Part shown: piece after piece, positions 1-64,000 of the stretch
How positions within the stretch are numbered: the stretch's first letter is position 1
How the letters are laid out: every line of letters begins with the position of its first letter
Assembly: GCA_038087875.1 (NCBI GenBank)
Contig: CM075980.1
Coordinates: 22,134,001 to 22,198,000 of the forward strand
Direction of reading: 5' to 3'
From: Malacoraja senta
Taxonomy: Eukaryota
Length of the DNA: 64,000 bases
Made by a program: the position numbers and the translations under genes
The notes under the pieces: generated by a model
Told to the model about the DNA's origin: nothing
Database searches by the model: none
Seen by the model: the letters and a program-made list of their open reading frames with translations, nothing else

Positions 1-18
1 CTAGGACGGAGCAGCGCA

Positions 19-247
19 TTAAAAGGTCTCATCATCATTGCAGTTGTTTGTCCAATGCCCAAATACCTCACAGGTGTCACAATAGGGGCGTTCATCTTTT
101 CTACTGCCATGGTAAGTAGAATGTGGTGGAAAGTCAGACACCTGAGCTTGTGTGGGGCAATCCTCAGTGTCATGGATGTCAAAGCAATCACATATGTCAC
201 AGAAGAGTCGTGGAGGTGGCTTCTTCTTTGTTTGTGTCTCATCCAAG
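19..247 (-). CDS. CLIP1: CLIP1 last coding exon: two CCHC zinc knuckles and C-terminal ETF motif
   Basis: Translates to [30 protein letters not shown]...[22 protein letters not shown], matching the CLIP-170 C-terminus. Acceptor cttttcag at 249-248, phase 2; TAA at 21-19. Confidence 0.97.
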
Positions 248-853
248 CTGAAAAGAAGACATTTAGCTGATTAATCTCAGTAGTCCTTAATTCTTCAGAA
301 AAGAAACCAGATTTCTCTGCCGCACACATGAAGGTGGAAACGGAACAAGGAAAAATATTTTGGTTTTGATAAACATGGTACATGGTACCGTTTTCTGCTG
401 CTACATATTGTCGTGCAGTTAAGGGCCTGTCCCACGGGCAGGCGACTCCATGCGGCAAGCGCTACCTAACCGGAAGCGGGGGCCGCGTGGAGGTCACGGG
501 GTTGGTCCCACGTAGATCGCCGGAACCGTATGGAGTTGGTCCCGACACCGCGCGGGGCTCCGAAAAACTGACACTGTTCAAAAATTCCGCGCAGCAACGG
601 CCTACCGCCCCGCTGTCGCATCGAGGCTGCGCGCACCGCCTCGACGCCGCGTGCACCGCCTCCGTCAACTCTGGAATTGTTGTGAAGGAAGGAACTGCAG
701 ATGCCCATTTACACCGAAGATGGACACAACAAAAATGCTGGAGTAACTCAGTAGATCAGGCAGCTTCTGTGGACAGGTGGTGTTTCGGGTCGAGTCACCT
801 TCTTCGGACTAAAGTCTTCTGCAGTCTTCTATGGTCTGAGGAAGGGTCTCGAC

Positions 854-964
854 CCGAAACATCACCTACCCGTGTTCACCTACATAAAAACCGAAACATC
901 ACCTACCCGTGTTCACCTACATAAAAACCGAAACATCACCTACCCGTGCTCACCTACATAAAAA
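854..964. repeat. 37-bp tandem repeat x3
   Basis: ccgaaacatcacctacccgtgttcacctacataaaaa at 854, 891 and 928. Confidence 0.95.
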
Positions 965-1009
965 GCGCTTGAGCTTCCAACGGACTTCGCTCGAACTGGA
1001 CGTCCGCGC

Positions 1010-1245
1010 ACCCCCCGCTTCCGGTTAGGTCGCGCTCGCCGCATGGAATCGCGTGCCCGTGGGACAGGCCATACGGTGATCACTCGGCCTCCACGCGGCC
1101 CCCGCTTCCGGTTTGGTTGCGCTTGCCGCATGGAATCGCATGCCCGTGGGACAGGCAGTACGGTGATCACTCGCCCCCCGCATGGCCCCTGCTTCCGGTT
1201 AGGTCGCACTTGCCGCATGGAGTCGCCTGCCCGTGGGACAGGCCC
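1010..1245. repeat. 87-bp tandem repeat x~2.7, each copy containing the transposon right terminus
   Basis: gggacaggc recurs at 1061, 1148 and 1235. Confidence 0.92.
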
Positions 1246-1480
1246 TTAAGCACTCCACACAATTGTTCAATTAAGGCAAGTCATATGGTGTGGACGCATC
1301 ATACCAAATTCAGCTACTACCAAACTGGAGGTGGATCTTCAGTAGGCTGGTCCATTATTCGACACCCTTGAATTATTGACCATGAATACTCTCACTTCTT
1401 TTATTTCCATGCTGTTAGGTCTGCTTTGTTGCTTCATGGACTATTCCAAAGCAAAACGTCTATCTTTGAAACATGTCCCT

Positions 1481-1766
1481 TTAGTTTAGTTTAGGGATAT
1501 CTCAGCCCACCGAGAACACACCAATCACTGACCCCCTGATCACACTTCTGTGCTATCCCAGTTTCACATCCACTCCTTACACACCAAGGCCAATTAACAT
1601 ACAAACTCACACGTCTTTAGGATGTGGGAGGAAACCGGATCATTCAGAAGAACCCCATGCAGTCACAGGGAGAACGTGTAAACCCCACACAGGCAGTACC
1701 CACGGTTAGGATTGTTGCCGAGTCTTTGGTGCTGTGTGGCAGCAGCTCTACCAGCTGTGCCACCAT
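1481..1766 (-). mobile_element. tRNA-derived SINE (elasmobranch HE1/V-SINE-like)
   Basis: Minus-strand head GGTGGCACAGCTGGTAGAGCTGCTGCC, GGTTTCCTCCCACA core and (ctaaa)n tail. Confidence 0.8.
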
Positions 1767-1930
1767 GTATCTTTCTTGAAATATATCTTGGACAACTGTG
1801 TACATCCAGCTATCCTGACCTCTTGTGTCTCCATCTCTTCGTAGCTTAATATCAGGGAGCCACACAGCAAAGTACCAATTGACATATTGTGCCCACATCC
1901 ATAAGACATTTAATCAGCATGTCAACTTAC

Positions 1931-2058
1931 CATTCAAAATTGTTCACATCATCAGCCACATTCCCATTTAGAGATGCTTCAGCCAGTTTTTCTAGTTGTA
2001 CTATCAATTGTTCATTCTTTCTTTGTAAATCCACTATGACGGAGTTCAGGAAATCAAT
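1931..2058 (-). CDS. CLIP1: CLIP1 exon (128 nt)
   Basis: [33 protein letters not shown]..., a conserved CLIP-170 segment. Acceptor ttgcag, donor gtaagt, phase 0 to 2. Confidence 0.95.
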
Positions 2059-2159
2059 CTGCAATTTTAATAAATTAAAGCATGAATAAAAATTGTGTTC
2101 TATAAAAAGAGATTATGCACTCTTGATCAATTACCAGTGCCAGGATAGGAATATGTACC

Positions 2160-2622
2160 AGCTGATCTACATCGGTGAGACCAAGCGGAGGCTTGGCAAT
2201 CGTTTCGCCGAACACCTCCGGTCGGTCCGCAATAACCAACCTGACCTCTCGGTGGCTCAGCACTTCAACTCCCCCTCCCATTCCGTATCTGACCTCTCTG
2301 TCCTGGGTCTCCTCCATGGCCACAGCGAGCAACACCGGAAATTGGAGGAAATGCACCTCATATTCCGCTTCGGCAGTCTACATCCTGGGGGCTTGAACAT
2401 TGAATTCTCCCAATTCTGCTAGCCCTTGCTGTCCCCTCCCCTTCATCAGCCCTCTGGTTGTCTCCTCCCCTCCCCCAGCCCTCGGGCTCCTCCGCCTTTT
2501 TTCCTTTCTTCTCCCCACCCCCTATCAGTCTGAAGAAGGGTTTCGGCCCGAAACGTTGCCTATTTCCTTCGCTCCATAGATGCTGCTGCACCTGCTGAGT
2601 TTCTCCAGCATTTTTGTGTACC
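2160..2622 (+). mobile_element. 5'-truncated Penelope-like element: GIY-YIG endonuclease C-terminal part plus 3' end with hammerhead motif
   Basis: ORF YIGETKRRLGNRFAEHLRSV...VAQHFN...HRKLEEMHLIF...GLN. 14-bp direct repeat taggaatatgtacc at 2146-2159 and 2623-2636. Confidence 0.9.
2530..2557 (+). ncRNA. Minimal hammerhead ribozyme motif in the Penelope 3' region
   Basis: CTGAAGA-A-GGGT(TTCG)GCCC-GAAAC-GTT: CUGANGA and GAAA cores, stem II and a palindromic AACGTT stem III. Stem I is weak. Confidence 0.65.
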
Positions 2623-4756
2623 TAGGAATATGTACCGGTAGGTTTAATTTAAGTAATGAAAGCAGGTCCAAGCTAATTGAGAGAACTATTCCCTAATTCT
2701 CCACTGTCATAGACTGAAACATTTGAGAATGTTAAATTTAGTCATTAGGAGTTGGTCAGTCAAACCATTGATTCTGTAGCCTTTCTGGCAATGAAGGACA
2801 CAGACTAGCACAAAGATAATTTTTTATTGTAATGGAAAATTATAATTTGTCTTAAATAGGATTAGTATTTGAAATGCAGCAAGGTGCAATTATTCTGCAA
2901 AAAATCCCAAACTGTAACAGTTTACAAAACAATTAGCTATTAAAACAACTTGTAATTAAGCTCAGGTGCTTGTATCAAGTGTCCAAAAGTTATTTATAAG
3001 AGCAGAAGCAGGAGCGGGCCATCCAGTTCCTTTTGTCTGCTCCACTGTTTAATAAGAGCATTGCTGATCCTTTTACTAACCTATATCCCTAGATTCCCTT
3101 TAACATCAGAAATATGATCAAATTTTAAAGCACGCACATTAATGACATATTTTCTTCAACTGTGAATCCAATCAAGCTATTAGTACGACATGCAAGTGTT
3201 ATTAAATGTACGTCAAATAATAATTCACAGTCATTGTATGTTGCTTTCTTTACCACATTGCAGCATATTTGTATTTTGTGAAATGATTAATGGAAAGATC
3301 TATTTTAAATATGATCAATAAACAGTCAACGTGCCGGGTTTTAACGTCAGTCCAATATCACAGATGTCCGTATGGGAATTTTGTGCTCAAAATATTTATA
3401 TAATGTTTAATTGGCAAAAATAATCTGAAAGCAAGAGTACAGATGATGCCTACTTGCTCATCTGAACACAAACTTGACCTGCTTCACAAATGTCACTGCA
3501 CCCTTTTGTACATTGCTTTGAATTCCTTGGGAACATGGTAATTATAGATCAAATGACATTTTCCAATTTTAATGTTAAAGCATCATCTAAAATCTTATAT
3601 TAAGGTTATAGATTATAAATTGATCGATAGTATCTATCTTCTTTTGTTGGAAACAATGTAAAATTGGGCACTAATGGCTGGGAAAGTCAGTGAGGCAAAA
3701 TGAGAAGGATTAACTAAAATAAGGCAGAAAAACAATCTAATATACTAACATAATATACCACCTGCATGTTTTTCATGACCCATGGTGAAGGAAGATTTCT
3801 GATAGGGGTACTTTTGTCATGCAATGCAGATCACCAGGATTACTGATTCACAGTAGTTAATTCAACATTTAGTCTTAATGCAAAGTACTCTGACATTCTT
3901 TCTATGCACAGAGGATTAACTTCCATGATTTTAAAGCAATTGCGTCCAAGAGAAAACCGGAAATGTGTTAATCCGTTATATTTCTGGTCATTTTAAAATA
4001 AAGTAAACAAGTTGTTATTTTATTATTTCGTAGCAGTTGACGGCTATTTAGCTGACCTAGGGAGAGTGGGTTGCATAGTTGGAGAGAAGAGCTTTGGAGA
4101 GAAGAGTTTGATAGCATTGGGAGAGGATTTGGGGAATAACATAAACATGGGGTTTGACTCCATTATGGAGAGGAACCTATTGTTTCAGACATTCAGGATG
4201 AAATTTAGCTCAATTAATGGCTTCCCAGTAAGCTCATAACAAAAAGTGAGAATGTTGGACCGAGGTGGGGCAGAGAGAGAAGCAGCAGCAGTAGCAAGGA
4301 AACTGTTGTAGTTGGTCACAATTTTAAATCTAAATATTGTGTTTAAATCCTTGCAATTAATTCCTGGAAATGCATGTCTCAGTTTAAACCTGATTTAAGT
4401 CCAAGAGTTTATATTAATACATTTATGTGCAGAAACCTGTCCACTGCAGCAAGCAATTGAGGGTGAAAAAAACAAACAAACATGCTGATGCAGGAAATCT
4501 GAAGTAAACACAGAAAATGCTGGAAACACTCAGCAGGTTAGATAACATGTCTACACAGAGAAAATGTTAATGTTAATGTTTCAGGTCAGATTTTAAGGAC
4601 ACATTTCCAGCACTTCTTTTATTAATGAAAATAGGGATGTTTACATCATCTACCAAACAATGATGAATGCAATCTACTCAATCTGTGCTCTGAACAATTT
4701 CCATAATAATTTAAATACTTTTAAAGTGTACTTGCTATTGTTGCATTAAATACGTT

Positions 4757-4882
4757 AAGAAAGAACTGCAGATGCTGGAAAAATCAATGGTAGACAAAAA
4801 TGCTGGAGAAACTCAGCCGGTGAGGCACCATCTATGGAGCGAAGGAATAGGTGACATTTTGGGTCGAGACCCTTCTTCAGAC
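4757..4882 (-). mobile_element. Penelope-derived short element with decayed hammerhead motif
   Basis: Reverse complement of the 2529-2622 module; GAAA core mutated to AAAA. Confidence 0.7.
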
Positions 4883-7805
4883 GTTGCAATCAGTATAGTT
4901 CTATCAATGAATAAATGAACAATTCAACAGCTTTAACTGTTAGTTGAGGGTTAACTACGTAGTATAAATTTAGGGCAATTCCAAGGAACATTAGTTTCAA
5001 GAGTGCAGCATTCCTTCAGACCGTGTCACCTTAGATAAGGTGCTCAAATGCTTGGGTCAACAGTGATAGTTCAAATGCCAAGGCTATTTGCCAAGTCCAA
5101 CACTATTGGACAGGGTCATAAATAGATTTTTATCCTGCGCATAACATGTTCAAAGTTTAAATATGAGGAAGATGTCCTCACTGTATAAAGAGCTCAACCT
5201 ACCTCACCCACCTCTCAAATACAGATAGTCTCACCGTGTAAAGAGATGCTCAAAGTGAACTTTATCTGAAATTCATTTTACTTGTCTCTTCAGTTTTACA
5301 AGTAAACTTGAAATACAATCAGATATTGAACAAGGTCACAGAGGGGTATTGCATTGAATTGTTTTACTTAGATGCTAATTAGTTGGCTTTAAAATTTACA
5401 TGGACTACATAAACAATGTAAAACTGCATGGTCTATGAACAGCCACTATAATTCACGATCACCTCTTGGGTGGTGTTTAGACCCTCAACATTGATTAATT
5501 AACTATTTAAAAGACAATGAATAAAGTATAACATTGAAGTATGTATTTTCTGTATATATGTTTACTGCTTTCCCCGTTTATTTAAAATGACAAGTTTCTC
5601 TAGATTGGCCATTTTAAATTAACTGCCCAAGTAGTTTCAATGTGGCAATTTACTAAATTTCTTGCAGTTGATTAACTAGTCTGTTAGTACACTTTGGCGT
5701 ATGTCTACACATTAGTAAGTCTCATTCCAGATATTTTCGCATAAAATTCTTGGCTGTTATTTCAGTGTGTGGCAGTAGGAGTGCCGCACAGTTAGAGGAG
5801 CTGTTTTTTAGGCCTGGTCGGTTCTCTGCAATGGATTTAAATCATCCAGTGGTACCATTTTGTCCAACAGCAAGAGAAATATCCCCAGTCATCTGGCTAG
5901 TATTCTTTAGTAAACAATATTACTACAATCGATTATCTGGTTCTCATATTGCTGATTGTGGGGACCTGCTGTGTGCCAATTACCAATTATGTCACTTATA
6001 TTACAACAGTAACTACACTCAAAGTACTTCATGGTGTATCAAGTGTCTGAGTCAACACAAGGATATGAAAAGTGCTATAGAGCATTAATGGCTTTAAAAA
6101 AAATCAGCATTGTGCAAAAAGCAGCCAATACAAATGTACAGTAAACAGGAATTGAGCACCCATTCAACATAGATTAACTTAATTGATAAACAGGCCATAA
6201 TCTAAAGATTTCACAGCATTCAATAATGCTTAGATCATCCTGAATGATACCTATTCAATGTGTGGGTTTTTTCAATTCACACTTCTGCCTGTTATCTGTC
6301 TGGATTCATGTAAAAGAATGATCTTAGCAATTTTGTAAAAAGATAGAAATCCAGAACACACAAATATGAAGAAAATGGCAAGCAATAACAAACCATTTGC
6401 TGCTTGTCAGAAGCATCGCCAGCATCAAGGAGGGAAACAAAATGGAAAAACAATTAGCATGGTGCAGCACTATTTAACACTATTCAACCAGCTAAAAGTC
6501 AATGTGAAAATTACAGGAATTTTCAGGAAAAGCATACTCAGAATTATAATCAATGGTTTTCAGTGCATTGGTCTTGAAGAAAATAAAGATAACTAGTTTC
6601 ATAAACTTAACCAAGTTATAAATTTCATTGAAATAATAAGTCTGGAAGTGTAAGCAAATATGTTACTGAATTTTGAGCATGAACCATAATGTTGGATTAT
6701 TGGGAAATTATTTTAGTGCTCCATTACTTGGTCAACTATCATGCTGCAAACCATTTTATAGAGGAAGCCACTTGCTGCCTTTCATGCAGTCTCTGGTTTC
6801 ATTTACAGACATCTATTGCTTGCCCTTCAGTGATCAGAAAACCTTCCACAGCACCCGAAAGGAAAAATAACTAATGCCATAGTAAACTATTCTCACATTG
6901 GGAAAAATCTAGGGGGAAAAGCCATATCTGATATGTTACTAATTCTTTCACAAAAGATTGAAATAAATTAGTCCATTTCATCTGCAAATTGAAGATTACA
7001 ATTGATTCTCAGTCAAAATCTGCAGATGTTTCTACGCTTCATGGGAATTAATTCTAATGCAAAGAATATTGTAATTCTTAGAAAGTAAACCAGTTTTGTC
7101 ATAAACTGCAATAAGGTGAAAACTGATTCAATCATTTGTCGAAAGATTAAAAAATATATAGAAATAGCACATTCACAAATGGTTTAGAAAAAAAATGAAG
7201 AATTAAAGTAATCAAATCCATATTATTCAACATTTCAAAGAAACTGGTCTCAGTCTCTTGAACCCACATGATTCACTAGTGATTCACTAAGGAAATCTAC
7301 TGTCCTTAATCTGGGTTACTTGCCAATCCAACCTTACCATTGTGGTTTGTCTTAACTAGTTTAGATGTCAAATATCATTACAACTTTCCCCAAAGAGTTT
7401 TATTAGAAGTGATGCCAGCAGAAGCAGGGACCAAAGTCACCTGTTTTTACTGGTGTAGTGAGTTCAGCAACCTTTTGTTCCATCTCTTTTGTCATTCTCG
7501 TCAATGGTGCCAAGGGTCAGAATGGTCTGTGACCTTTCTGCTAATCTTCACCAGTGGAAGATGATGTCTGGAGGCAAATGGCCATCAAGAAATGACAAAG
7601 TAAATGGTAATTAAACAAAAATTGAAACACAAAATCAAATCACAGGCAGACTGTCAATTTTGTGTTACTTAAATCAAGATGTTCAATGTACACACATTTG
7701 GCTTAACTTTACGATCACAGCTTGAATACATCATTCCTTTTGCTTCAATCTTTTTTTTAAATCAACTCAATTCATGTTGAGAAATTAATAAAAAGATAGA
7801 CTTAC

Positions 7806-7858
7806 CTGGCTCTCAGCAGAATCATTTTCTTCCCTTTGCTCTTCGATAACGTGTTCAC
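7806..7858 (-). CDS. CLIP1: CLIP1 exon (53 nt)
   Basis: (G)EHVIEEQREENDSAESQ. AG acceptor, CAG|gtaag donor; phase 1 to 0 links both neighbouring exons. Confidence 0.88.
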
Positions 7859-9133
7859 CTTTAAATAAAAAGTGAAAGCTTAAAAATGACATGCAAATCC
7901 ACAAAGTGTTCACATTTTTACGAACTACTGAGTCGGATTGCCTACATCAAAACATTGGGAGCAATTGCCGTAAATGCCGTTATTGACATCACTTGATTTG
8001 GCGTGCAAATCATTGACCATTTTCTTTAAAATTGCATGTCCTCTCTGTAGCTCTGCAGGCGACTTTAGAACTGAAGAACCTAACCACGGAAGTCAATCAC
8101 CCTCAGGTCCATGTTCTGCCTTTGCTAGTTCTCAGCCCCTGTTAGTACATATGTATGAGGATGCCTGGTCTGGAGTAATACATTCAAATAGGTTTCAGCC
8201 TGTGTTCTGTAGCACTATTCTTGCACACAAGCCAAAAAATTCAAGCGTGAAATCACACAATCTAGGCTAACATTGTGTGCAGTAGAGTGTGTGGTGCCTT
8301 TCAGGTGAAATATTACTTTAAATCCTGACACCTTTGCAAATGGATGCAAAGATCCCATGGCAACCTTCGAAAGACAGAAGAAATCTTAAGTGCCCAAGCC
8401 AACACCATGAAAACAAACTTAGCAGATTATGCCACTGTTTCAGGAGTAATTTTAACGCTTTCCAACAAAACAGCAAGAGATTCCTGATGCTGGAAATCTC
8501 AATTAAAAACAGAAAATGCTGTAAATACCCCCATAAAATCAGGCAGCATCTTCAAACAGAGAAGCATAGTTCAGGGCAATGATAACAGAGATAATTTAAA
8601 AGGCATTTTATTAACCAAGACTGGGACATTGCGAGGTCAAGCAGGCACCATTTACTATAAAGGCAGGTAAATCCATCTTTTCTTTATTTTCTGAAAAACT
8701 GTTCGAGGCGTTACCTAGCAGGTTAATTAATTCATTTGTGACCATTGTGTAACACATTTTCCACTTCAATCTCAGACATTTACATGACAGAAGGAATCCA
8801 TTCAACAAATCAAAATCATTCTAGCTGAAGTGGTATCCAGTCAAATTGTACTTCCCAATTCACAACCTGCAGCTTTTTAGGTTATCGTATATCAAATGCA
8901 CTTCCAATTTATAAAACATCTAATGCATGTAATTGCCCCTGGCACCTATTCAGGCAGAGTTGCACACCCTCAGCTTTTTCCTCAACTTCTCTCCAATCTT
9001 TTTGCCAATTACCATAAATCTATGTTCTCAAGTTCTTTATAATTCCATACACCTTGATAAAAAATCTTCCTTTTCCTCCCCTACAAGGGAGAAAGAACTA
9101 GCCAATCTTCCCTAAAAACGAATTCCCCAGCAC

Positions 9134-9795
9134 ATTTTAGGGCACCATAATGTTTGGGACACAGCAATGTCATATAAATAAAAGTAGTCATGTTTAGTAC
9201 TTTGTGGCATATTCTTTGCATGCAATAACTGCTTGAAGTCTGCGATTCATGGACATCACCAGTTGCTTCACAAATGCCTCAAAACTCATTGGCCGGCAGT
9301 TCATTCTACAGCAAGACAATGATCCCCAACATACTGCAAAAGCAACAAAGGAGTTTTGCAAAGCTAAAAAATGGTAAATTCTTGAGTGGCCGTCAATCTC
9401 CCGATCTGAACCCAATTGAGCATGACTTTTATATGCTGAAGAGAAAACTGAAGGGGACTAGCCCCCAAAACAAGCATAAGCTAAAGAAGGCTGAAATACA
9501 GGCCTGGCAGAGCATCACCAGAGAAGACACCCAGCAACTGGTGATGTCCATGAATCGCAGACTTCAAGCAGTCATTGCATGCAAATATGCAACAAAATAC
9601 TAAACATGACTACTTTCATTTACATGACATTTCTGTGTCCCAAACATTATGGTGCCCCGAAATAGGGGATTATGTACAAACACTGACAATGTGCACTTTA
9701 ACCACATGTGATTTTTTTCTATTACAAATCTCAAATTGTGGAGTACAGAGGCAAATAAATAAATGTCTTTGTCCCAAACATTATGGAGGGCACTG
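9134..9795 (+). mobile_element. Rearranged partial Tc1 element (3' part plus inverted copy)
   Basis: QQDND...SPDLNPIE...YATKY remnant and right TIR ending cactg|ta. 9134-9267 is an inverted copy of about 9533-9663. Confidence 0.9.
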
Positions 9796-9938
9796 TAAAC
9801 TGAGAAATTGATTAACCAATCCAATCCTAATTTTCATAAAGTAGTTGGAAAGATATAGTGCAAAAATGACAAATCTGCCAACAATCACACAAACTACCAG
9901 TGAATAATATATGAAAATATCAAGACGGGTCTAATTAC

Positions 9939-10098
9939 CTGGAGAGGATGTGACGTTATCAAGTTGTCTTTGGTTATCGTTGATTTTCTTCTCCAGACTC
10001 TGTACCTTTTGTTCAAGTTTTGATTTATCGGATTCCAATGATTGAACTACTGACTGCAATTTCTTTGCCATGGCATTCTCACTTCGCAGCAGAGTAAT
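9939..10098 (-). CDS. CLIP1: CLIP1 exon (160 nt)
   Basis: [38 protein letters not shown]... Acceptor ttgcag, donor gtaatt, phase 0 to 1. Confidence 0.93.
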
Positions 10099-10159
10099 CT
10101 GCAAATCAAGCCGTATTACACAAATGGATGTTTCAGCAGGAAATTAGGAACCATTGGAG

Positions 10160-10465
10160 CGGTACAGAGGCACAGCCGTAGAGTTGCTGCTTAACAGTAC
10201 CAGAGACCCAGGTTCGATCCTGACAGATGTTTTCTGTGTCAAATTTGTACTTTCTCCGTGACTGTGTGCATTTTTCCCGGGTGCTCTGGTTTCCTCCCAC
10301 ATTCTAAACACGTGCAGGTGTGTAGGTTAATTGACTTCTGAAAATTGCCTCTAGTGTGTAGCCTGTGAAACTGGGATAACATAGAACTAGTGTACGGGTG
10401 ACCATTGGTTTACATGGACTTGGTGGGAAGAAGGCCGTGTTTCCACGCTGCATCACTAAACTAAA
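10160..10465 (+). mobile_element. tRNA-derived SINE (HE1/V-SINE-like)
   Basis: A/B-box-like head (gtagagttgctgc...ggttcgatcc), ggtttcctcccaca core and ctaaactaaa tail. Confidence 0.8.
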
Positions 10466-11129
10466 ATTTTAAATGACCATAAAGCCTTTTAAAAAAGGTA
10501 TCTCGGGCACCTCCCTATACATGCAGCACATGACAAGAAATTCAGAATCATTGGTGCAATGAAGCTATCACATGCTTACTTAGAAATTAACATCTTAGTA
10601 CAGCATTCAGTACCGATTCCTTCATTTAGCATTTTAAAATTAAGATTGATTGGCTTTCCACTTGTTTATTTGGCCATATTAAATAACACCCATTGAACCT
10701 AAATCAGTATATTTTATTAATGACATTGAAGTGAAAATTCATACATATGAATATTAATATCTTAATAATGTACCATTAATTTATATTACTTGAACTTTCA
10801 GTTGAACATTGTTTAATGATATCATATGGGAAAAACTGTAGGTTATACGAGGATGTCAGACCTGAGACTCATTGTAACAACACTGTAATCGGAACACTGG
10901 ATTTAACTCCCACTCCTTGAAATTAAGTTGAAATTCTAAATTTCCCAAAACAGTTCTGTCAGAGATGTAATAAAAACTGAAATGAGGCCACTTCTGTCGT
11001 CAAAATATTACTTTGAGAATACATGGCCGCCTTAGAAGCATGGGCATTTTCAATCCTGCAAGCAGTCATCAAGTATCTTAGGCAAGTGACTCAGCTCCTG
11101 GAGTGGGCCACTCCTTTGTGGTGTCACTA

Positions 11130-11450
11130 AGGCACAAGTAGTAAAGCAGTGCTAGAGACCCGGGTTCAATCCTGACTTTGGGTGCTGTCTATGACGGAGT
11201 TCGCATGTTCTCCATGCGAGTTTCCTCAGGCTTCCTCAGACATCTCAAAAACGTGTAGGTAAGTAGGTTAGTTAGCCACTGCAAATTTTCCCTGGAGTGT
11301 AGGCGAGTGATAGAATCAGAGAGCAGGGGAGTTATTCAAAATGAAGGGAAAATAAAACAGATGAATGTAGGATCAATGTAAATAGGTGTTTGATGATTGG
11401 AGTGGACATGATGGGATGGGAGGTCTGTTCCTATACTGTATCTTTCCATT
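11130..11450 (+). mobile_element. Older tRNA-derived SINE
   Basis: gagacccgggttcaatcctgac head and a diverged body of the same family. Confidence 0.65.
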
Positions 11451-12471
11451 AGTTATTTTATGACTCCTGACACTGACATTTTCTCACCATCTCAAGACAC
11501 AAGTCAGGAGTGCGTAATGGAATACTCTCCACTTGCATGCAAAAGTAGTACTCCAACTCAAAGAGCAAGACATTACCCTGGATTAAGCAGCTTGTTTGAT
11601 TGGCATCATAAACTATGCCCCAACTATTCACTCCCGCCAGTATCACAGCAGCATGGTTGCAATGTGCCCATCTACAACATGCACTTCTTATTCCTCTTTT
11701 GGCTTTCCTGACAGAATCATTCAACCTTGCATAACCTACCATCAGCAGGTACATGGTAAGATCATAAAATATAGGAGCAGAATTAGGCCATTTGGCCCAG
11801 AGTCTACTCCACCAATTGATCATGGCTGATCTGTTTTTAACCCCATTCTCCGACCTTCTCCCCATAACCGTTAACAACTTCGATAGCAGCACCATCTGCA
11901 GTTTTCCTCCAGGTTACACACCACACAGCCTTAGAAAACATTGCTGCTCTTTGGACCTTGGACCTTCTTCAACAGCACTGAGAGTTTAGCCAAGGACTAG
12001 GATTGCAGCAGTTCAAGACACTGGCAATTTAAGGACAATTAGGGGTGTGTATTAAATTCTGGGCCTGTCAGCAGTAAAAGATAAAGCAGATTATCATAAC
12101 CTGATTGCTTTTTAAAATGTAAGGGCTTTGGGGTGTACCCTCTTTCTCTACCATAATACAAGTGCAAGCCTTTTTTAATGTAAATATCAGGACCAGCAAC
12201 ATTACTGACCAAGATATAGTCAACTGAACTATAAGTATTTCTATCAACCCCAAATCAGTTTCCTGGCCTGCATGGTCAGACTGCGAAACTCTTATCATTC
12301 ATTTTCATGAACATTTTCACTAGGATTTCTGGCTGTGAATACAGATGATGATCTACAAAACTATTTTGTCAACAATCGCTACTGTTATTTTTGACCAATT
12401 TTTAGTACTTGAACAATTTTTCCCCATTTGCTTGTATATTTCCAATTTTTGCCACCTTTAACAACTTGTAC

Positions 12472-12589
12472 CTCATTCTTGAGTTTCTCTAATTCTTTGT
12501 CTTTATTTGTGATCAAGGCACTGGTAGTAGCGATGGATTTCTGTAAAGAATTTTTGTCGTCTTCAAAGTCTTTCTTTAATAAAGATTCT
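12472..12589 (-). CDS. CLIP1: CLIP1 exon (118 nt)
   Basis: (R)[39 protein letters not shown]. Acceptor ctgcag, donor gtacaa, phase 2 to 0. Confidence 0.93.
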
Positions 12590-15558
12590 CTGCAGAAAAA
12601 TAAAAATCTCAGAATACTAATCATATCACAAAGTTTAAAATAAAAATTAGGTTCAGTGATTTCACTTTCACTTGTATTCAGCAGCACGAAACTGACCAAA
12701 ATTGAGCACATAAAGTTACTATTAAAAGCCAATGTGCACATTTTATTTATTATAATATTTTGGTGGTACTTTTTAGAAATAGGAAATCTTATACTTACAT
12801 CTTCAGTTTGTTGTGTCAACAGTGTGACATTTTAAGAACTGCAGCAAGACATAAAAACTATTCCATATTCGTTTTGGGCACACCGACACCAAACTCCATT
12901 TAAGGGTAACTGAACATGCATGATTTTGCATACCACTGATATATACACAATATTCATAAAGCACAACACTGCTCAATTCAACAGTCGTATATTTTACTGT
13001 TAAGATGCTAATTTAACCATAAATACACACAAAATCCTAAATTAATGTCATAATCTGACATCCATAAAAGGCACATGATGCCAAGCAACAATGATAACAT
13101 GCATAGCTCTGCAAATGCAATTACTGTTGCATGCAAATGAATCTCTGTTGTGAATCCTGCTGATATCTGCTTGCTCCCTCTTTGCAAATGGCACCAACAT
13201 CAGCTTTTATCTTACAAAGACTACAAAAAATTAAATATGCACAGAGAGAAGCTGGGTAGAGGAAACATTCAGATTCAGTAGACAAAGTGCGGGTTCATTG
13301 AGGCACAAAACATGCTAAACGAAATGAAACCAATTCTTTGAGCGGAGATGGCAATATAAACTGCTAAATTGATTTTCATGCTATCAGGAATGAGAAAATT
13401 AAGTGGAGAACCTGGGTTTTATAGCAAAAAGAACGCAATGCTTGTCTTATGTGGCTCTTATTGGCATTTCCTCATTTCCCAGTGCAAGGCTGGTTAACCA
13501 CCTGCGATTTAGCAAGCTGTATTTTTTTTTAAACACCAGCTCTCATGGCAATCTCTCTCCAGACCCTGGCAGACTGATACGAGTGAGATAGACATTTTAC
13601 TAAAAGTATAGTTTTAATGCACTTGGGGTTAAGCAAAGGACTATGATTTTCTGGTGGGGATGAAAAGCTGAGGGCGATGACTGAAATGGGTGAAACCATC
13701 ATCCCAATGGAGGTATAGGTTATGGCTATTTTTTTTTAAAAACACACTAAATGCTTTTCCAGTGTAATCATTTAAAAAATTAATTGGCAGGATGTGAACT
13801 GGCAGGACTAATACTAATTGACTATCCCCTATAGCCTTTGAGAAGGTTAGGATATGCCACCTTGCTCAACTACTCCATGACACTTGGTAATGCAAACAAA
13901 TTAAATAGCATGTTTTCCATTTTATATTCTTGTAGGTGATGAGAATCAATACTAGGGAAACACGGTTTTTCCAATTGTTGTTGGTACTTAGTACAGCTGA
14001 GACTGAGATTCTTACTTTATATGACAGTGTAAAGGTTTGTGCTGTCAACTCTCAAATTAACTAGTTTGATATCATCCATTATATTAGATTAGTATCACAT
14101 TGGACTGGGTTACATGTTCTCACTCCTTCCAAACTTGGCCTTTGGAAGCAGTGGCCGGTTCCCCTCATGAAAATAAATAGGGAATGCGAGTTACCATAAT
14201 GTCTGTCCCATGCCCTTTTAAGGGGTTCCCTCAGAGTAAGGCCTTTCAAATAAAAGGTTGTGTATTTTTAAGATGGTGGGGGGAATACAGGTATAGGTTC
14301 ATGAACAGAGTGCCAAACAAGCAGAATGCTTTAGCCAGCTGCTTGAATGCTGCTGGAGCTGTATCATCCAGGCACATGAGCATTTACAATCATTCTCATT
14401 GTGTCATGTAGATGGTATAAAGGTTGATGATTTGCTGCAGAAGACTCATCCTCTCGCATGAAGCCACAGAAGCTATATAGCCGAGCTTTGGTCCATGTTG
14501 AAGATAGAGGACTTAGTGATGTTATTACCAACGAATGTCAAGGGTAAATAGCCAGACTATCTTATTGGAAATGGTCAACGTCCAACATTTTTGTAATGTG
14601 AATGTCATATGCCAGTAATAAGCCCACAACTGAACATTGTCCAGGTCTACCTGCATACAGGTGGGGACTGCATCATTTTGAGGAGCTCCAACTTGAGTTG
14701 AACATTGCACAATCATCAATAAGCATTCCCATTCTTGACGTTACTTTGGAAGGCAAGTTATTAATGAAGCAGCTGAAGATAGCTAGGCTTAGCACACTGC
14801 CCTGATGAACCCGTGCAATGATGTCTTGGGCCTGCAAAGATTGATCTCCAACAACCTTGACAAAGCAGCACTGTTGTAGTTTGCCTGTCCCATTTATTTT
14901 CGGGGAATAAATGAATGAATGAAATAAACTTAAGGAAAGGAAAGAAAGTAGTACAGTTGCAAATTCTCTCCCTAGAATTGTTTGTTAAGAGTAACCAATT
15001 TCAAAGTATGCGAAGTGTAAATATAATGGCAAAGAAGCTTAATTCCATTTGGTACAATATTAGTTTAGCACCTGATGCTACAGTACTGGGGGCCAATGCG
15101 TTATCTAGGACAAGGTTATTTAATACAATTATAGATGCAATTCACTGAAAGAAATCCATATGCAAACTGATGGTTTATTTTAAACTGCTAAATAATAGAA
15201 TTATCAGAAAAGGCCAAAGCACAAAAGATTAAAGTCTTTCTGCTTAAGTATTAGCCTTTAAAAAAAAAAAGAATTAACTTTATTTCAGGATGGAAAAAAG
15301 TAGCTTATCTTTCTTATGGAGTACTAAATTCTAACTGGGTTAATTGTAAACTGGGCAATTCAGCACGAGGATTAAAAAAAAGCAAAAGGTTTTCTTTGGG
15401 ATATTGTTCCAAATACTGCTGTAATGGGGTTAATAATAATAAAGCATTGCCTGGAGTGAGGACGTTTGATATGATTAAAATATCTTGCTACAAGATAAAA
15501 TGAAAATGAAATTACTATGCACTGTACCAAATATTCCCTCTCCCTCAAGTTATCAATA

Positions 15559-17199
15559 CAGTGTCCTCCATAATGTTTGGGACAAAGACCCATCATTTAT
15601 TTATTTGCCTCTGTACACCACAATTTGAGATTTGTAATAGAAAAAAATCACATGTAGTTAAAGTGCACATTGTCAGATTTTATTAAAGGGTATTTTTGTA
15701 CATTTTGGTTTCACCATGTAGAAGTTACAGCTGTGTTTATACATCGTTCCCCCATTTTGGGGCACCATAATGTTTGGGACACATGGCTTCACGATGTTTG
15801 TAATTGCTCAGGTGTGTTTAAATGCCTCCTTAATTCAGGTATAAGAGAGCTCTCAGCACCTAGTCTTTCCTCCAGTCTTTCCATCACCTTTGGAAAAGTT
15901 TATTGCTGTTTATCAACATGAGGACCAAAGTTGTGCCAATGAAAGTCAAAGAAGCCATTATGAGACTGAGAAACAAGAATAAAACTGTTAATCGAGACAT
16001 CAGCCATACCTTAGGCTTACCAAAATCAACTGTTTGGAACATCATTAAGAAGAGAGCATGGGTGAGCTTACTAATCACAAAGGGACTGGCAGGCCAAGAA
16101 AGACCTCCACAGCTGATGACAGAATTCTCTCCATAATAAAGAAAAATCCCCAAACACCTGTCCAAAAGATTAGAAACACTCTTCAGGAGTCAGGTGGATT
16201 TGTCAATGACCACTGTCCGCAGAAGACTTCATGAACGGAAATACAGAGGCTACACTGCAAGATGTAAACCACTGGTTAGCCGCAAAAATAGGATGGCCAG
16301 GTTACAGTTTGCCAAGAAGTACTCAAAAGAGCAACCACAGTTCTGGAAAAAGGTCTTGTGGACAGATGAGACGAAGAGTAACAGATGACAAGAGCAAAGT
16401 ATGGAGGAGAGAAGGAACTGCCCAAGATCCAAAGCACCTCATCTGTGAAACCCGGTGGTGGGGGTGTTATGGCCTGGGCATGTATGGCTGCTGAAGGCTC
16501 ACTTATCTTCTTTGATGATACAACTGCTGATGGCAGTAGCATAATGAATTCTGAAGTGTATAGACACATCCTATCTGCTCAAGTTCAAACAAATGCCTCA
16601 CAACTCATTGGCCAGCAGTTCATTCTACAGCAAGACAATGATCCCAAACATACTGCTAAAGCAACAAATTAGTTTTTCAAAACTAAAAAATGGTAAATTC
16701 TTGAGCGGCCAAGTCAATCACCCAATCTGAGCATGCCTTTTATATGCTGAAGAGAAAACTGAAGGGGACTAGCCCCCAAAACAAGCATAAGCTAAAGATG
16801 GCTGAAATACAGGCCTGGCAGAGCATCACCAGAGAAGACACCCAGCAACTGGTGATGTCCATGAATCGCAGACTTCAAGCGGTCATTGCATGCAAAGGAT
16901 ATGCACCAAAATACTAAACACGACTACTTTCATTTACATGACATTGCTGTCCCAAACTTTCATTTACATGACATTGCTGTCCCAAACATTATGGTGACCT
17001 GAAATTGAGGGACTATGTATATTCATTGCTGTAATTTCTACATGGTGAAACCAAAATGTATTAAAATGGGTTTATTAAAATCTGACAACGTGCACTTTAA
17101 CCACATTTGATTTTTTTCTATTACAAATCTCAAATTGTGGAGTACAGAGGCTAATAAATAAATGATGGGTCTTTGTCCCAAACATTATGGACGGCACTG
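15559..17199 (+). mobile_element. Full-length but defective Tc1/mariner transposon (DD34E, long IR/DR-type TIRs)
   Basis: ta|CAGTG...CACTG|ta. TIRs of about 220 bp, each with outer and inner ccataatgtttgggaca repeats. Frameshifted transposase at about 15918-16917 with HTH, WTDE, QQDND and end KGYAPKY*. Confidence 0.95.
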
Positions 17200-20089
17200 T
17201 ATATCTTTTTAGATCTTGAATATTTTCTGATCCAACATTGACATTTCATACATGAAAAGGCAGCGTGTTTGAAAGGAAAATTTGACACATTACAACTCAC
17301 TTTTTCTTTTTAAAAATAAAGAACTAAACTGTTTGCTCTATTGAGTTTCCTAATCTAGCCAAATGTCAGGAACAAATATCAAGGAGAAGTTTAATATATC
17401 TAACTACAGAAGATGATTTTAGGGTAAAACATCAAAAGCCAAGTTGGAGGATAATATCTTTTTTGGAGCATCTTAAAGGAAAGTGGAATGGAGAGGTGCA
17501 AGATTTTAGGAGGGACTTCTAGTAGTTGAGGTGTTGACAGCTAAAGATTCGACTAATAATGATGAAAGTAATGCAGTCCAGAGAGGCCAGACATATTAGA
17601 GTGTTATAGGGTTAGAAGAGTTATGGTGAATACCAAGTGGTTAAAATGTTGAGGGATTTAAAAACAAGATTGCCAAGTTGCTCAGCTGAGCCAACAGAGA
17701 TCACCAAATATAGGGACGATGGATGATCTGAAATTTGATGCAGATTTGGGAATGGGTACCAGATATTTTGATGATTCAAGTTTATTAAGGGGAGAACGAG
17801 AAAATGTAATGGTTGTATTCACATGCAACACATGCATCAAGAGCAGATGAACTGAAGTAGGAGACGGGAAAGATTTGTTGTGTCAATCATTTGATACTAT
17901 TGTTTTAAATCACAGACCTTTCAGTCTTTTCTTTTCTGAATTCTAGCTGCCATTCCATGGAAATCACTATTAAGAATCATTGTCAAGAATGGTGCCTTTT
18001 ATGTTAGTTTGCTATAAACATATGCGTTTGGAGAAATATTTTGACTGTACTGTGATGGAATCTTTTATAACGAATATTTGTTTAATTAGCTTGTTTAAAT
18101 ATCAAAGCAGCAATAAAGCAGAACAAAAAAAACAGAACATAAGTGCAACATCAATAATACGGGGATTAGAGCAATTGGCAAATATTAAAATCGTTAAGCA
18201 TGAAGGATTAAATGATCGTGATTATTTAAAAACTAATGTCCATTGGTTTAGAATAATGGTAGATAAAGTGAGAATTAACCTGAGGAACAGAACAGTTTGC
18301 TGTAGCGTATGCTCTTAAATAACAGATGAAAATGTGAACAAGACAGTTTCATCTTCACTCACTTCTTTTCACTGTTCTTGCCCTATAACATTTATAAGCC
18401 CTGAGGCAGCTGATCTATAGCTGAGCATCCACCCCAAAGACTATCTGGAAGAACAACCACCCAGTGTTTATTCAATAGCAACTATGCTTTCAAGTTCTAA
18501 AATTTCAAATTTGTCAGTACTGATATTCACAAAATTAACCATGAGTAAAAATGTTAAAAAGAATTAGTGACAAAGATAAAAATTAACACTTTGGTGCACT
18601 AGAAGATACTCAATAAGAATAACATAGATTTGACTCAATTAATAAAAAATAAATTATCTGAGGATTGCCTCTCTCTCCCACTCCCACTCCTCTAAACTGA
18701 AATGAATGGAGTTAATGAATCCAAACTATGCCTAGCATGTTTAGGATGATTTGGGGGCATTTCAGGAAGTTGGTGCTCTGCTCCTGGACTCTAAGAGGGA
18801 CCCAATGTCAATGCATAATTGGAAAATTACCAAAGGACACTTCTTTGGAAACTCAGGGCCTTTGGGTGCAAACTGGCTAATGTGGAATTTTGCAGGTATA
18901 AAACTACGTGTGTGTTCACACGCACACACACACATGCACGACAACCAAGGTAAAATTAGTGTTCTCATGCTTTTTTTGCTGAATAGCCAAGCAGGTCAAG
19001 GGGCCAAATGGCCTGCAACTGATGCTATTTTTTCTTTATATTTGGAACACTTTGATAATTTTATGTTGTGCACCTTGAATACTAAACAGATGGTTCAAAC
19101 ATATTTGCCCAAGGATTCCTTCAGGAGAGAATGCCAACCAGTCAGGACAGAATGTATGATTTATTTTATTGGTTAGGCATGGTTTGGATTCATTTTATTC
19201 ACACGGGTTCACTGGCATCTATAATTGTTCTCTGAACAGAGCAATGTGTGGGCTAAGAAATTATATTTTAGAGAATAGACAACAGTCAATCATATTGGTG
19301 GTTAAGAAAGAACTACAGATGCTGGTAAAATCGAAGGTCGACACAAAATGCTGGAGGAAACTCAGTGGGTCAGGCAGCATCTATGGAGAGAAGGAATTGC
19401 TGACATTTCGGGTCAAGAATTATATTGGTGGGACTGGAGTCATTTAGCCACAACAGGCAAAGATAGCAAAAACAGTAAAAAAAAAATTATAATGGAAATT
19501 AACAGGCCACATTTCAAAAATGAGCTTTAAATGGAGAAATATTAAGCAGTTGTGATTATTATATTGGTTGCAGAGGTAGTTTACCAAACCTGGTGTCAAA
19601 TAATTAGGAAAGTAGATGGATTCTGTTTTTCGGTTTGTTCTATATTGCCTGGAAGAGGTACACCAAATGAGGCGCATAGCCTCTGGCATTTACATTAGGT
19701 GAAGGAGAAAATGTATTTTCTATTTTAAAAAAACACTAAACGGTCCTTAAGTTATACAGTACAAAGATCAAGGAATGTGCAAAATAAACCCCAAAAATAC
19801 TAGTAATAAATTATTGTTAAAGTATATTGCGATTATGCATAATTTAGACAAGAGCAATTTTCTTTACGATGTAGCTATGTAAACTCGGTTATCCAATTAG
19901 ATGGCTTAAATTGGTAACTGCACAGGAATTCCAAACATTGACAGCATTTAGACTATCTTATGAAATTTCTCCAAAACAAATTTCACAGTGCTTTTTGTTT
20001 TTGTAAATTGTTTCAAAAGGTTCCTTGCATCACCCAGATTCTCCTCTTACTGTTAAAGTAAGAAAAAAGTCTAGTCATGAAGCAAATAC

Positions 20090-20110
20090 CTTAAAGTGTT
20101 ATTGGGCAAG
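20090..20110 (-). CDS. CLIP1: CLIP1 21-nt cassette microexon (KK-SLPNNTL-RES)
   Basis: Minus strand reads ttctaac...ttcttgttatcttgcattttaaag|CTTGCCCAATAACACTTTAAG|gtattt. Symmetric phase 2-2 and open. Resembles an SLPSNTL insert I recall at this junction in mammalian CLIP1 isoforms. Confidence 0.8.
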
Positions 20111-22532
20111 CTTTAAAATGCAAGATAACAAGAAGCACAAGTTAGAAACATGGAAGAAAAAATGCAAATTACAATCCAGGAAGTTACACAATTCCGCATT
20201 AAATGGTTTATTTCGTTAAAAAACTGCTTGAAATAATTCACACAGAAGCAAGACACAGTAAAGGAAGGTTGCAGCCATTGTATGTACAAAAAATTATTAT
20301 GGTTTGATTGGTTTTGGCTACTTATTGTAACGTGGATAGACCTTTTTCAGTCTTACCATCAAAGACAGACAGATTTAGCAAGGACAGCAAAATTAGGAGA
20401 AAGAGAGGAGGGAGATGAGGTTTTGTAAGTTAAGCAGAGAGACAATGACACTTTGCAAGCCACAGTGACTTGTTTGACATTGCGTTAGCACAGAAACAGA
20501 AGTCAATGTTCAATAAAATAGAAATACATTTATCTTTCAAAGATTAACATTAATTTAACAAGGCATATTTTCAATTACAATTCAAAGGATTTTCTTGATG
20601 GTCAGAAATTGCTTCAAAATGTATATATATATATATTTTAAAATGTCTTGAGAGATGCTGTATCATTTTGACAGCAAGCAACAAAAAAGTATATTTGCAT
20701 TTTCTGACAATACCAAGAACGGACACAGACTTTGAGTGTTTTTAGTTAATTTTAAATTGGGTTCTGAAACAATTCAGCATGACTCAGTTCAAAATATAAT
20801 TCTAGGACAAAAAAAGGTTATAGAGAATACTGTCCTGTGTCTTTTTCAAGAACAAAATGTTCAGAAAGAGCATTCAATGGTCATCCAAATTTAGCCAGTT
20901 ACAATTAATCTTAAAAATGGAAAAAGTAAATATTTAAACAGAGCACACACTAAACTATTTTGACCAAGTCTTGCTGTATTATCATAGAACTCAATATATA
21001 ATATTAATCTCGAAGAAAGTCATAACTTCTAAAATAAAATGCATGCTGGATAGAACTATAATAGTCCAATAAAATTGTCCTCACTTTTCTATTAGCAATT
21101 TGCATCTAGTTCAGGTCCAAATGAAGTAACTATTTAATCTGTGCCTTTGTAGATTTTATGAACTTTATCCTACATATCTACAGCCATGTAAACTCATATT
21201 ACTCAACGTGCATTAATAATATTGAGGAGCAACTGTATTCTTTTAATGTTAAGAAAGCTTTGATTTGGATTTAATCTCTAGCAAGATCTGGGTCACAGCA
21301 AAAGAAGATAATTGCTTTGGATTTTTTATTTTAAACAGGTAAAGGATAAATGTTGATTCTATAATCAAATGCAGTGCAAAAGACAGATTTGTGCAATCAA
21401 AAACTGTTTGTTTATCTTATTCGATAAGTGAATTATTTAAAAAGTAAAAGCTTAACTGCAGATTAATTCAAAATTATGTTATTTACTAATAATTTCAATT
21501 CATTAACTGGATAAAATGCTAACATATTCCCAAATCCTACCTAATTTGATGGCTAATAGCATCAACCAAATTGGGGTCTTCAACTTTACAGCATTAAAAT
21601 ATGAATTCTACATAATTTTATGAACATCTGGCAACAACGAATTTAGCTGCAAATGTTTTGGAATGCTTAAGTTAGTTCAGTAGTATTTAACTAAATAACT
21701 TTAAATATTTACTGCTTACTTTTGGAATCAACTATTGAAAACATGAAACTATTACAATGGGAGAGTTCAATTGCAATTTATATATTAAAGCTAATCTCCG
21801 ACGAGGAAAAACAATTACTATTTCACTTTTTTTTTTTAAATGAGGCCAACAACACAAATGCTCTAAAATAACAAGTAAAGAGGTCACATGTTAAATTTAA
21901 AACAGAGTTCAATTATTTCAACAGATTCTATCATCACAAAAATGTTGAAAATATGCTTACCATAAAAATAACATGTTGAGCACTGATCAAGCCCCAATTT
22001 ATATTAAAAATAAATTTCTATCAGGTTTAGTTTTACCAAACTAACCCAACAATGTAGTGGTCAATGAATAAGTCATTTGCCTTCTGCCCCCAAAGCATTA
22101 ATTGAACAAACCCATTCAGTTCCTAGCACTAACAAACCCCTTCAACACAGGACTTTGTACCTTAAGAACAACATTTCCACAAATCATGCTTCATACAACT
22201 CCAATAGACATATCTGACGTCTTCACTCAAGTTAAAAATGCTGAGATTAGCTTATTCTAGTTTAAATTGATAATTTTTACCATTTACAAAATGATCTGAG
22301 ATCATTGAGTAGTAGATAGTATGCACAAAGTGAACAAGTCATCTGTTAATCTTTATGTATTAGGTACTGGGGACATTTTCTTTTAAAGCTAGTTACTTAA
22401 CTGACAGCCTTTCATTCATATTTAACAATACTCCTACACTATTTAGCAGCCAACCTGATTAGCTCATCTGTTTATACAGCCTCCTGATTTTCCAGGAAAA
22501 AAATATTCTGTGACAGAATTTGGAGACCTTAC

Positions 22533-22582
22533 CTCTTTTTCATTTCTAGTAGCTGATTATTAAGTGCAGATCGCTCTTCGAG
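22533..22582 (-). CDS. CLIP1: CLIP1 exon (50 nt)
   Basis: LEERSALNNQLLEMKK(R). Acceptor tttcag, donor gtaagg, phase 0 to 2. Confidence 0.93.
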
Positions 22583-23069
22583 CTGAAATTTAAAAAAAGC
22601 ATAGCTTGATACTTTGTTACCAAAGAGCTTCAAGAAGAGCAAGCTCCATATCGCTCCAGAGAAACACATAAAAATACAAAATCAAAACCAGTAATGAAAG
22701 TTTTATTGTCTTAATCATTATTAATTCTTAAATTCCTCAACAGCAAAGTGCAAGAAAAGGCATAAGAATAGTTACGCATGTATTGCTGTTTGTCTGTAAA
22801 AACCTATTTTGGCTTGTAAGTGAAATATAGATGAACAAAACAGAAGAACTTATTCTAAGTAGTGATACTGGAATAATCTCAAGCTAAAATATACAAAAAA
22901 ATCAACCACAGTTCAAATATAGCTTGCACTTTGCTTTGCTATGAAACTGCAATTATGTGAAGAAAAAGGATGCACATGTTAAATAACTCCTAACGTTATA
23001 TTTTTGAAACAGATGCAATATTTCTAGGATCCAGCCAGGACTACAAGAATTTAAAATTGTACTAACTCA

Positions 23070-23380
23070 GGGCTGCACTGTGGCACAGTGGTAGAGTTGC
23101 TGCCTTAAAGTGCCAGAGACCAGTGTTTAAATGTGACTACGGGTGCTGTCCGTATGAAGTTTGTACATTCTCTCCGTAACCTGCATGGGTTTTCTCCGGG
23201 TGCTCCGGTTCCCTCTCACACTCCAAGGACATACAGGTTTGTAGGCTAATTGGCTTGGTAAAATTGTAAATTGTCTCTAGTATGTGTAGGATAGTGTTAG
23301 AGTGCGGGGATCCATGGTCGGCGTTGTGGCCCTGGGCCGCAGGGCCTGGTTCCGCGCTATATCTAAATTGAACTGAACAG
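23070..23380 (+). mobile_element. tRNA-derived SINE (HE1/V-SINE-like)
   Basis: gtggcacagtggtagagttgctgcc head and family body. Confidence 0.8.
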
Positions 23381-23934
23381 TATTGCAAAAACACATATAT
23401 TTAATATAGCTGTCAATTGTATTATGTAACTTTATATTGTATCACAATTTCTTGAAGCATTTCATACATTTGGAGGGTAGTAACCAAAATGAAAGAACAG
23501 AATTCATGGAACAACTATAACGTGGATAACCAACTGATCTGTTTTTGATGGTAAAGATTGAAGAATGTTGGTCAATACAAATCAAGAAAAATGCCATAGG
23601 ATTTTAATAACAGAAAAAGTCAAGACGTTGGTAACTCATCCATAACATCACAAACTATTTTCCGTGTTCACTTTTCCTCTGAATTGTCTGCTTACACACT
23701 GCTCTACAGAGAGCCTCAATTAAATAAATAAAAAGTCGCCCTCAATCTCAATCAGAAATCTGACAAACTTTTCAGTTATTCATATACTTGCACTAAAATT
23801 GTTTCTAATTTTCACCACGATTGACTTCCATTATACCAATTTGTTCATTACCAGTGGCGTTCATGCATACTATTAAATTAAAGAAATGCTATTAAAATAT
23901 GTGTTCTTTAGAGGCACCACATTGACAAAGCATT

Positions 23935-24295
23935 GTTGCCCATATGGTGCAATAGTAATAAACTGGAGCTCAATGCTCTTAAGGCAGTGGAATTGATTGT
24001 AGACTTTAGGAGAGCCCCCCCTCCCCCACCCATCCTCAACAGCACTGCAGTCACGACTGTGGAGACATTTAAGTTCCTTGGAACCATCATCTCCAGGGAC
24101 TTTAAATGGGAGACCACCATTGACTCCACAGTCAAAAAGGCCTCACAGATGATGCACTTCTTGCGGCAACTGAAGAAACATAACCTGAGGAAACATAACC
24201 TTGGGTCCAGTTATACACTGCCATCATAGAGTCTGTCCTCACCTCCTCTATCATGGTCTGGTTCAGCTCAGCCACCAAACATGACACCCGGAGTG
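23935..24295 (+). mobile_element. LINE RT C-terminal fragment (Rex1/Babar-like)
   Basis: WCNSNKLELNALK...LIVDFRR...VETFKFLGTIIS...MHFLRQLKK. Confidence 0.75.
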
Positions 24296-25339
24296 CACTT
24301 TAGATATATACATGTGCAATGTATAGCAAGCTGCTCCTTTTTACTCTTTCTCTTTAATTTTACATTTTTGAATGATTATGTTTTTTTTACTGCCTGCTGT
24401 ATATTGTGTTTTTACCACGTGTGAGCAAACCACCAAGTTAAATTCCTTCTATGTGTACATACTTGGCCAATAAATTGCTTCCGATTCTAAATTGATTCTG
24501 ATAAAGAACAAATGTTTTAACAAGTTTTAGTTTTCTCTAGGAATTTAAAATAAAGGCAGGTCTTTGGCTTCACAATGAAATGTTAATGCTTTGCACATAC
24601 CGTTCATTCATGTACAAAATTCAGCTTTTATATGAAATCGCCACTTCACAACAAAAAATTACTTTGCATTATACCCTGGTGTGGTCCTGCCGTACAAAAT
24701 TGAATTTAAATATATCTTCAACATTAACACTGATCTTGAGTGTTTACTGGCCCATGCATTGTGTGATTTACAGCTCAGGTGCACTGTTTTTATTTTATAA
24801 TAGTAACTCCATTTCAAAAGAACTTCATTGGATATAAAGCACTTTGGAGTATACCAGGGTTGCAAAGGCACTGCACAACTTTCACATAATTAACCTGGCA
24901 TGACAACACAATTCTTTAAACATTAATGATTACAGTGGCTCTGCACAAAATGGTAAACCACTGAAAATTAAACTTAAAGGAATGATTTAGACAAGTTGGG
25001 TGCATGGGCAATTGCATAACAGGTGCAGTTTAACGAGGGTAAATGGACATCATCCATTTAAATTTTCTAAAAATAGTAAGATGGATTATTATCTGCAAGG
25101 TCATAGATTGGGAAGAGAAAAGGTGCAACAAGACCTGCATGGGGTGAAAGGTTGCAACCTTCACGTGGTCCGCCCTGTTTCGATGAATGCAATCAACCTG
25201 GCATGCAGAATCAAATAAGATCAAATAGAACAAGTTGTCCTACAACTTTAGGTTGTGCACGCTATACGCAAGAAGAAGAAGGCCTGCGTGTCCTTGAATG
25301 TTTGCTTTCAGCAACTGGTACACAGGTGGAGCAAGCAGA

Positions 25340-25760
25340 AAGAAAAATTGTATGTTGACCCCAATTGTAAGGGGATTTGAGTATAGGAGCAAGAATGTCT
25401 TGCTGCCACTGTCTGGGTTCTCGGTACGACCCCACCTGGATTTCTGGTATCTTTATCTGAGGAAGGATTTTCAAGCCCAAAAGGTTTATTTGACCGATTT
25501 ATGGCGTGGTTGGTCTGAGCTCCGAGGAGAGATTGGTTTAGTTAGGCCCATGTCCACTGGAAGTTAAAAGATTGAGAGGGGATCTCCGAGAAACCTATAA
25601 AATTCCAACAGGACGAGACCAATGGGAGATTTTAAGAATGGCTGATGTCCAGATCTATTGGTCACAGCCTAAAGAAAGAGCATGTTATTAGAGCAGAGTT
25701 CAGGAAAAATGTATTCTGTCAGAGTACGGTGAACCTGCGATTTCTGAATCAAAGGAAGCA
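25340..25760 (+). mobile_element. Degenerate CR1 LINE 3' fragment
   Basis: RGFEYRSK...VRPHLD... and a decayed RLRGDL/ETYKI segment. Confidence 0.6.
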
Positions 25761-26669
25761 GTAGAGACCACAAGGAGGTGATCTTATTCCCATCTAGTTT
25801 TAATGCTTAATCAATCACAATCACAATAATACCTTATTAGCCAAGTATGTTTTGCAACATACAAGGAATTTCATTTGCCAAGTCAGTCGTACAAATAAAA
25901 AGCAACGGAACACACAAAACACATTTTAAACATAAACATCCACCACAGTGATTCCTCCACATTCCTCACTGTGATGGAAGGCGAAAAAAAGTTCAAATCT
26001 CTTCCCTTAGCTCATTAAGGTATCAATAGAATATGGGGACGAGAATAAAGTAATGAATTGGAGGATCACCCATGATCATGCTGAATTGTGAAGTAGACCC
26101 AATTTGCGGAAAACCCTACTTTTGCTCCCATTTTCTTTGTTCTTATAACTAATGTTAAAACAATAAACCAGAGGTCCCCAAGGAGTGGCACATGTACCAC
26201 CTGGGTATTAAAGCATCTGTATGGGTGCAAAAATGAAATTATATAATGGTGGGTCAGGGGTCAGTGCAGACTATCAGGTTAAATGGTTGGTCAGATTACA
26301 ATTGGGATTTAAGAGGCCAAAGTAGTGTCTATTCTGACAGGAATATGCACAGCAAATAAATACACAATGAATTATTATGGATAAACCAAATGGATATCAA
26401 GAATGCCTGCAACCCTGGCCATTCCCTTTTCTCCCTTCTTGGAAAAGATACAGGATCTTCAAAGCTCAGACACCCAGACTTAACTACACCTTCCCCCTGC
26501 TATACAATTCTTCAATCAATCACCTCTTTCACCCTCCATTCCCAGAAAGACTGTTGCACTCTTACTCTCAACTCTACTACATTCGGTTATCCAATTATTG
26601 TACATTATTCTTTTGCACCACATGGATGTTGCACTATAATCTTAACCCATTCTGTTGTTTTGTGCTCAT

Positions 26670-26980
26670 TGTTTAGTTTAGTGATACAGTGAAACGGGCC
26701 CTTCGGACCACCGGGTCCACGCCAACCAGTAATCACCGCACACTAGCACTATCCTGCACACACCAAGGACAATTTACAATTATACCAACCCAATTAATCA
26801 ACAGACCTGTATGTCTTTGGAGTGTAGGAGGTAACTGAAGATCTCGGTGAAAACCCATGCAAGTCAGTGGGGGAGCGTACAAACTCCTACAGACAACACC
26901 CGTAGTCAGGATTGAACCCGGGTCTCTGGCACTGCAAGCGTGGTAAGGCAGCAACTCTACTGCTCTGCCACCATGCCGCC
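26670..26980 (-). mobile_element. tRNA-derived SINE (HE1/V-SINE-like)
   Basis: Reverse complement of the family head (ggcagcaactctac, gaacccgggtctctgg) and ctaaa tail. Confidence 0.8.
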
Positions 26981-27894
26981 CTCATTGTTGTATTTATTAC
27001 TACATGTACACTGTTTACTCTGTGAGCTTCATATGAACATGGAACTTCCTTGCACCGTGATGTATATGACAATAAACTAATCTGATCTGGATTTGATCTG
27101 ATGTGTTATGGAAATGTAAAAAATACTGCCATTAGTATGGACAATTTACTTAGAAATGTTTTATTAAATTAGAACGTGTTTAAATATATACTTGTATTTT
27201 AAAATAAAAAAATTATTACATTGGAAAAAGAAGAAGAATTTGTTAATCTTTATGAAAATTTGTGACATCCAAAAGAAAATTGCACCTGCAACAGTAGAGA
27301 CCCGGATCAGTGAGCAAGATGTCTCAATGGATCAAAAATACAAAAGCTTTATCCAAAGATTCAAAAATACCCCAAATGCCTCAATTCAGTTCATTGAAAT
27401 CATGGTCCAACAAAATTAAGTTTTTGATAATTCAAGACTACTTAGTGACTTCAATAAAACAGACCATAATCGGACAATGTACGACGTACCTTGTAAAACA
27501 CTCAAAAGCATACATTTTTAAAAACTAGGACAAGTGCATCTTTCAGTAACTCCCTGCCTGCTGTTCTAAGTCTAGGTTAGGACAGCTAACCACAGCATTT
27601 CAGAGGTTAGATATTGTAACATGATATTTTGTCACTTAACCTTGGTTTTCTGTTATAAATTTCAGCAATACTGTATAACCAAGTCTAAACAACGAAATAT
27701 GTGCAGATATTTTGATGCTTAATCATCTATGTGAAACGTGATATCAGATGGGAAATACAAAATATTTGGAATAGTGGGTACATTTTTAGAACTATTTTCA
27801 AAGAAAACCAGCATTTTACCTTGACGACTAATTTAGTTGGGTTATTGTCGTCTCTATCGTCATCACTGTCTATATCTCTCATTTCCCTTATCCA

Positions 27895-27995
27895 TAACCA
27901 GTCTGAAGAAGGGTCGCGACCTGAAACGTCACCCATTCCTTCTCTCCAGAGATGCTGCGTGTCCCGCTGAGTTACTCCAGCTTTTTGTGTCTATT
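27895..27995 (+). mobile_element. Penelope-derived short element with intact hammerhead core
   Basis: CTGAAGA-A-GGGT(CGCG)ACCT-GAAAC-GTC at 27903-27930, followed by agatgctg...gctgagttactccagc. Confidence 0.7.
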
Positions 27996-28364
27996 TTTAG
28001 TTGGGTTATGCTTATAGTACACTGTGTACCATCATGACTTAATGTTCAAGTATAAATTAAGCTTTGCTCAAGAGAAATGTCACAAAATCGCTGTGTCACA
28101 GAAAATTCACAGCTCAAAAAAAGTAGGTCATTCAGTCATCATATGAGAGATAATTTTAAAAAGCTATTAAATAATTCCACTGTTATGTACTAGGTCTGTA
28201 ACCCTGTAGGCCACAGCTCTTCAAATACACATGCAAATATTATTTACATATGATGACAGTTTACCCAGTTCCAGACACCCAAAACGCTTTTCCTCATCTA
28301 TCCTCCACCATTAACTTTTATCGTATCCCTCTGGTTTTTGAGTGCTAATAATATCCTTCCTAAT

Positions 28365-28720
28365 TATCTGAAAGAGGTGTATGAAACCACGAGGGGAATA
28401 GATCGCGTGAATATACAGAGTCTTTTACCCAGGGGAGGGGAATCAAGAACCAGAGGACATAGGTTTAACCTGAGAGGGGCAAGATTTAATAGGAATCCGA
28501 GGAGAAACTCTTTCAGAGGGTGGTGGGTATATGGAACGAGCTGCCAGAGGAGGTAGTTAAGGCAGGCACTATAACAGCATTTAAAAGACACTTGGACAGT
28601 TACATGGATAAGAAAGGTTTAGGATATGGGTTAAACGCAGGCAAAGGGATTAGCCTAGACTGGTGCATCTTGGTCGACATGGATGAGTTGGACTGACGGG
28701 CAAGTTTCTGCGCTGTACAA
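28365..28720 (+). mobile_element. CR1 LINE 3' fragment
   Basis: EVY...RGIDRVN...ESRTRGHRF...RNSF, the typical CR1 ORF2 tail, plus 3' UTR. Confidence 0.8.
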
Positions 28721-29861
28721 CTACTCTTAGAGGTCCCTCACAACATTATGGCTATTTTTCAGTCAGCTTCAAAAATAAATTGTTTTTCCCCACAGTTTAT
28801 ACAAACTGAAGCTTCTAAACCCAATGAAATAAAAACAAATGTGTTAACTTTTATTTCCAGGTTGAATTTTTTAAATGGAATTCAATGATGATTGCAAGCT
28901 ATCAGCCCCTTTAACCAATCACACTTCCATTGCTCAATGCAAACAATATATACCAATAATTCAGCAGAGTAAAGTGTGACTCCTAAATTTAAGATTAAAA
29001 CTTCTATTTATATTGAACATTTGTGTAATAAATCATCCAATGACACAAGCATTAACCTGTAAAATCTGAAAACCAAGCCTCAAACCAAACCAAATCTGAA
29101 AGAGGCTTCTGATATTGATTAGATGGTCAAAAAGATTGTTTTAAAAAGTTTGAAAGATTGAAACATTTAAAGGGGCAAAACAAACTAGGGAGAGAAATGC
29201 AGATTTTATGGCAAGATCAGCAATGGCAAGCAATTAAGTGGAGGGCTGGTCAAGAGGTCAATAGTGAATGAGCACAGATATTTTAAAGAGTGCAGGGCTG
29301 GAGGAGATTCCAGAAATAGAACAGAGCAGGATAGGCTTGGGAAGGTTTATAAAACAGAAATTAGAATTTTAAAGATATTGCTTAAGGAGGTAATCTAGGT
29401 CAAAATTAGAGAATCAAAATCACGAATATTTCTTAATGAAGATCCATAACTTCAGGAAATTAGCTAGTAATTGAACAAATATTCAACACATTTGAACAGA
29501 AACTGAATTAAATTATGTAAATAGATGCACAGACATGCATGTTGCCAGGGGTAACAAGCTGTACAGGGGCTGTGGTTATGGATATCCTAATTTCAAAGCT
29601 TTGGATGATCAAAAGTTAGGTTTTTGACTAGATCAGCCATCCAAATATCTAAACTGATGACAATACAATTAGCCAACGTGTTCCCCGTGATTACATATAA
29701 AATGTGGTTTGCTGAAGTAAATTGTACTGCACAAAATGAAATACTACATGAATACATCAAAATTCAACATATACTGATATTATACAGTTTGAAATTCTGA
29801 AAGCACAAGTACTTAATTGTTGTGAGGAAGAGAAATCTGAATGCCTTTCCTGATCGCATAC

Positions 29862-29982
29862 CTTCTGATGGCTGGTGACTTCGTCTTTGCTCCTACCCAG
29901 CTCGCTTGCCAGTTTGCTGTTTTCCTCATGTACTACTGCCAGCTGCTGGGACTTCTGGGCTGCTGCCAGCTTCAGCTCCTCT
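29862..29982 (-). CDS. CLIP1: CLIP1 exon (121 nt)
   Basis: [40 protein letters not shown]. Acceptor ttgcag, donor gtatgc, phase 2 to 0. Confidence 0.95.
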
Positions 29983-31379
29983 CTGCAAAGGCAAAGTGAG
30001 TGCACGGTTACTATAGTAACCACTGATGAGAGTCAAGCAAAGAAGCAGTGGGAGAGGATCAGCATCATATCTTTAAAATGTTTCTAGGTCACATATGCTA
30101 ATCTGATGCAAGATGTGCAAAATAAGCGTTCATTGTTAAAAATACAAATCATGCAAAAATTAAACTAGGAGTTTCAGAATGATAAAACTTAAAATGTCCA
30201 GGGAGATGCAAAGTTCTTAAACAACAACAGGAGCAGTCATATTTTTAGAATTATTTTGCAAGCTTCACTCGTTCCTTGCTGCTAACAAACTGATCCACTG
30301 CAACTTTCAGGTAAAAAACAACCATTTTAGCTATAAAGCTTCTTACATCAATTTCAAGGGCTATATTCACTTAAAACATGCATATTTATTTTGTCTAACA
30401 TCAACATTATCATGGAGAATACGTTTGAAAAGCTGCATGCTTGAATAATATCTCACAGTACAGAATTCCCATTTTAAACCAGACTACTTAATGACCCAAA
30501 CCATTAAGAGATACAATGTTCTCCCTCTAGTACAAGCAGATTTGTGTACTGAATCACCATGACAAAATGGTGAAGTAATAATGTACTATATCCCACCGCT
30601 CCGCACGAGGTAATTTCCTGACCTCAAAGATTTGCTGGAAAAAGGTGGGTGGAGAAAAAAAAGCTTCCGTGAAGAGTTGGGAAGGTGGTGGAAAATGGTA
30701 GAGCAGAAGGATCAGTCATTTCAGAGCCCCTAAGAGCTAGTGGAGAACAGAACTGGCAAAAAGCCAGAAACTATTTGGCAAAGATTAAGAGCACAGACTG
30801 AAAAAGCATTTTTTAAATGGTAGAAAATATATTAAATGTTGCACGTCAAAGAATAATGAATAAGATGTTATGAAAAAGAAAAACCCAAATCTGAAAGTAA
30901 AGACAAAAATACACAGCTGTCAGAATTTATAAATCAAAAAAGATATATGGTATTTATTAAAATGAAGCATAAAAACAACAAATATTTCAAGAACGTTGGA
31001 ATTCAGAAATTCAGATGGAGGGTGGCAGCCACACATCAAATACAACAGGCTTAGTGGCCTCAATGTGCTCAATAGAAATCCAGGTCTGTGATGTGATGCA
31101 GCAATATAAACATGTATATGTAGACACCCTTTTTGGAGGGGCAAAAGGGAGGAGCTATAAACACCAAAAAAATGTGTACATTTAAGAAAAAATAGCCAGT
31201 TTCACAGAGAGCAAAACAGAAATGAAAGCAAAAAAAATGAAGGAAGATCCACAAACTTTTCACCTATCTTCTTTGAACAAAAGACTGGCCCACATGTCAA
31301 GATGTCAGCTCTGGAAATAGGAGGATATCTTGGATGCTTAAGTGTGGAAAGCAGAGTCAAACCAGTGGATACAAACTCA

Positions 31380-31985
31380 GCGTCATACAGCATTGAAACA
31401 GGCCGTTCAGCCCAACCCATGCCGACCAAGGTACCCTATCTAACCTAGTCACATTTGTCTGCATTTGGGTCATATCCTTCTAAACTTCTCTATCCATGTA
31501 CCTGTCCAAGTATCTTTTAAATGCTATAGTACCTATCTAAACGACCTCCTTTGGCAGCTCATTCCATATACCCACCACCCTCTGATTACAAATGTTGTCC
31601 ATTAGGTTCCTATTAAATCTTTCTCCGCTTACCTTAAACCTATGTCCTTTGGTTCTTGATTCCCCAACCCCAGGTAAAAGACTCGGCATTTATCTTATCA
31701 ATCCCCCTCATGATTTAATACACTTCTATAAGATTACCCTTCAGCCTCCTGCGCTCCAAGGAATAAATGCCTAGCTTGCCCAACCTCTCCCTATAGTTCA
31801 GTCCCTCAAGTCATGGCAACATCCTTGTAAGTCTTCTTGTTACTCTTTGACATCTTTCCTATAGCAGGGTGACAAAAACTTAACATAATACTGAAAATGT
31901 AGTTGTGCCAAGATCTTATACAACTAACATAACATCTGATGAAGGCCAAGCACCAAAAGCCTGGTTTACCACCCTATCTACCTGT
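31380..31985 (-). mobile_element. CR1 LINE 3' fragment
   Basis: Reverse-complement similarity to 28365-28720. Confidence 0.75.
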
Positions 31986-34625
31986 GAATTAACATGTCTT
32001 TAAGAAGCACATCAACAGAAACATAGAGGGGATAGTTCAGAAAAAACTCAGAAGGGATAGGTGTGAGAAAAGGATAGGTGTGAGAAAAGTACAGACTGTA
32101 AACAAAGTTCTACTTTAAGACTGGAGATATCAAAACCGTTGCAATTTTAGGCAAAAAACCCAAATGATGTTACCATCATCAAGCAAAGTGGAACAAAAAA
32201 TCATAAAGCTGAAATCACTTTTGGTTACTCCAGATCAATAATTTTAAGTGGAAACATGGTTCTTCTCAACTTGTGCTAGTTTGGATGGGGCTACATGATG
32301 TCTATTGGGAAGGTGTAAGCTTACAATCTTCATTCTGCATGGTGTGGATCAAGCAGAAGCAATGTATCAAATGGGGAAAGGAAGCATTTCTTGTGAGTTT
32401 ACCAACCCAGACTGCCGACATGTCTGCTAAAAAAAAAGGCCTTGGCAGTATACACAGGCGCAGAAAATAATTGGGTAATTGTGCACAGCATCTGCATAGG
32501 GATGAATGCAAGGCATCAAACTTGGTTCAATTTACAGAACCAACAGCATTTACCAGCAAGATTTAGCCGGGCGAGTTTCAAATTTTAAACGCAAGATCAA
32601 AAATGTGTTATATTATTTACACATAAACAGCTTTGTTCTAAATCACACACAGCAACTGAGCCAACTGAGGAAGCACTCTCTTTAAAACCTCTGGCCAATT
32701 TTTTGTTCATTCCTTAAATATCTCCTTCTTGGGCTTATTTAAGTTCTAAAGCATTTTCCACCTAAAAAGGTATTCCATAAAATTAAGTTTGTTTTTAAAA
32801 TTAGGATAAAAGCATGTTGACACAATACAACAATAACCAAGTTAGGCATTAGATACCCATGCAATCAGATAAGGAAAATGAATGTTATAATGCACCTTTA
32901 TTTCTTAAACCATTTTATTACTATGGGTTGGATTGTGCTGTCCACAGCCACTGGTTCTGACTGGAACCAGCACTGTTCGGATGTTGAAGCTACAATAAAT
33001 CCGGGATTTATTGGCAGGTTTGAAAGGATTTAGCAGTGCCAGCTGTTTCAGGCATAAAGCCTCTTTATGACCATGTCTCTATGTTCTAGGTAGCAGCATT
33101 TCAGTGATATAAGCTCATGACCCAAGTAAGCATGGCTGTGTGTGGTCAGACAGGGCCACTATTTTGCCATTATCCTAATGCAACAAAATTATATCGATGA
33201 TACATTTACTTACCATTTCATTCAACAACAAAAAACTTTGTTAGAAATAAATGTGTGCTGCAATCATAGAAAAATTGTAGCTATTTTGTGTAATATTAAA
33301 TTCAATGTATGTAAGAATTTAATGTATGTATTAAGGTCACAAAGTCTAACTAACTAAAATTAACCAGATACAAAAACAGAAAATGCCCAGAATTCTCAGC
33401 AGGTTAACACTTCCTTTGTTTCCCCTCTGTACAAATGCTGTCTGACCTGCTGAGTGACTAACAATTTTATTATATTTCAGACTTCCAACATTTGCAATTT
33501 ATTTTTGCTTCAATTGATAAAGTTAGCCAAAATAATTTGAATAATTGCATCAGGCTTCTAAGCATCTAAATTTCATCAAAACAAAGTGAAAGTGCAATTC
33601 CATGATGAGCAAGTAAAACCAAAGGACACTACATTTCAATAGATGTTGAATAATATGAAATGATGTTTGTGATTTAATAACAAGTACTTACCATTTATTT
33701 TAGCTAATGGTGTATTGTCACGTTAAGTTACAGAAGCCATATAATAATTTCAAATTGTAATTACTGAAGAACTAGATTTGAATTTTTTTTTTAAACAGTA
33801 AAATAAAGCAAACTTCCCTTATTTTAATAACCATTAACAAAGAATAGGGAATGCATAAACTACCCAAAGCATATAGTTACTGTGCAATATACCCAATATT
33901 TCAAACCACACACAGATATTAAAACTATGATTCTATTAAACAACGTGAAAAAAATATATAGTTCATTTGAACTTTAACATTTGGCCTCATACCAAGTCAT
34001 TGACAAGTCATAAGGCATTGATACATGAACACATACATGCAAGTCTCCTGGCATGCCCATGACAATACTAAAAGCTTTGGACATGTAAAAGCTGAGATGC
34101 TACATTGTTTATGAACATAATTTTGTGCACACATGAACGTACAGGTGCCAGCATGCTCAGAGGTGTAAAAAGTGCCTTGTTTAAATATAAATCACCCCAG
34201 AAGTGTAATTTAAACCTAAAGAGTGTTTAACATTGGATGAAGTGTTTTAACCATATCCTGACGAACAGAAATTGTCCAAGGAGGATGACGGGTGGACAGT
34301 ACCGTACCATGAAACACCATGCTTCTGCAGCATTGGGTAAGAATTAAAAATCAGAATTTATTGTGATCGATATCCAGTTCTCGCAAAATTTCAGGCAGCA
34401 TAGAGCCTAGATAGTCAATAAAACAAATATAAATGTATACAATCAGTATTCAATTGAATTCATGAAACTAGTTTCTAATCCCAAAATGCAACATCTTCAT
34501 CATCTTGAAAATCTGGTCAGTACATTGACTAGGATTCATTATTCCCCCGAAACTAAGGGATGAAACAGAGGGATTGCATAATATCATTGAGTATTCACTG
34601 TTGATAACAAAGCTTACACCTTTAA

Positions 34626-34862
34626 GGGCCTGTCCCACTTAGGCGACCTTTACAGGCGACTGCCGGCACACGTCATAGGTCGCCGAAATTTTCAACATGT
34701 TGAAAATTCAGCGGCGACCAGAAATACGCTACGACTCTTTGGAGACCTCTCACGACCATAGGCTGTATGATCGTGAGAGGTCTCCTATGGTCGTGAGAGG
34801 TCACCCGCAACATGTCGCCAGGGGTCGCCTGTATGGTCGTGAGAGGTCTCCTATGGTCGTGG
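34626..34862 (+). mobile_element. One-ended fragment of a DNA transposon related to 423-1245
   Basis: ttaa|GGGCCTGTCCCAC terminus; internal direct and inverted copies of tatggtcgtgagaggtctcc; no right TIR seen. Confidence 0.7.
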
Positions 34863-36919
34863 AAATGTCCCATTTCCATTATTCCTCCAGAAGGGAAGCA
34901 ACTTGTCTCCCTGTTATCATGTCTACAGACAATTGATTTAACTAATGGTCACACAGGTGCCAGCATGTTCAGAGTTGAACAAAGTAATTTTGCAGAGGAT
35001 CACCAGCAACAAACATAAATGGACATCCTGCCCTTCTACATTAGACAATATAGCATCACTGTGCAGCTGCCATTATGATTTGGTTATGTAAAATGTTGAC
35101 ATTGCCGTTTATCCTCAAATATTCAAAGATTAATGGAAGGCAACATTGGTCTTTGCCATCATACAATGCCATCATACTTTTTAACAAGAAGATTTGAATT
35201 CACTCTTGGCTGAACAATGAACTCCGTTCAGCAAGACGACTTTAACAGAGAATGCACCGATCCTAATAATATCCACCTCTGACTATCCAACATATTCAGC
35301 TGTGCCAGAATGCGGCTAACAGTGAAATAGGTATTTGCACTTTTTTTCTGCAACATTAACTCTGTTTGTCAATGTATCATCAATGATAGATCGCAATGAT
35401 ACATGTTATCATTCACAAAATATGTTAATTAAAATATGCAAAACATATTTGCTGCAATGAGAGATTATACAACAGAAATCAAGAATACAATCATACATTA
35501 ATATAGTAAATCATTATTTCCAAGCAGTAGTTTATCGAGATAATAAACAAGGATTTTCTTGTATTCAAAATAAATTATGAAAAATCAAATTATTTCTAAA
35601 ATGAACATTTATAAAGCCAAATGCTGAGATATTAGATATCGCAAAATGAGTTGCATGGCCATCTTTTTGTTTAAATATTCTACTGATTCTCATATTAAGA
35701 TGCATCCCAAAAATTGTTTGCAAAGGAGACAAAAGAGGATATTACATTCACATGGAATGTGACCAAACAGTCCTTTTAAAATATGATGAACCTTGTCCTG
35801 TTCCTCCATGTTTCTGTCAGAAAGCACCAACAAACAAAATGCAAATGGAAAATGTATTTTTTTTTAAATTGAACACCATTCAAGGACTTTTTCCCCAAAT
35901 ACATCTGACAATCAGCATCAATGCCAATAGTTAACATTAATTATTTCCAAAAGCAATGTATTTATTTCTAAAGTAAAAAAAAACAAAGAGCTGAAAGAAC
36001 TCCGCAGGCCATGCAGCATCCATGGGGAGTAAAGGGTAGATGACATTTTGGGTTGGAACCAGTCGTCCTACTGACATAGAGGGGAGAAAGCTGGGGCGGA
36101 GTGGAAAAAGAGAGATTGAGAAGGGAGAGGGGGGAGAAATTAGCAAACAAAGGTGTCACAGAAAGAAGTATCAAAATCAAGCCCATATAATTTCCTAATC
36201 CTCTTGCAATCTCTGCGTTGCTCCATTTTTGGTACCACATACAGACGAATATGTAATTATTTCACCAATGCTAGCCAGGATGCTACCAACTTTTTTGTAC
36301 CTTAGCTCTGGGATTCGCTTCTTACATCTCTGCCCCTTTCCCCTTTTGTGAGATGCTCCATAAAATCTCGCTCTTTGATTACATTTCTGATCATCTTTTC
36401 TTGCATAAACATTTGGGGGGGGGGGGGGGGGGTCAATACTATTTTTTAAATACTTCTGATTTTGTTAAAAGCCCTGAGAGGTTTAGCTATATTGAAAGCA
36501 CAGCATAACTATAAGGAGTAGTCATAATTTCCAAAATTAAGAAAATTCACTGTACATGTGAGAAGGACAAGGATTCAAAATTCAAACTGTTGACAGAACA
36601 AATCAAACTTTTTGGCCCAGAGGGTTGAGAAACCTGTTTCCATACTGTCTCTCTCCACAATGCCAATTCATTCACTATTTTATTTTTTATTCAAAAGGCA
36701 TACTCAGAAATTAGGTGCTATATAAATGTAAGTAACAAATCCCTTCTAAGGACATGAACTGTACAAGGTATTCATTTAGTTAAATAAGAACTTGCATATG
36801 AAATGGCCAATGCAAGACTCTTTAAACACACATGAAATTAATGCCTTCAAGGAAGGACGAGGAATGGAGGAAAATTGCATTTGGTGAAATGTGTGGGATT
36901 AAAAAAAAATGATTGATTG

Positions 36920-37210
36920 AATTGATTGATACAGCCTGGAAAAAAGTGCATTGGCCCACCAAGTCCATGCCGATCATTGGATCACCTGATCACACTCGTT
37001 TTATGTTATCAACCAGTCAACTATTCCCTGCACAGTTGGGCAATTTTCAGAGGCCAATTAACGTACAAACCCACACATCTTTGGGACTTGGGAGGAAACC
37101 GGAGCACCTGAGAATACCCATGCAGTCACAGGGAGAATGTGCAAACTTCACACATATAGCACCCGAGGTCAAGATCGAACCTTGGCCACTGGTGCTGTGC
37201 AGCTGCAGTT
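36920..37210 (-). mobile_element. tRNA-derived SINE (HE1/V-SINE-like)
   Basis: ggaggaaaccggagcacc...cagtcacagggaga...gatcgaacc family motifs. Confidence 0.75.
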
Positions 37211-37552
37211 CTAATTCTGATAACGTTGCAAAGACAATCGTGTCTTTTAATTTCAGTACAGCAAATGATTCCAATCGCAACCAATTAACTTTTTTTAAAC
37301 CAAAGGAAGATACCATTCAAATTCCAAACATGGAGACGACAAATAAATCACTATTTAAATATCATGATCGCACAAAGATTTCCATAGACAGGTGATTGGA
37401 ACAAAATGAATTATCCCCCACTGTGTCATATGAAAAGCTGAAGAAGATTAGTGAAATTAATTCTTATGTTAAGTGATGACAATATTGCCAGAAAAGAATC
37501 TATCTATACCAGCATGTCACTGTCATTTTGAACATTAAGTACGATTACTTAC

Positions 37553-37659
37553 ATTTCTTTGCAAAGGCTTCCTATTGTCTTATTCTCTGAGCTGAGCTGC
37601 TGTTTTGAGTGGTTCAAGTCTTCTTGGCATTTATTGTTCTGGTCCTTAAGAGCTTCCAG
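37553..37659 (-). CDS. CLIP1: CLIP1 exon (107 nt)
   Basis: LEALKDQNNKCQEDLNHSKQQLSSENKTIGSLCKE(I). Acceptor tatcag, donor gtaagt, phase 0 to 2. Confidence 0.9.
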
Positions 37660-38579
37660 CTGATAAAGAAAATATAAAAGGTCTTTGCATTGAAAAATAT
37701 GACAATTAAAAAAAGAAAAGAAAATAGGTGACCTCTTACAGCATCGAATAGAGATGGATTTTACTCCAACATGTTAACAAAAATTAGACAGACGATAATT
37801 TATACTGTCTCAAAACTGTGAAACTCAGGAAAGAAACCGTATTATCATTGCACAGAAAGATTAATATCTCTTTACATGCTACTCCATTAACACTATGTTT
37901 GCTACCACAGCTAAATGGTGCAAATATTAAAATAAAAAAATAATAAAAAATTACAATAACTGCCAGCCCGGGGAACATTCAAATGTAGTAAACCCAACAA
38001 AGACCTGAAAAATGCAAATTTTATCTTGATTCCTAAAAAAAGTCATTCATTACACACATTAATCATTACCAGAATATACCATAACTGTTCACTGGGCTTT
38101 TGATACAAAAACAGAAACAGAGAATCATCTGTTCTTTAAAAATCATACCTTAAGCTGTACAGAGAAGTAATAAGGTGAATAATTATCCTGCAAAGCTCTG
38201 ATATCCATTACTGATGATAAAGATAATTGCTTCCTTAAAAAATTATTCTGAAGATATGATGTACTACATGCCTTGGATATTGAACCTGAATGCTCACTGC
38301 CATCATCTGTCACATGCTTAGTTGCATAACAAAGATTTTGTTGTACTGCCTCCAACCAGCTGTCCAAGTACTACAGTTTCCTGCATCTTTGCCTGTAACA
38401 AATCAGCTTTTATGCACAAATGAAATCACCTAAAGCTCAGTGAACTCAAATTCCCAACATTATTTCATATTATTTAATATGAGTTCCAGTAAACAACCCC
38501 AAAAGGTTTGTCTGAACAATTTATATAATAATCTGTCTCTTCCACCATATTCTCCTCAAGATATGCCTACTTTGGCTCC

Positions 38580-38730
38580 AATCCCTCAGCCATCGGGCTC
38601 CTCCTCCACCTTTTTCCTTTCTTCTCCCCACCCCCCATCAGTCTGAAGAAGGGTTTCGGCCCTAAACGTTGCCTATTTCCTTCGCTCCATAGATGCTGCT
38701 GCACCCGCTGAGTTTCTCCAGCATTTTTGT
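38580..38730 (+). mobile_element. Penelope 3'-end fragment with hammerhead motif (GAAA to TAAA)
   Basis: Near-identical to about 2474-2618. Confidence 0.8.
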
Positions 38731-40509
38731 ATAGTATTTTGTTGATTTGTATTGAGTGTATGTAACTCTTCAGAATATCAAGCAGGTTTAAAAAAAAAAT
38801 GATGAAGTCCAATGGAGATTACATTATAATATATAAGATTGCAAATATTGCTTCAAAAAAAATGCTTAAAAACTCAGTGGGTCAAACTGTATCTGTGGGT
38901 GTAAATGGTTTAAAATATTAGGACTGCAATGTCTCAACTTGAAATTTTGACAATTCCATCTCCCCACTGTCCCTACAGATGCTGCTCGACCCACTGAGTT
39001 CCTCCAGTAGTTTGTTTTTGTGCTCCATATTTCAGCATTTGCAGAATGCTGAAATATTGGCATAAATTCTAGTCTTTTACCACTCATTTTATTTGTGGCA
39101 GACGGGAGAAGCTGCAATGGTTATGTAATTTGCTGCTGATGTGGAGTTCAACAGGTCAGACTGGAAAAGATAAGAGCAGAACTAAAGAGCAATTGGTTTC
39201 CCAACCCAACAGAGCTTCTTACATAAAGTTTGTTCGACAACCAACCCCCAATAAAGCCACAATTAGCTCTAATTAGCACAAAAGCTCTATTTTGGCTAAG
39301 GTACAAGCTGAAATCACAAAACGGTTACATTTTATGAGTCCGACTCAGAAACCCAGAATGATTTAGGTGAAGATTGGAAAGAGATGACAAAATCTTGAAG
39401 TAGGAATTGTTGATGGCAAGAGATAATATTAAAGATGTAAAATTGTTATCCTTGAGTGCAAATCATAGTTGTCGTCTTCCCCCATCTCAGCAGTTTACCA
39501 CAGCATATTGAGAGCCTTGAACTGCAGTTCTGGTCTCTTGTGCAACACCCGCTTTCTTTGCTTGATGGTCGCACTGGTCTTCAGTGTTTTAGGCCCTGAA
39601 CTAGAAGATCACCCCCTAGTTTGATGCCTTAATCTCGTCTTAAGATACTTCGTCAAACCTACCTATGTGAACAAGCTTTTGATCTCTGGACCCAATAACT
39701 CCCCATTTGACTCTGTCAACATCAGTCTGATTATATTTCTCTGAAGCACCTTGGAACATTTTATGATATGAAGAAGTGTATAAATGCAAATTGTAATCTG
39801 TTACTCAAGGCATTTATTAGTGCAGCAAGTAAAGGAAAACGTGATGCTTAATGTAACATGCAGGAAGTGCATACCATTTTTTATTTGTGTAAACAAATGA
39901 TCGGGATAGACATTTAATTGGAGCCTTTCAGGAATGAAGTTAGAGAACAAACACAAAGCAAGACAAACATGTAATAAAGACAAAAATTGTTGGAAATAAT
40001 TAACAAATCAAGCTGCCTAGCTACATATGTGGAAGGAGAGGTTTTATGTTTCAGGCAATGACCTGTCATCAGAACTTAAAAGTAACTGACCACAACACTA
40101 CTTCTTCTCTATCTAACTTGCTGAGTATTTTCAGTTTCCATGCAGTTTTTAGAATTTGCAGCTTTTTCTTGATGTTATAAATTTGCAATAATCTTCCATA
40201 AATAAACAAATGGTGCTCTGTTATCTTTAATTCTGAGACCATTAACATATTTGTTTATCAAAACTGTCAGGGATTAATCATAGGCAATGATATGGAGTTA
40301 GTATACAGCTGATTTAACAGAACAGATTGCTGGAGCTAAGTAGATTGCACCCAAATTTTTCTTAATGCATCAATACAACTGAGACATCATCCACTCTATT
40401 TTTTACCCATTCTTTACAATCATTTCAGTGCTTCAGAGCAATACTTTAGAAATCATATTGTTTAAAGTTCTGGAGCCAACAGACAAAATAGCAATGAACT
40501 GGTCGTTAC

Positions 40510-40647
40510 CTCATTTTCAAGCTTCTGGTTCTTTAATTTGGACTCTTCCAATTCTGCCAAACTTTTATCCTTCTGTTCGTCCAATATATTTTTCTCCTTC
40601 ATAACCTTCTCTAACGACTGCTCAGCCTCTTCAGCTTTTCTCGAAGC
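40510..40647 (-). CDS. CLIP1: CLIP1 exon (138 nt)
   Basis: ASRKAEEAEQSLEKVMKEK...LEESKLKNQKLENE. Acceptor ttttag, donor gtaacg, phase 0-0. Confidence 0.9.
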
Positions 40648-42294
40648 CTAAAAAATAAAATTATCTTGTGTGAATGGTGTTTAAAGTTTTAACGAAACGT
40701 GTTATACAAAAATCCCTAAAATGAATTTAAACCCACCTTTCACGTGGATGGCGCAAATTAATTAAGGTTATGCAGATAAATTTAGAAAAATAGATGGTTG
40801 AAAGTTTTCATGCAAAATTAAGTAATTTAACCATTTCTGTGAAATTATGCTTTCACATTCCATATGATCACATTGAATGTTAGTCTCCATTGCTGTTATT
40901 AAACACTTAAAATTCTGCAGAAGCTCTGTACCGTTAAATAATTAGATTTCTAACGTGCTAGATCCAGCTTCATGCCAAACATGCCACTGATTCTTGTTGA
41001 ATTACAATAATTTACGTGGGGGTAACCATAAGATTCACAGACATGAAAAACTGCCAACAAGCCAACTCATCTTGTGAAATAAAAACATTAACTGTATAAT
41101 ATTAGATTAATTTGGACATTTTAAAATTCAAAGTATAATTTAACATTTTATAGATACATTTACATATTTTAATGCATTAAACCCCTCATCTGCCAGGTTC
41201 CTTCAGAACCACATGGACTCGTGCTCGATAACATGCCGAATGACCCTGGCACCAGTCTGGTGTCTTATCAAATAGTCAATCTTCAGTTAGGAACTGTGAT
41301 GCCAAACTGTGATGCCATCAATCGAACCATAAGCACAAGAACTCACATCTGCCCATAACCTGCTGTGTACATTCTCACAACTACATTCAAAATTAACCAA
41401 AAGTCATTGAATAGGAGTTATAAGCGAGAAGGGAATAATAATCATCTATTCTTTTACTTCCAATCTATGATTGGAACAGCTTGCTGTTGTGAAGCATCTT
41501 AGGAAATATTTAACAGAGTAAAGAAATTTCAAGTCACTACATTGAGGTATAGCAGTTCTTGTGAATAATATCGAGACATTGGTACTCCGTAAATAGATTT
41601 AAAAATTTTGTTCTCTATTCCTGAGCTAAATAAGATGCTATTCATACCCTGGCCATGATTTGCAAACTTTAAAGTTTATTATCAAACCTCCAAGTTCCGA
41701 ACACCAAGTGCAATGCAAGCACTCGTGCGATTGTTTAAATATTTCCACCCAATAATTTCAAATTGTTTCTGCTTTACTTGATGTTAGGCTGTTGGCAGTA
41801 AACTATGGTTTCTCTGTGGATAAGTATGAAGTATTAAGATTTTTTAAATAACTGCACTATATAAAACATAAAATTGTAACACTGAGAAAGAAATTTGAAG
41901 ATAATTATATGTTAAATTTGGAGAAATGTAAAATAGTCCCACCAATAAACTAAAATAGGAATAAAATTGGATTAAAGCACTACTTTGACATATCAATTAA
42001 ACTTAAACATCCAATTTATCCACACGCTTCATTAACTTTTCGGCACGTAATGTTGATTATGGCAAAATGAGAAGCGTTTTTTTTAAAGATGAATAGAATT
42101 ATGTGCAAAATCCCACACCAATTATTGTAGAGACAAGCCACAAAAATCATTTCCCAGAATTAATATATTCTAAAGTAGTTATTGTTATAACGGTGATTTT
42201 AAAAGATACAACACCAAACCTGTTATTGCACTCATTAGTAAAAAAAATGTGCCCATAACTTTCTGAATTTTATCTAAATGCTTATAATTGGTAC

Positions 42295-44568
42295 CTCGAT
42301 CTTCTCTGATAAAGTAATATTCTGATGAACCTGGAGATCTTTTAATTTGGAAGCAAGTTTCTCTTCATGTTTCAGCAATTCTTCCTTGTCACACATTAGC
42401 TGCTGCAGGGTTGCTTCAATTTCTCCATTGTCTTGAGCAGAAAGAGCAGCTTCTTTCTGTAACTTGCAGAGGGACTCTGTTAGCTCGCCATTCTCCTTCA
42501 CTAGCTCTTCTTTTTCTGTCTGAAGTTTTAGCACTGTTGCCAGCAAATTATCATTTTCTCCCTGCAGCTTCACTTGATCCACGTCAGAAATCTCCTGACA
42601 ACTGCGAAGTCCGTCCAAGAATTTCAAAAGATTTGATTCTGAAGCCTGGAGCTCTACTTTTTCTTTGCTCAATGTATCAACCTTCTTCTTCAGCTCTTCA
42701 ATGGTGGACATTAGGTAATTCTTCTCAGCTACTTGATCTTCCTTCTCACCAGCAAACTTCTTTTGTTCAGCCTGAAATCTCTCTTTTTCTTTTATTAACA
42801 CATTATTTTCTGAAAGCAATTCGTCATGCTTAGCTTTAAGAACACCCATTTCATTTGTCAATACGTAGACATTATTTTCAAGTTCTGCATGAGCCTCATT
42901 CAGAGCCTCTTTTTCCATTTTTGCTGCATCTCTTTCTTGTATCAGTTGGTTCTCAAGTACTCTCACTTGTTCATTCAGTACATTGTCCTTTTCCTCTAAT
43001 TTCACCCTCTGCCAAGTAAGATGCTCCTTTTCAGAGGACTGTGCCTCAAGTTCAGCTACCAGCTTTTCCTTTTCTTGTAACAAGGAATGTCTCTCTAAAT
43101 CCACAATATTTTTGCTCTTCTGAATTTCATCCAAATATGTGGTGAGTCTTGAATTTGAGGCTTGGAGTTCTTCATTTACTTTGGCGGACTCGTCAAGCTT
43201 TTGCGTTAAAAGCTCAACGTTGTCGAAGAGCTGATCTTTTTCTGTAACTGTGTATTCAATTTCAGAGATGAGTTGCTGTTGGCTCAATTTAAATTCGACT
43301 ATCTCACCCGAGAGAGATTCATTTTCTGCCGTTTGCATGTTGCTTTTTGATTCCAAGGTTGCCTTCTCCTTTTGTAACAAGTCACATTGGGTTTCTAGCT
43401 GCGACTGCTTCAGCCAAAGCAAATCTTTCTCAGATTTCAGGGCATCTCTCTCTTCATTTAGCTGCTTTGCCTCCTCAATGGATTTCTGCAGCTTTGCAGT
43501 CAGTTCCATCTTTTCCTTAGCTAGTTCATCCCTTTCTACAGTTAGTTGTCTCAGAGATGTTGTTAGCTCTTCCTTCTCCTGGAGCAGTTGAACACGTTCA
43601 GAATCTGTTACCTCCCTGCTATTCTTAATCTCATCCAAGAGTTTTGACTGGCTAGATTTTGAAGCCTGGAGCTCTGCATTTTCCTTCATGTATTTTTCCA
43701 GCTCATTCTTCAATTGATCATGACTACTCTGCAGCTGATCTTTTGAGATAATGAAAGATTTCTTTTCAAGGATAGTCTTCTGCAAACTTGAACTAAGATC
43801 ATCTTTTTCTTTTGTAAGAGTTTCATTTTTAGATATCACCTCATCATGTGCCGATTTCAGCAGAATTTTCTCCTTTGTTAAAGTTTCATATTGTGCTTCA
43901 AGCTTTGAGCATTTCAATAGAGTAGAATCTTTTTCCACTATCAGCACATCTCTTTCTTTCACCAGCTTTTCCAGAGCAACTGATGTTTCTTCATGAAACT
44001 TGTGAAAATTTTCGCTAATTCTGTCTTTTTCTTTTGCAAGTTCCTCTCTTTCTGCAATCATTTCCCCGTGGGCCGATAACAACTCCTCCTTTTTATGACG
44101 CAGCTGGGCTAGTTCACTTTCAGCAGCTTTGCTTTTTATCTGAATATTGTCTAGCTGTTTACTCAGGTCCGACTGCGAGGCTTGGCGATCCTCATTTTCT
44201 TTGGTTAACTTTTCCAGGAGCTGCTGCAAATGTTTGGCTTCTAAGGAAAGGTCATCTTTTTCAGTGACCAAAGCGTCCTTTTCCAGACAAAGTTGTTGCT
44301 GAGTACCCTCGAGATCCTGCCTCTCTTTTAAAAGTGCTGTTCTTTCCAACTGGAGATCCTCATTCTTTGATTCTAACACTTGCTGCTCTGTCTGCAGGGA
44401 GGTACACTGTAACTTCACTTCTGAAAGTTCAGAAAATAAGGACTCTTTCTCGGATTTTAGTGCACCGTTTTGCTGGATCATCTGTTCTTTATCTCCCTTC
44501 AAAGCTCTCACATCCTCTGCTATTTGCTCATACTGAGATTTGGCTGATGCTAGCTCACTGGTTAAAGA
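42295..44568 (-). CDS. CLIP1: CLIP1 giant cassette exon (2274 nt, 758 aa repetitive coiled coil)
   Basis: Uninterrupted E/K/L/Q-rich frame. Acceptor AG at 44570-44569 follows a long pyrimidine tract, with an in-frame TAA just upstream. Donor GAG|gtacca. Phase 0-0, between two exons that are adjacent in canonical CLIP-170. Confidence 0.85.
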
Positions 44569-45699
44569 CTTCAGAATTTAAGTGGGGGGAGGGAAAAAAA
44601 GGCAAAAACAAAACATAGTCAAGCAGACAAATGGAAACAGCATGGATTAAAGACAATACAAAGGAAAAGCGTGCTGCTCAAACTTAAAAAAAGAAAAACA
44701 TAGAGCAGTGTTTGGATTTCTCAGCAGACTTGAGGAATATTAAATCATAATTAATCATAAATCAATATTAAAAATGCATAACTAAAAGGTCTACCAAACC
44801 TTTCCTAAGCAACTCAGACCATAAACTGTTAAATAACTAAGTAAAATGTTGTCATTTCGAATAAAATAGTTAAAGATGCAGGACATCAAATGAATGACCA
44901 AACTTTGGAACATAGAACAGTACAGCATGGGAACAGGCCCTTCGGCCCTCAATGTCTGTGCCAGACATGGTAGCACCCAAAATTAGTGGCTTCAGTTGTC
45001 AGGTGTAAACGCAAACTCTGTTCCTTATTTTCAGTTGGAAGCAATTTATGCTCATCCACGACTATCAGAAAAGCAGGCAGGTAATTTATTGTGAGAGAAG
45101 GGTTGCCAAAATGGTGACGCAAGAATGATAGTGTCATCATGAAACTGAAAAGAATGCATTATAATTATGTTAATTATGTCAATGGGGAAAAGGGGGGTTT
45201 GAGGCGAGGGAGTTTCAGATTTGCAATAACAAAGTTATTTTTCCCCCTGCAGGAGTTTCCAAATAAATTGGTCTTTATAATGATTAGAGATTTATTTTTG
45301 TTACTACAAGCTGAAAATACCAAAGACTATGTTACATTGCCTAATAGAGTCATATTGCACCAGTGTCAAATAGAAACAATAGTTTGTAACTGGATGAATA
45401 TAGCAGCTGTGTTCTGAGGGGACAATATTTCTGATTTCTGCAGCGATATGTTTTGTCTCTGAAGAATGTGGAGAAAGGATGTTTTGGGTTGGGACCCTTC
45501 TTCAGATGTTCTACCTGATCCACTGAATACCCCAGCATTTTGTATCTTTTTTTTGTAAACCAGGGTCTGCAGTTCCTTATATTAAACTTTATTATCAATT
45601 AGGCTTGCATAATACAAATAATGTTCCCTAATTCATCGATCGTGTTATTGACGTTTGCAATTTGCATAGCTGAACAACCTGTACTGTGTTTTAAGGTCA

Positions 45700-46230
45700 T
45701 AAGTTATAGTAGAATTATGCCATTTGGACCATCAAGTCCACTCTGCCATTTAATCATGGCTGATCTATTTCTCCCTCCTAACCCCATTCTCCTGCCATCT
45801 CCCCATGACCCCTGACACCCATACTAATCAAGAATCTATCTATTCCTGCCTTAAAAAAATCCATTGATGGCCTTCACAGTCTTCTGTGGCAAAGATTTCC
45901 ACCAATTCATACCCTCTGACTTTCCTCCTCATCTCCTTCCCAAAGGAACATCCTTTAATTCTGAGGCTATGACCTCTCGTCCTAGACTCTCCCACCTGTG
46001 GAAACATCCTCTCCACATCCACTCTATCCAAGCCTTTCACTATTCGGTATGTTTCAATGAGGCCCCCCCTCATTCATCTAAACTCCAGCGAGTACAGGCC
46101 CAGGGCGATCAAACGTTCATCATATGTTAACTCACTCATTCCTGGGATCATTCTTGTAAACCTCCTCTGGACTCTCCCCAGGGCCAGCACATCCTTCCTC
46201 AGATATGGTGCCAAACATTGCTCACAATTT
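45700..46230 (-). mobile_element. CR1 LINE 3' fragment
   Basis: PYLRKDVLALGRVQRRFTRMIPG...LGLYSLEFR / MRGGLIETY...ESRTRGHSL. Confidence 0.85.
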
Positions 46231-47475
46231 TCTCTATTAGAAGCAATTAACAAGATGTTGGCTCCAACAGATATACCTTGCAAATCACAGTAATATATTC
46301 AGATTTGCCACTATTTAGTGGGGTACTGCAGCCATGCTACTGAACAATACATTCTTAGAAAAAATAATAAAAAAACACTTATTTGCATTTATTGCTAGTA
46401 GTTTCATCAGGGAGGAGAGTTGTTGGGGACAGTCACCTTTGAGTTTTTAATCAACAAAAACAAAACAAATTTTAAAAAAATGGGTACAATAACAGACTAA
46501 ACACAGCATCAGGCTAAAATATGAATAAACGTTTTGATGCATTGATGCTTTCAAATGCTTACAGCTAATCTAATTTTGTGTCTAACATGAAAATGCCATT
46601 AGAAAGTACAATAATTCTATAAAAGTATGTGCTTCTGATAAATCATCTGAGAATCCCAAACACTTTATCGTTGTGCCAATTGACAGTTTTTCTTGTTTTC
46701 TGCAAGAGCATAGTAAACACTGAGGATTATTATAAAATGATGAATGGAAAATGAAAGTAAGAAATAAAACCACAGGATACAGATGAACAGCCAACCAAAA
46801 AGGACTGGCTGTTACAATACAAACTATTGCTGTTACAAATGAAAGTTTACTAAACATAAGCGCTAACATTAGCATATTAAACAAAATAAAAAAGTAGCTA
46901 ACATATTTACTATAAAAATGTAAATGTTTACTACTTTTCCTAACCCAAATGCAAATGCATAATTTGTGAAAGGCAAAGCAGAGTTGATCAAAGATATTTA
47001 TTATCTGTGCTTTTGGCAACTTATTGTAATCCTCCAAAATTGTCAACTCTCAAGCAGCGCGAGCACTAACTCACACAATTACAATATTTAAATAGGAAAT
47101 GTCTATGACTTGCGTACGATACAAGACTTTCTTTGACACTAGTAACCTGTTGCTGCGTAGAAGGTGCAATTGAAATTGCCCCAAAAATCCAAATGTGGAA
47201 TATAGAAATTATTCTACATGATACCATTGAAATGTTTAATGTAAAAATATATAATTCCACAAGTACACTATCAATGGACAGTACAAAATTTAAACACGGG
47301 TGGTTTTTTCTCTCCAATAAAGAACCCATCAAATCTTGGATGCAGACAAAAAGATAATTCATTGCACCACATCAATCTTGAATGGATCGTCTGCATAATT
47401 TCTTTGATTCCAAATAAAGTGGCTTCAAAAATAGAGTACCTCTGAACTACTTAAATATAAAAACTGCAGGAATAC

Positions 47476-47691
47476 CTGGACCTGTTCCATTTGCTTCTGT
47501 AGTTCTTCTACAAGTTTTTCTCTTTGATTACTTTTCTCTTGAGAGATCTTCAGTGCTTCTTTGGTTTCCTGCAACCTTGTCTTGAGGTCCTTCACTAAAG
47601 TATCACGGTTTACATTTATTTCTGAAACTACTTTCTCATGGTTGCTTTGCAGTTCCTTAGTGTGTGCACTGTGCATTTCCAGCTGCTGCTG
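47476..47691 (-). CDS. CLIP1: CLIP1 exon (216 nt; tandem CAG acceptors)
   Basis: QQQLEMHSAHTKELQSNHEK...LVEELQKQMEQVQ. Acceptor ccacag, donor gtattc, phase 0-0. Confidence 0.88.
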
Positions 47692-47895
47692 CTGTGGGAA
47701 TCAACAAACAAATAAAGTCAGTTTTGTAACTTTCACCCTCATAAAAATATCAAAATCCTCACCTTTTCCAAGTCATCCAAAATAACATGTCCAGATAAGT
47801 AAAGGAACTTTATTATTTTAAATGTTTAAAAAAAAACAGTTGAGAAGGGAAATTTAAGCATAAAACTATGATTTAAAACTACTGGCAAATACGGT

Positions 47896-48881
47896 ATATA
47901 TATATATATATATATATAATACGAAAACTCTCATCTTGTTTGTTTGTATGCGTGCATGCGTGTGCGTGAGTTCCTGAAACTCCGCCAAAACGGTACACGA
48001 TAGCCCTACCCTTACTCACCATTGCCCTGGCTTGTGTAGTACCAAGTTTCGTTCAGATTGATGTTATATTTTACAAGTTATTGACATTTTAAACTTAAAA
48101 TAACTTAAAACAGCGACCCCACTTGCCGGCCACGCCTGCGCAGTTGGGGGAGGCCAGTCAGCCCCGCGAGTGCGCAGTGGGCCTGGTATCCGCGCTGTGG
48201 TGGGTCCGGGGGCGGGGAGAGTACAACTTCATCGCCGACGTGGTGGACAAAACGGGGCCAGCGGTGGTTTACATCGAGATCCTGGGGAGGTGAGGAGGGT
48301 GAGTGGGGAGATTGAGGCAGAGGAGGGGGTAGGGAGGAGAGGAAGGGGAAAGTGGGGGAGGTGAGGAGGGAGAGTGGGGGAGGAGGGGGGGTAGAGAGGG
48401 GGTAGTGGGGGAGATAGGGAGTGGGGGATAGAGGGAGAGGGCAGTGGGGGAGGTGAGGAGGGAGAGTGGGGTGGTGTGGGATAGGGGGAGGTGATGAGTG
48501 GGGAGGAGGGGGGTAGAGGGAGAGGAGGGGAGATGGGAGGGGAGGGGTTATGGAGGGAGGGAGTGACTGAGGGTAGGGGAAAGGAGAGGCAGAGGTGAGG
48601 GAGGGAGTGGGGGAGGGGAGGCGGAGAGAGAAAAGAGGGAGGGTGAAGAGGAGGGGGGAAGTGCTGGGGATGAGGGGGAATGGAGGAGGATAGCAGTAGG
48701 AAGAGGAATAGCGAGGTAATGGAGGTGGGGAGGGGGAAGATATGTTCACATTGATCTTATTTTTTACATTGCCATTTTAAACTTTAAAAATGTCTGCCGT
48801 GCCTGTGCAGTTGGGGGCTATGGGTGAGTGGTGGAATATTGCATTGGGGGAGCGGGGCCCAACGGGTCCCACTTGATCTAG
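47896..48881 (+). mobile_element. Non-autonomous Helitron-like element with internal G/A-rich tract
   Basis: 3' hairpin GGGGCCC-aac-GGGTCCC at 48854-48870, then 7 nt and CTAG|T. The 5' end is blurred in a (TA)n run followed by tgtt/tgcg microsatellite. No TSD seen. Confidence 0.65.
48283..48740. repeat. G/A-rich low-complexity tract
   Basis: About 450 bp of almost C-free ggggaggtgaggagggagagtgggg-like units. Confidence 0.95.
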
Positions 48882-48967
48882 TAGCTTTTTTAAATCAAGT
48901 AACACACTATATTCCTTTACAGGGGGGGAGGTTAAAATTCTGAGGCACACTGAGTAGTAGTTTGTAC

Positions 48968-49133
48968 CAGATCTGTTATTTTCTCCTGTAATGTTTGAAG
49001 CTCAGTCTGATTTTTGTTTTGCTGCTCTTCCTGCATCTGTTTTGCTTTATTTGTGGATTGCTCCAAATTTTCCTGTAAACAAGCGATCTTTTCATTGGAT
49101 TGATGAAGCAGATCTTGTAGTTCATCCAGCCTC
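48968..49133 (-). CDS. CLIP1: CLIP1 exon (166 nt)
   Basis: RLDELQDLLHQSNEKIACLQENLEQ...LQEKITDL. Acceptor atttag, donor gtacaa, phase 2 to 0. Confidence 0.9.
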
Positions 49134-49495
49134 CTAAATGATGGAGAAAAAAAACTTACTGGATTCATTCCCAAAATAACAACAGTAAAATACTGATAAT
49201 CCAAACAATAATAAAAGACAAAGTGCAATATGCAAACATCAGCACCTTTTCTATCCACATGCCAATTTGGTCCCACACATTATCAGTCTAAACTATGTAC
49301 AAATCTGAATGTGCAATTTATTTTCACTGCAATCCACATCTAAACCTAATTGTACTCTCCCCTCTTCAGGGCATTATAAACACAAAATAGTAATGCTTTA
49401 ACATCTAAACATTTTAACAAACATTAATAGACATTTTAAATCAAGAATGAATTATTGTTCAACACATAATATGAAACCCATTACACTCAAGGCAC

Positions 49496-49652
49496 CTTTC
49501 TTTGAGTTTCAGCTCTTCATTCATCTTTGTGAGTTGGGCAGAGTTGTCCCCTGAAGACTTCATCATCTCAGAGATGGTGTTTTCAAGTTTGGTTTTATCC
49601 TCCGAGAGTTGTTCAGCCCTTTCCTCGTCAATTTTAGTTCTTCTCTCCAGAG
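49496..49652 (-). CDS. CLIP1: CLIP1 exon (157 nt)
   Basis: ...[32 protein letters not shown], containing the conserved SGDNSxQLTKMN motif. Acceptor cttcag, donor gtgcct, phase 1 to 2. Confidence 0.94.
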
Positions 49653-50279
49653 CTGAAGAAAGAGAAATCCATCACTACAAAACTGTAAACAGCAACCATA
49701 ACACTAATAGGTTAAACTACTTATAGTTCATTTGCTCGTCTCCTTCATTCTTTATCTTTATCCACCTAAAGAAACACTTCCCTGTCTACTTTACCCACAC
49801 GTTTCACAATACAAAATATTTATTTCAGGATCTCTTTGTAACCTTATTTGATTCAAGTGGAACAAGCCCCGTTTCTAAATTATTTTTGTAATTAAAGTTA
49901 TCATCCCTAAAATCATTGTGGAAACCTCTTCTGTGCGTTCTTCAAAATCTTCCACGTTTTACCTGAAATGTGGCTCCCAGTATTAGACACAGTATTCCAG
50001 CTGTAACCAAAACAGTGCTTATAGGCTCACATCATTTCCTCCTTCTTATTGTTTATACCATTTGTCACAAAGCCCAGAATCCCATACTTTTAACCACATT
50101 CTCTATATATCTGTTATTATACCCCATGCCATTCTATGTTCAAAAAGCATTCAATAAAAATGAATGATAAACCTGCTTATTTGATTCACAATTAAACTCA
50201 ATCCAGAGCAACAATTTAAACATTGCACAAATAAACTCATTTGAAATTAAACTTTTTTACATTTTGGAAAATAACTTAC

Positions 50280-50363
50280 CAGAAAAATGAGATTTGAGCT
50301 CCACTACCTCAGAAGAAAGAGAAGAGGTTTGCTCTTCTTTCACAAGGAGCTTTGCAAGTGTTT
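50280..50363 (-). CDS. CLIP1: CLIP1 exon (84 nt)
   Basis: (E)TLAKLLVKEEQTSSLSSEVVELKSHFS. Acceptor aattag, donor gtaagt, phase 1-1. Confidence 0.88.
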
Positions 50364-51419
50364 CTAATTGAGAAAATATTTTAAAACGTAAAATTACAGG
50401 TTAACAATTTTAAATATTAATTTAGCCCAAAGTTTGGGGATTAAGCTTCAAATAGAATAATTGCAATTTAACCATACCAGAATTCCATTGACCATGGTGG
50501 TTAGTGATACTGGATGAGAATGTCTAGTTTCTGGAGCTCAACCAACCATTTCACTATGAGAGCCAATGGAATGAGACAATGGCATGCTAGTCAGCTGTAA
50601 GTCTCATGTAGCAATATCAGAAATAAACCTGACCATCGTGGCTAGATATTCCAGTAAGCACTGACAAAATATCAGCGTTTCCAAGTAAAGGATTAAAAAA
50701 AGCATACAACCCCATCAAAATCTGTGTCATTCTTTGATTCCACATTACGCAGCATATCTTCAAAATATTCAGCCTTTACAATCCAATCAAAATCCTTTGC
50801 AAAAGAATTTACAGACTGCAACCATGAGATGGGCCCAGAGTTCCACATTCACACTCACTCTTTTATAAATAGTTTTTCTTGTAAAAAAGGCTTCAATTTT
50901 GCTTTGAAAACTTTCGGTTGTTTTTTACAGTATTATTTGAGTGAATCTTACATGGACCGTTTGTTTAAAAAAAACTTTCTAGATATTTCTTACAAGAGAT
51001 TTAAAATGACAATATCTGCTGAAGATATTTGTAATATCAAACTTTCTAATAATCTATCTTTCTATCTGCTAAACGTCTATTTTCACTTCGGTAACTTTAT
51101 TTCTCATGCTGTCATCACTTTTTAATCTATACGAATGCATATTAAAGTCCCTCCATTTTACCCATTAAAATTCAACCATTCTTAGTGCATTTCATTACCC
51201 ACACTGGAGTCATCAATAAACCTATACAGTGTTCCAATGTCTTCCATATTTAGCTGTGTGCTATTTAGAATTATCACATTTTTCCTGTGTGCTATGCTTA
51301 CTTTTATCCCACTGTTTTTCTCCATGCCATATTCCTTTTAATTAATTCCATGCATCATTAGCTTTACTATACATGCGCTGCATCAGAGATGTCAATTAGT
51401 ATTACCAAACCTAAGTTAC

Positions 51420-51477
51420 CTTGTAAGGTCTCTTGCAATTTGTGTTGTGCATCAGATGCTCCATCAAATTGTTCTTT
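51420..51477 (-). CDS. CLIP1: CLIP1 exon (58 nt)
   Basis: KEQFDGASDAQHKLQETLQ. Acceptor ttgcag, donor gtaact, phase 0 to 1. Confidence 0.88.
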
Positions 51478-51630
51478 CTGCAAGTGCATGAAATACATTT
51501 GAAAGGTTTCAATAATCAATATATGCCAGAGCAATAAATAAATGGGATCCTCTCACTTATCAAGATCAGAGGAAAATAATAAAGGTTGCCAAGGTCTAAA
51601 AGCTACTTTATACGGCAATGTTTAAACTAA

Positions 51631-51715
51631 AGGTTTCGGCCCGAAATGTTGTCTATTTCCTTCGCTCCATAGATGCTGCTGCACCCGCTGAGTTTCTCCA
51701 GCATTTTTGTGTACC
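51631..51715 (+). mobile_element. 85-bp Penelope 3'-end insertion with 10-bp TSD
   Basis: Matches about 2537-2622; tttaaactaa at 51621-51630 and 51716-51725. Confidence 0.8.
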
Positions 51716-52144
51716 TTTAAACTAATCATGTTGTGATGATCTTAAGTTTTAATAACTTCTTGGTGAAAATAGATAGAACGTTCTTATCATCATCCACTTT
51801 TGTTTTTATCCTCTAGATAAGAGTCTCTCTCTCTAATACTCAACATCCCAAATTGACATTGTTAGCTACTTTTCATACCGAACAAGCATTTTAAGGCCCA
51901 AAACCAGTATATTTTTGAAAATCTTGTAGACAATGATAATTCTCTGTCACAACACACAAATTCGTTACACTTAAATTGTTGATTATTACTTGACCAGAAA
52001 GCAACAGGTAAAATTTGTCAGCTGGCACCAATCTGCAATTGTGAAGATTGACAGCAGAGCCAGTACCCACCTTAAGGAGAGTATCACATCTCTGCCTCAA
52101 TTAGACTTTGTATTACAGAACGTGATGTGCAACAAGTCACTTAC

Positions 52145-52261
52145 CATCGTCTGAAGTTGTTGCTCGAAATTTTGTTTCTCCTGGCTCACTAAAGTCAGAT
52201 TTTGCTTCAGATTAACAACTGACAGATCCTGCTCCTCCAGCTGTTTGGCCAAATCACTAAC
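52145..52261 (-). CDS. CLIP1: CLIP1 exon (117 nt)
   Basis: VSDLAKQLEEQDLSVVNLKQNLTLVSQEKQNFEQQLQTM. Acceptor tactag, donor gtaagt, phase 0-0. Confidence 0.9.
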
Positions 52262-53119
52262 CTAGTAACATGTTTGCAAGTTCGTTGCAAAAAAAAGTTA
52301 ATGGAATAAATGTGCTGAAACAATAGAAATCAAGAAAAACCTCAAAAATGATATAGATTTAAAGCTGCAATATCCAAAATAGCATTTTATATAAATCAAA
52401 TTTGAGAGACTAAACAAATGCATATGCCAAGTATAAAAGCATCAACAGAACATGCTTCTCCTGAAGGTTTATTTATGCATGATTCAGAAATAACAATATT
52501 TTCCTCTGCCTTAGCTCATTGGCAACAGCAGAATGTTGCTTAGAATTATATACTATGGAATTATATACTCGATTCAATAATTTTGCTAGCTGATCAACAT
52601 CGGCAATGATCATGAAACAGAGATCAGAAAGATTTTCCTGAATCTTGTTGCACAGAATTCCTGCTCACATGATATTGATAGTTTCCTTATTAAAGATCAA
52701 ATATAATGTTTATCTTGTATAGTGCAGCTTTAATTTACAAAATAAATGCAAATTGGAATTCTGGATAAATCAATAAATTACAAGCAAATATGTGGCATGA
52801 AACAATTTGACAATGGAGAGTCAGATGGTCGAAATGAAATGTGTGAACATTTTCTAATATTCCTGTTTATGTTCGAATTTAAAAAAAAATTCCAAGTGGA
52901 TGTAGTAAGTGGATGTTGCTTCTCCAATCAATGATAAGTATGAATGAAAATAAATTGGAAAAGTAGCTAACACAAAAGTGATCAATGATGTTAAATTTTA
53001 AACCTATAAAAGTAGCAAAATAAATGCTAGAAGTACAGAACATAACCGTAGAAGACTACAGATTCAATGTCACCAACAGATATATTGCAAACAGGAAAGG
53101 AGTTAATGAGAACTCTCAT

Positions 53120-53410
53120 AGAGTCAGTGTCTTACAGCATGGAAACAGCTCCTTTGGCCCAACTTCCCCACACCGGCCAACATGTCCCATCTACACTAGT
53201 CCCACCTGCCTGCGTTTGGCCCATATCCCTCTAAACCAGTCCTATCCACGAACCTGTCTAAATGTTTCTTAAACCTTGTGATGGTAAATGTCCCAACTAC
53301 CTCCACTGGCAGCTCGTTCCATACACCTGCCACCCTTTGTGTGAAAAAGTTACCCCTTGGATTCCTATTAAATTGTTCCCCCCTAAACCTAAACCTACGT
53401 CCTCTGACTC
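53120..53410 (-). mobile_element. CR1 LINE 3' fragment
   Basis: RGNFFTQRVAGVWNELP...FKKHLDRF...GLEGYGPNAGRWD. Confidence 0.8.
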
Positions 53411-53942
53411 TCAGTTTCATTGTGAACTGTAAATGTTCCCTTTAATAACTAGTGTCTGCAGAGAATGAGCATATTATTTTGATCTCGAAAGGAACTCAGT
53501 ACTATTTGATCTTTACTATATCTTCCACATAAATTCTCTAATTTAGGTTTATTATGGGCAAACTAATGTTTTACAATGTTACGTCCAATTGAAGTCAAAG
53601 ACAAAATTGTAAAAGGTATCAGTCTCACATATCAAACGGAAAAAATTACATTCACTCCAAACACTCTAGGCCCTTAATATCATGGTTAGGATGCTTTTGA
53701 ACACAATTTAATAAACCAAACTGAACAAACGTTTCAGTTTTTGCATTTTACCTGTATGTTTTTTTGAAAATAATATGCCAAAAGCTGTTGCATTTAAGGA
53801 AACATCTTTCCAACTTCACTTAATTGGCAAAATATTTAATCAATAAAAATACTTCTGATGCAATTATTATAAATGTTATTTTATACAAGATTCTGATTTT
53901 TAAAAACATTTTGAAATAAAAGATGGGAAAGCATGTACAAAC

Positions 53943-54884
53943 CTTGCTCCCTTCGGAAAACTTTAAAGCTTCAGTTATTTTCAACTGTGACTCAACCGCT
54001 GCAAGCTTCTCTTCAAGCCTTTTGAGTTCCTCTCTACCTTGCGCTTCAACATCTTGCAGCAATTCATAACCCATCACCTTTTGTTCTGCTGCTGCTACTT
54101 TAGCTGTAAGTTCCTCTACAGTTTGTGCCTGTTCGGTGCTCTTAGCCTGTAAAACTTGCAATTCCGTTGCCTTCTCTTTGGTCTCCTGTAGTTTTGTTAA
54201 AGTCTCTTCCATTTCTACCAGGTGTTGATTTGTAGCATATTCCAGTTGCAACTTCAGAGTATCTATATATTTCTCCTTTTCTGCAGTGACTTCTAATAGC
54301 TGAGATTTTAAACCTTCAGTTTTCTTTAGGTAGTTTGATTTTTCAAAATCTTGCTGTATTTTAATATTCTCAAGTTCCATTTGGTGGTCTGCTTTAAGCT
54401 TTTCAAAATTACTCTTCAGATCTAGAAGCTCTGTGGTTTGGGAATCTGCTCCTTTACTGAAAGAAAACTTGAGATCTTCCATGGCTTTCTGATGGGATTC
54501 TATTGAAGATTCTAGCTTGCTTTTCCATAGACTAACAATCTCTGAGTTTTCAATATTGGCTTGATCTAGTTTGGATTTGAGAGTCACATTCTCCTTGGAT
54601 ACCTTTTCACTGGCAGCTTGCAGCCGTTGAACTACCTTTTGGTGATCTTCCTCTGAGGTTTCAAGTTTTACTTTCAATGTTTTAAGTTCACATTGATGCT
54701 CTTCATTTATCGTTGCAAGCTTCTCTCGCAAACAGGAAATGTCTTCCAACAAAGGTGCACTCTCCACAGTACCAGAAACTTCTACGCTTGCGAGTCTTTG
54801 TCGAAGCTCTGAGACTTCTTTTGTACGTGACGTTAGATCCCTTTCTAACTCCATAATCCGAGACTTCTCAGACACAGTGGCCAC
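53943..54884 (-). CDS. CLIP1: CLIP1 large coiled-coil exon (942 nt)
   Basis: VATVSEKSRIMELE...LWKSKLE...SHQKAMEDLKFSFSKG...QHLVEMEETLTKLQE...EGSK, diagnostic CLIP-170 motifs. Acceptor cttcag, donor gtttgt, phase 0-0. Confidence 0.96.
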
Positions 54885-57049
54885 CTGAAGTGCAATACCC
54901 CCACCATGAAACACAAATTAAAGTAAAATACATTCTCTAATTCTATACAATTAATACTTTGACCTTTATAAACGCAGAAACAATTTTTAACAATTATTAT
55001 TGTTCAACAAATTATTACAATACGTTCATTTTCAAGAGTCTTGCCATCAAATCAAATGCTCAAATTGGCCAGTTGCACACTCAATTAGCTTTAACAGGTA
55101 CATCTTAGAGATTTCATGTAAATAAATCATTATTTGCTTTAATGTAAACAAATCATAAATCTGTAGCTGCATGGGAAAGGAATAAAGTGAAGCTCTGTGA
55201 ATTCAAAGCATGCAGCTTGATTAGGGGGCAAAAAGTCAAACTGAGCTCTAACCTTTGGTCACTGCAGTGAAAACAGACGGAAAATGTGGTTCGCCAATAC
55301 GAATGGATTGGATGCAATACCCAATAAAGTTTCTGGGCTTCACCTTGCAAGCACAAATGAATAATGGCAACTGGCCAAAGGTATCAGAGGACTGGCAACA
55401 GTCATGGAATTACATTAAGATAGGTTTCATAATTCCCAGGAAAGAAGAGCTGCAGTCATGACGCTCATTTCATGCTAATTTCATGACCATCAACACCCTC
55501 CGGTACTTTGGATATAATTGTTATACAGTATGGGCCGCATTGAAAATACACAAAGTAATCAAACAAAATCCATATAAATAAATGCAAAGGGATTGTTATC
55601 TAAATTATATGACAAAGGTTTTCTGTAAACATATTAAGCCAATAAAATCTGAATTCATAAAACCCAGTAAATAATGATAAACATGCAAAAATTGTGAAAG
55701 TTCCTACGAGTTTGGAAGGGGGTTAATTAAAAAGAATCACCTGAAGTTGCTGCTCTATACCTTTTGCAGTTTATCTGTGGTCATTCTGCATGGAAAGAAG
55801 CAGACTTGGCTGCGGTGGCTTACATGTAAACATCGGGAGGAGGTGGCAAATGGCAACGTGTAACATGGCAACGTGTAACTGCATCCTAATAGTCAGCAAA
55901 CATCTCCACTTCTGGTCTTATGATGGAAGGACGGTCAGTGATAATGCATTTGTAGATGGCGGGGTCTAAGATGCAGCCCTGAGGATTTCTTGCAGTTTGC
56001 TATGACTGACCTTTGACTGTGCTTTCAAATGCTCCAACCCTATTTTTCCTAACTTCGTATTGTTTTTCCTCAAACCTACTCTTCCTCCCTCTCAACTCAT
56101 TAAATGCATGGTAAGTGATACCATAATCATTTAATCATCAAACTCACTCAGAATCCAATGCTCACCCAGTTTCTAAAATCTTTGGATCAACATAATATTA
56201 ATTACTTTGAAAGTCAGCATAATATTAATTACTTTGAAAGTCAGCAGCTCTTATGTTTAACATAGATGGGAGAAATTTTATACATTTCAAGATTTATTAC
56301 TCTTCCACACCAGAAATTCAGTTTTAAATTACAATAATCTGTTGGAATCTACTTAATTTCTCCCATCATTTCATAATTTGGGCATCCTCGCCACACTTAT
56401 GCTTTTTCTGTCATTTGATGAGTTCTTTGTAGAACATCATAATCATATTGATATCACACTAACCATCTCAACAATGTTGCAAAACAGAAAGGATCAAATA
56501 CTGTAACTTTTGAAAGCGATCTCAATTTGAAGACCATGGTTTAAACCCGATATATGCATTCATTTAAAGAAAGAGGCAGAATCAGTCACATTGTGCATGG
56601 AAATATTTGTTATATCAAGTTATAAGCAGGAATTTATACCATGAACAAGATCCATGAAAACAAAGGTGCTCTGATTAAGTTAGGTGTTAATGTTTACATC
56701 ACTTTCAATAATTAATGTAGCTTCCAAATAAAATGTTATGGTTGATTTTTTACTGATTGTCAAATAATGGTAAAATATGTATGAAGCTGCTTTTGCAAAT
56801 GCTCATGTAATATTAGTATATTGTATGACTGTACACATTGAAGTTCTGCCCAAAATCAATTATGTGCCAATCTCAGAATTTTGAAATCAAATGTTTAACT
56901 AATTTTCTGAAATATTCTTTTTAAATGTTTTGTTGCAATGACAATGCCAAACATAAATTTGTTTATTGACTGCAGTATAAATTGTGCAGCCATTTCTGAG
57001 CCAGTCTTTTGCCAAGAGGTCTGAAAGCTTTAGTCAAAAAGATAAAATT

Positions 57050-57600
57050 TAAGAGCACATTCAAGGAGCAGTGAAGTAGATTCAAGGAGTAATTGCCACC
57101 AACGATGAGACAAAGGCAGTATTCGATGTACGAGAGGCTAAAATATAGAGCATGCAATTTCCACAGCATTGAACTGTTGGAGGCTGCAGCAAAAGAGTAG
57201 AATAAAATCATCATGTAGCTAGGGATGAGGATTTTATATTCATGGGATAATTTTAAGGGAAGAAAGTACAGGTCAACAACCACATAGGCAATAGGTAATT
57301 GAGACATGTCCGAAATATATTGTGTGATGAGCAATTGGGGCTTCTAGCTTAGAATATGTGCAGAAGAGTTTTAATGAGATTTTCATGGAGGCTGGAAAAA
57401 AGGAAGTCTATGAGCTTGGCAGTAATGGAGTATCTCAGGAGCAGATGGAGTTTTGTAGAAACAGAGGACAGTTTTTTGGAGGTGGAGATCCTGGAAATGA
57501 GAAGGATATGGAATCTGATCAATCTTGTTCAGCTTGGAACAAATGACCAAACAGGAATGGAACAGTGGGAAACCAGAGGAACAAACATCTTGTTTTTGAT
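57050..57600 (-). mobile_element. Highly decayed reverse-transcriptase fragment, possibly Penelope-like
   Basis: Frameshifted YxDD-like segment (TAC AT GAT GAT TTT ATT CTA CTC TTT, about 57192-57218) with motif-B-like sequence upstream. Weak. Confidence 0.3.
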
Positions 57601-57619
57601 TGTTTGTGCAAGGCCTGGA

Positions 57620-57970
57620 AGTAGGTCCCTTCACATGAAACCTTAACTGTTGTAACAAGATCACAATTCAATTACATAAATTCCCTTCTGATTTTTCCAG
57701 AGATAGCATTCATCTTCCAAATAAAAGAACATAAAAAAATAACCCATACAATTCCCTTTGGATTTAAAGTTAAACTTAATTAAAATATGCATTTCACATA
57801 TTTATATTCTCAATGTAACAAACCACAAAGGTGTCCACCTATCAGGGTTATTTTTTAATGTTCTTTTATTTGGAAGATGAATGCTATCTCTGGAAAAATC
57901 AGAAGGGAATTTATGTAATTGAATTGTGATCTTGTTACAACAGTTAAGGTTTCATGTGAAGGGACCTACT
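57620..57970. repeat. 126-bp near-perfect inverted repeat with 99-bp spacer
   Basis: 57620-57745 is the reverse complement of 57845-57970, with one mismatch seen. Confidence 0.95.
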
Positions 57971-58514
57971 ACCTTGTACATGCTCTGTTTTCAAATTGGA
58001 CTATCTGCGGATGGAACTTTATTTTGATGTCGCTTTTCTTTCCCACCTTATTTTGTCACCCAGTTTCACTGACATGCTGCACCACGCAGTGGTAGGATTT
58101 GGGGTTGCATCTATTGCCAATCTTAACTAGATCTTCAAGAAGTTGCAGAGTGGATGCTTCTTCCCGAGAAAGTGTTGGAAACATTGAAGAACGTTCACTG
58201 CGACGTCTCTCACAAAACTCCCATTTGTTGATTACTCACCATCAGTAGTTAGTGCTCAATTAAAGCAGGACATGGAGTAAACAATTCACATACCACATAT
58301 GGATAAACGTCTTCAAAAATTCCACAGTAAAATCTTAAACTAAAATACATATTAATGCTGTTTAAATTAAAACAAACCTATCCTTAGCCAAGTGGTAAAC
58401 CTTTTTTGCTGGAATTAACCAATATTACAACAATGTCCATGTTAGCAACTAATATCCTTGTTGGGCACATGCTGATAATTGAATGGAGTTCATTGAAACT
58501 GTGAAATCCATTAC

Positions 58515-58619
58515 CCTAGTGTCTTCTAACTCTCTCTGGAGTTTTTCAGCTTTGGTCTTTTCAAAGAGCAGGCTCTGTTCAAGCTCCTTAATGCGGGCAT
58601 GCTCCAGTTTGGTCTGCGT
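58515..58619 (-). CDS. CLIP1: CLIP1 105-nt alternatively spliced 35-aa (restin) exon
   Basis: [35 protein letters not shown]. Acceptor actaacag, donor AGG|gtaatg, phase 0-0. Confidence 0.95.
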
Positions 58620-60144
58620 CTGTTAGTAAAAAGGGAGAGGAAGAGAACACACCAGTGCCACCATCACATGCCAGTACGACAGGAGGGAGCCACATGCAGG
58701 CTTATCCACCAGCACCTTCTGCCTTTTATAACAGTTAGGAATGCAAAGGGTAAATTGGACATAGAAATAGTACGGGAGCAAACAGAAATGTTTAATAGAG
58801 AATGGTATCAAAGGTATGCACTGGCAAGGGTAAATAGGGAACAATTAAAAGAAGAACAGTTTAAAAAGGGCAGATTTAAAGATTCATGCAGTCAGTGTAC
58901 AGTTTAATATAAGCATTGTTCAAATCAGAACAGTTAATACTTAAATTTTAGTTTACTACTGTAAACCCCTTGTTGCTTCTGTATTTTGAAACATTAACGG
59001 TCTAATCAGAAACAGGATTTATGGCTAAAACGATCAAACATCCTGGGAATAAATCAAGTTCAAAACACAAAATCCTTCAGAGTAGTATTTTCCTTATCAT
59101 TTCCCGTACTGATACGTAGCTATAAATTATGTGATTGCAACCTCACTTACATTACAACCTAAAGTGAATTTCTCACTGCACATTCTGAAAAATGCACTTG
59201 GGTTTGGACTTGATCATCCATGCATGTAACTGAGAAAAATTAAACTTTCACAACTTGAGGTTGATAGAAAAAAAATTAGTTTATTTTAATTTAGTTTTTG
59301 GAAAGTTTGAAAAATATATATTTAAAACAAATTGCTCTGGGTTACACAAGGGGACTGCCTAAAAGATGCATTTAAACCCCCCCACCCCTCCCCAAAAATG
59401 AACAAACATTGAGCAGCTTGAACAGCAGATACCTCAGCCATTCTTTCTAATAAGAAAATTATACTTCAGCAAAAAAAATACAAGAATAAAGTTAGGCTAC
59501 TTTGCATATGAAATAACAAAATTATAATACTGAGGATAAGACTGAGTATTAAGATAGCTAAATTTATCAAAATCCCAAAACTAAGCTATTCGAATCTTTA
59601 AATGAATAGTACTACAAATAGTCCAAAATCATGATCTTTTTTCTTTTAATCAGTTCTGAGGCTAGCAATGTTTTCTGAGTTATTAAATCCATTGGTTTGC
59701 CATGTAATCTTGTGTATTATAAAATGAAATATTAGACACTTTTCTCCCCAGAATTTACATAATCTACTTTGTATTTCAAAATGATGGTTCAGATGAATTT
59801 GGCATAGTAATGAAATAAATTTATTTTTCAAGAGAATTACATCTCTTAAACATGTTGGCAGTACAAAAATGACACAAATTAATTCCAGGGACTTTAAATC
59901 ATTCAGAATGCTAATCTACCATTTAACCTTTCACACAAGTTTTTTTTGTCATGGCTTTTCAGGAATCATGCAATGATGCCTGATAATGCTGGATCTGAAC
60001 AGGAATTCAGAACACTAGAACAGAAACATAATAAGCACTGTTGTTGACCAATCGAACAATGCATATTATAGTCAGATATTATCATTTGCTTCAGGTGGGT
60101 TTTAAGAAGTATATAAAAGTGCCTAAGGGGCACTTCTTAGGGAA

Positions 60145-60430
60145 GGCAGAATGGCGCAGCTGTAGAGCCGCCAGAGACCTGGGATCAATTATGATTACGG
60201 GTGTAGTCTGTACAGTTTGTGACCGCGTGTGTTTTCTCAAGATGCTCCGGTTTCCTCCCACATTCCAAAAAACATGCAGGTTTGTAGGTTAATTGGCTTC
60301 TATAAATTACGCCTAGTGTGTAGAATGCGAATGTGGGATAACATAGAACTATTGTGAATGGTTGATCGAATGTTGGCATGGACTCGGTGGGTCAAAGGCC
60401 ATGTTTCCACGCTGTATTTCTAAACTAAAT
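60145..60430 (+). mobile_element. tRNA-derived SINE (HE1/V-SINE-like)
   Basis: Family head, gctccggtttcctcccaca core and ctaaactaaa tail. Confidence 0.8.
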
Positions 60431-61789
60431 CCAAAGGAAATCAGACTGAAATGATGAGGGTCTCAATCCATATAATTATATCAATCAAAAAAAATTCAAA
60501 ACCCAAGATTCTATAATAATTGAGATGCATTGTAACAATTTGATCTGGATTCTGACCAATTTCGAATGGCCTGCAAGAAAGAAAATGTCTTGCATTTGCT
60601 CAGAACCTTGAATATCAATGAGGATGTGTCAAAATACTTTACAACCTCAAAATATTATATCTAAGTTATTGTTAAATATACATTTGTGATGAGCAAATGC
60701 AGTGTTTTGAAGAGATCTTTTGGCATCTGATACATTAAGTCATTAGGATATCTACTGATGCATTATGCATGCAGCAGTTCCGATTAGACACCAGAATAGT
60801 TTATTTTTCTGCACACCTGCCCAGCTTCTAAAGCGTAGCAAGAGAATGGTGTGGCAGACTCGGCAAGAACAAAAAAATTGACGACTAAATCAGATATCAT
60901 AGGTGCAATGAGCCTATGATATGGGCACATGAGTCCTATAAAATGCATGGAGCTATTGTAAAGTTACATTCCGAATAATCAAATCAAAACCCAAGAGATG
61001 GATAAAAATTAAATTGCAGTGGGAAAATCCTATCAATGTATAATTTTTGCCTGAACCTACAAAACACAAATGCATACACTTACATTTTTAAAAAATCAGC
61101 TTTTCCTCACTATTAAAGCTCAGGTAGGCTATAATTTTTTAATCAATGCAACATGTACAGGCAAATAATAATGACAGCAAATCTAGTTACATGCCTATAA
61201 TTAAAAGGGGTTTACAGCAGATTTATTTATCAAATATATTGCATTTCATTCTGTGCAGCTGTGAAAGCAGCATGCATATAAGTAAGTCAATGCTGAGAAA
61301 ACAGTTACTGCAGTTAGTTCTGGTATTTGCTTTATAGAAGTATTTTGGGTTGCTCAAATTAGAAATTATTTCAACGTTGGATGTCTTCAACTGCCTTGCA
61401 CCATATTGCGTTACCTTTTAATCTAATTTTACTCAGAAAACTGTACATATGTTTCTTCGATCCTGGCATATAATAATGCCCACTAAGTGGAACTCTGGTG
61501 TTTAAACGAACAGTATTTATTAAAAAAAACTTATACCATTCAATCCATTTTGCTTTAATCTACACTTCAATTAATGCAGCAAACCAAAAGCTTTTTTTTG
61601 TTGATTATCTTCCTCTTTTCTGGAATAATTTTATTCTTTAAAGGAATATGTATCCAGAAACATATTCTGGTACCTAATTTGATTTCCATTATTATGTAGA
61701 AATCTGGACTCGGCTAGCAATTTGATAGTCTATCTATTTGTCTATTTATCTATTTATTTATTTGCACCAAATAATTTATTTATTTGCAC

Positions 61790-62470
61790 CAAAGAGCTTC
61801 AAATTCCTGGGCGTGCATAACTCTGATGATCTTTCCTGGTCCAAGAACACTGATGCAATTATTAAGAAAGCACATCAGCGCCTCTACTTCCTGAGAAGAT
61901 TACGGAGAGTCGGTTTGTCAAGGAGGACTCTCTCTAACTTCTACAGGTGCACAGTAGAGAGCATGCTGACCGGTTGCATCGTGGCTTGGTTCGGCAACTT
62001 GAGCGCCCTGGAGCGGAAAAGACTACAAAAAGTAGTAAACACTGCCCAGTCCATCATCGGCTCTGACCTCCCTTCCATCGAGGGGATCTATCGCATTCGC
62101 TGCCTCAAAAAGGCTGGCAGTATCATCAAGGACCCACACCATCCTGGCCACACACTCATCTCCCCACTACCTTCAGGTAGAAGGTACAGGGGCCTGAAGA
62201 CTGCAACGACCAGGTTCAGGATTAGCTACTTCCCCACAGTCATCAGGCTATTAAACTTGGCTGGACAAAACTCTGAACATTAATAGCCCATTATCTGTTT
62301 ATTTGCACTTCATCCGTTTATTTATTCATGTGTGTATATATTTATATAATGGTATATGGACACACTGATCTGTTCTGTAGTCATTGCCAACGATTTTCTG
62401 TCGTGCTGAAAGCAAAGCAAGAATTTCATTGTCCTATCAGGGACACATGACAATAAACTCTCTTGAATCT
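61790..62470 (+). mobile_element. 5'-truncated LINE (Rex1/Babar-like) with intact RT C-terminal frame
   Basis: SFKFLGVH...WSKNTDAIIKKAHQRLYFLRRLRR...FYRCTVES...LPSGRRYR...SYFP, then a 3' UTR ending caataaactctcttgaatct. Confidence 0.85.
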
Positions 62471-62699
62471 GGAACCATTTATTTGTCTATTTTAGGAAGT
62501 CAACTGCACCAAAATATGGATTGAGCATCCGCTAATTGCATTGTTCAAAAGATTTACTGGAGCTCAACTATAATTCTTCTATGATAAGTTATACTTGTAC
62601 TGTTTGTGAATTAAAACAATAACTTTTCTGGTTCAGGTATTTGTTGGATAAAACTAATGAGACATTGGGGAGATAAAGTGCGTGTTTTTGAATGACATA

Positions 62700-64000
62700 C
62701 ATGCCCCCCATAATGTTTGAGACAAAGACCCATCATTTATTTATTTGTACTCCACAATTTGAGATTTGTAATAGAAAAAAAATCACATGTAGTTAAAGTG
62801 CACATGTCAGATTTGATTAAAGGGTGTTTTTATACATTTTGGTTTCACCATGTCGAATTTACAGCTGTGTTTATACATCGTTCCCCCATTTCAGGGCATC
62901 ATAATGTTTGGGACACGTGGCTTCACAGGTGTTTGTAGTTGCTCGGGTGTGTTTAAAAGCCTCCTTAATGCAGGTATAAGAGAGCTCTCAGCACCTAGTC
63001 TTTCCTCCAGTCTTTCCATCACCTTTGGAAACTTTTATTGCTGTTTTTCAACGCGAGCGCCAAAGTTGTGCCAATGAAAGTCAAAGAAGCCATTATGACA
63101 CTGAGAAACAGGAATAAAACTGTTAGAGACATCAATCAAACTTGCTTACCAAAATCAACTGTTTGGAACATCATTAAGAAGAAAGAGAGCACTGGTGAGC
63201 TTACTAATCGCAAAGGGACTGGTAGGCCAAGCAAGACCTCCACAGCTGATGACAGAAGAATTCTCTCTATAATAAAGAAAAATCCCCAAACGCCTGTCCG
63301 ACAGATCAGAAACACTCTTCAGGAGTCAGGTGTGGATTTATCAATGACCACTGTCCGCAGAAGACTTTATGAACAGAAATGCAGAGGCTACACTGCAAGA
63401 TGCAAACCACTGGTTAGCCACAAAAATAGGATGGCCAGGTTACAGTTTGCCATGAAGTACTTAAAAGACCAACCACAGTTCTGGAAAAAGGTCTTGTGGA
63501 CAGATGAGGTAAAGATTAACTTATATCAGAGTGATGGTAAGAGCAAAAAAAAGGAGCAGCGAAGGAACTGCCCAAGATCCAAAGCATACCACCTCATCTG
63601 TGAAACACAGTGGTGGGGGTGTTATGGCCTGGGCATGTATGGCTGCTGAAGGTACTGGCTCACTTATTTTCATTGATGATACAACTGCTGATGGTCGTAG
63701 CATAATGAATTCTGAAGTGTATAGACACATCCTATCTGCTCAAGTTCAAACAAATGCCTCAAAACTCATTGGCCGGCGGTTCATTCTACAGCAAGACAAT
63801 GATCACAAATATACTGCTAATGCAACAAAGGAGTTTTTCAAAGATAAAAAATGGCCAAGCCAATCACCCAATCTGAACCCAATTGAGCATGCCTTCTATA
63901 TGCTGAAGAGAAAACTGAAGGGGACAATCCCCCTAAACAAGCATAAGCTAAAGATGGCTGCAATACAGGCGTGGCAGAGCATCACCAGAGAAGACACACA
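62700..64000 (+). mobile_element. Tc1 transposon, same family as 15559-17199, defective and cut by the window edge
   Basis: Left TIR, HTH/GRP region, WTDE, QQDND and SPNLNPIE, with frameshifts. Confidence 0.93.

Follow-up and report, generated by a model that had tools for sequence, protein, structure and literature searches.

In the CLIP1 (CLIP-170) gene of a cartilaginous fish, the skate Malacoraja senta, a 21-nt segment is with high probability orthologous to a cassette exon of the same length that is conserved and alternatively spliced. Its inclusion would add seven residues (S-hydrophobic-P-S/N-x-T/S-hydrophobic) between a lysine and an arginine, in the final coiled-coil stretch ahead of the zinc knuckles and some 235 residues short of the C-terminal end. 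Judging from structure models, the proline and the polar residues would break the helix locally and leave the heptad register of the flanks preserved. Inclusion would be optional, presumably under the control of the ~60 nt of near-invariant intron on either side of the exon: upstream, a branch point, a U-rich tract containing TCTT and UGC, and a weak AAG acceptor; downstream, the GUAUUU donor and a further conserved block. In the mouse cortex, inclusion of the exon is 25-60% between mid-gestation and the first postnatal week and ~5%, i.e., nearly off, in the adult, and because of this course it behaves as a developmentally timed exon rather than as a stable exon of adult neurons.

The window, i.e., the whole 64,000-nt stretch of M. 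senta DNA analysed here (GCA_038087875.1, CM075980.1:22134001-22198000), contains the 3′ two-thirds of CLIP1, which lies on the minus strand; positions are counted from the first letter of the window. The features that matter for the argument are the following:

44568-42295, minus strand: giant coiled-coil exon of CLIP1
22533-22582, minus strand: upstream constitutive exon (..LEERSALNNQLLEMKK), ending in phase 2 with ..AAA AAG AG at 22533; present in the RNA contigs L004-L006 of a close relative
20111-20175, minus strand: conserved upstream intronic block with TTCTAAC, two TCTT, TGC and the AAG acceptor
20147-20141, minus strand: branch-point-like TTCTAAC, with the branch A at 20142, 32 nt before the microexon
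20122-20120, minus strand: TGC, at -12 to -10 relative to the microexon
20112-20111, minus strand: acceptor AG (AAG), directly before the microexon
20110-20090, minus strand: predicted 21-nt alternative microexon, CTTGCCCAATAACACTTTAAG, an open segment between AG and GT
20089-20084, minus strand: donor GTATTT, directly after the microexon
20028-20089, minus strand: conserved downstream intronic block with the donor GTATTT, TGCTTCA, a CTTAC..GTAAG inverted pair and GAATCTGGGTGAT
12472-12589, minus strand: downstream constitutive exon, starting A GAA TCT and reading ...KLKNE; joined directly to 22533 in L004-L006
6394-6399, minus strand: second CLIP1 microexon, CAAATG (Gln-Met), between exons 7860-7806 and 2061-1931
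ending at base 22, minus strand: zinc-knuckle exon of CLIP1

The exon map was drawn from the three RNA contigs of the close relative (L004-L006), which are 96-99% identical to the window, and runs from 42294 through exons 40652-40510, 37664-37553, 29982-29862, 22582-22533, 12589-12472, 10100-9939, 7860-7806, 2061-1931 and 248-22. The short exon at 7806-7860 (minus strand; ..DEHVIEEQREENDSAESQ in the relative) is missed by scanning for open reading frames and visible only through these contigs. Exon 22533-22582 is one codon shorter in the window (LEERS) than in the relative's transcripts and in tetrapods (LEEERS), which is either a real 3-nt deletion or an assembly slip. The first 63 nt of L004 (a contig of SRR13269312) are intron lying upstream of exon 22582-22533, and the library of SRR13269312 is therefore partly unspliced pre-mRNA. 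Remnants of Tc1/mariner-type transposases are found at 62999-63998 (plus strand), 16705-16914 and 9197-9457, and the open reading frame at 62999-63646 scores 0.95 against HTH_Tnp_Tc3_2 / Sleeping Beauty-like clusters of a protein atlas.

The 21-nt segment lies in a 9.9-kb intron, with exons 22582-22533 and 12589-12472 on either side, behind a U-rich tract that bears two TCTT motifs. It is entered in phase 2, such that the last two bases of the upstream exon and its own first base form a serine codon (AG+C), and it encodes S-L-P-N-N-T-L; its end restores an arginine codon with the first base of exon 12589-12472. The included form is in frame and free of stops (EMKK-SLPNNTL-RES). The original prediction had described a branch-point-like TTCTAAC, a pyrimidine tract, a TGC near the AG, the in-frame 21-nt exon and its donor, and every one of them was found where it had been placed, with exact junctions at 22533, 20110-20090 and 12589. 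Its reading of the segment as an in-frame insert of one proline-containing heptad, SLPNNTL, agrees with our check of the reading frame, and the insert sits in the C-terminal coiled coil.

The intron holds 240 in-frame segments of 3-51 nt bounded by AG and GT, 17 of them 21 nt in length. Candidates that equal the microexon in their pyrimidine content, donor and TGC turn up 0.16-0.6 times per 10 kb, whichever strand of the window is scanned, so that the motif pattern alone is not significant; a scan of 60 kb of intron is expected to yield one or a few. What places the microexon beyond chance is orthology, namely a match of 6/7 residues and 18-20/21 nt to an annotated tetrapod exon, together with conserved intron flanks.

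Comparison with the CLIP1 loci of a dipper, the chicken and the rodent Mastomys (L001, L002, and L003, respectively) revealed an orthologous 21-nt exon between AG and GT in the same intron of each (L001 45292-45312, L002 47169-47189, L003 77884-77904), with the order 22533, microexon, 12589 maintained in all three. The skate exon is identical to these at 18-20 of 21 nt (86-95%), and of its six synonymous third positions, five do not vary among the four species. Identity to the three amniotes amounts to 82-85% over the upstream intron from -60 to -1 and to 34-48% from -120 to -61; the ~60 nt downstream are also conserved, and identity is at background beyond. Within the upstream flank, the branch-point motif, both TCTT, the TGC and the AAG acceptor occupy the same offsets in all four species: UGC is found at -12/-13 and TCTT at about -15 and -23, a CUCUC run is missing, and the zone free of AG upstream of the microexon measures 58-111 nt. 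A UGCU just 3′ of the donor is conserved as well. In a whole-locus blastn search, 20175-20028 was recovered as one block with 83-85% identity to all three amniote loci, above the flanking constitutive exons (74-84%). A comparison with mammalian CLIP1 isoforms was among the checks proposed with the original prediction; the Mastomys exon and its flanks align, and a mouse protein model (XP_006530480.1) carries the insert.

The entire 9.9-kb intron contains only one other alignable block, located at 20319-20468 (minus strand), ~210-360 nt upstream of the microexon, with 75-80% identity to amniotes. It consists of a long C/U-rich tract with several TGC, followed by ATG|GTAAGAC, which resembles a consensus 5′ splice site, and then by GTCTATCCACGTTACAATAA(G/A); the position of its acceptor differs between skate and amniotes. 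A coding role for this block was rejected because of a 1-nt indel that shifts the frame between rodent and birds. Given this indel and the shifted acceptor, the block has the look of a regulatory element, or of a poison or terminal exon, rather than of conserved coding sequence.

At the protein level, searching the giant exon against 1.8 billion representative proteins led to a 2113-residue CLIP1 of the axolotl (Ambystoma isoform X8, P0001), which reads EMKK-SLPSSTL-RESD at the homologous junction. The same exon used in search of close relatives returned only open reading frames at 32-34% identity. When the junction was searched with the axolotl protein as seed, the best 120 of 464 hits, all from tetrapods, included 117 CLIP1 clusters in which the junction could be read. 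A seven-residue insert is found at exactly this junction in 99 of these 117 clusters, and the other 18 have no insert, the skipped form being the one annotated there. Among the matches listed, the insert is most often SLPSNTL (43) or SLPSSTL (41), with SFPSSTL, SLPSNSL, SLPSNTV, SLPSKTI, SLPSITL and SLLSNTL also encountered, and its carriers comprise salamanders, frogs, a gharial (crocodilian), a turtle, a gecko, birds, the platypus, a marsupial and rodents. It is present in the curated chicken protein NP_001383592.1. The skate peptide SLPNNTL fits the pattern S-[LF]-P-S-x-[TS]-[LIV] except for an asparagine instead of a serine at position 4 and is identical to SLPSNTL at six of seven residues. 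Conservation across jawed vertebrates had been anticipated in the original prediction; the exon is indeed common to the skate, amphibians, reptiles, birds, a monotreme, a marsupial and rodents, a distribution in keeping with an exon that arose no later than in the ancestor of jawed vertebrates. From this comparison of sequences, the exon and its flanks probably date to that ancestor or earlier.

In the skate lineage itself, the evidence from RNA is of skipping. Each of the three contigs assembled from RNA of the close relative (SRR13269312, SRR13269336, and SRR13269358) joins 22533 directly to 12589, and for this reason inclusion in the skate is inferred rather than observed; assembled contigs show the major form only. 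A protein search directed at transcript fragments, in which the downstream exon lay within a 148-residue stop-free reference, recovered a genomic open reading frame and fragments of the skipped form only, and none of the included form. The skipping could be taken as a sign that the skate segment is no longer spliced as an exon and survives as a vestige, or as a conserved piece of intron with some other function, in which case its likeness to the tetrapod exon would say nothing about present-day splicing. We consider this very improbable. The segment has retained its AG, its GT, its open frame and six of seven residues, and identity reaches 82-95% at the nucleotide level in exon and flanks, within an intron that is otherwise unalignable but for the block at 20319-20468; an exon out of use is not expected to remain so intact. 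Moreover, contigs reflect the major form only, and the adult mouse cortex also skips this exon at ~95%.

For the mouse, the use of the orthologous exon has been quantified. The table of Weyn-Vanhentenryck et al. (2018) lists a 21-nt Clip1 cassette flagged as known alternative splicing (CA-56430-96499-100937-100958-103653; PMC5989265, Supplementary Data 5), with flanking introns of 4438 and 2695 nt; the corresponding introns of Mastomys measure 4433 and 2695 nt. In the mouse cortex, its percent spliced in (PSI) is 0.25 at E14.5, 0.52 at E16.5, 0.53 at P0, 0.53 at P4 and 0.24 at P7, and later 0.09 at P15, 0.05 at P30, 0.06 at 2 months and 0.07 at 21 months; in a second series, from frontal cortex, it is 0.30 at E11, 0.62 at P5 and ~0.05 from 4 weeks (PMC5989265). 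The study groups the exon with the late switches of module M1, outside the core of that module, and its inclusion declines from P4 to P15 (PMC5989265). The mouse 21-nt exon is thus regulated, but transiently, and is almost off in the mature cortex.

This time course bears on the factors that may control the exon. The original prediction had proposed a neuron-specific microexon, switched on by SRRM3/4 through the UGC just upstream of the acceptor. In the literature, UGC is found between branch point and AG in 74-79% of SRRM3/4 microexons, along with a UCU/CUC-rich enhancer (UCU_CUC..UGC), strong branch-point and pyrimidine signals far from the AG, and a strong 5′ splice site. A length of 21 nt falls within the 3-27 nt range of the SRRM3/4 neural microexon programme, and the UGC at -12/-13, between branch point and AG in all four species, together with the U/C-rich, TCTT-bearing tract upstream, agrees with the sequence criterion of this programme. 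Inclusion in the mouse also doubles from E14.5 to E16.5, when neurons accumulate. The 12-nt microexon of Kdm1a is SRRM4-dependent. A peak similar to that of the CLIP1 exon, at P0-P7, is recorded for this Kdm1a microexon (PMC5989265).

Several observations nonetheless speak against such control by SRRM3/4. PSI in the mouse is already 0.25-0.30 at E11-E14.5, and because cortex values of 0.25-0.62 from E11 to P5 give way to ~0.05 from P30, maintained inclusion in mature neurons does not fit. The donor, AAG|GUAUUU, is devoid of +4A and +5G (that of the chicken is GUACCU) and does not look like the strong 5′ splice site of the class, and no more than 32 nt separate the branch A from the exon. Conservation of the UGC, for its part, is not specific, as this motif belongs to a 60-nt block in which nearly every base is conserved. 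Finally, the 21-nt exon is not among the 314 exons with a delta-PSI of at least 25 upon SRRM4 overexpression in HEK293 cells, where the sole CLIP1 entry is the 6-nt HsaEX0015666 (PMC7935315, S4 Data), an absence that weighs little as the event may be missing from that annotation. All in all, the balance tips somewhat against the proposed neural mechanism through SRRM3/4, and we regard it as rather unlikely.

Another account of the regulation is that the exon is developmentally timed by other factors, e.g., PTBP1/2 acting on TCTT and late-acting proteins such as MBNL, which would turn it on in immature or proliferating cells, and not in neurons only, and off at maturation. We hold this account tentatively, at a little below even odds. 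Late switches depend mainly on Mbnl according to the study that placed the mouse exon among the non-core members of M1 with a drop from P4 to P15 (PMC5989265), and the basal inclusion at E11-E14.5, the two conserved TCTT upstream and the conserved UGCU just after the donor all point in the same direction. Clip1 is also one of ~15 genes whose splicing changed in three types of non-neural cells when PTBP1 was lost. The exon concerned is unnamed there, however, and the PTBP1 and RBFOX2 reports on Clip1 may concern other exons, e.g., the 33-nt HsaEX0015671 or a 105-nt exon. No data set that we examined ties any factor to the 21-nt exon, and GCAUG, the RBFOX motif, was not visible by eye in the aligned conserved blocks.

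The conserved CTTAC..GTAAG inverted pair at 20028-20070 of the window (minus strand) could form a hairpin resembling the duplex of U1 with a 5′ splice site. The invariant CTGGGTGA downstream can pair with TTGCCCA in the 5′ half of the exon. Neither structure has significant support, since RNAalifold recovered a single compensatory pair and folding of one sequence gives a z-score of -1.64. One could imagine a very old RNA switch, in which the 5′ half of the exon and the invariant CUGGGUGA pair around a CUUAC/GUAAG hairpin mimicking the U1-5′ splice site duplex; it would time a brief break of the coiled coil, specific to immature cells, and alter the autoinhibition that results from the fold-back of the zinc knuckles on CAP-Gly during neuronal migration or maturation. 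This scenario is speculative, and we give it only a slim chance.

As to the cassette exon and its product, the consequence of inclusion for the protein was modelled with AlphaFold2 on salamander, not skate, segments of 244 and 237 residues, using alignments of 30 and 18 orthologues and treating a dimeric coiled coil as monomers. The model without the insert is a continuous helix (H2-207), with a pLDDT of 93-97 at the junction, whereas with the insert the helix H98-117 is separated from H121-215 by a gap at L118-P119-S120, where the pLDDT is 79-81. The idea of a hinge put forward in the original prediction thus gains support from these models, as the helix is broken at L-P-S solely when the insert is present, and the insert would interrupt the helix locally. 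Since seven residues make one heptad, the register of the flanking heptads would be kept, and a crude heptad count, which shows one core position common to the two sides of the junction, allows for an unbroken register. We infer that inclusion may affect the fold-back of CLIP-170 or the binding of its partners. An EB-binding SxIP motif was considered in the insert and ruled out, as K-S-L-P has no S/T at the first position.

The 21-nt exon is already known in the sense that it is present in public (RefSeq) gene models and in a published splicing table, and microexons that are conserved and have ultraconserved flanks have been well described as a class, so that no new kind of element is at stake here. 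A literature search found no paper text that pairs CLIP1 or CLIP-170 with a 21-nt microexon, nor the peptide string, and the portions of the MicroExonator supplements that were searched contained no match by gene name or by 21-mer. What the present analysis adds is the extension of an annotated but individually unstudied CLIP1 microexon to a cartilaginous fish. The exon, together with ~120 nt of flanking intron, has stayed almost the same, probably from the ancestor of jawed vertebrates onwards. This constraint, the transient inclusion in the developing mouse cortex and the modelled break of a helix beside the autoinhibitory C-terminus make the exon a reasonable target for work on CLIP-170 isoforms. 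For genome annotation, the value lies in two small CLIP1 exons, of 21 and 6 nt, that standard pipelines may miss.

The second of these exons, CAAATG at 6394-6399, is preceded by ..aagcAG and followed by the donor GTTTGTT, and the 60 nt in front of it hold a C/U tract with three TGC. The Mastomys exon (L003 82654-82659) has the same sequence. The exon is skipped in the relative's RNA contigs, and its two residues stand before IDFLNSV in 89 of 134 CLIP1 proteins of the set collected with that motif. Its human counterpart, HsaEX0015666 (chr12:122276439-122276444; 6 nt), rises from a PSI of 6.8 to 97.5 with SRRM4 in HEK293 cells (PMC7935315, S4 Data). The SRRM4-type microexon of CLIP1 near the zinc knuckles is accordingly this neighbouring 6-nt exon and not the 21-nt exon.

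Among known systems, the closest is the tetrapod 21-nt exon itself (mouse, chicken), for which the included and skipped forms are both annotated. The skate exon shares with it the gene, the intron, the length, the phase, the branch point, TCTT, UGC, the AAG acceptor and the GUAUUU donor, and differs by the asparagine in place of serine at position 4 and by a downstream intron of 7.5 kb vs. 2.5-2.7 kb. HsaEX0015666 resembles the 21-nt exon in being conserved, optional in tetrapod models and located in the C-terminal part of the same gene, with a counterpart in the window; it lies two introns further 3′, has a long C/U tract with three UGC and is listed as responding to SRRM4, whereas the 21-nt exon is not listed. 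The 12-nt exon 8a of Kdm1a (LSD1) is likewise conserved, encodes a short polar insert and shows an inclusion in the cortex that peaks at ~P0-P7 and then declines, but it belongs to another gene and to another protein context. Exon 8a depends on SRRM4/NOVA1. Within CLIP-170, the inserts of CLIP-170(11) and CLIP-170(35)/restin are alternative in-frame cassettes that lengthen the coiled coil, and we take the 33-nt HsaEX0015671 and the 105-nt mouse cassette to encode them. Unlike the 21-nt exon, these add 11 and 35 residues near the N-terminal end of the coiled coil.

What the first reader, a model, noticed from the sequence alone, without database searches (positions are those of the whole stretch)
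42295..44568. Giant skippable CLIP1 exon made of a hierarchical coiled-coil repeat (~170 aa x4 = 340 aa x2)
Seen: a 758-codon, stop-free, phase 0-0 exon between two exons that join directly in canonical ~1400-aa CLIP-170. A QASxSxxxxxLD motif recurs at residues 110, 282, 450 and 622 of the 745-aa ORF, with spacings of 172, 168 and 172 (24 heptads, or 24 plus a 4-residue stutter). Alternate units are closer relatives. ALKSEK...QC..LQ.E...LESK occurs at residues 17 and 357, and LKxxHDE at 218 and 558. In DNA, gaagcctggagctct (42641, 43661) and gaggcttgg (43157, 44177) each lie exactly 1020 bp apart. This implies two rounds of ancient duplication. Inference: inclusion adds about 110 nm of rod (about 0.15 nm per residue), nearly doubling the distance between the CAP-Gly head and the zinc-knuckle tail. 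That would be a splice-controlled length switch affecting head-to-tail autoinhibition and dynactin/LIS1 reach. The AAG acceptor, ~100-nt AG-free zone and weak donor (gtacca) fit a regulated exon. Long predicted CLIP1 isoforms in other vertebrates may contain a homologue, so the exon itself may already be annotated.
Basis: partly seen in the sequence, partly recalled or inferred. Interest (0 to 1): 0.85.

Follow-up and report, generated by a model that had tools for sequence, protein, structure and literature searches.

The report
Known giant CLIP1 cassette exon, fish orthologue
This is a real 2,274-base alternatively spliced exon that adds about 758 residues of coiled coil to the microtubule linker CLIP1, but the same exon is already published for human and mouse and is annotated in many vertebrates.

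Summary
Window 42295-44568 (minus strand) is a stop-free, phase 0-0 exon of 758 codons. It lies in a gene that is colinear with annotated CLIP1 and ends in the CLIP1 zinc knuckles.

RNA contigs from related species (about 3% diverged) splice it precisely to both neighbouring exons. Two of the five runs also carry the skip junction, so it is a true cassette exon.

The exon holds four homologous units of about 172 residues. Unit-versus-unit hhalign E-values are 1e-9 to 2e-17, while units against the canonical rod give at most 15% probability. In a tree the units group by position across species, so the array predates the split of this non-tetrapod lineage from tetrapods. The proposed 2x340 hierarchy is not resolved.

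The exon is not new. Ilik et al. (Nature 2024, PMC10901741) describe the CLIP1/Clip1 giant cassette exon (human, 2,268 nt) as spermatid-specific and repressed by SAFB in somatic cells. RefSeq long isoforms carry it in mouse, chicken, a snake, axolotl and bichir.

Possibly new details:
- the 4x172 repeat;
- length conserved at 735-786 residues although identity falls to about 35%;
- conserved residues that are mainly heptad a/d leucines.

The length-switch mechanism remains untested inference.

The parts
42295..44568 (-). Giant CLIP1 cassette exon: 2274 nt, 758 codons, phase 0-0, 38.3% A and 61.6% purine on the coding strand, no proline codon
   Evidence: Translation. RNA contig covering 42294-44568 with 0 gaps. 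Composition. End-to-end alignment to the exon region of annotated CLIP1 long isoforms.
44569..44675 (-). Acceptor region: AAG|T acceptor, polypyrimidine tract, 105-nt AG-free zone with branch-point-like TTGAC (-51) and TTAAT (-79)
   Evidence: The joint 44568<->47476 has CT..AC ends on the plus strand, which is GT..AG on the minus strand, in four runs.
42287..42294 (-). Weak donor GAG|GTACCAAT, which departs from the GTRAGT consensus at +4 to +6
   Evidence: Joint 42294<->40646/7 in four runs.
47476..47692 (-). Upstream constitutive CLIP1 exon; its 5' boundary is +/-1 nt at a CAGCAGCAG acceptor. It joins either the giant exon or the downstream exon.
   Evidence: RNA contig pieces 47476-47692. 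tblastn to P0001 residues 907-980.
40510..40647 (-). Downstream constitutive exon, 138 nt. It is joined to 42295 when the giant exon is included and to 47476 when it is skipped.
   Evidence: Joint and loose ends: the 28 letters behind 40649 in X2 and X10 are the same as those behind 44570, so they are the end of the upstream exon.
44035..44550 (-). Repeat unit U1 (exon residues 7-178)
43531..44034 (-). Repeat unit U2 (residues 179-346, 168 aa). It holds the first +4 heptad stutter (about residues 200-210) and the best conserved block (residues 301-360).
43015..43530 (-). Repeat unit U3 (residues 347-518). It lacks 4 residues near its start that tetrapod orthologues have.
42499..43014 (-). Repeat unit U4 (residues 519-690). 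It holds the second +4 stutter (about residues 545-553).
42295..42498 (-). C-terminal 68 residues of the exon, outside the four full units
22..249 (-). Last coding exon, with the CLIP1 zinc knuckles; it identifies the gene.
   Evidence: Pfam PF16641, E = 1.7e-17. 80% identity to the axolotl CLIP1 C-terminus.

Best explanation
The stretch is the orthologue, in a non-tetrapod jawed vertebrate, of the already described giant protein-coding cassette exon of CLIP1 (CLIP-170).

Shown here: it is a single 2,274-nt in-frame exon. In RNA of closely related species it is either spliced between the two neighbouring rod exons or skipped. It encodes 758 proline-free, heptad-periodic, mostly helical residues built from four ancient units of about 172 residues.

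Inferred: inclusion inserts up to about 94-113 nm of extra dimeric coiled coil into the C-terminal third of the CLIP1 rod, between the CAP-Gly heads and the zinc-knuckle tail. Selection appears to act mainly on the insert being a coiled coil of a set length, not on its exact sequence.

Taken from the literature for human and mouse, and only inferred here: inclusion is kept low in somatic cells because SAFB proteins bind long A/purine-rich exons and outcompete SR proteins. Inclusion is released in late spermatids, where CLIP-170 works at the manchette. The weak donor, the distant branch point and the 38% A content of this exon fit that mode of control.
For: Gene identity. tblastn of axolotl and chinchilla CLIP1 long isoforms gives colinear minus-strand exons from 58622 to 22. 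The last exon hits the CLIP1 zinc-knuckle family.

Orthology.
- The exon aligns end to end with residues 968-1738 of axolotl X8 and 1043-1804 of chinchilla X5, at 34-37% identity and E = 1e-59 to 1e-76. It lies between the same flanking exons and starts with the same SLT/SLS residues.
- The paper's mouse 'Clip1 giant exon' primers translate to LADTED (residue 974) and SEELRG (residue 1023) of mouse isoform X9. They therefore span the junction into this exon region.
- The human exon is listed as 2268 nt, against 2274 nt here.

Transcription and alternative use.
- Joint 47476>44568 is seen in X1, X2, X9 and X11. Joint 42295>40647 is seen in X2, X9, X10 and X11.
- Unique intron sequence has depth about 0.
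- One 2332-nt contig spans the whole exon with 77 substitutions and 0 gaps.
- Skip-junction contigs occur in X2 (depth 59 against 13 for inclusion) and X10 (8.8 against 7.0).

Coiled coil.
- The exon has 0 Pro and 37% charged residues. The heptad register is stable, with two +4 stutters.
- 47 of 53 invariant or near-invariant leucines sit at a/d positions.
- AlphaFold2 gives helices 3-230, 326-471 and 500-754.

Repeat.

Length constraint. Inferred exon length is 735-786 aa across mammals, birds, axolotl and this species, while identity falls to about 35%.

Regulation in mammals. SAFB binding, de-repression on knock-down, spermatid specificity and A bias above 33% are reported in PMC10901741. 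This exon is 38.3% A.
Against: - Tissue and cell type of the RNA runs are hidden, so spermatid specificity is not shown for this lineage. In three of the five runs only the inclusion form was assembled. That would be unusual for a strictly spermatid-specific exon unless those runs are from testis.
- All RNA evidence comes from related species, not from the window's own organism, and from assembler contigs. Contigs show presence, not absence or true ratios.
- A-richness does not set this exon apart. The neighbouring constitutive rod exons are equally A-rich (39-43% A), so composition follows from coding a coiled coil.
- The AlphaFold2 monomer model leaves residues 231-325 and 472-499 non-helical at pLDDT below 50. 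The rod may therefore be segmented rather than continuous.
- A partial count of substitutions against one related species gives pN/pS of about 0.66 (14 synonymous, 36 non-synonymous; 50 of the 77 differences). That is weak residue-level constraint and is not clearly different from neutral.
Confidence: 0.85

Rival explanations
1. One reading: inclusion is a length switch. It roughly doubles the head-to-tail distance, and so changes CLIP-170 fold-back autoinhibition and the reach of the tail for dynactin and LIS1.
For: The exon lies inside the rod, between the heads and the zinc knuckles. Both isoforms coexist. Length is conserved. From established knowledge, not tested here: CLIP-170 folds back so that the CAP-Gly heads bind the zinc-knuckle tail, and the tail binds p150Glued and LIS1.
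Against: No data here or in the cited paper bear on autoinhibition. The insert is in the C-terminal third of the rod, so the fold-back arms would become very unequal. The model shows possible hinges inside the exon that could let the long form still fold. The gain is about 76% of a roughly 1000-residue rod, not a doubling.
Confidence: 0.25
2. The exon matters for specific binding sites rather than for length. Conserved blocks would dock spermatid-specific partners, and the rest would be filler.
For: Conservation is uneven. Residues 1-60 and 301-360 show 0.70-0.76 agreement among four lineage consensuses, against a mean of 0.61. The block LL(D/E)EIK.SR..TDSE..QLL.EKE is near-invariant from this species to mammals.
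Against: The contrast is modest. Most invariant residues are core leucines and charged residues typical of any coiled coil. Length conservation within about 3% is not explained by two short sites.
Confidence: 0.3
3. The 2x340 pattern reflects a recent, lineage-specific duplication or gene conversion of a double unit, rather than an ancient four-unit array.
For: The offset-340 signal is much stronger here (30% identity) than the 344 offset in tetrapods (16-22%). U2-U4 share identical codons at 60% of identical residues, against 40% expected from codon usage. Exact 15-nt and 9-nt matches lie 1020 bp apart.
Against: Units group by position across species: U1 98/96, U3 99/96, U4 90/91 support. Each window unit is closest to its positional counterpart in axolotl and chinchilla. 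U1-U3 codon identity is at the chance level (0.45). Within-species unit identity is high for all pairs, as expected of a slowly evolving lineage.
Confidence: 0.08
4. Artefact: the RNA signal is genomic DNA or retained intron, and the open frame is chance.
For: The runs are only labelled 'RNA?' and are assembler contigs.
Against: Depth is 0 over unique intron sequence on both sides. There are exact GT..AG joints in five runs from at least three organisms. The frame is open for 758 codons, with 0 indels at 3.4% divergence. The exon is conserved from fish to mammals.
Confidence: 0.01

Closest known systems
CLIP1/Clip1 giant cassette exon of human and mouse (Ilik et al., Nature 2024, PMC10901741)
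   Same: Same gene and same intron position. Same length (2268 nt in human, 2286 nt inferred in mouse X9, 2274 nt here). Same A/purine-rich composition. An in-frame cassette, with end-to-end protein alignment.
   Different: Only about 34% protein identity. Tissue specificity and SAFB dependence are unknown in this lineage. Inclusion looks like the main assembled form in three of five related-species runs. As far as I could read, the paper does not describe the internal 4x172-residue repeat or conservation beyond mouse.
RefSeq predicted long CLIP1 isoforms (2050-2220 aa) of mouse, guinea pig, rabbit, dog, bats, chicken, passerines, eagles, the snake Candoia, axolotl, the frog Pseudophryne and Polypterus
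   Same: They contain the homologous exon at the same place in the rod, flanked by CAP-Gly domains and zinc knuckles.
   Different: These are computational models without functional study. The frog and Polypterus versions are longer (2250-2370 aa) and were not dissected here.
Other giant cassette exons of cytoskeletal linkers: ninein (NIN) large exon, ANK2/ANK3, MAP2, MAP4
   Same: Coding exons longer than 1 kb that are skipped or included by tissue. They are A/purine-rich and are listed together with CLIP1 as SAFB targets. The ninein exon also encodes coiled coil and is switched during neuronal differentiation (PMC6429586).
   Different: Unrelated sequences. Most encode disordered or projection domains rather than a regular repeat-built coiled coil.

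Membership tests
CLIP1 (CLIP-170) gene | Two C-terminal CCHC zinc knuckles (Pfam CLIP1_ZNF) | tested here: met
   Window 22-249 (-) hits PF16641 at E = 1.7e-17 with 2 stretches.
CLIP1 (CLIP-170) gene | Long central coiled-coil rod colinear with annotated CLIP1 | tested here: met
   tblastn of P0001 and P0062 gives ordered minus-strand exons from 58622 to 22.
CLIP1 (CLIP-170) gene | Two N-terminal CAP-Gly domains | not testable with these tools
   The window starts at about residue 458 of the orthologues, so the CAP-Gly exons lie outside it. The orthologous long isoforms do have them.
Orthologue of the published CLIP1 giant exon | Same position between the same flanking exons, with an end-to-end alignment | tested here: met
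   The exon start SL(T/S)..L.S is conserved.
Orthologue of the published CLIP1 giant exon | The published exon is the one carried by the RefSeq long isoforms | tested here: met
   The paper's mouse primers encode LADTED (residue 974) and SEELRG (residue 1023) of mouse X9. The human primers encode CIQLLH, within the conserved U2 block. The human exon is 2268 nt.
Giant protein-coding cassette exons under SAFB control (Ilik et al. 2024) | Coding exon longer than 1 kb that is both included and skipped in frame | tested here: met
   Inclusion joints and skip junction in RNA contigs of related species. Phase 0-0.
Giant protein-coding cassette exons under SAFB control (Ilik et al. 2024) | Adenosine bias above 33% and purine-rich GAAGAA-type motifs | tested here: met
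   38.3% A, 61.6% purine, and 7.9 GAAGAA-type hexamers per kb against 1.4 for the window. The flanking short rod exons are equally A-rich, so this feature does not discriminate.
Giant protein-coding cassette exons under SAFB control (Ilik et al. 2024) | Bound by SAFB proteins and de-repressed on SAFB depletion | not testable with these tools
   Shown for human and mouse only.
Giant protein-coding cassette exons under SAFB control (Ilik et al. 2024) | Inclusion restricted to late spermatids | not testable with these tools
   Run metadata are coded, and the word filter takes no tissue terms.
Two-stranded alpha-helical coiled coil | Heptad periodicity with hydrophobic a/d positions and no helix breakers | tested here: met
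   Stable register with two +4 stutters, and 0 Pro. 47 of 53 conserved Leu are at a/d positions.
Two-stranded alpha-helical coiled coil | Continuous helix over the whole exon | tested here: inconclusive
   In the AlphaFold2 monomer model (pLDDT 70, pTM 0.22), 627 of 758 residues are helical. Residues 231-325 and 472-499 are non-helical at low confidence. No dimer model could be run.

The most novel reading that the evidence does not exclude
The giant CLIP1 exon is a molecular ruler. It is an array of four 172-residue coiled-coil modules fixed before the divergence of this fish lineage from tetrapods. Its length (735-786 residues, about 110 nm) has been held within a few percent while the sequence drifted to about 35% identity. 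On this reading it sets a defined spacing between microtubule-bound heads and tail-bound cargo or structures, for example in the spermatid manchette. Its inclusion would also be broader than spermatids in non-mammalian vertebrates.
Probability: 0.25. Interest if true: 0.55.

Novelty: already known. Interest (0 to 1): 0.3.

Why it matters
The exon nearly doubles the size of a much-studied microtubule plus-end linker, yet almost all work on CLIP-170 uses the short form.

This report adds three things to the published mammalian exon:
- It goes back at least to the common ancestor of this non-tetrapod lineage and tetrapods.
- It is built from four ancient 172-residue units.
- It keeps its length while losing its sequence.

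Together these give a concrete hypothesis, length as the selected property. It can be tested by exon deletion or by length-matched replacement in mouse. For the scan itself, the result is mainly that an apparently striking finding is an orthologue of a known, annotated exon.

Tried and rejected
- Pfam scan of the exon gave only sub-threshold coiled-coil noise (HALZ, APG6_N, and others).
- A word-indexed homologue search with the exon alone found 4 hits, because its length filter excludes full-length isoforms. The exhaustive representative search and region searches seeded with long isoforms were needed.
- Six literature searches on CLIP-170 isoforms, long isoforms and large exons found nothing relevant. 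The seventh, using the term 'giant exon', found the Nature 2024 paper.
- Akhmanova et al. 2005 (PMC1257404) is not held. I could not check whether a larger testis protein was seen there.
- The 2x340 hierarchy was tested in five ways: unit identities, a maximum-likelihood tree of 24 units, profile-profile scores, heptad-preserving shuffles and codon identity at identical residues. None shows alternate units as sister pairs. Only U2-U4 codon identity is mildly raised.
- No relation of the units to the canonical CLIP1 rod was detected (hhalign probability at most 15%).
I left that row out and ran 18 rows.
- No fold search was run, because matches to a long helix are uninformative.
- The organism was not identified. 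The unit tree places it outside axolotl plus amniotes. From memory only, the intronic LINE-like ORF resembles repeats common in cartilaginous fishes.
Full report

Yes, in every particular.

- Window 42295-44568 on the minus strand reads as 758 codons without a stop. The mechanical ORF list gives the 745-aa ORF at 42274-44511.
- The intron ends ...ccccccacttaaattctgaag and the exon starts TCT. The exon ends ATCGAG and is followed by gtaccaat.
- The nearest upstream AG is 105 nt from the acceptor. The last 60 intron bases are 77% pyrimidine.
- The upstream exon ends ...GTC CAG at 47476, followed by gtattc. The downstream exon begins GCT at 40647 after ttttttag and ends at 40510. Both inclusion and skipping therefore keep the frame.
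QASxSxxxxxLD lies at 110/282/450/622, ALKSEK at 17/357, LKxxHDE at 218/558 and QC..LQ.E...LESK at 35/375.
- The two DNA words lie exactly 1020 bp apart, as stated.

**2. Is the repeat more than coiled-coil noise?**

Yes.

- Ungapped self-comparison peaks at offset 340, with 30.4% identity and z = 20 against shuffles.
- Cutting the exon at the QAS anchors gives four units of 172, 168, 172 and 172 residues plus a 68-residue tail. The units align over about 165 columns at 29-40% identity.
- I shuffled each unit so that every residue stayed in its own heptad position. All six unit pairs still exceeded all 300 shuffles, with z = 7-13.
- I built profiles from six orthologues per unit. Unit-versus-unit hhalign gave 96-99% probability and E = 1e-9 to 2e-17, in register. 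The same units against 172-residue windows of the canonical CLIP1 rod gave at most 15% probability.
- The units are therefore true homologues of each other. They are not detectably derived from the neighbouring rod.

**3. Is the 2x340 hierarchy supported?**

It is not resolved.

- Identities do not nest. U1-U3 is 32% and U2-U4 is 31%, but U2-U3 is 40%. HH scores do not nest either.
- A maximum-likelihood tree of 24 units (window, axolotl, chinchilla, bat and two mammalian transcript ORFs) groups units by position. Support is 98/96 for U1, 99/96 for U3 and 90/91 for U4. The deep branches between unit types have 52/49 support.
- The four-unit array therefore already existed in the common ancestor of these species.
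- Within each unit clade the window branches outside axolotl plus mammals. This makes the source a non-tetrapod vertebrate (inference).
- Every orthologue shows the same two top self-offsets, 172 and about 340-344.
- Tetrapods have four extra residues at the U2/U3 boundary, and the window has a gap there. Their super-period is 344 = 2 x 172, and the window's is 340.
- At identical residues, codon identity is at the level expected from codon usage (0.40) for five pairs. It is raised only for U2-U4 (0.60, 31 of 52). This is a weak hint of local gene conversion, not evidence for a recent duplication.

**4. What kind of protein segment is it?**

- Composition: 758 residues with no proline. Glu, Leu, Lys, Gln and Ser dominate, and 37% of residues are charged.
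- A simple a/d scoring finds one register over residues 15-198, a second over 210-541 and a third over 554-745. Each shift is +4, which is a stutter. All four QAS anchors fall in the same heptad position.
- I aligned 19 orthologous exon regions (this species, axolotl, nine mammals, eight birds). Of the 53 invariant or near-invariant leucines, 47 are at a/d positions.
- Conservation is somewhat higher over residues 1-60 and 301-360.
- An AlphaFold2 monomer model built from 18 rows has mean pLDDT 70 and pTM 0.22. It gives helices 3-230, 326-471 and 500-754. Residues 231-325 and 472-499 are left non-helical at pLDDT below 50.
- Monomer models of dimeric coiled coils often break arbitrarily. This result neither confirms nor excludes hinges.
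- At 0.1485 nm per residue (established value), 758 residues give 113 nm, and the 627 modelled helical residues give 93 nm.

**5. Which gene is it, and is the exon transcribed?**

- tblastn of two annotated long CLIP1 isoforms gives colinear minus-strand exons from 58622 down to 22. The last exon carries the CLIP1 zinc knuckles.
- Sequencing runs labelled RNA hold 20-39% of the exon's 31-mers, which is the share expected at about 3% divergence. They come from at least three organisms other than the one that holds 100%.
- Contigs laid on the window show the joint 44568<->47476 in X1, X2, X9 and X11. Its ends are CT..AC on the plus strand, which is GT..AG on the gene strand.
- Depth is zero over unique intron sequence. 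One 2332-nt contig covers 42294-44568 with 77 substitutions and no gap.
- The second laying shows the joint 42294<->40646/7 in X2, X9, X10 and X11.
- In X2 and X10 a short contig runs from the downstream exon into 28 letters. These letters are identical to those that follow the giant exon's acceptor, so they are the end of the upstream exon. This is the skip junction.
- Contig depths are 59 (skip) against 13 (inclusion) in X2, and 8.8 against 7.0 in X10. In X1, X9 and X11 only inclusion contigs were assembled.
- Contigs show presence, not absence, and the tissues are unknown.
- Of the 50 listed substitutions in X2, 14 are synonymous, 36 are not, and none makes a stop. The crude pN/pS is 0.66. 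Residue-level constraint is weak, but the frame is kept, with zero indels.

**6. Is it known?**

Yes.

- The exhaustive protein search found axolotl CLIP1 isoform X8 (2113 aa), with the exon at residues 968-1738, and Pseudophryne X7.
- Region searches seeded with long isoforms found the exon in RefSeq models of mouse (X9, 2126 aa), Mus caroli, Mastomys, guinea pig, squirrel, rabbit, pika, dingo, hyena, fur seal, two bats, a tamarin protein, chicken (X8, 2183 aa), pheasant, eagles, many passerines, the snake Candoia and Polypterus.
- Ilik et al. (Nature 2024, PMC10901741) name a class of 'giant protein-coding cassette exons' bound and repressed by SAFB proteins, and they list CLIP1. They state that the giant version is expressed during spermiogenesis. 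They describe a spermatid-specific giant exon of mouse Clip1 that is spliced in after SAFB knock-down in 3T3 cells and suppressed by SAFB1 overexpression in N2A cells.
- Their Supplementary Table 1 gives the human exon as 2268 nt.
- Their mouse primers translate to peptides at residues 974 and 1023 of mouse isoform X9. These straddle the junction into the region that aligns with the window exon.
- The window exon shares the signature they stress: 38.3% A, 61.6% purine and many GAAGAA-type hexamers. The flanking short rod exons are equally A-rich, so this follows from coding E/K/Q-rich coiled coil.

**7. What is left that may be new?**

- The 4 x 172-residue architecture and its age.
- The conservation of exon length. 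It is 762 aa in most mammals examined, 756-758 in lagomorphs and human, 735-768 in birds, about 771-786 in axolotl and 758 here. Over the same range, identity falls to about 35%.
- Inclusion as an abundant form in some RNA samples of this fish clade.
- The upstream 100 residues of the rod are about as divergent as the exon, while the downstream 100 are better conserved. Fast divergence is therefore not special to the exon.

**8. Mechanism**

- Shown: the exon is an in-frame cassette that encodes a long, heptad-periodic, mostly helical insert in the C-terminal third of the rod.
- From the literature, for mammals only: repression by SAFB in soma and inclusion in late spermatids.
- Inferred: the insert acts chiefly as a spacer of set length between the CAP-Gly heads and the zinc-knuckle tail.
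- The main rival is that the conserved blocks are partner-binding sites.

**9. Verdict**

It is an orthologue of a published and widely annotated exon. Its interest is modest and rests on the repeat architecture and the length conservation.

Noticed in passing
window 44900-46290: The intron upstream of the giant exon holds a LINE-like repeat with reverse-transcriptase-tail-like ORFs (45840-46073 and 46074-46283, minus strand). RNA contig depth over it runs to the thousands and up to about 146,000 in all four runs, with many rearranged joints. It is therefore a very abundant, transcribed repeat family.
   Followed up: no
window 48105-48749: A GC-richer stretch (45% GC, GC skew +0.24) inside an intron. 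It has a 214-aa Pro/Ser/Leu-rich ORF on the minus strand and looks like low-complexity CT/GA-rich sequence rather than an exon.
   Followed up: no
window 43489-43668 and 44389-44568 (exon residues 301-360 and 1-60): These are the two best conserved blocks of the exon across fish, amphibian, bird and mammal. The first contains LL(D/E)EIK.SR..TDSE..QLL.EKE. They are candidate partner-binding sites.
   Followed up: partly
window 42499-43014 versus 43531-44034 (units U4 and U2): At identical residues, U2 and U4 use the identical codon in 31 of 52 cases (0.60), against 0.40 expected from codon usage and 0.35-0.46 in the other unit pairs. This includes the exact 15-mer over ELQAS and may reflect local gene conversion.
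   Followed up: partly
window 47683-47700: The acceptor of the upstream exon is ...cccacagCAGCAGCAGCTG, a run of tandem CAG that could allow NAGNAG-type alternative acceptors. RNA contigs align to 47692.
   Followed up: no
P0004, P0065, P0132 (proteins): Frog (Pseudophryne, 2250 aa) and Polypterus (2370 aa, partial) CLIP1 models are longer than the others and give several overlapping alignments to the exon, so they may carry extra units. A 3110-aa Hyla sarda model named 'lava lamp' combines CAP-Gly, the CLIP1 zinc knuckle and a Sec1 domain, which probably makes it a fused gene model.
   Followed up: no
P0058: A mammalian transcript ORF from a public assembly reads from the giant exon straight through the donor into non-homologous sequence (...FTVK then GEVQLRAPDS...). 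This suggests intron retention or an alternative end after the giant exon in that sample.
   Followed up: no
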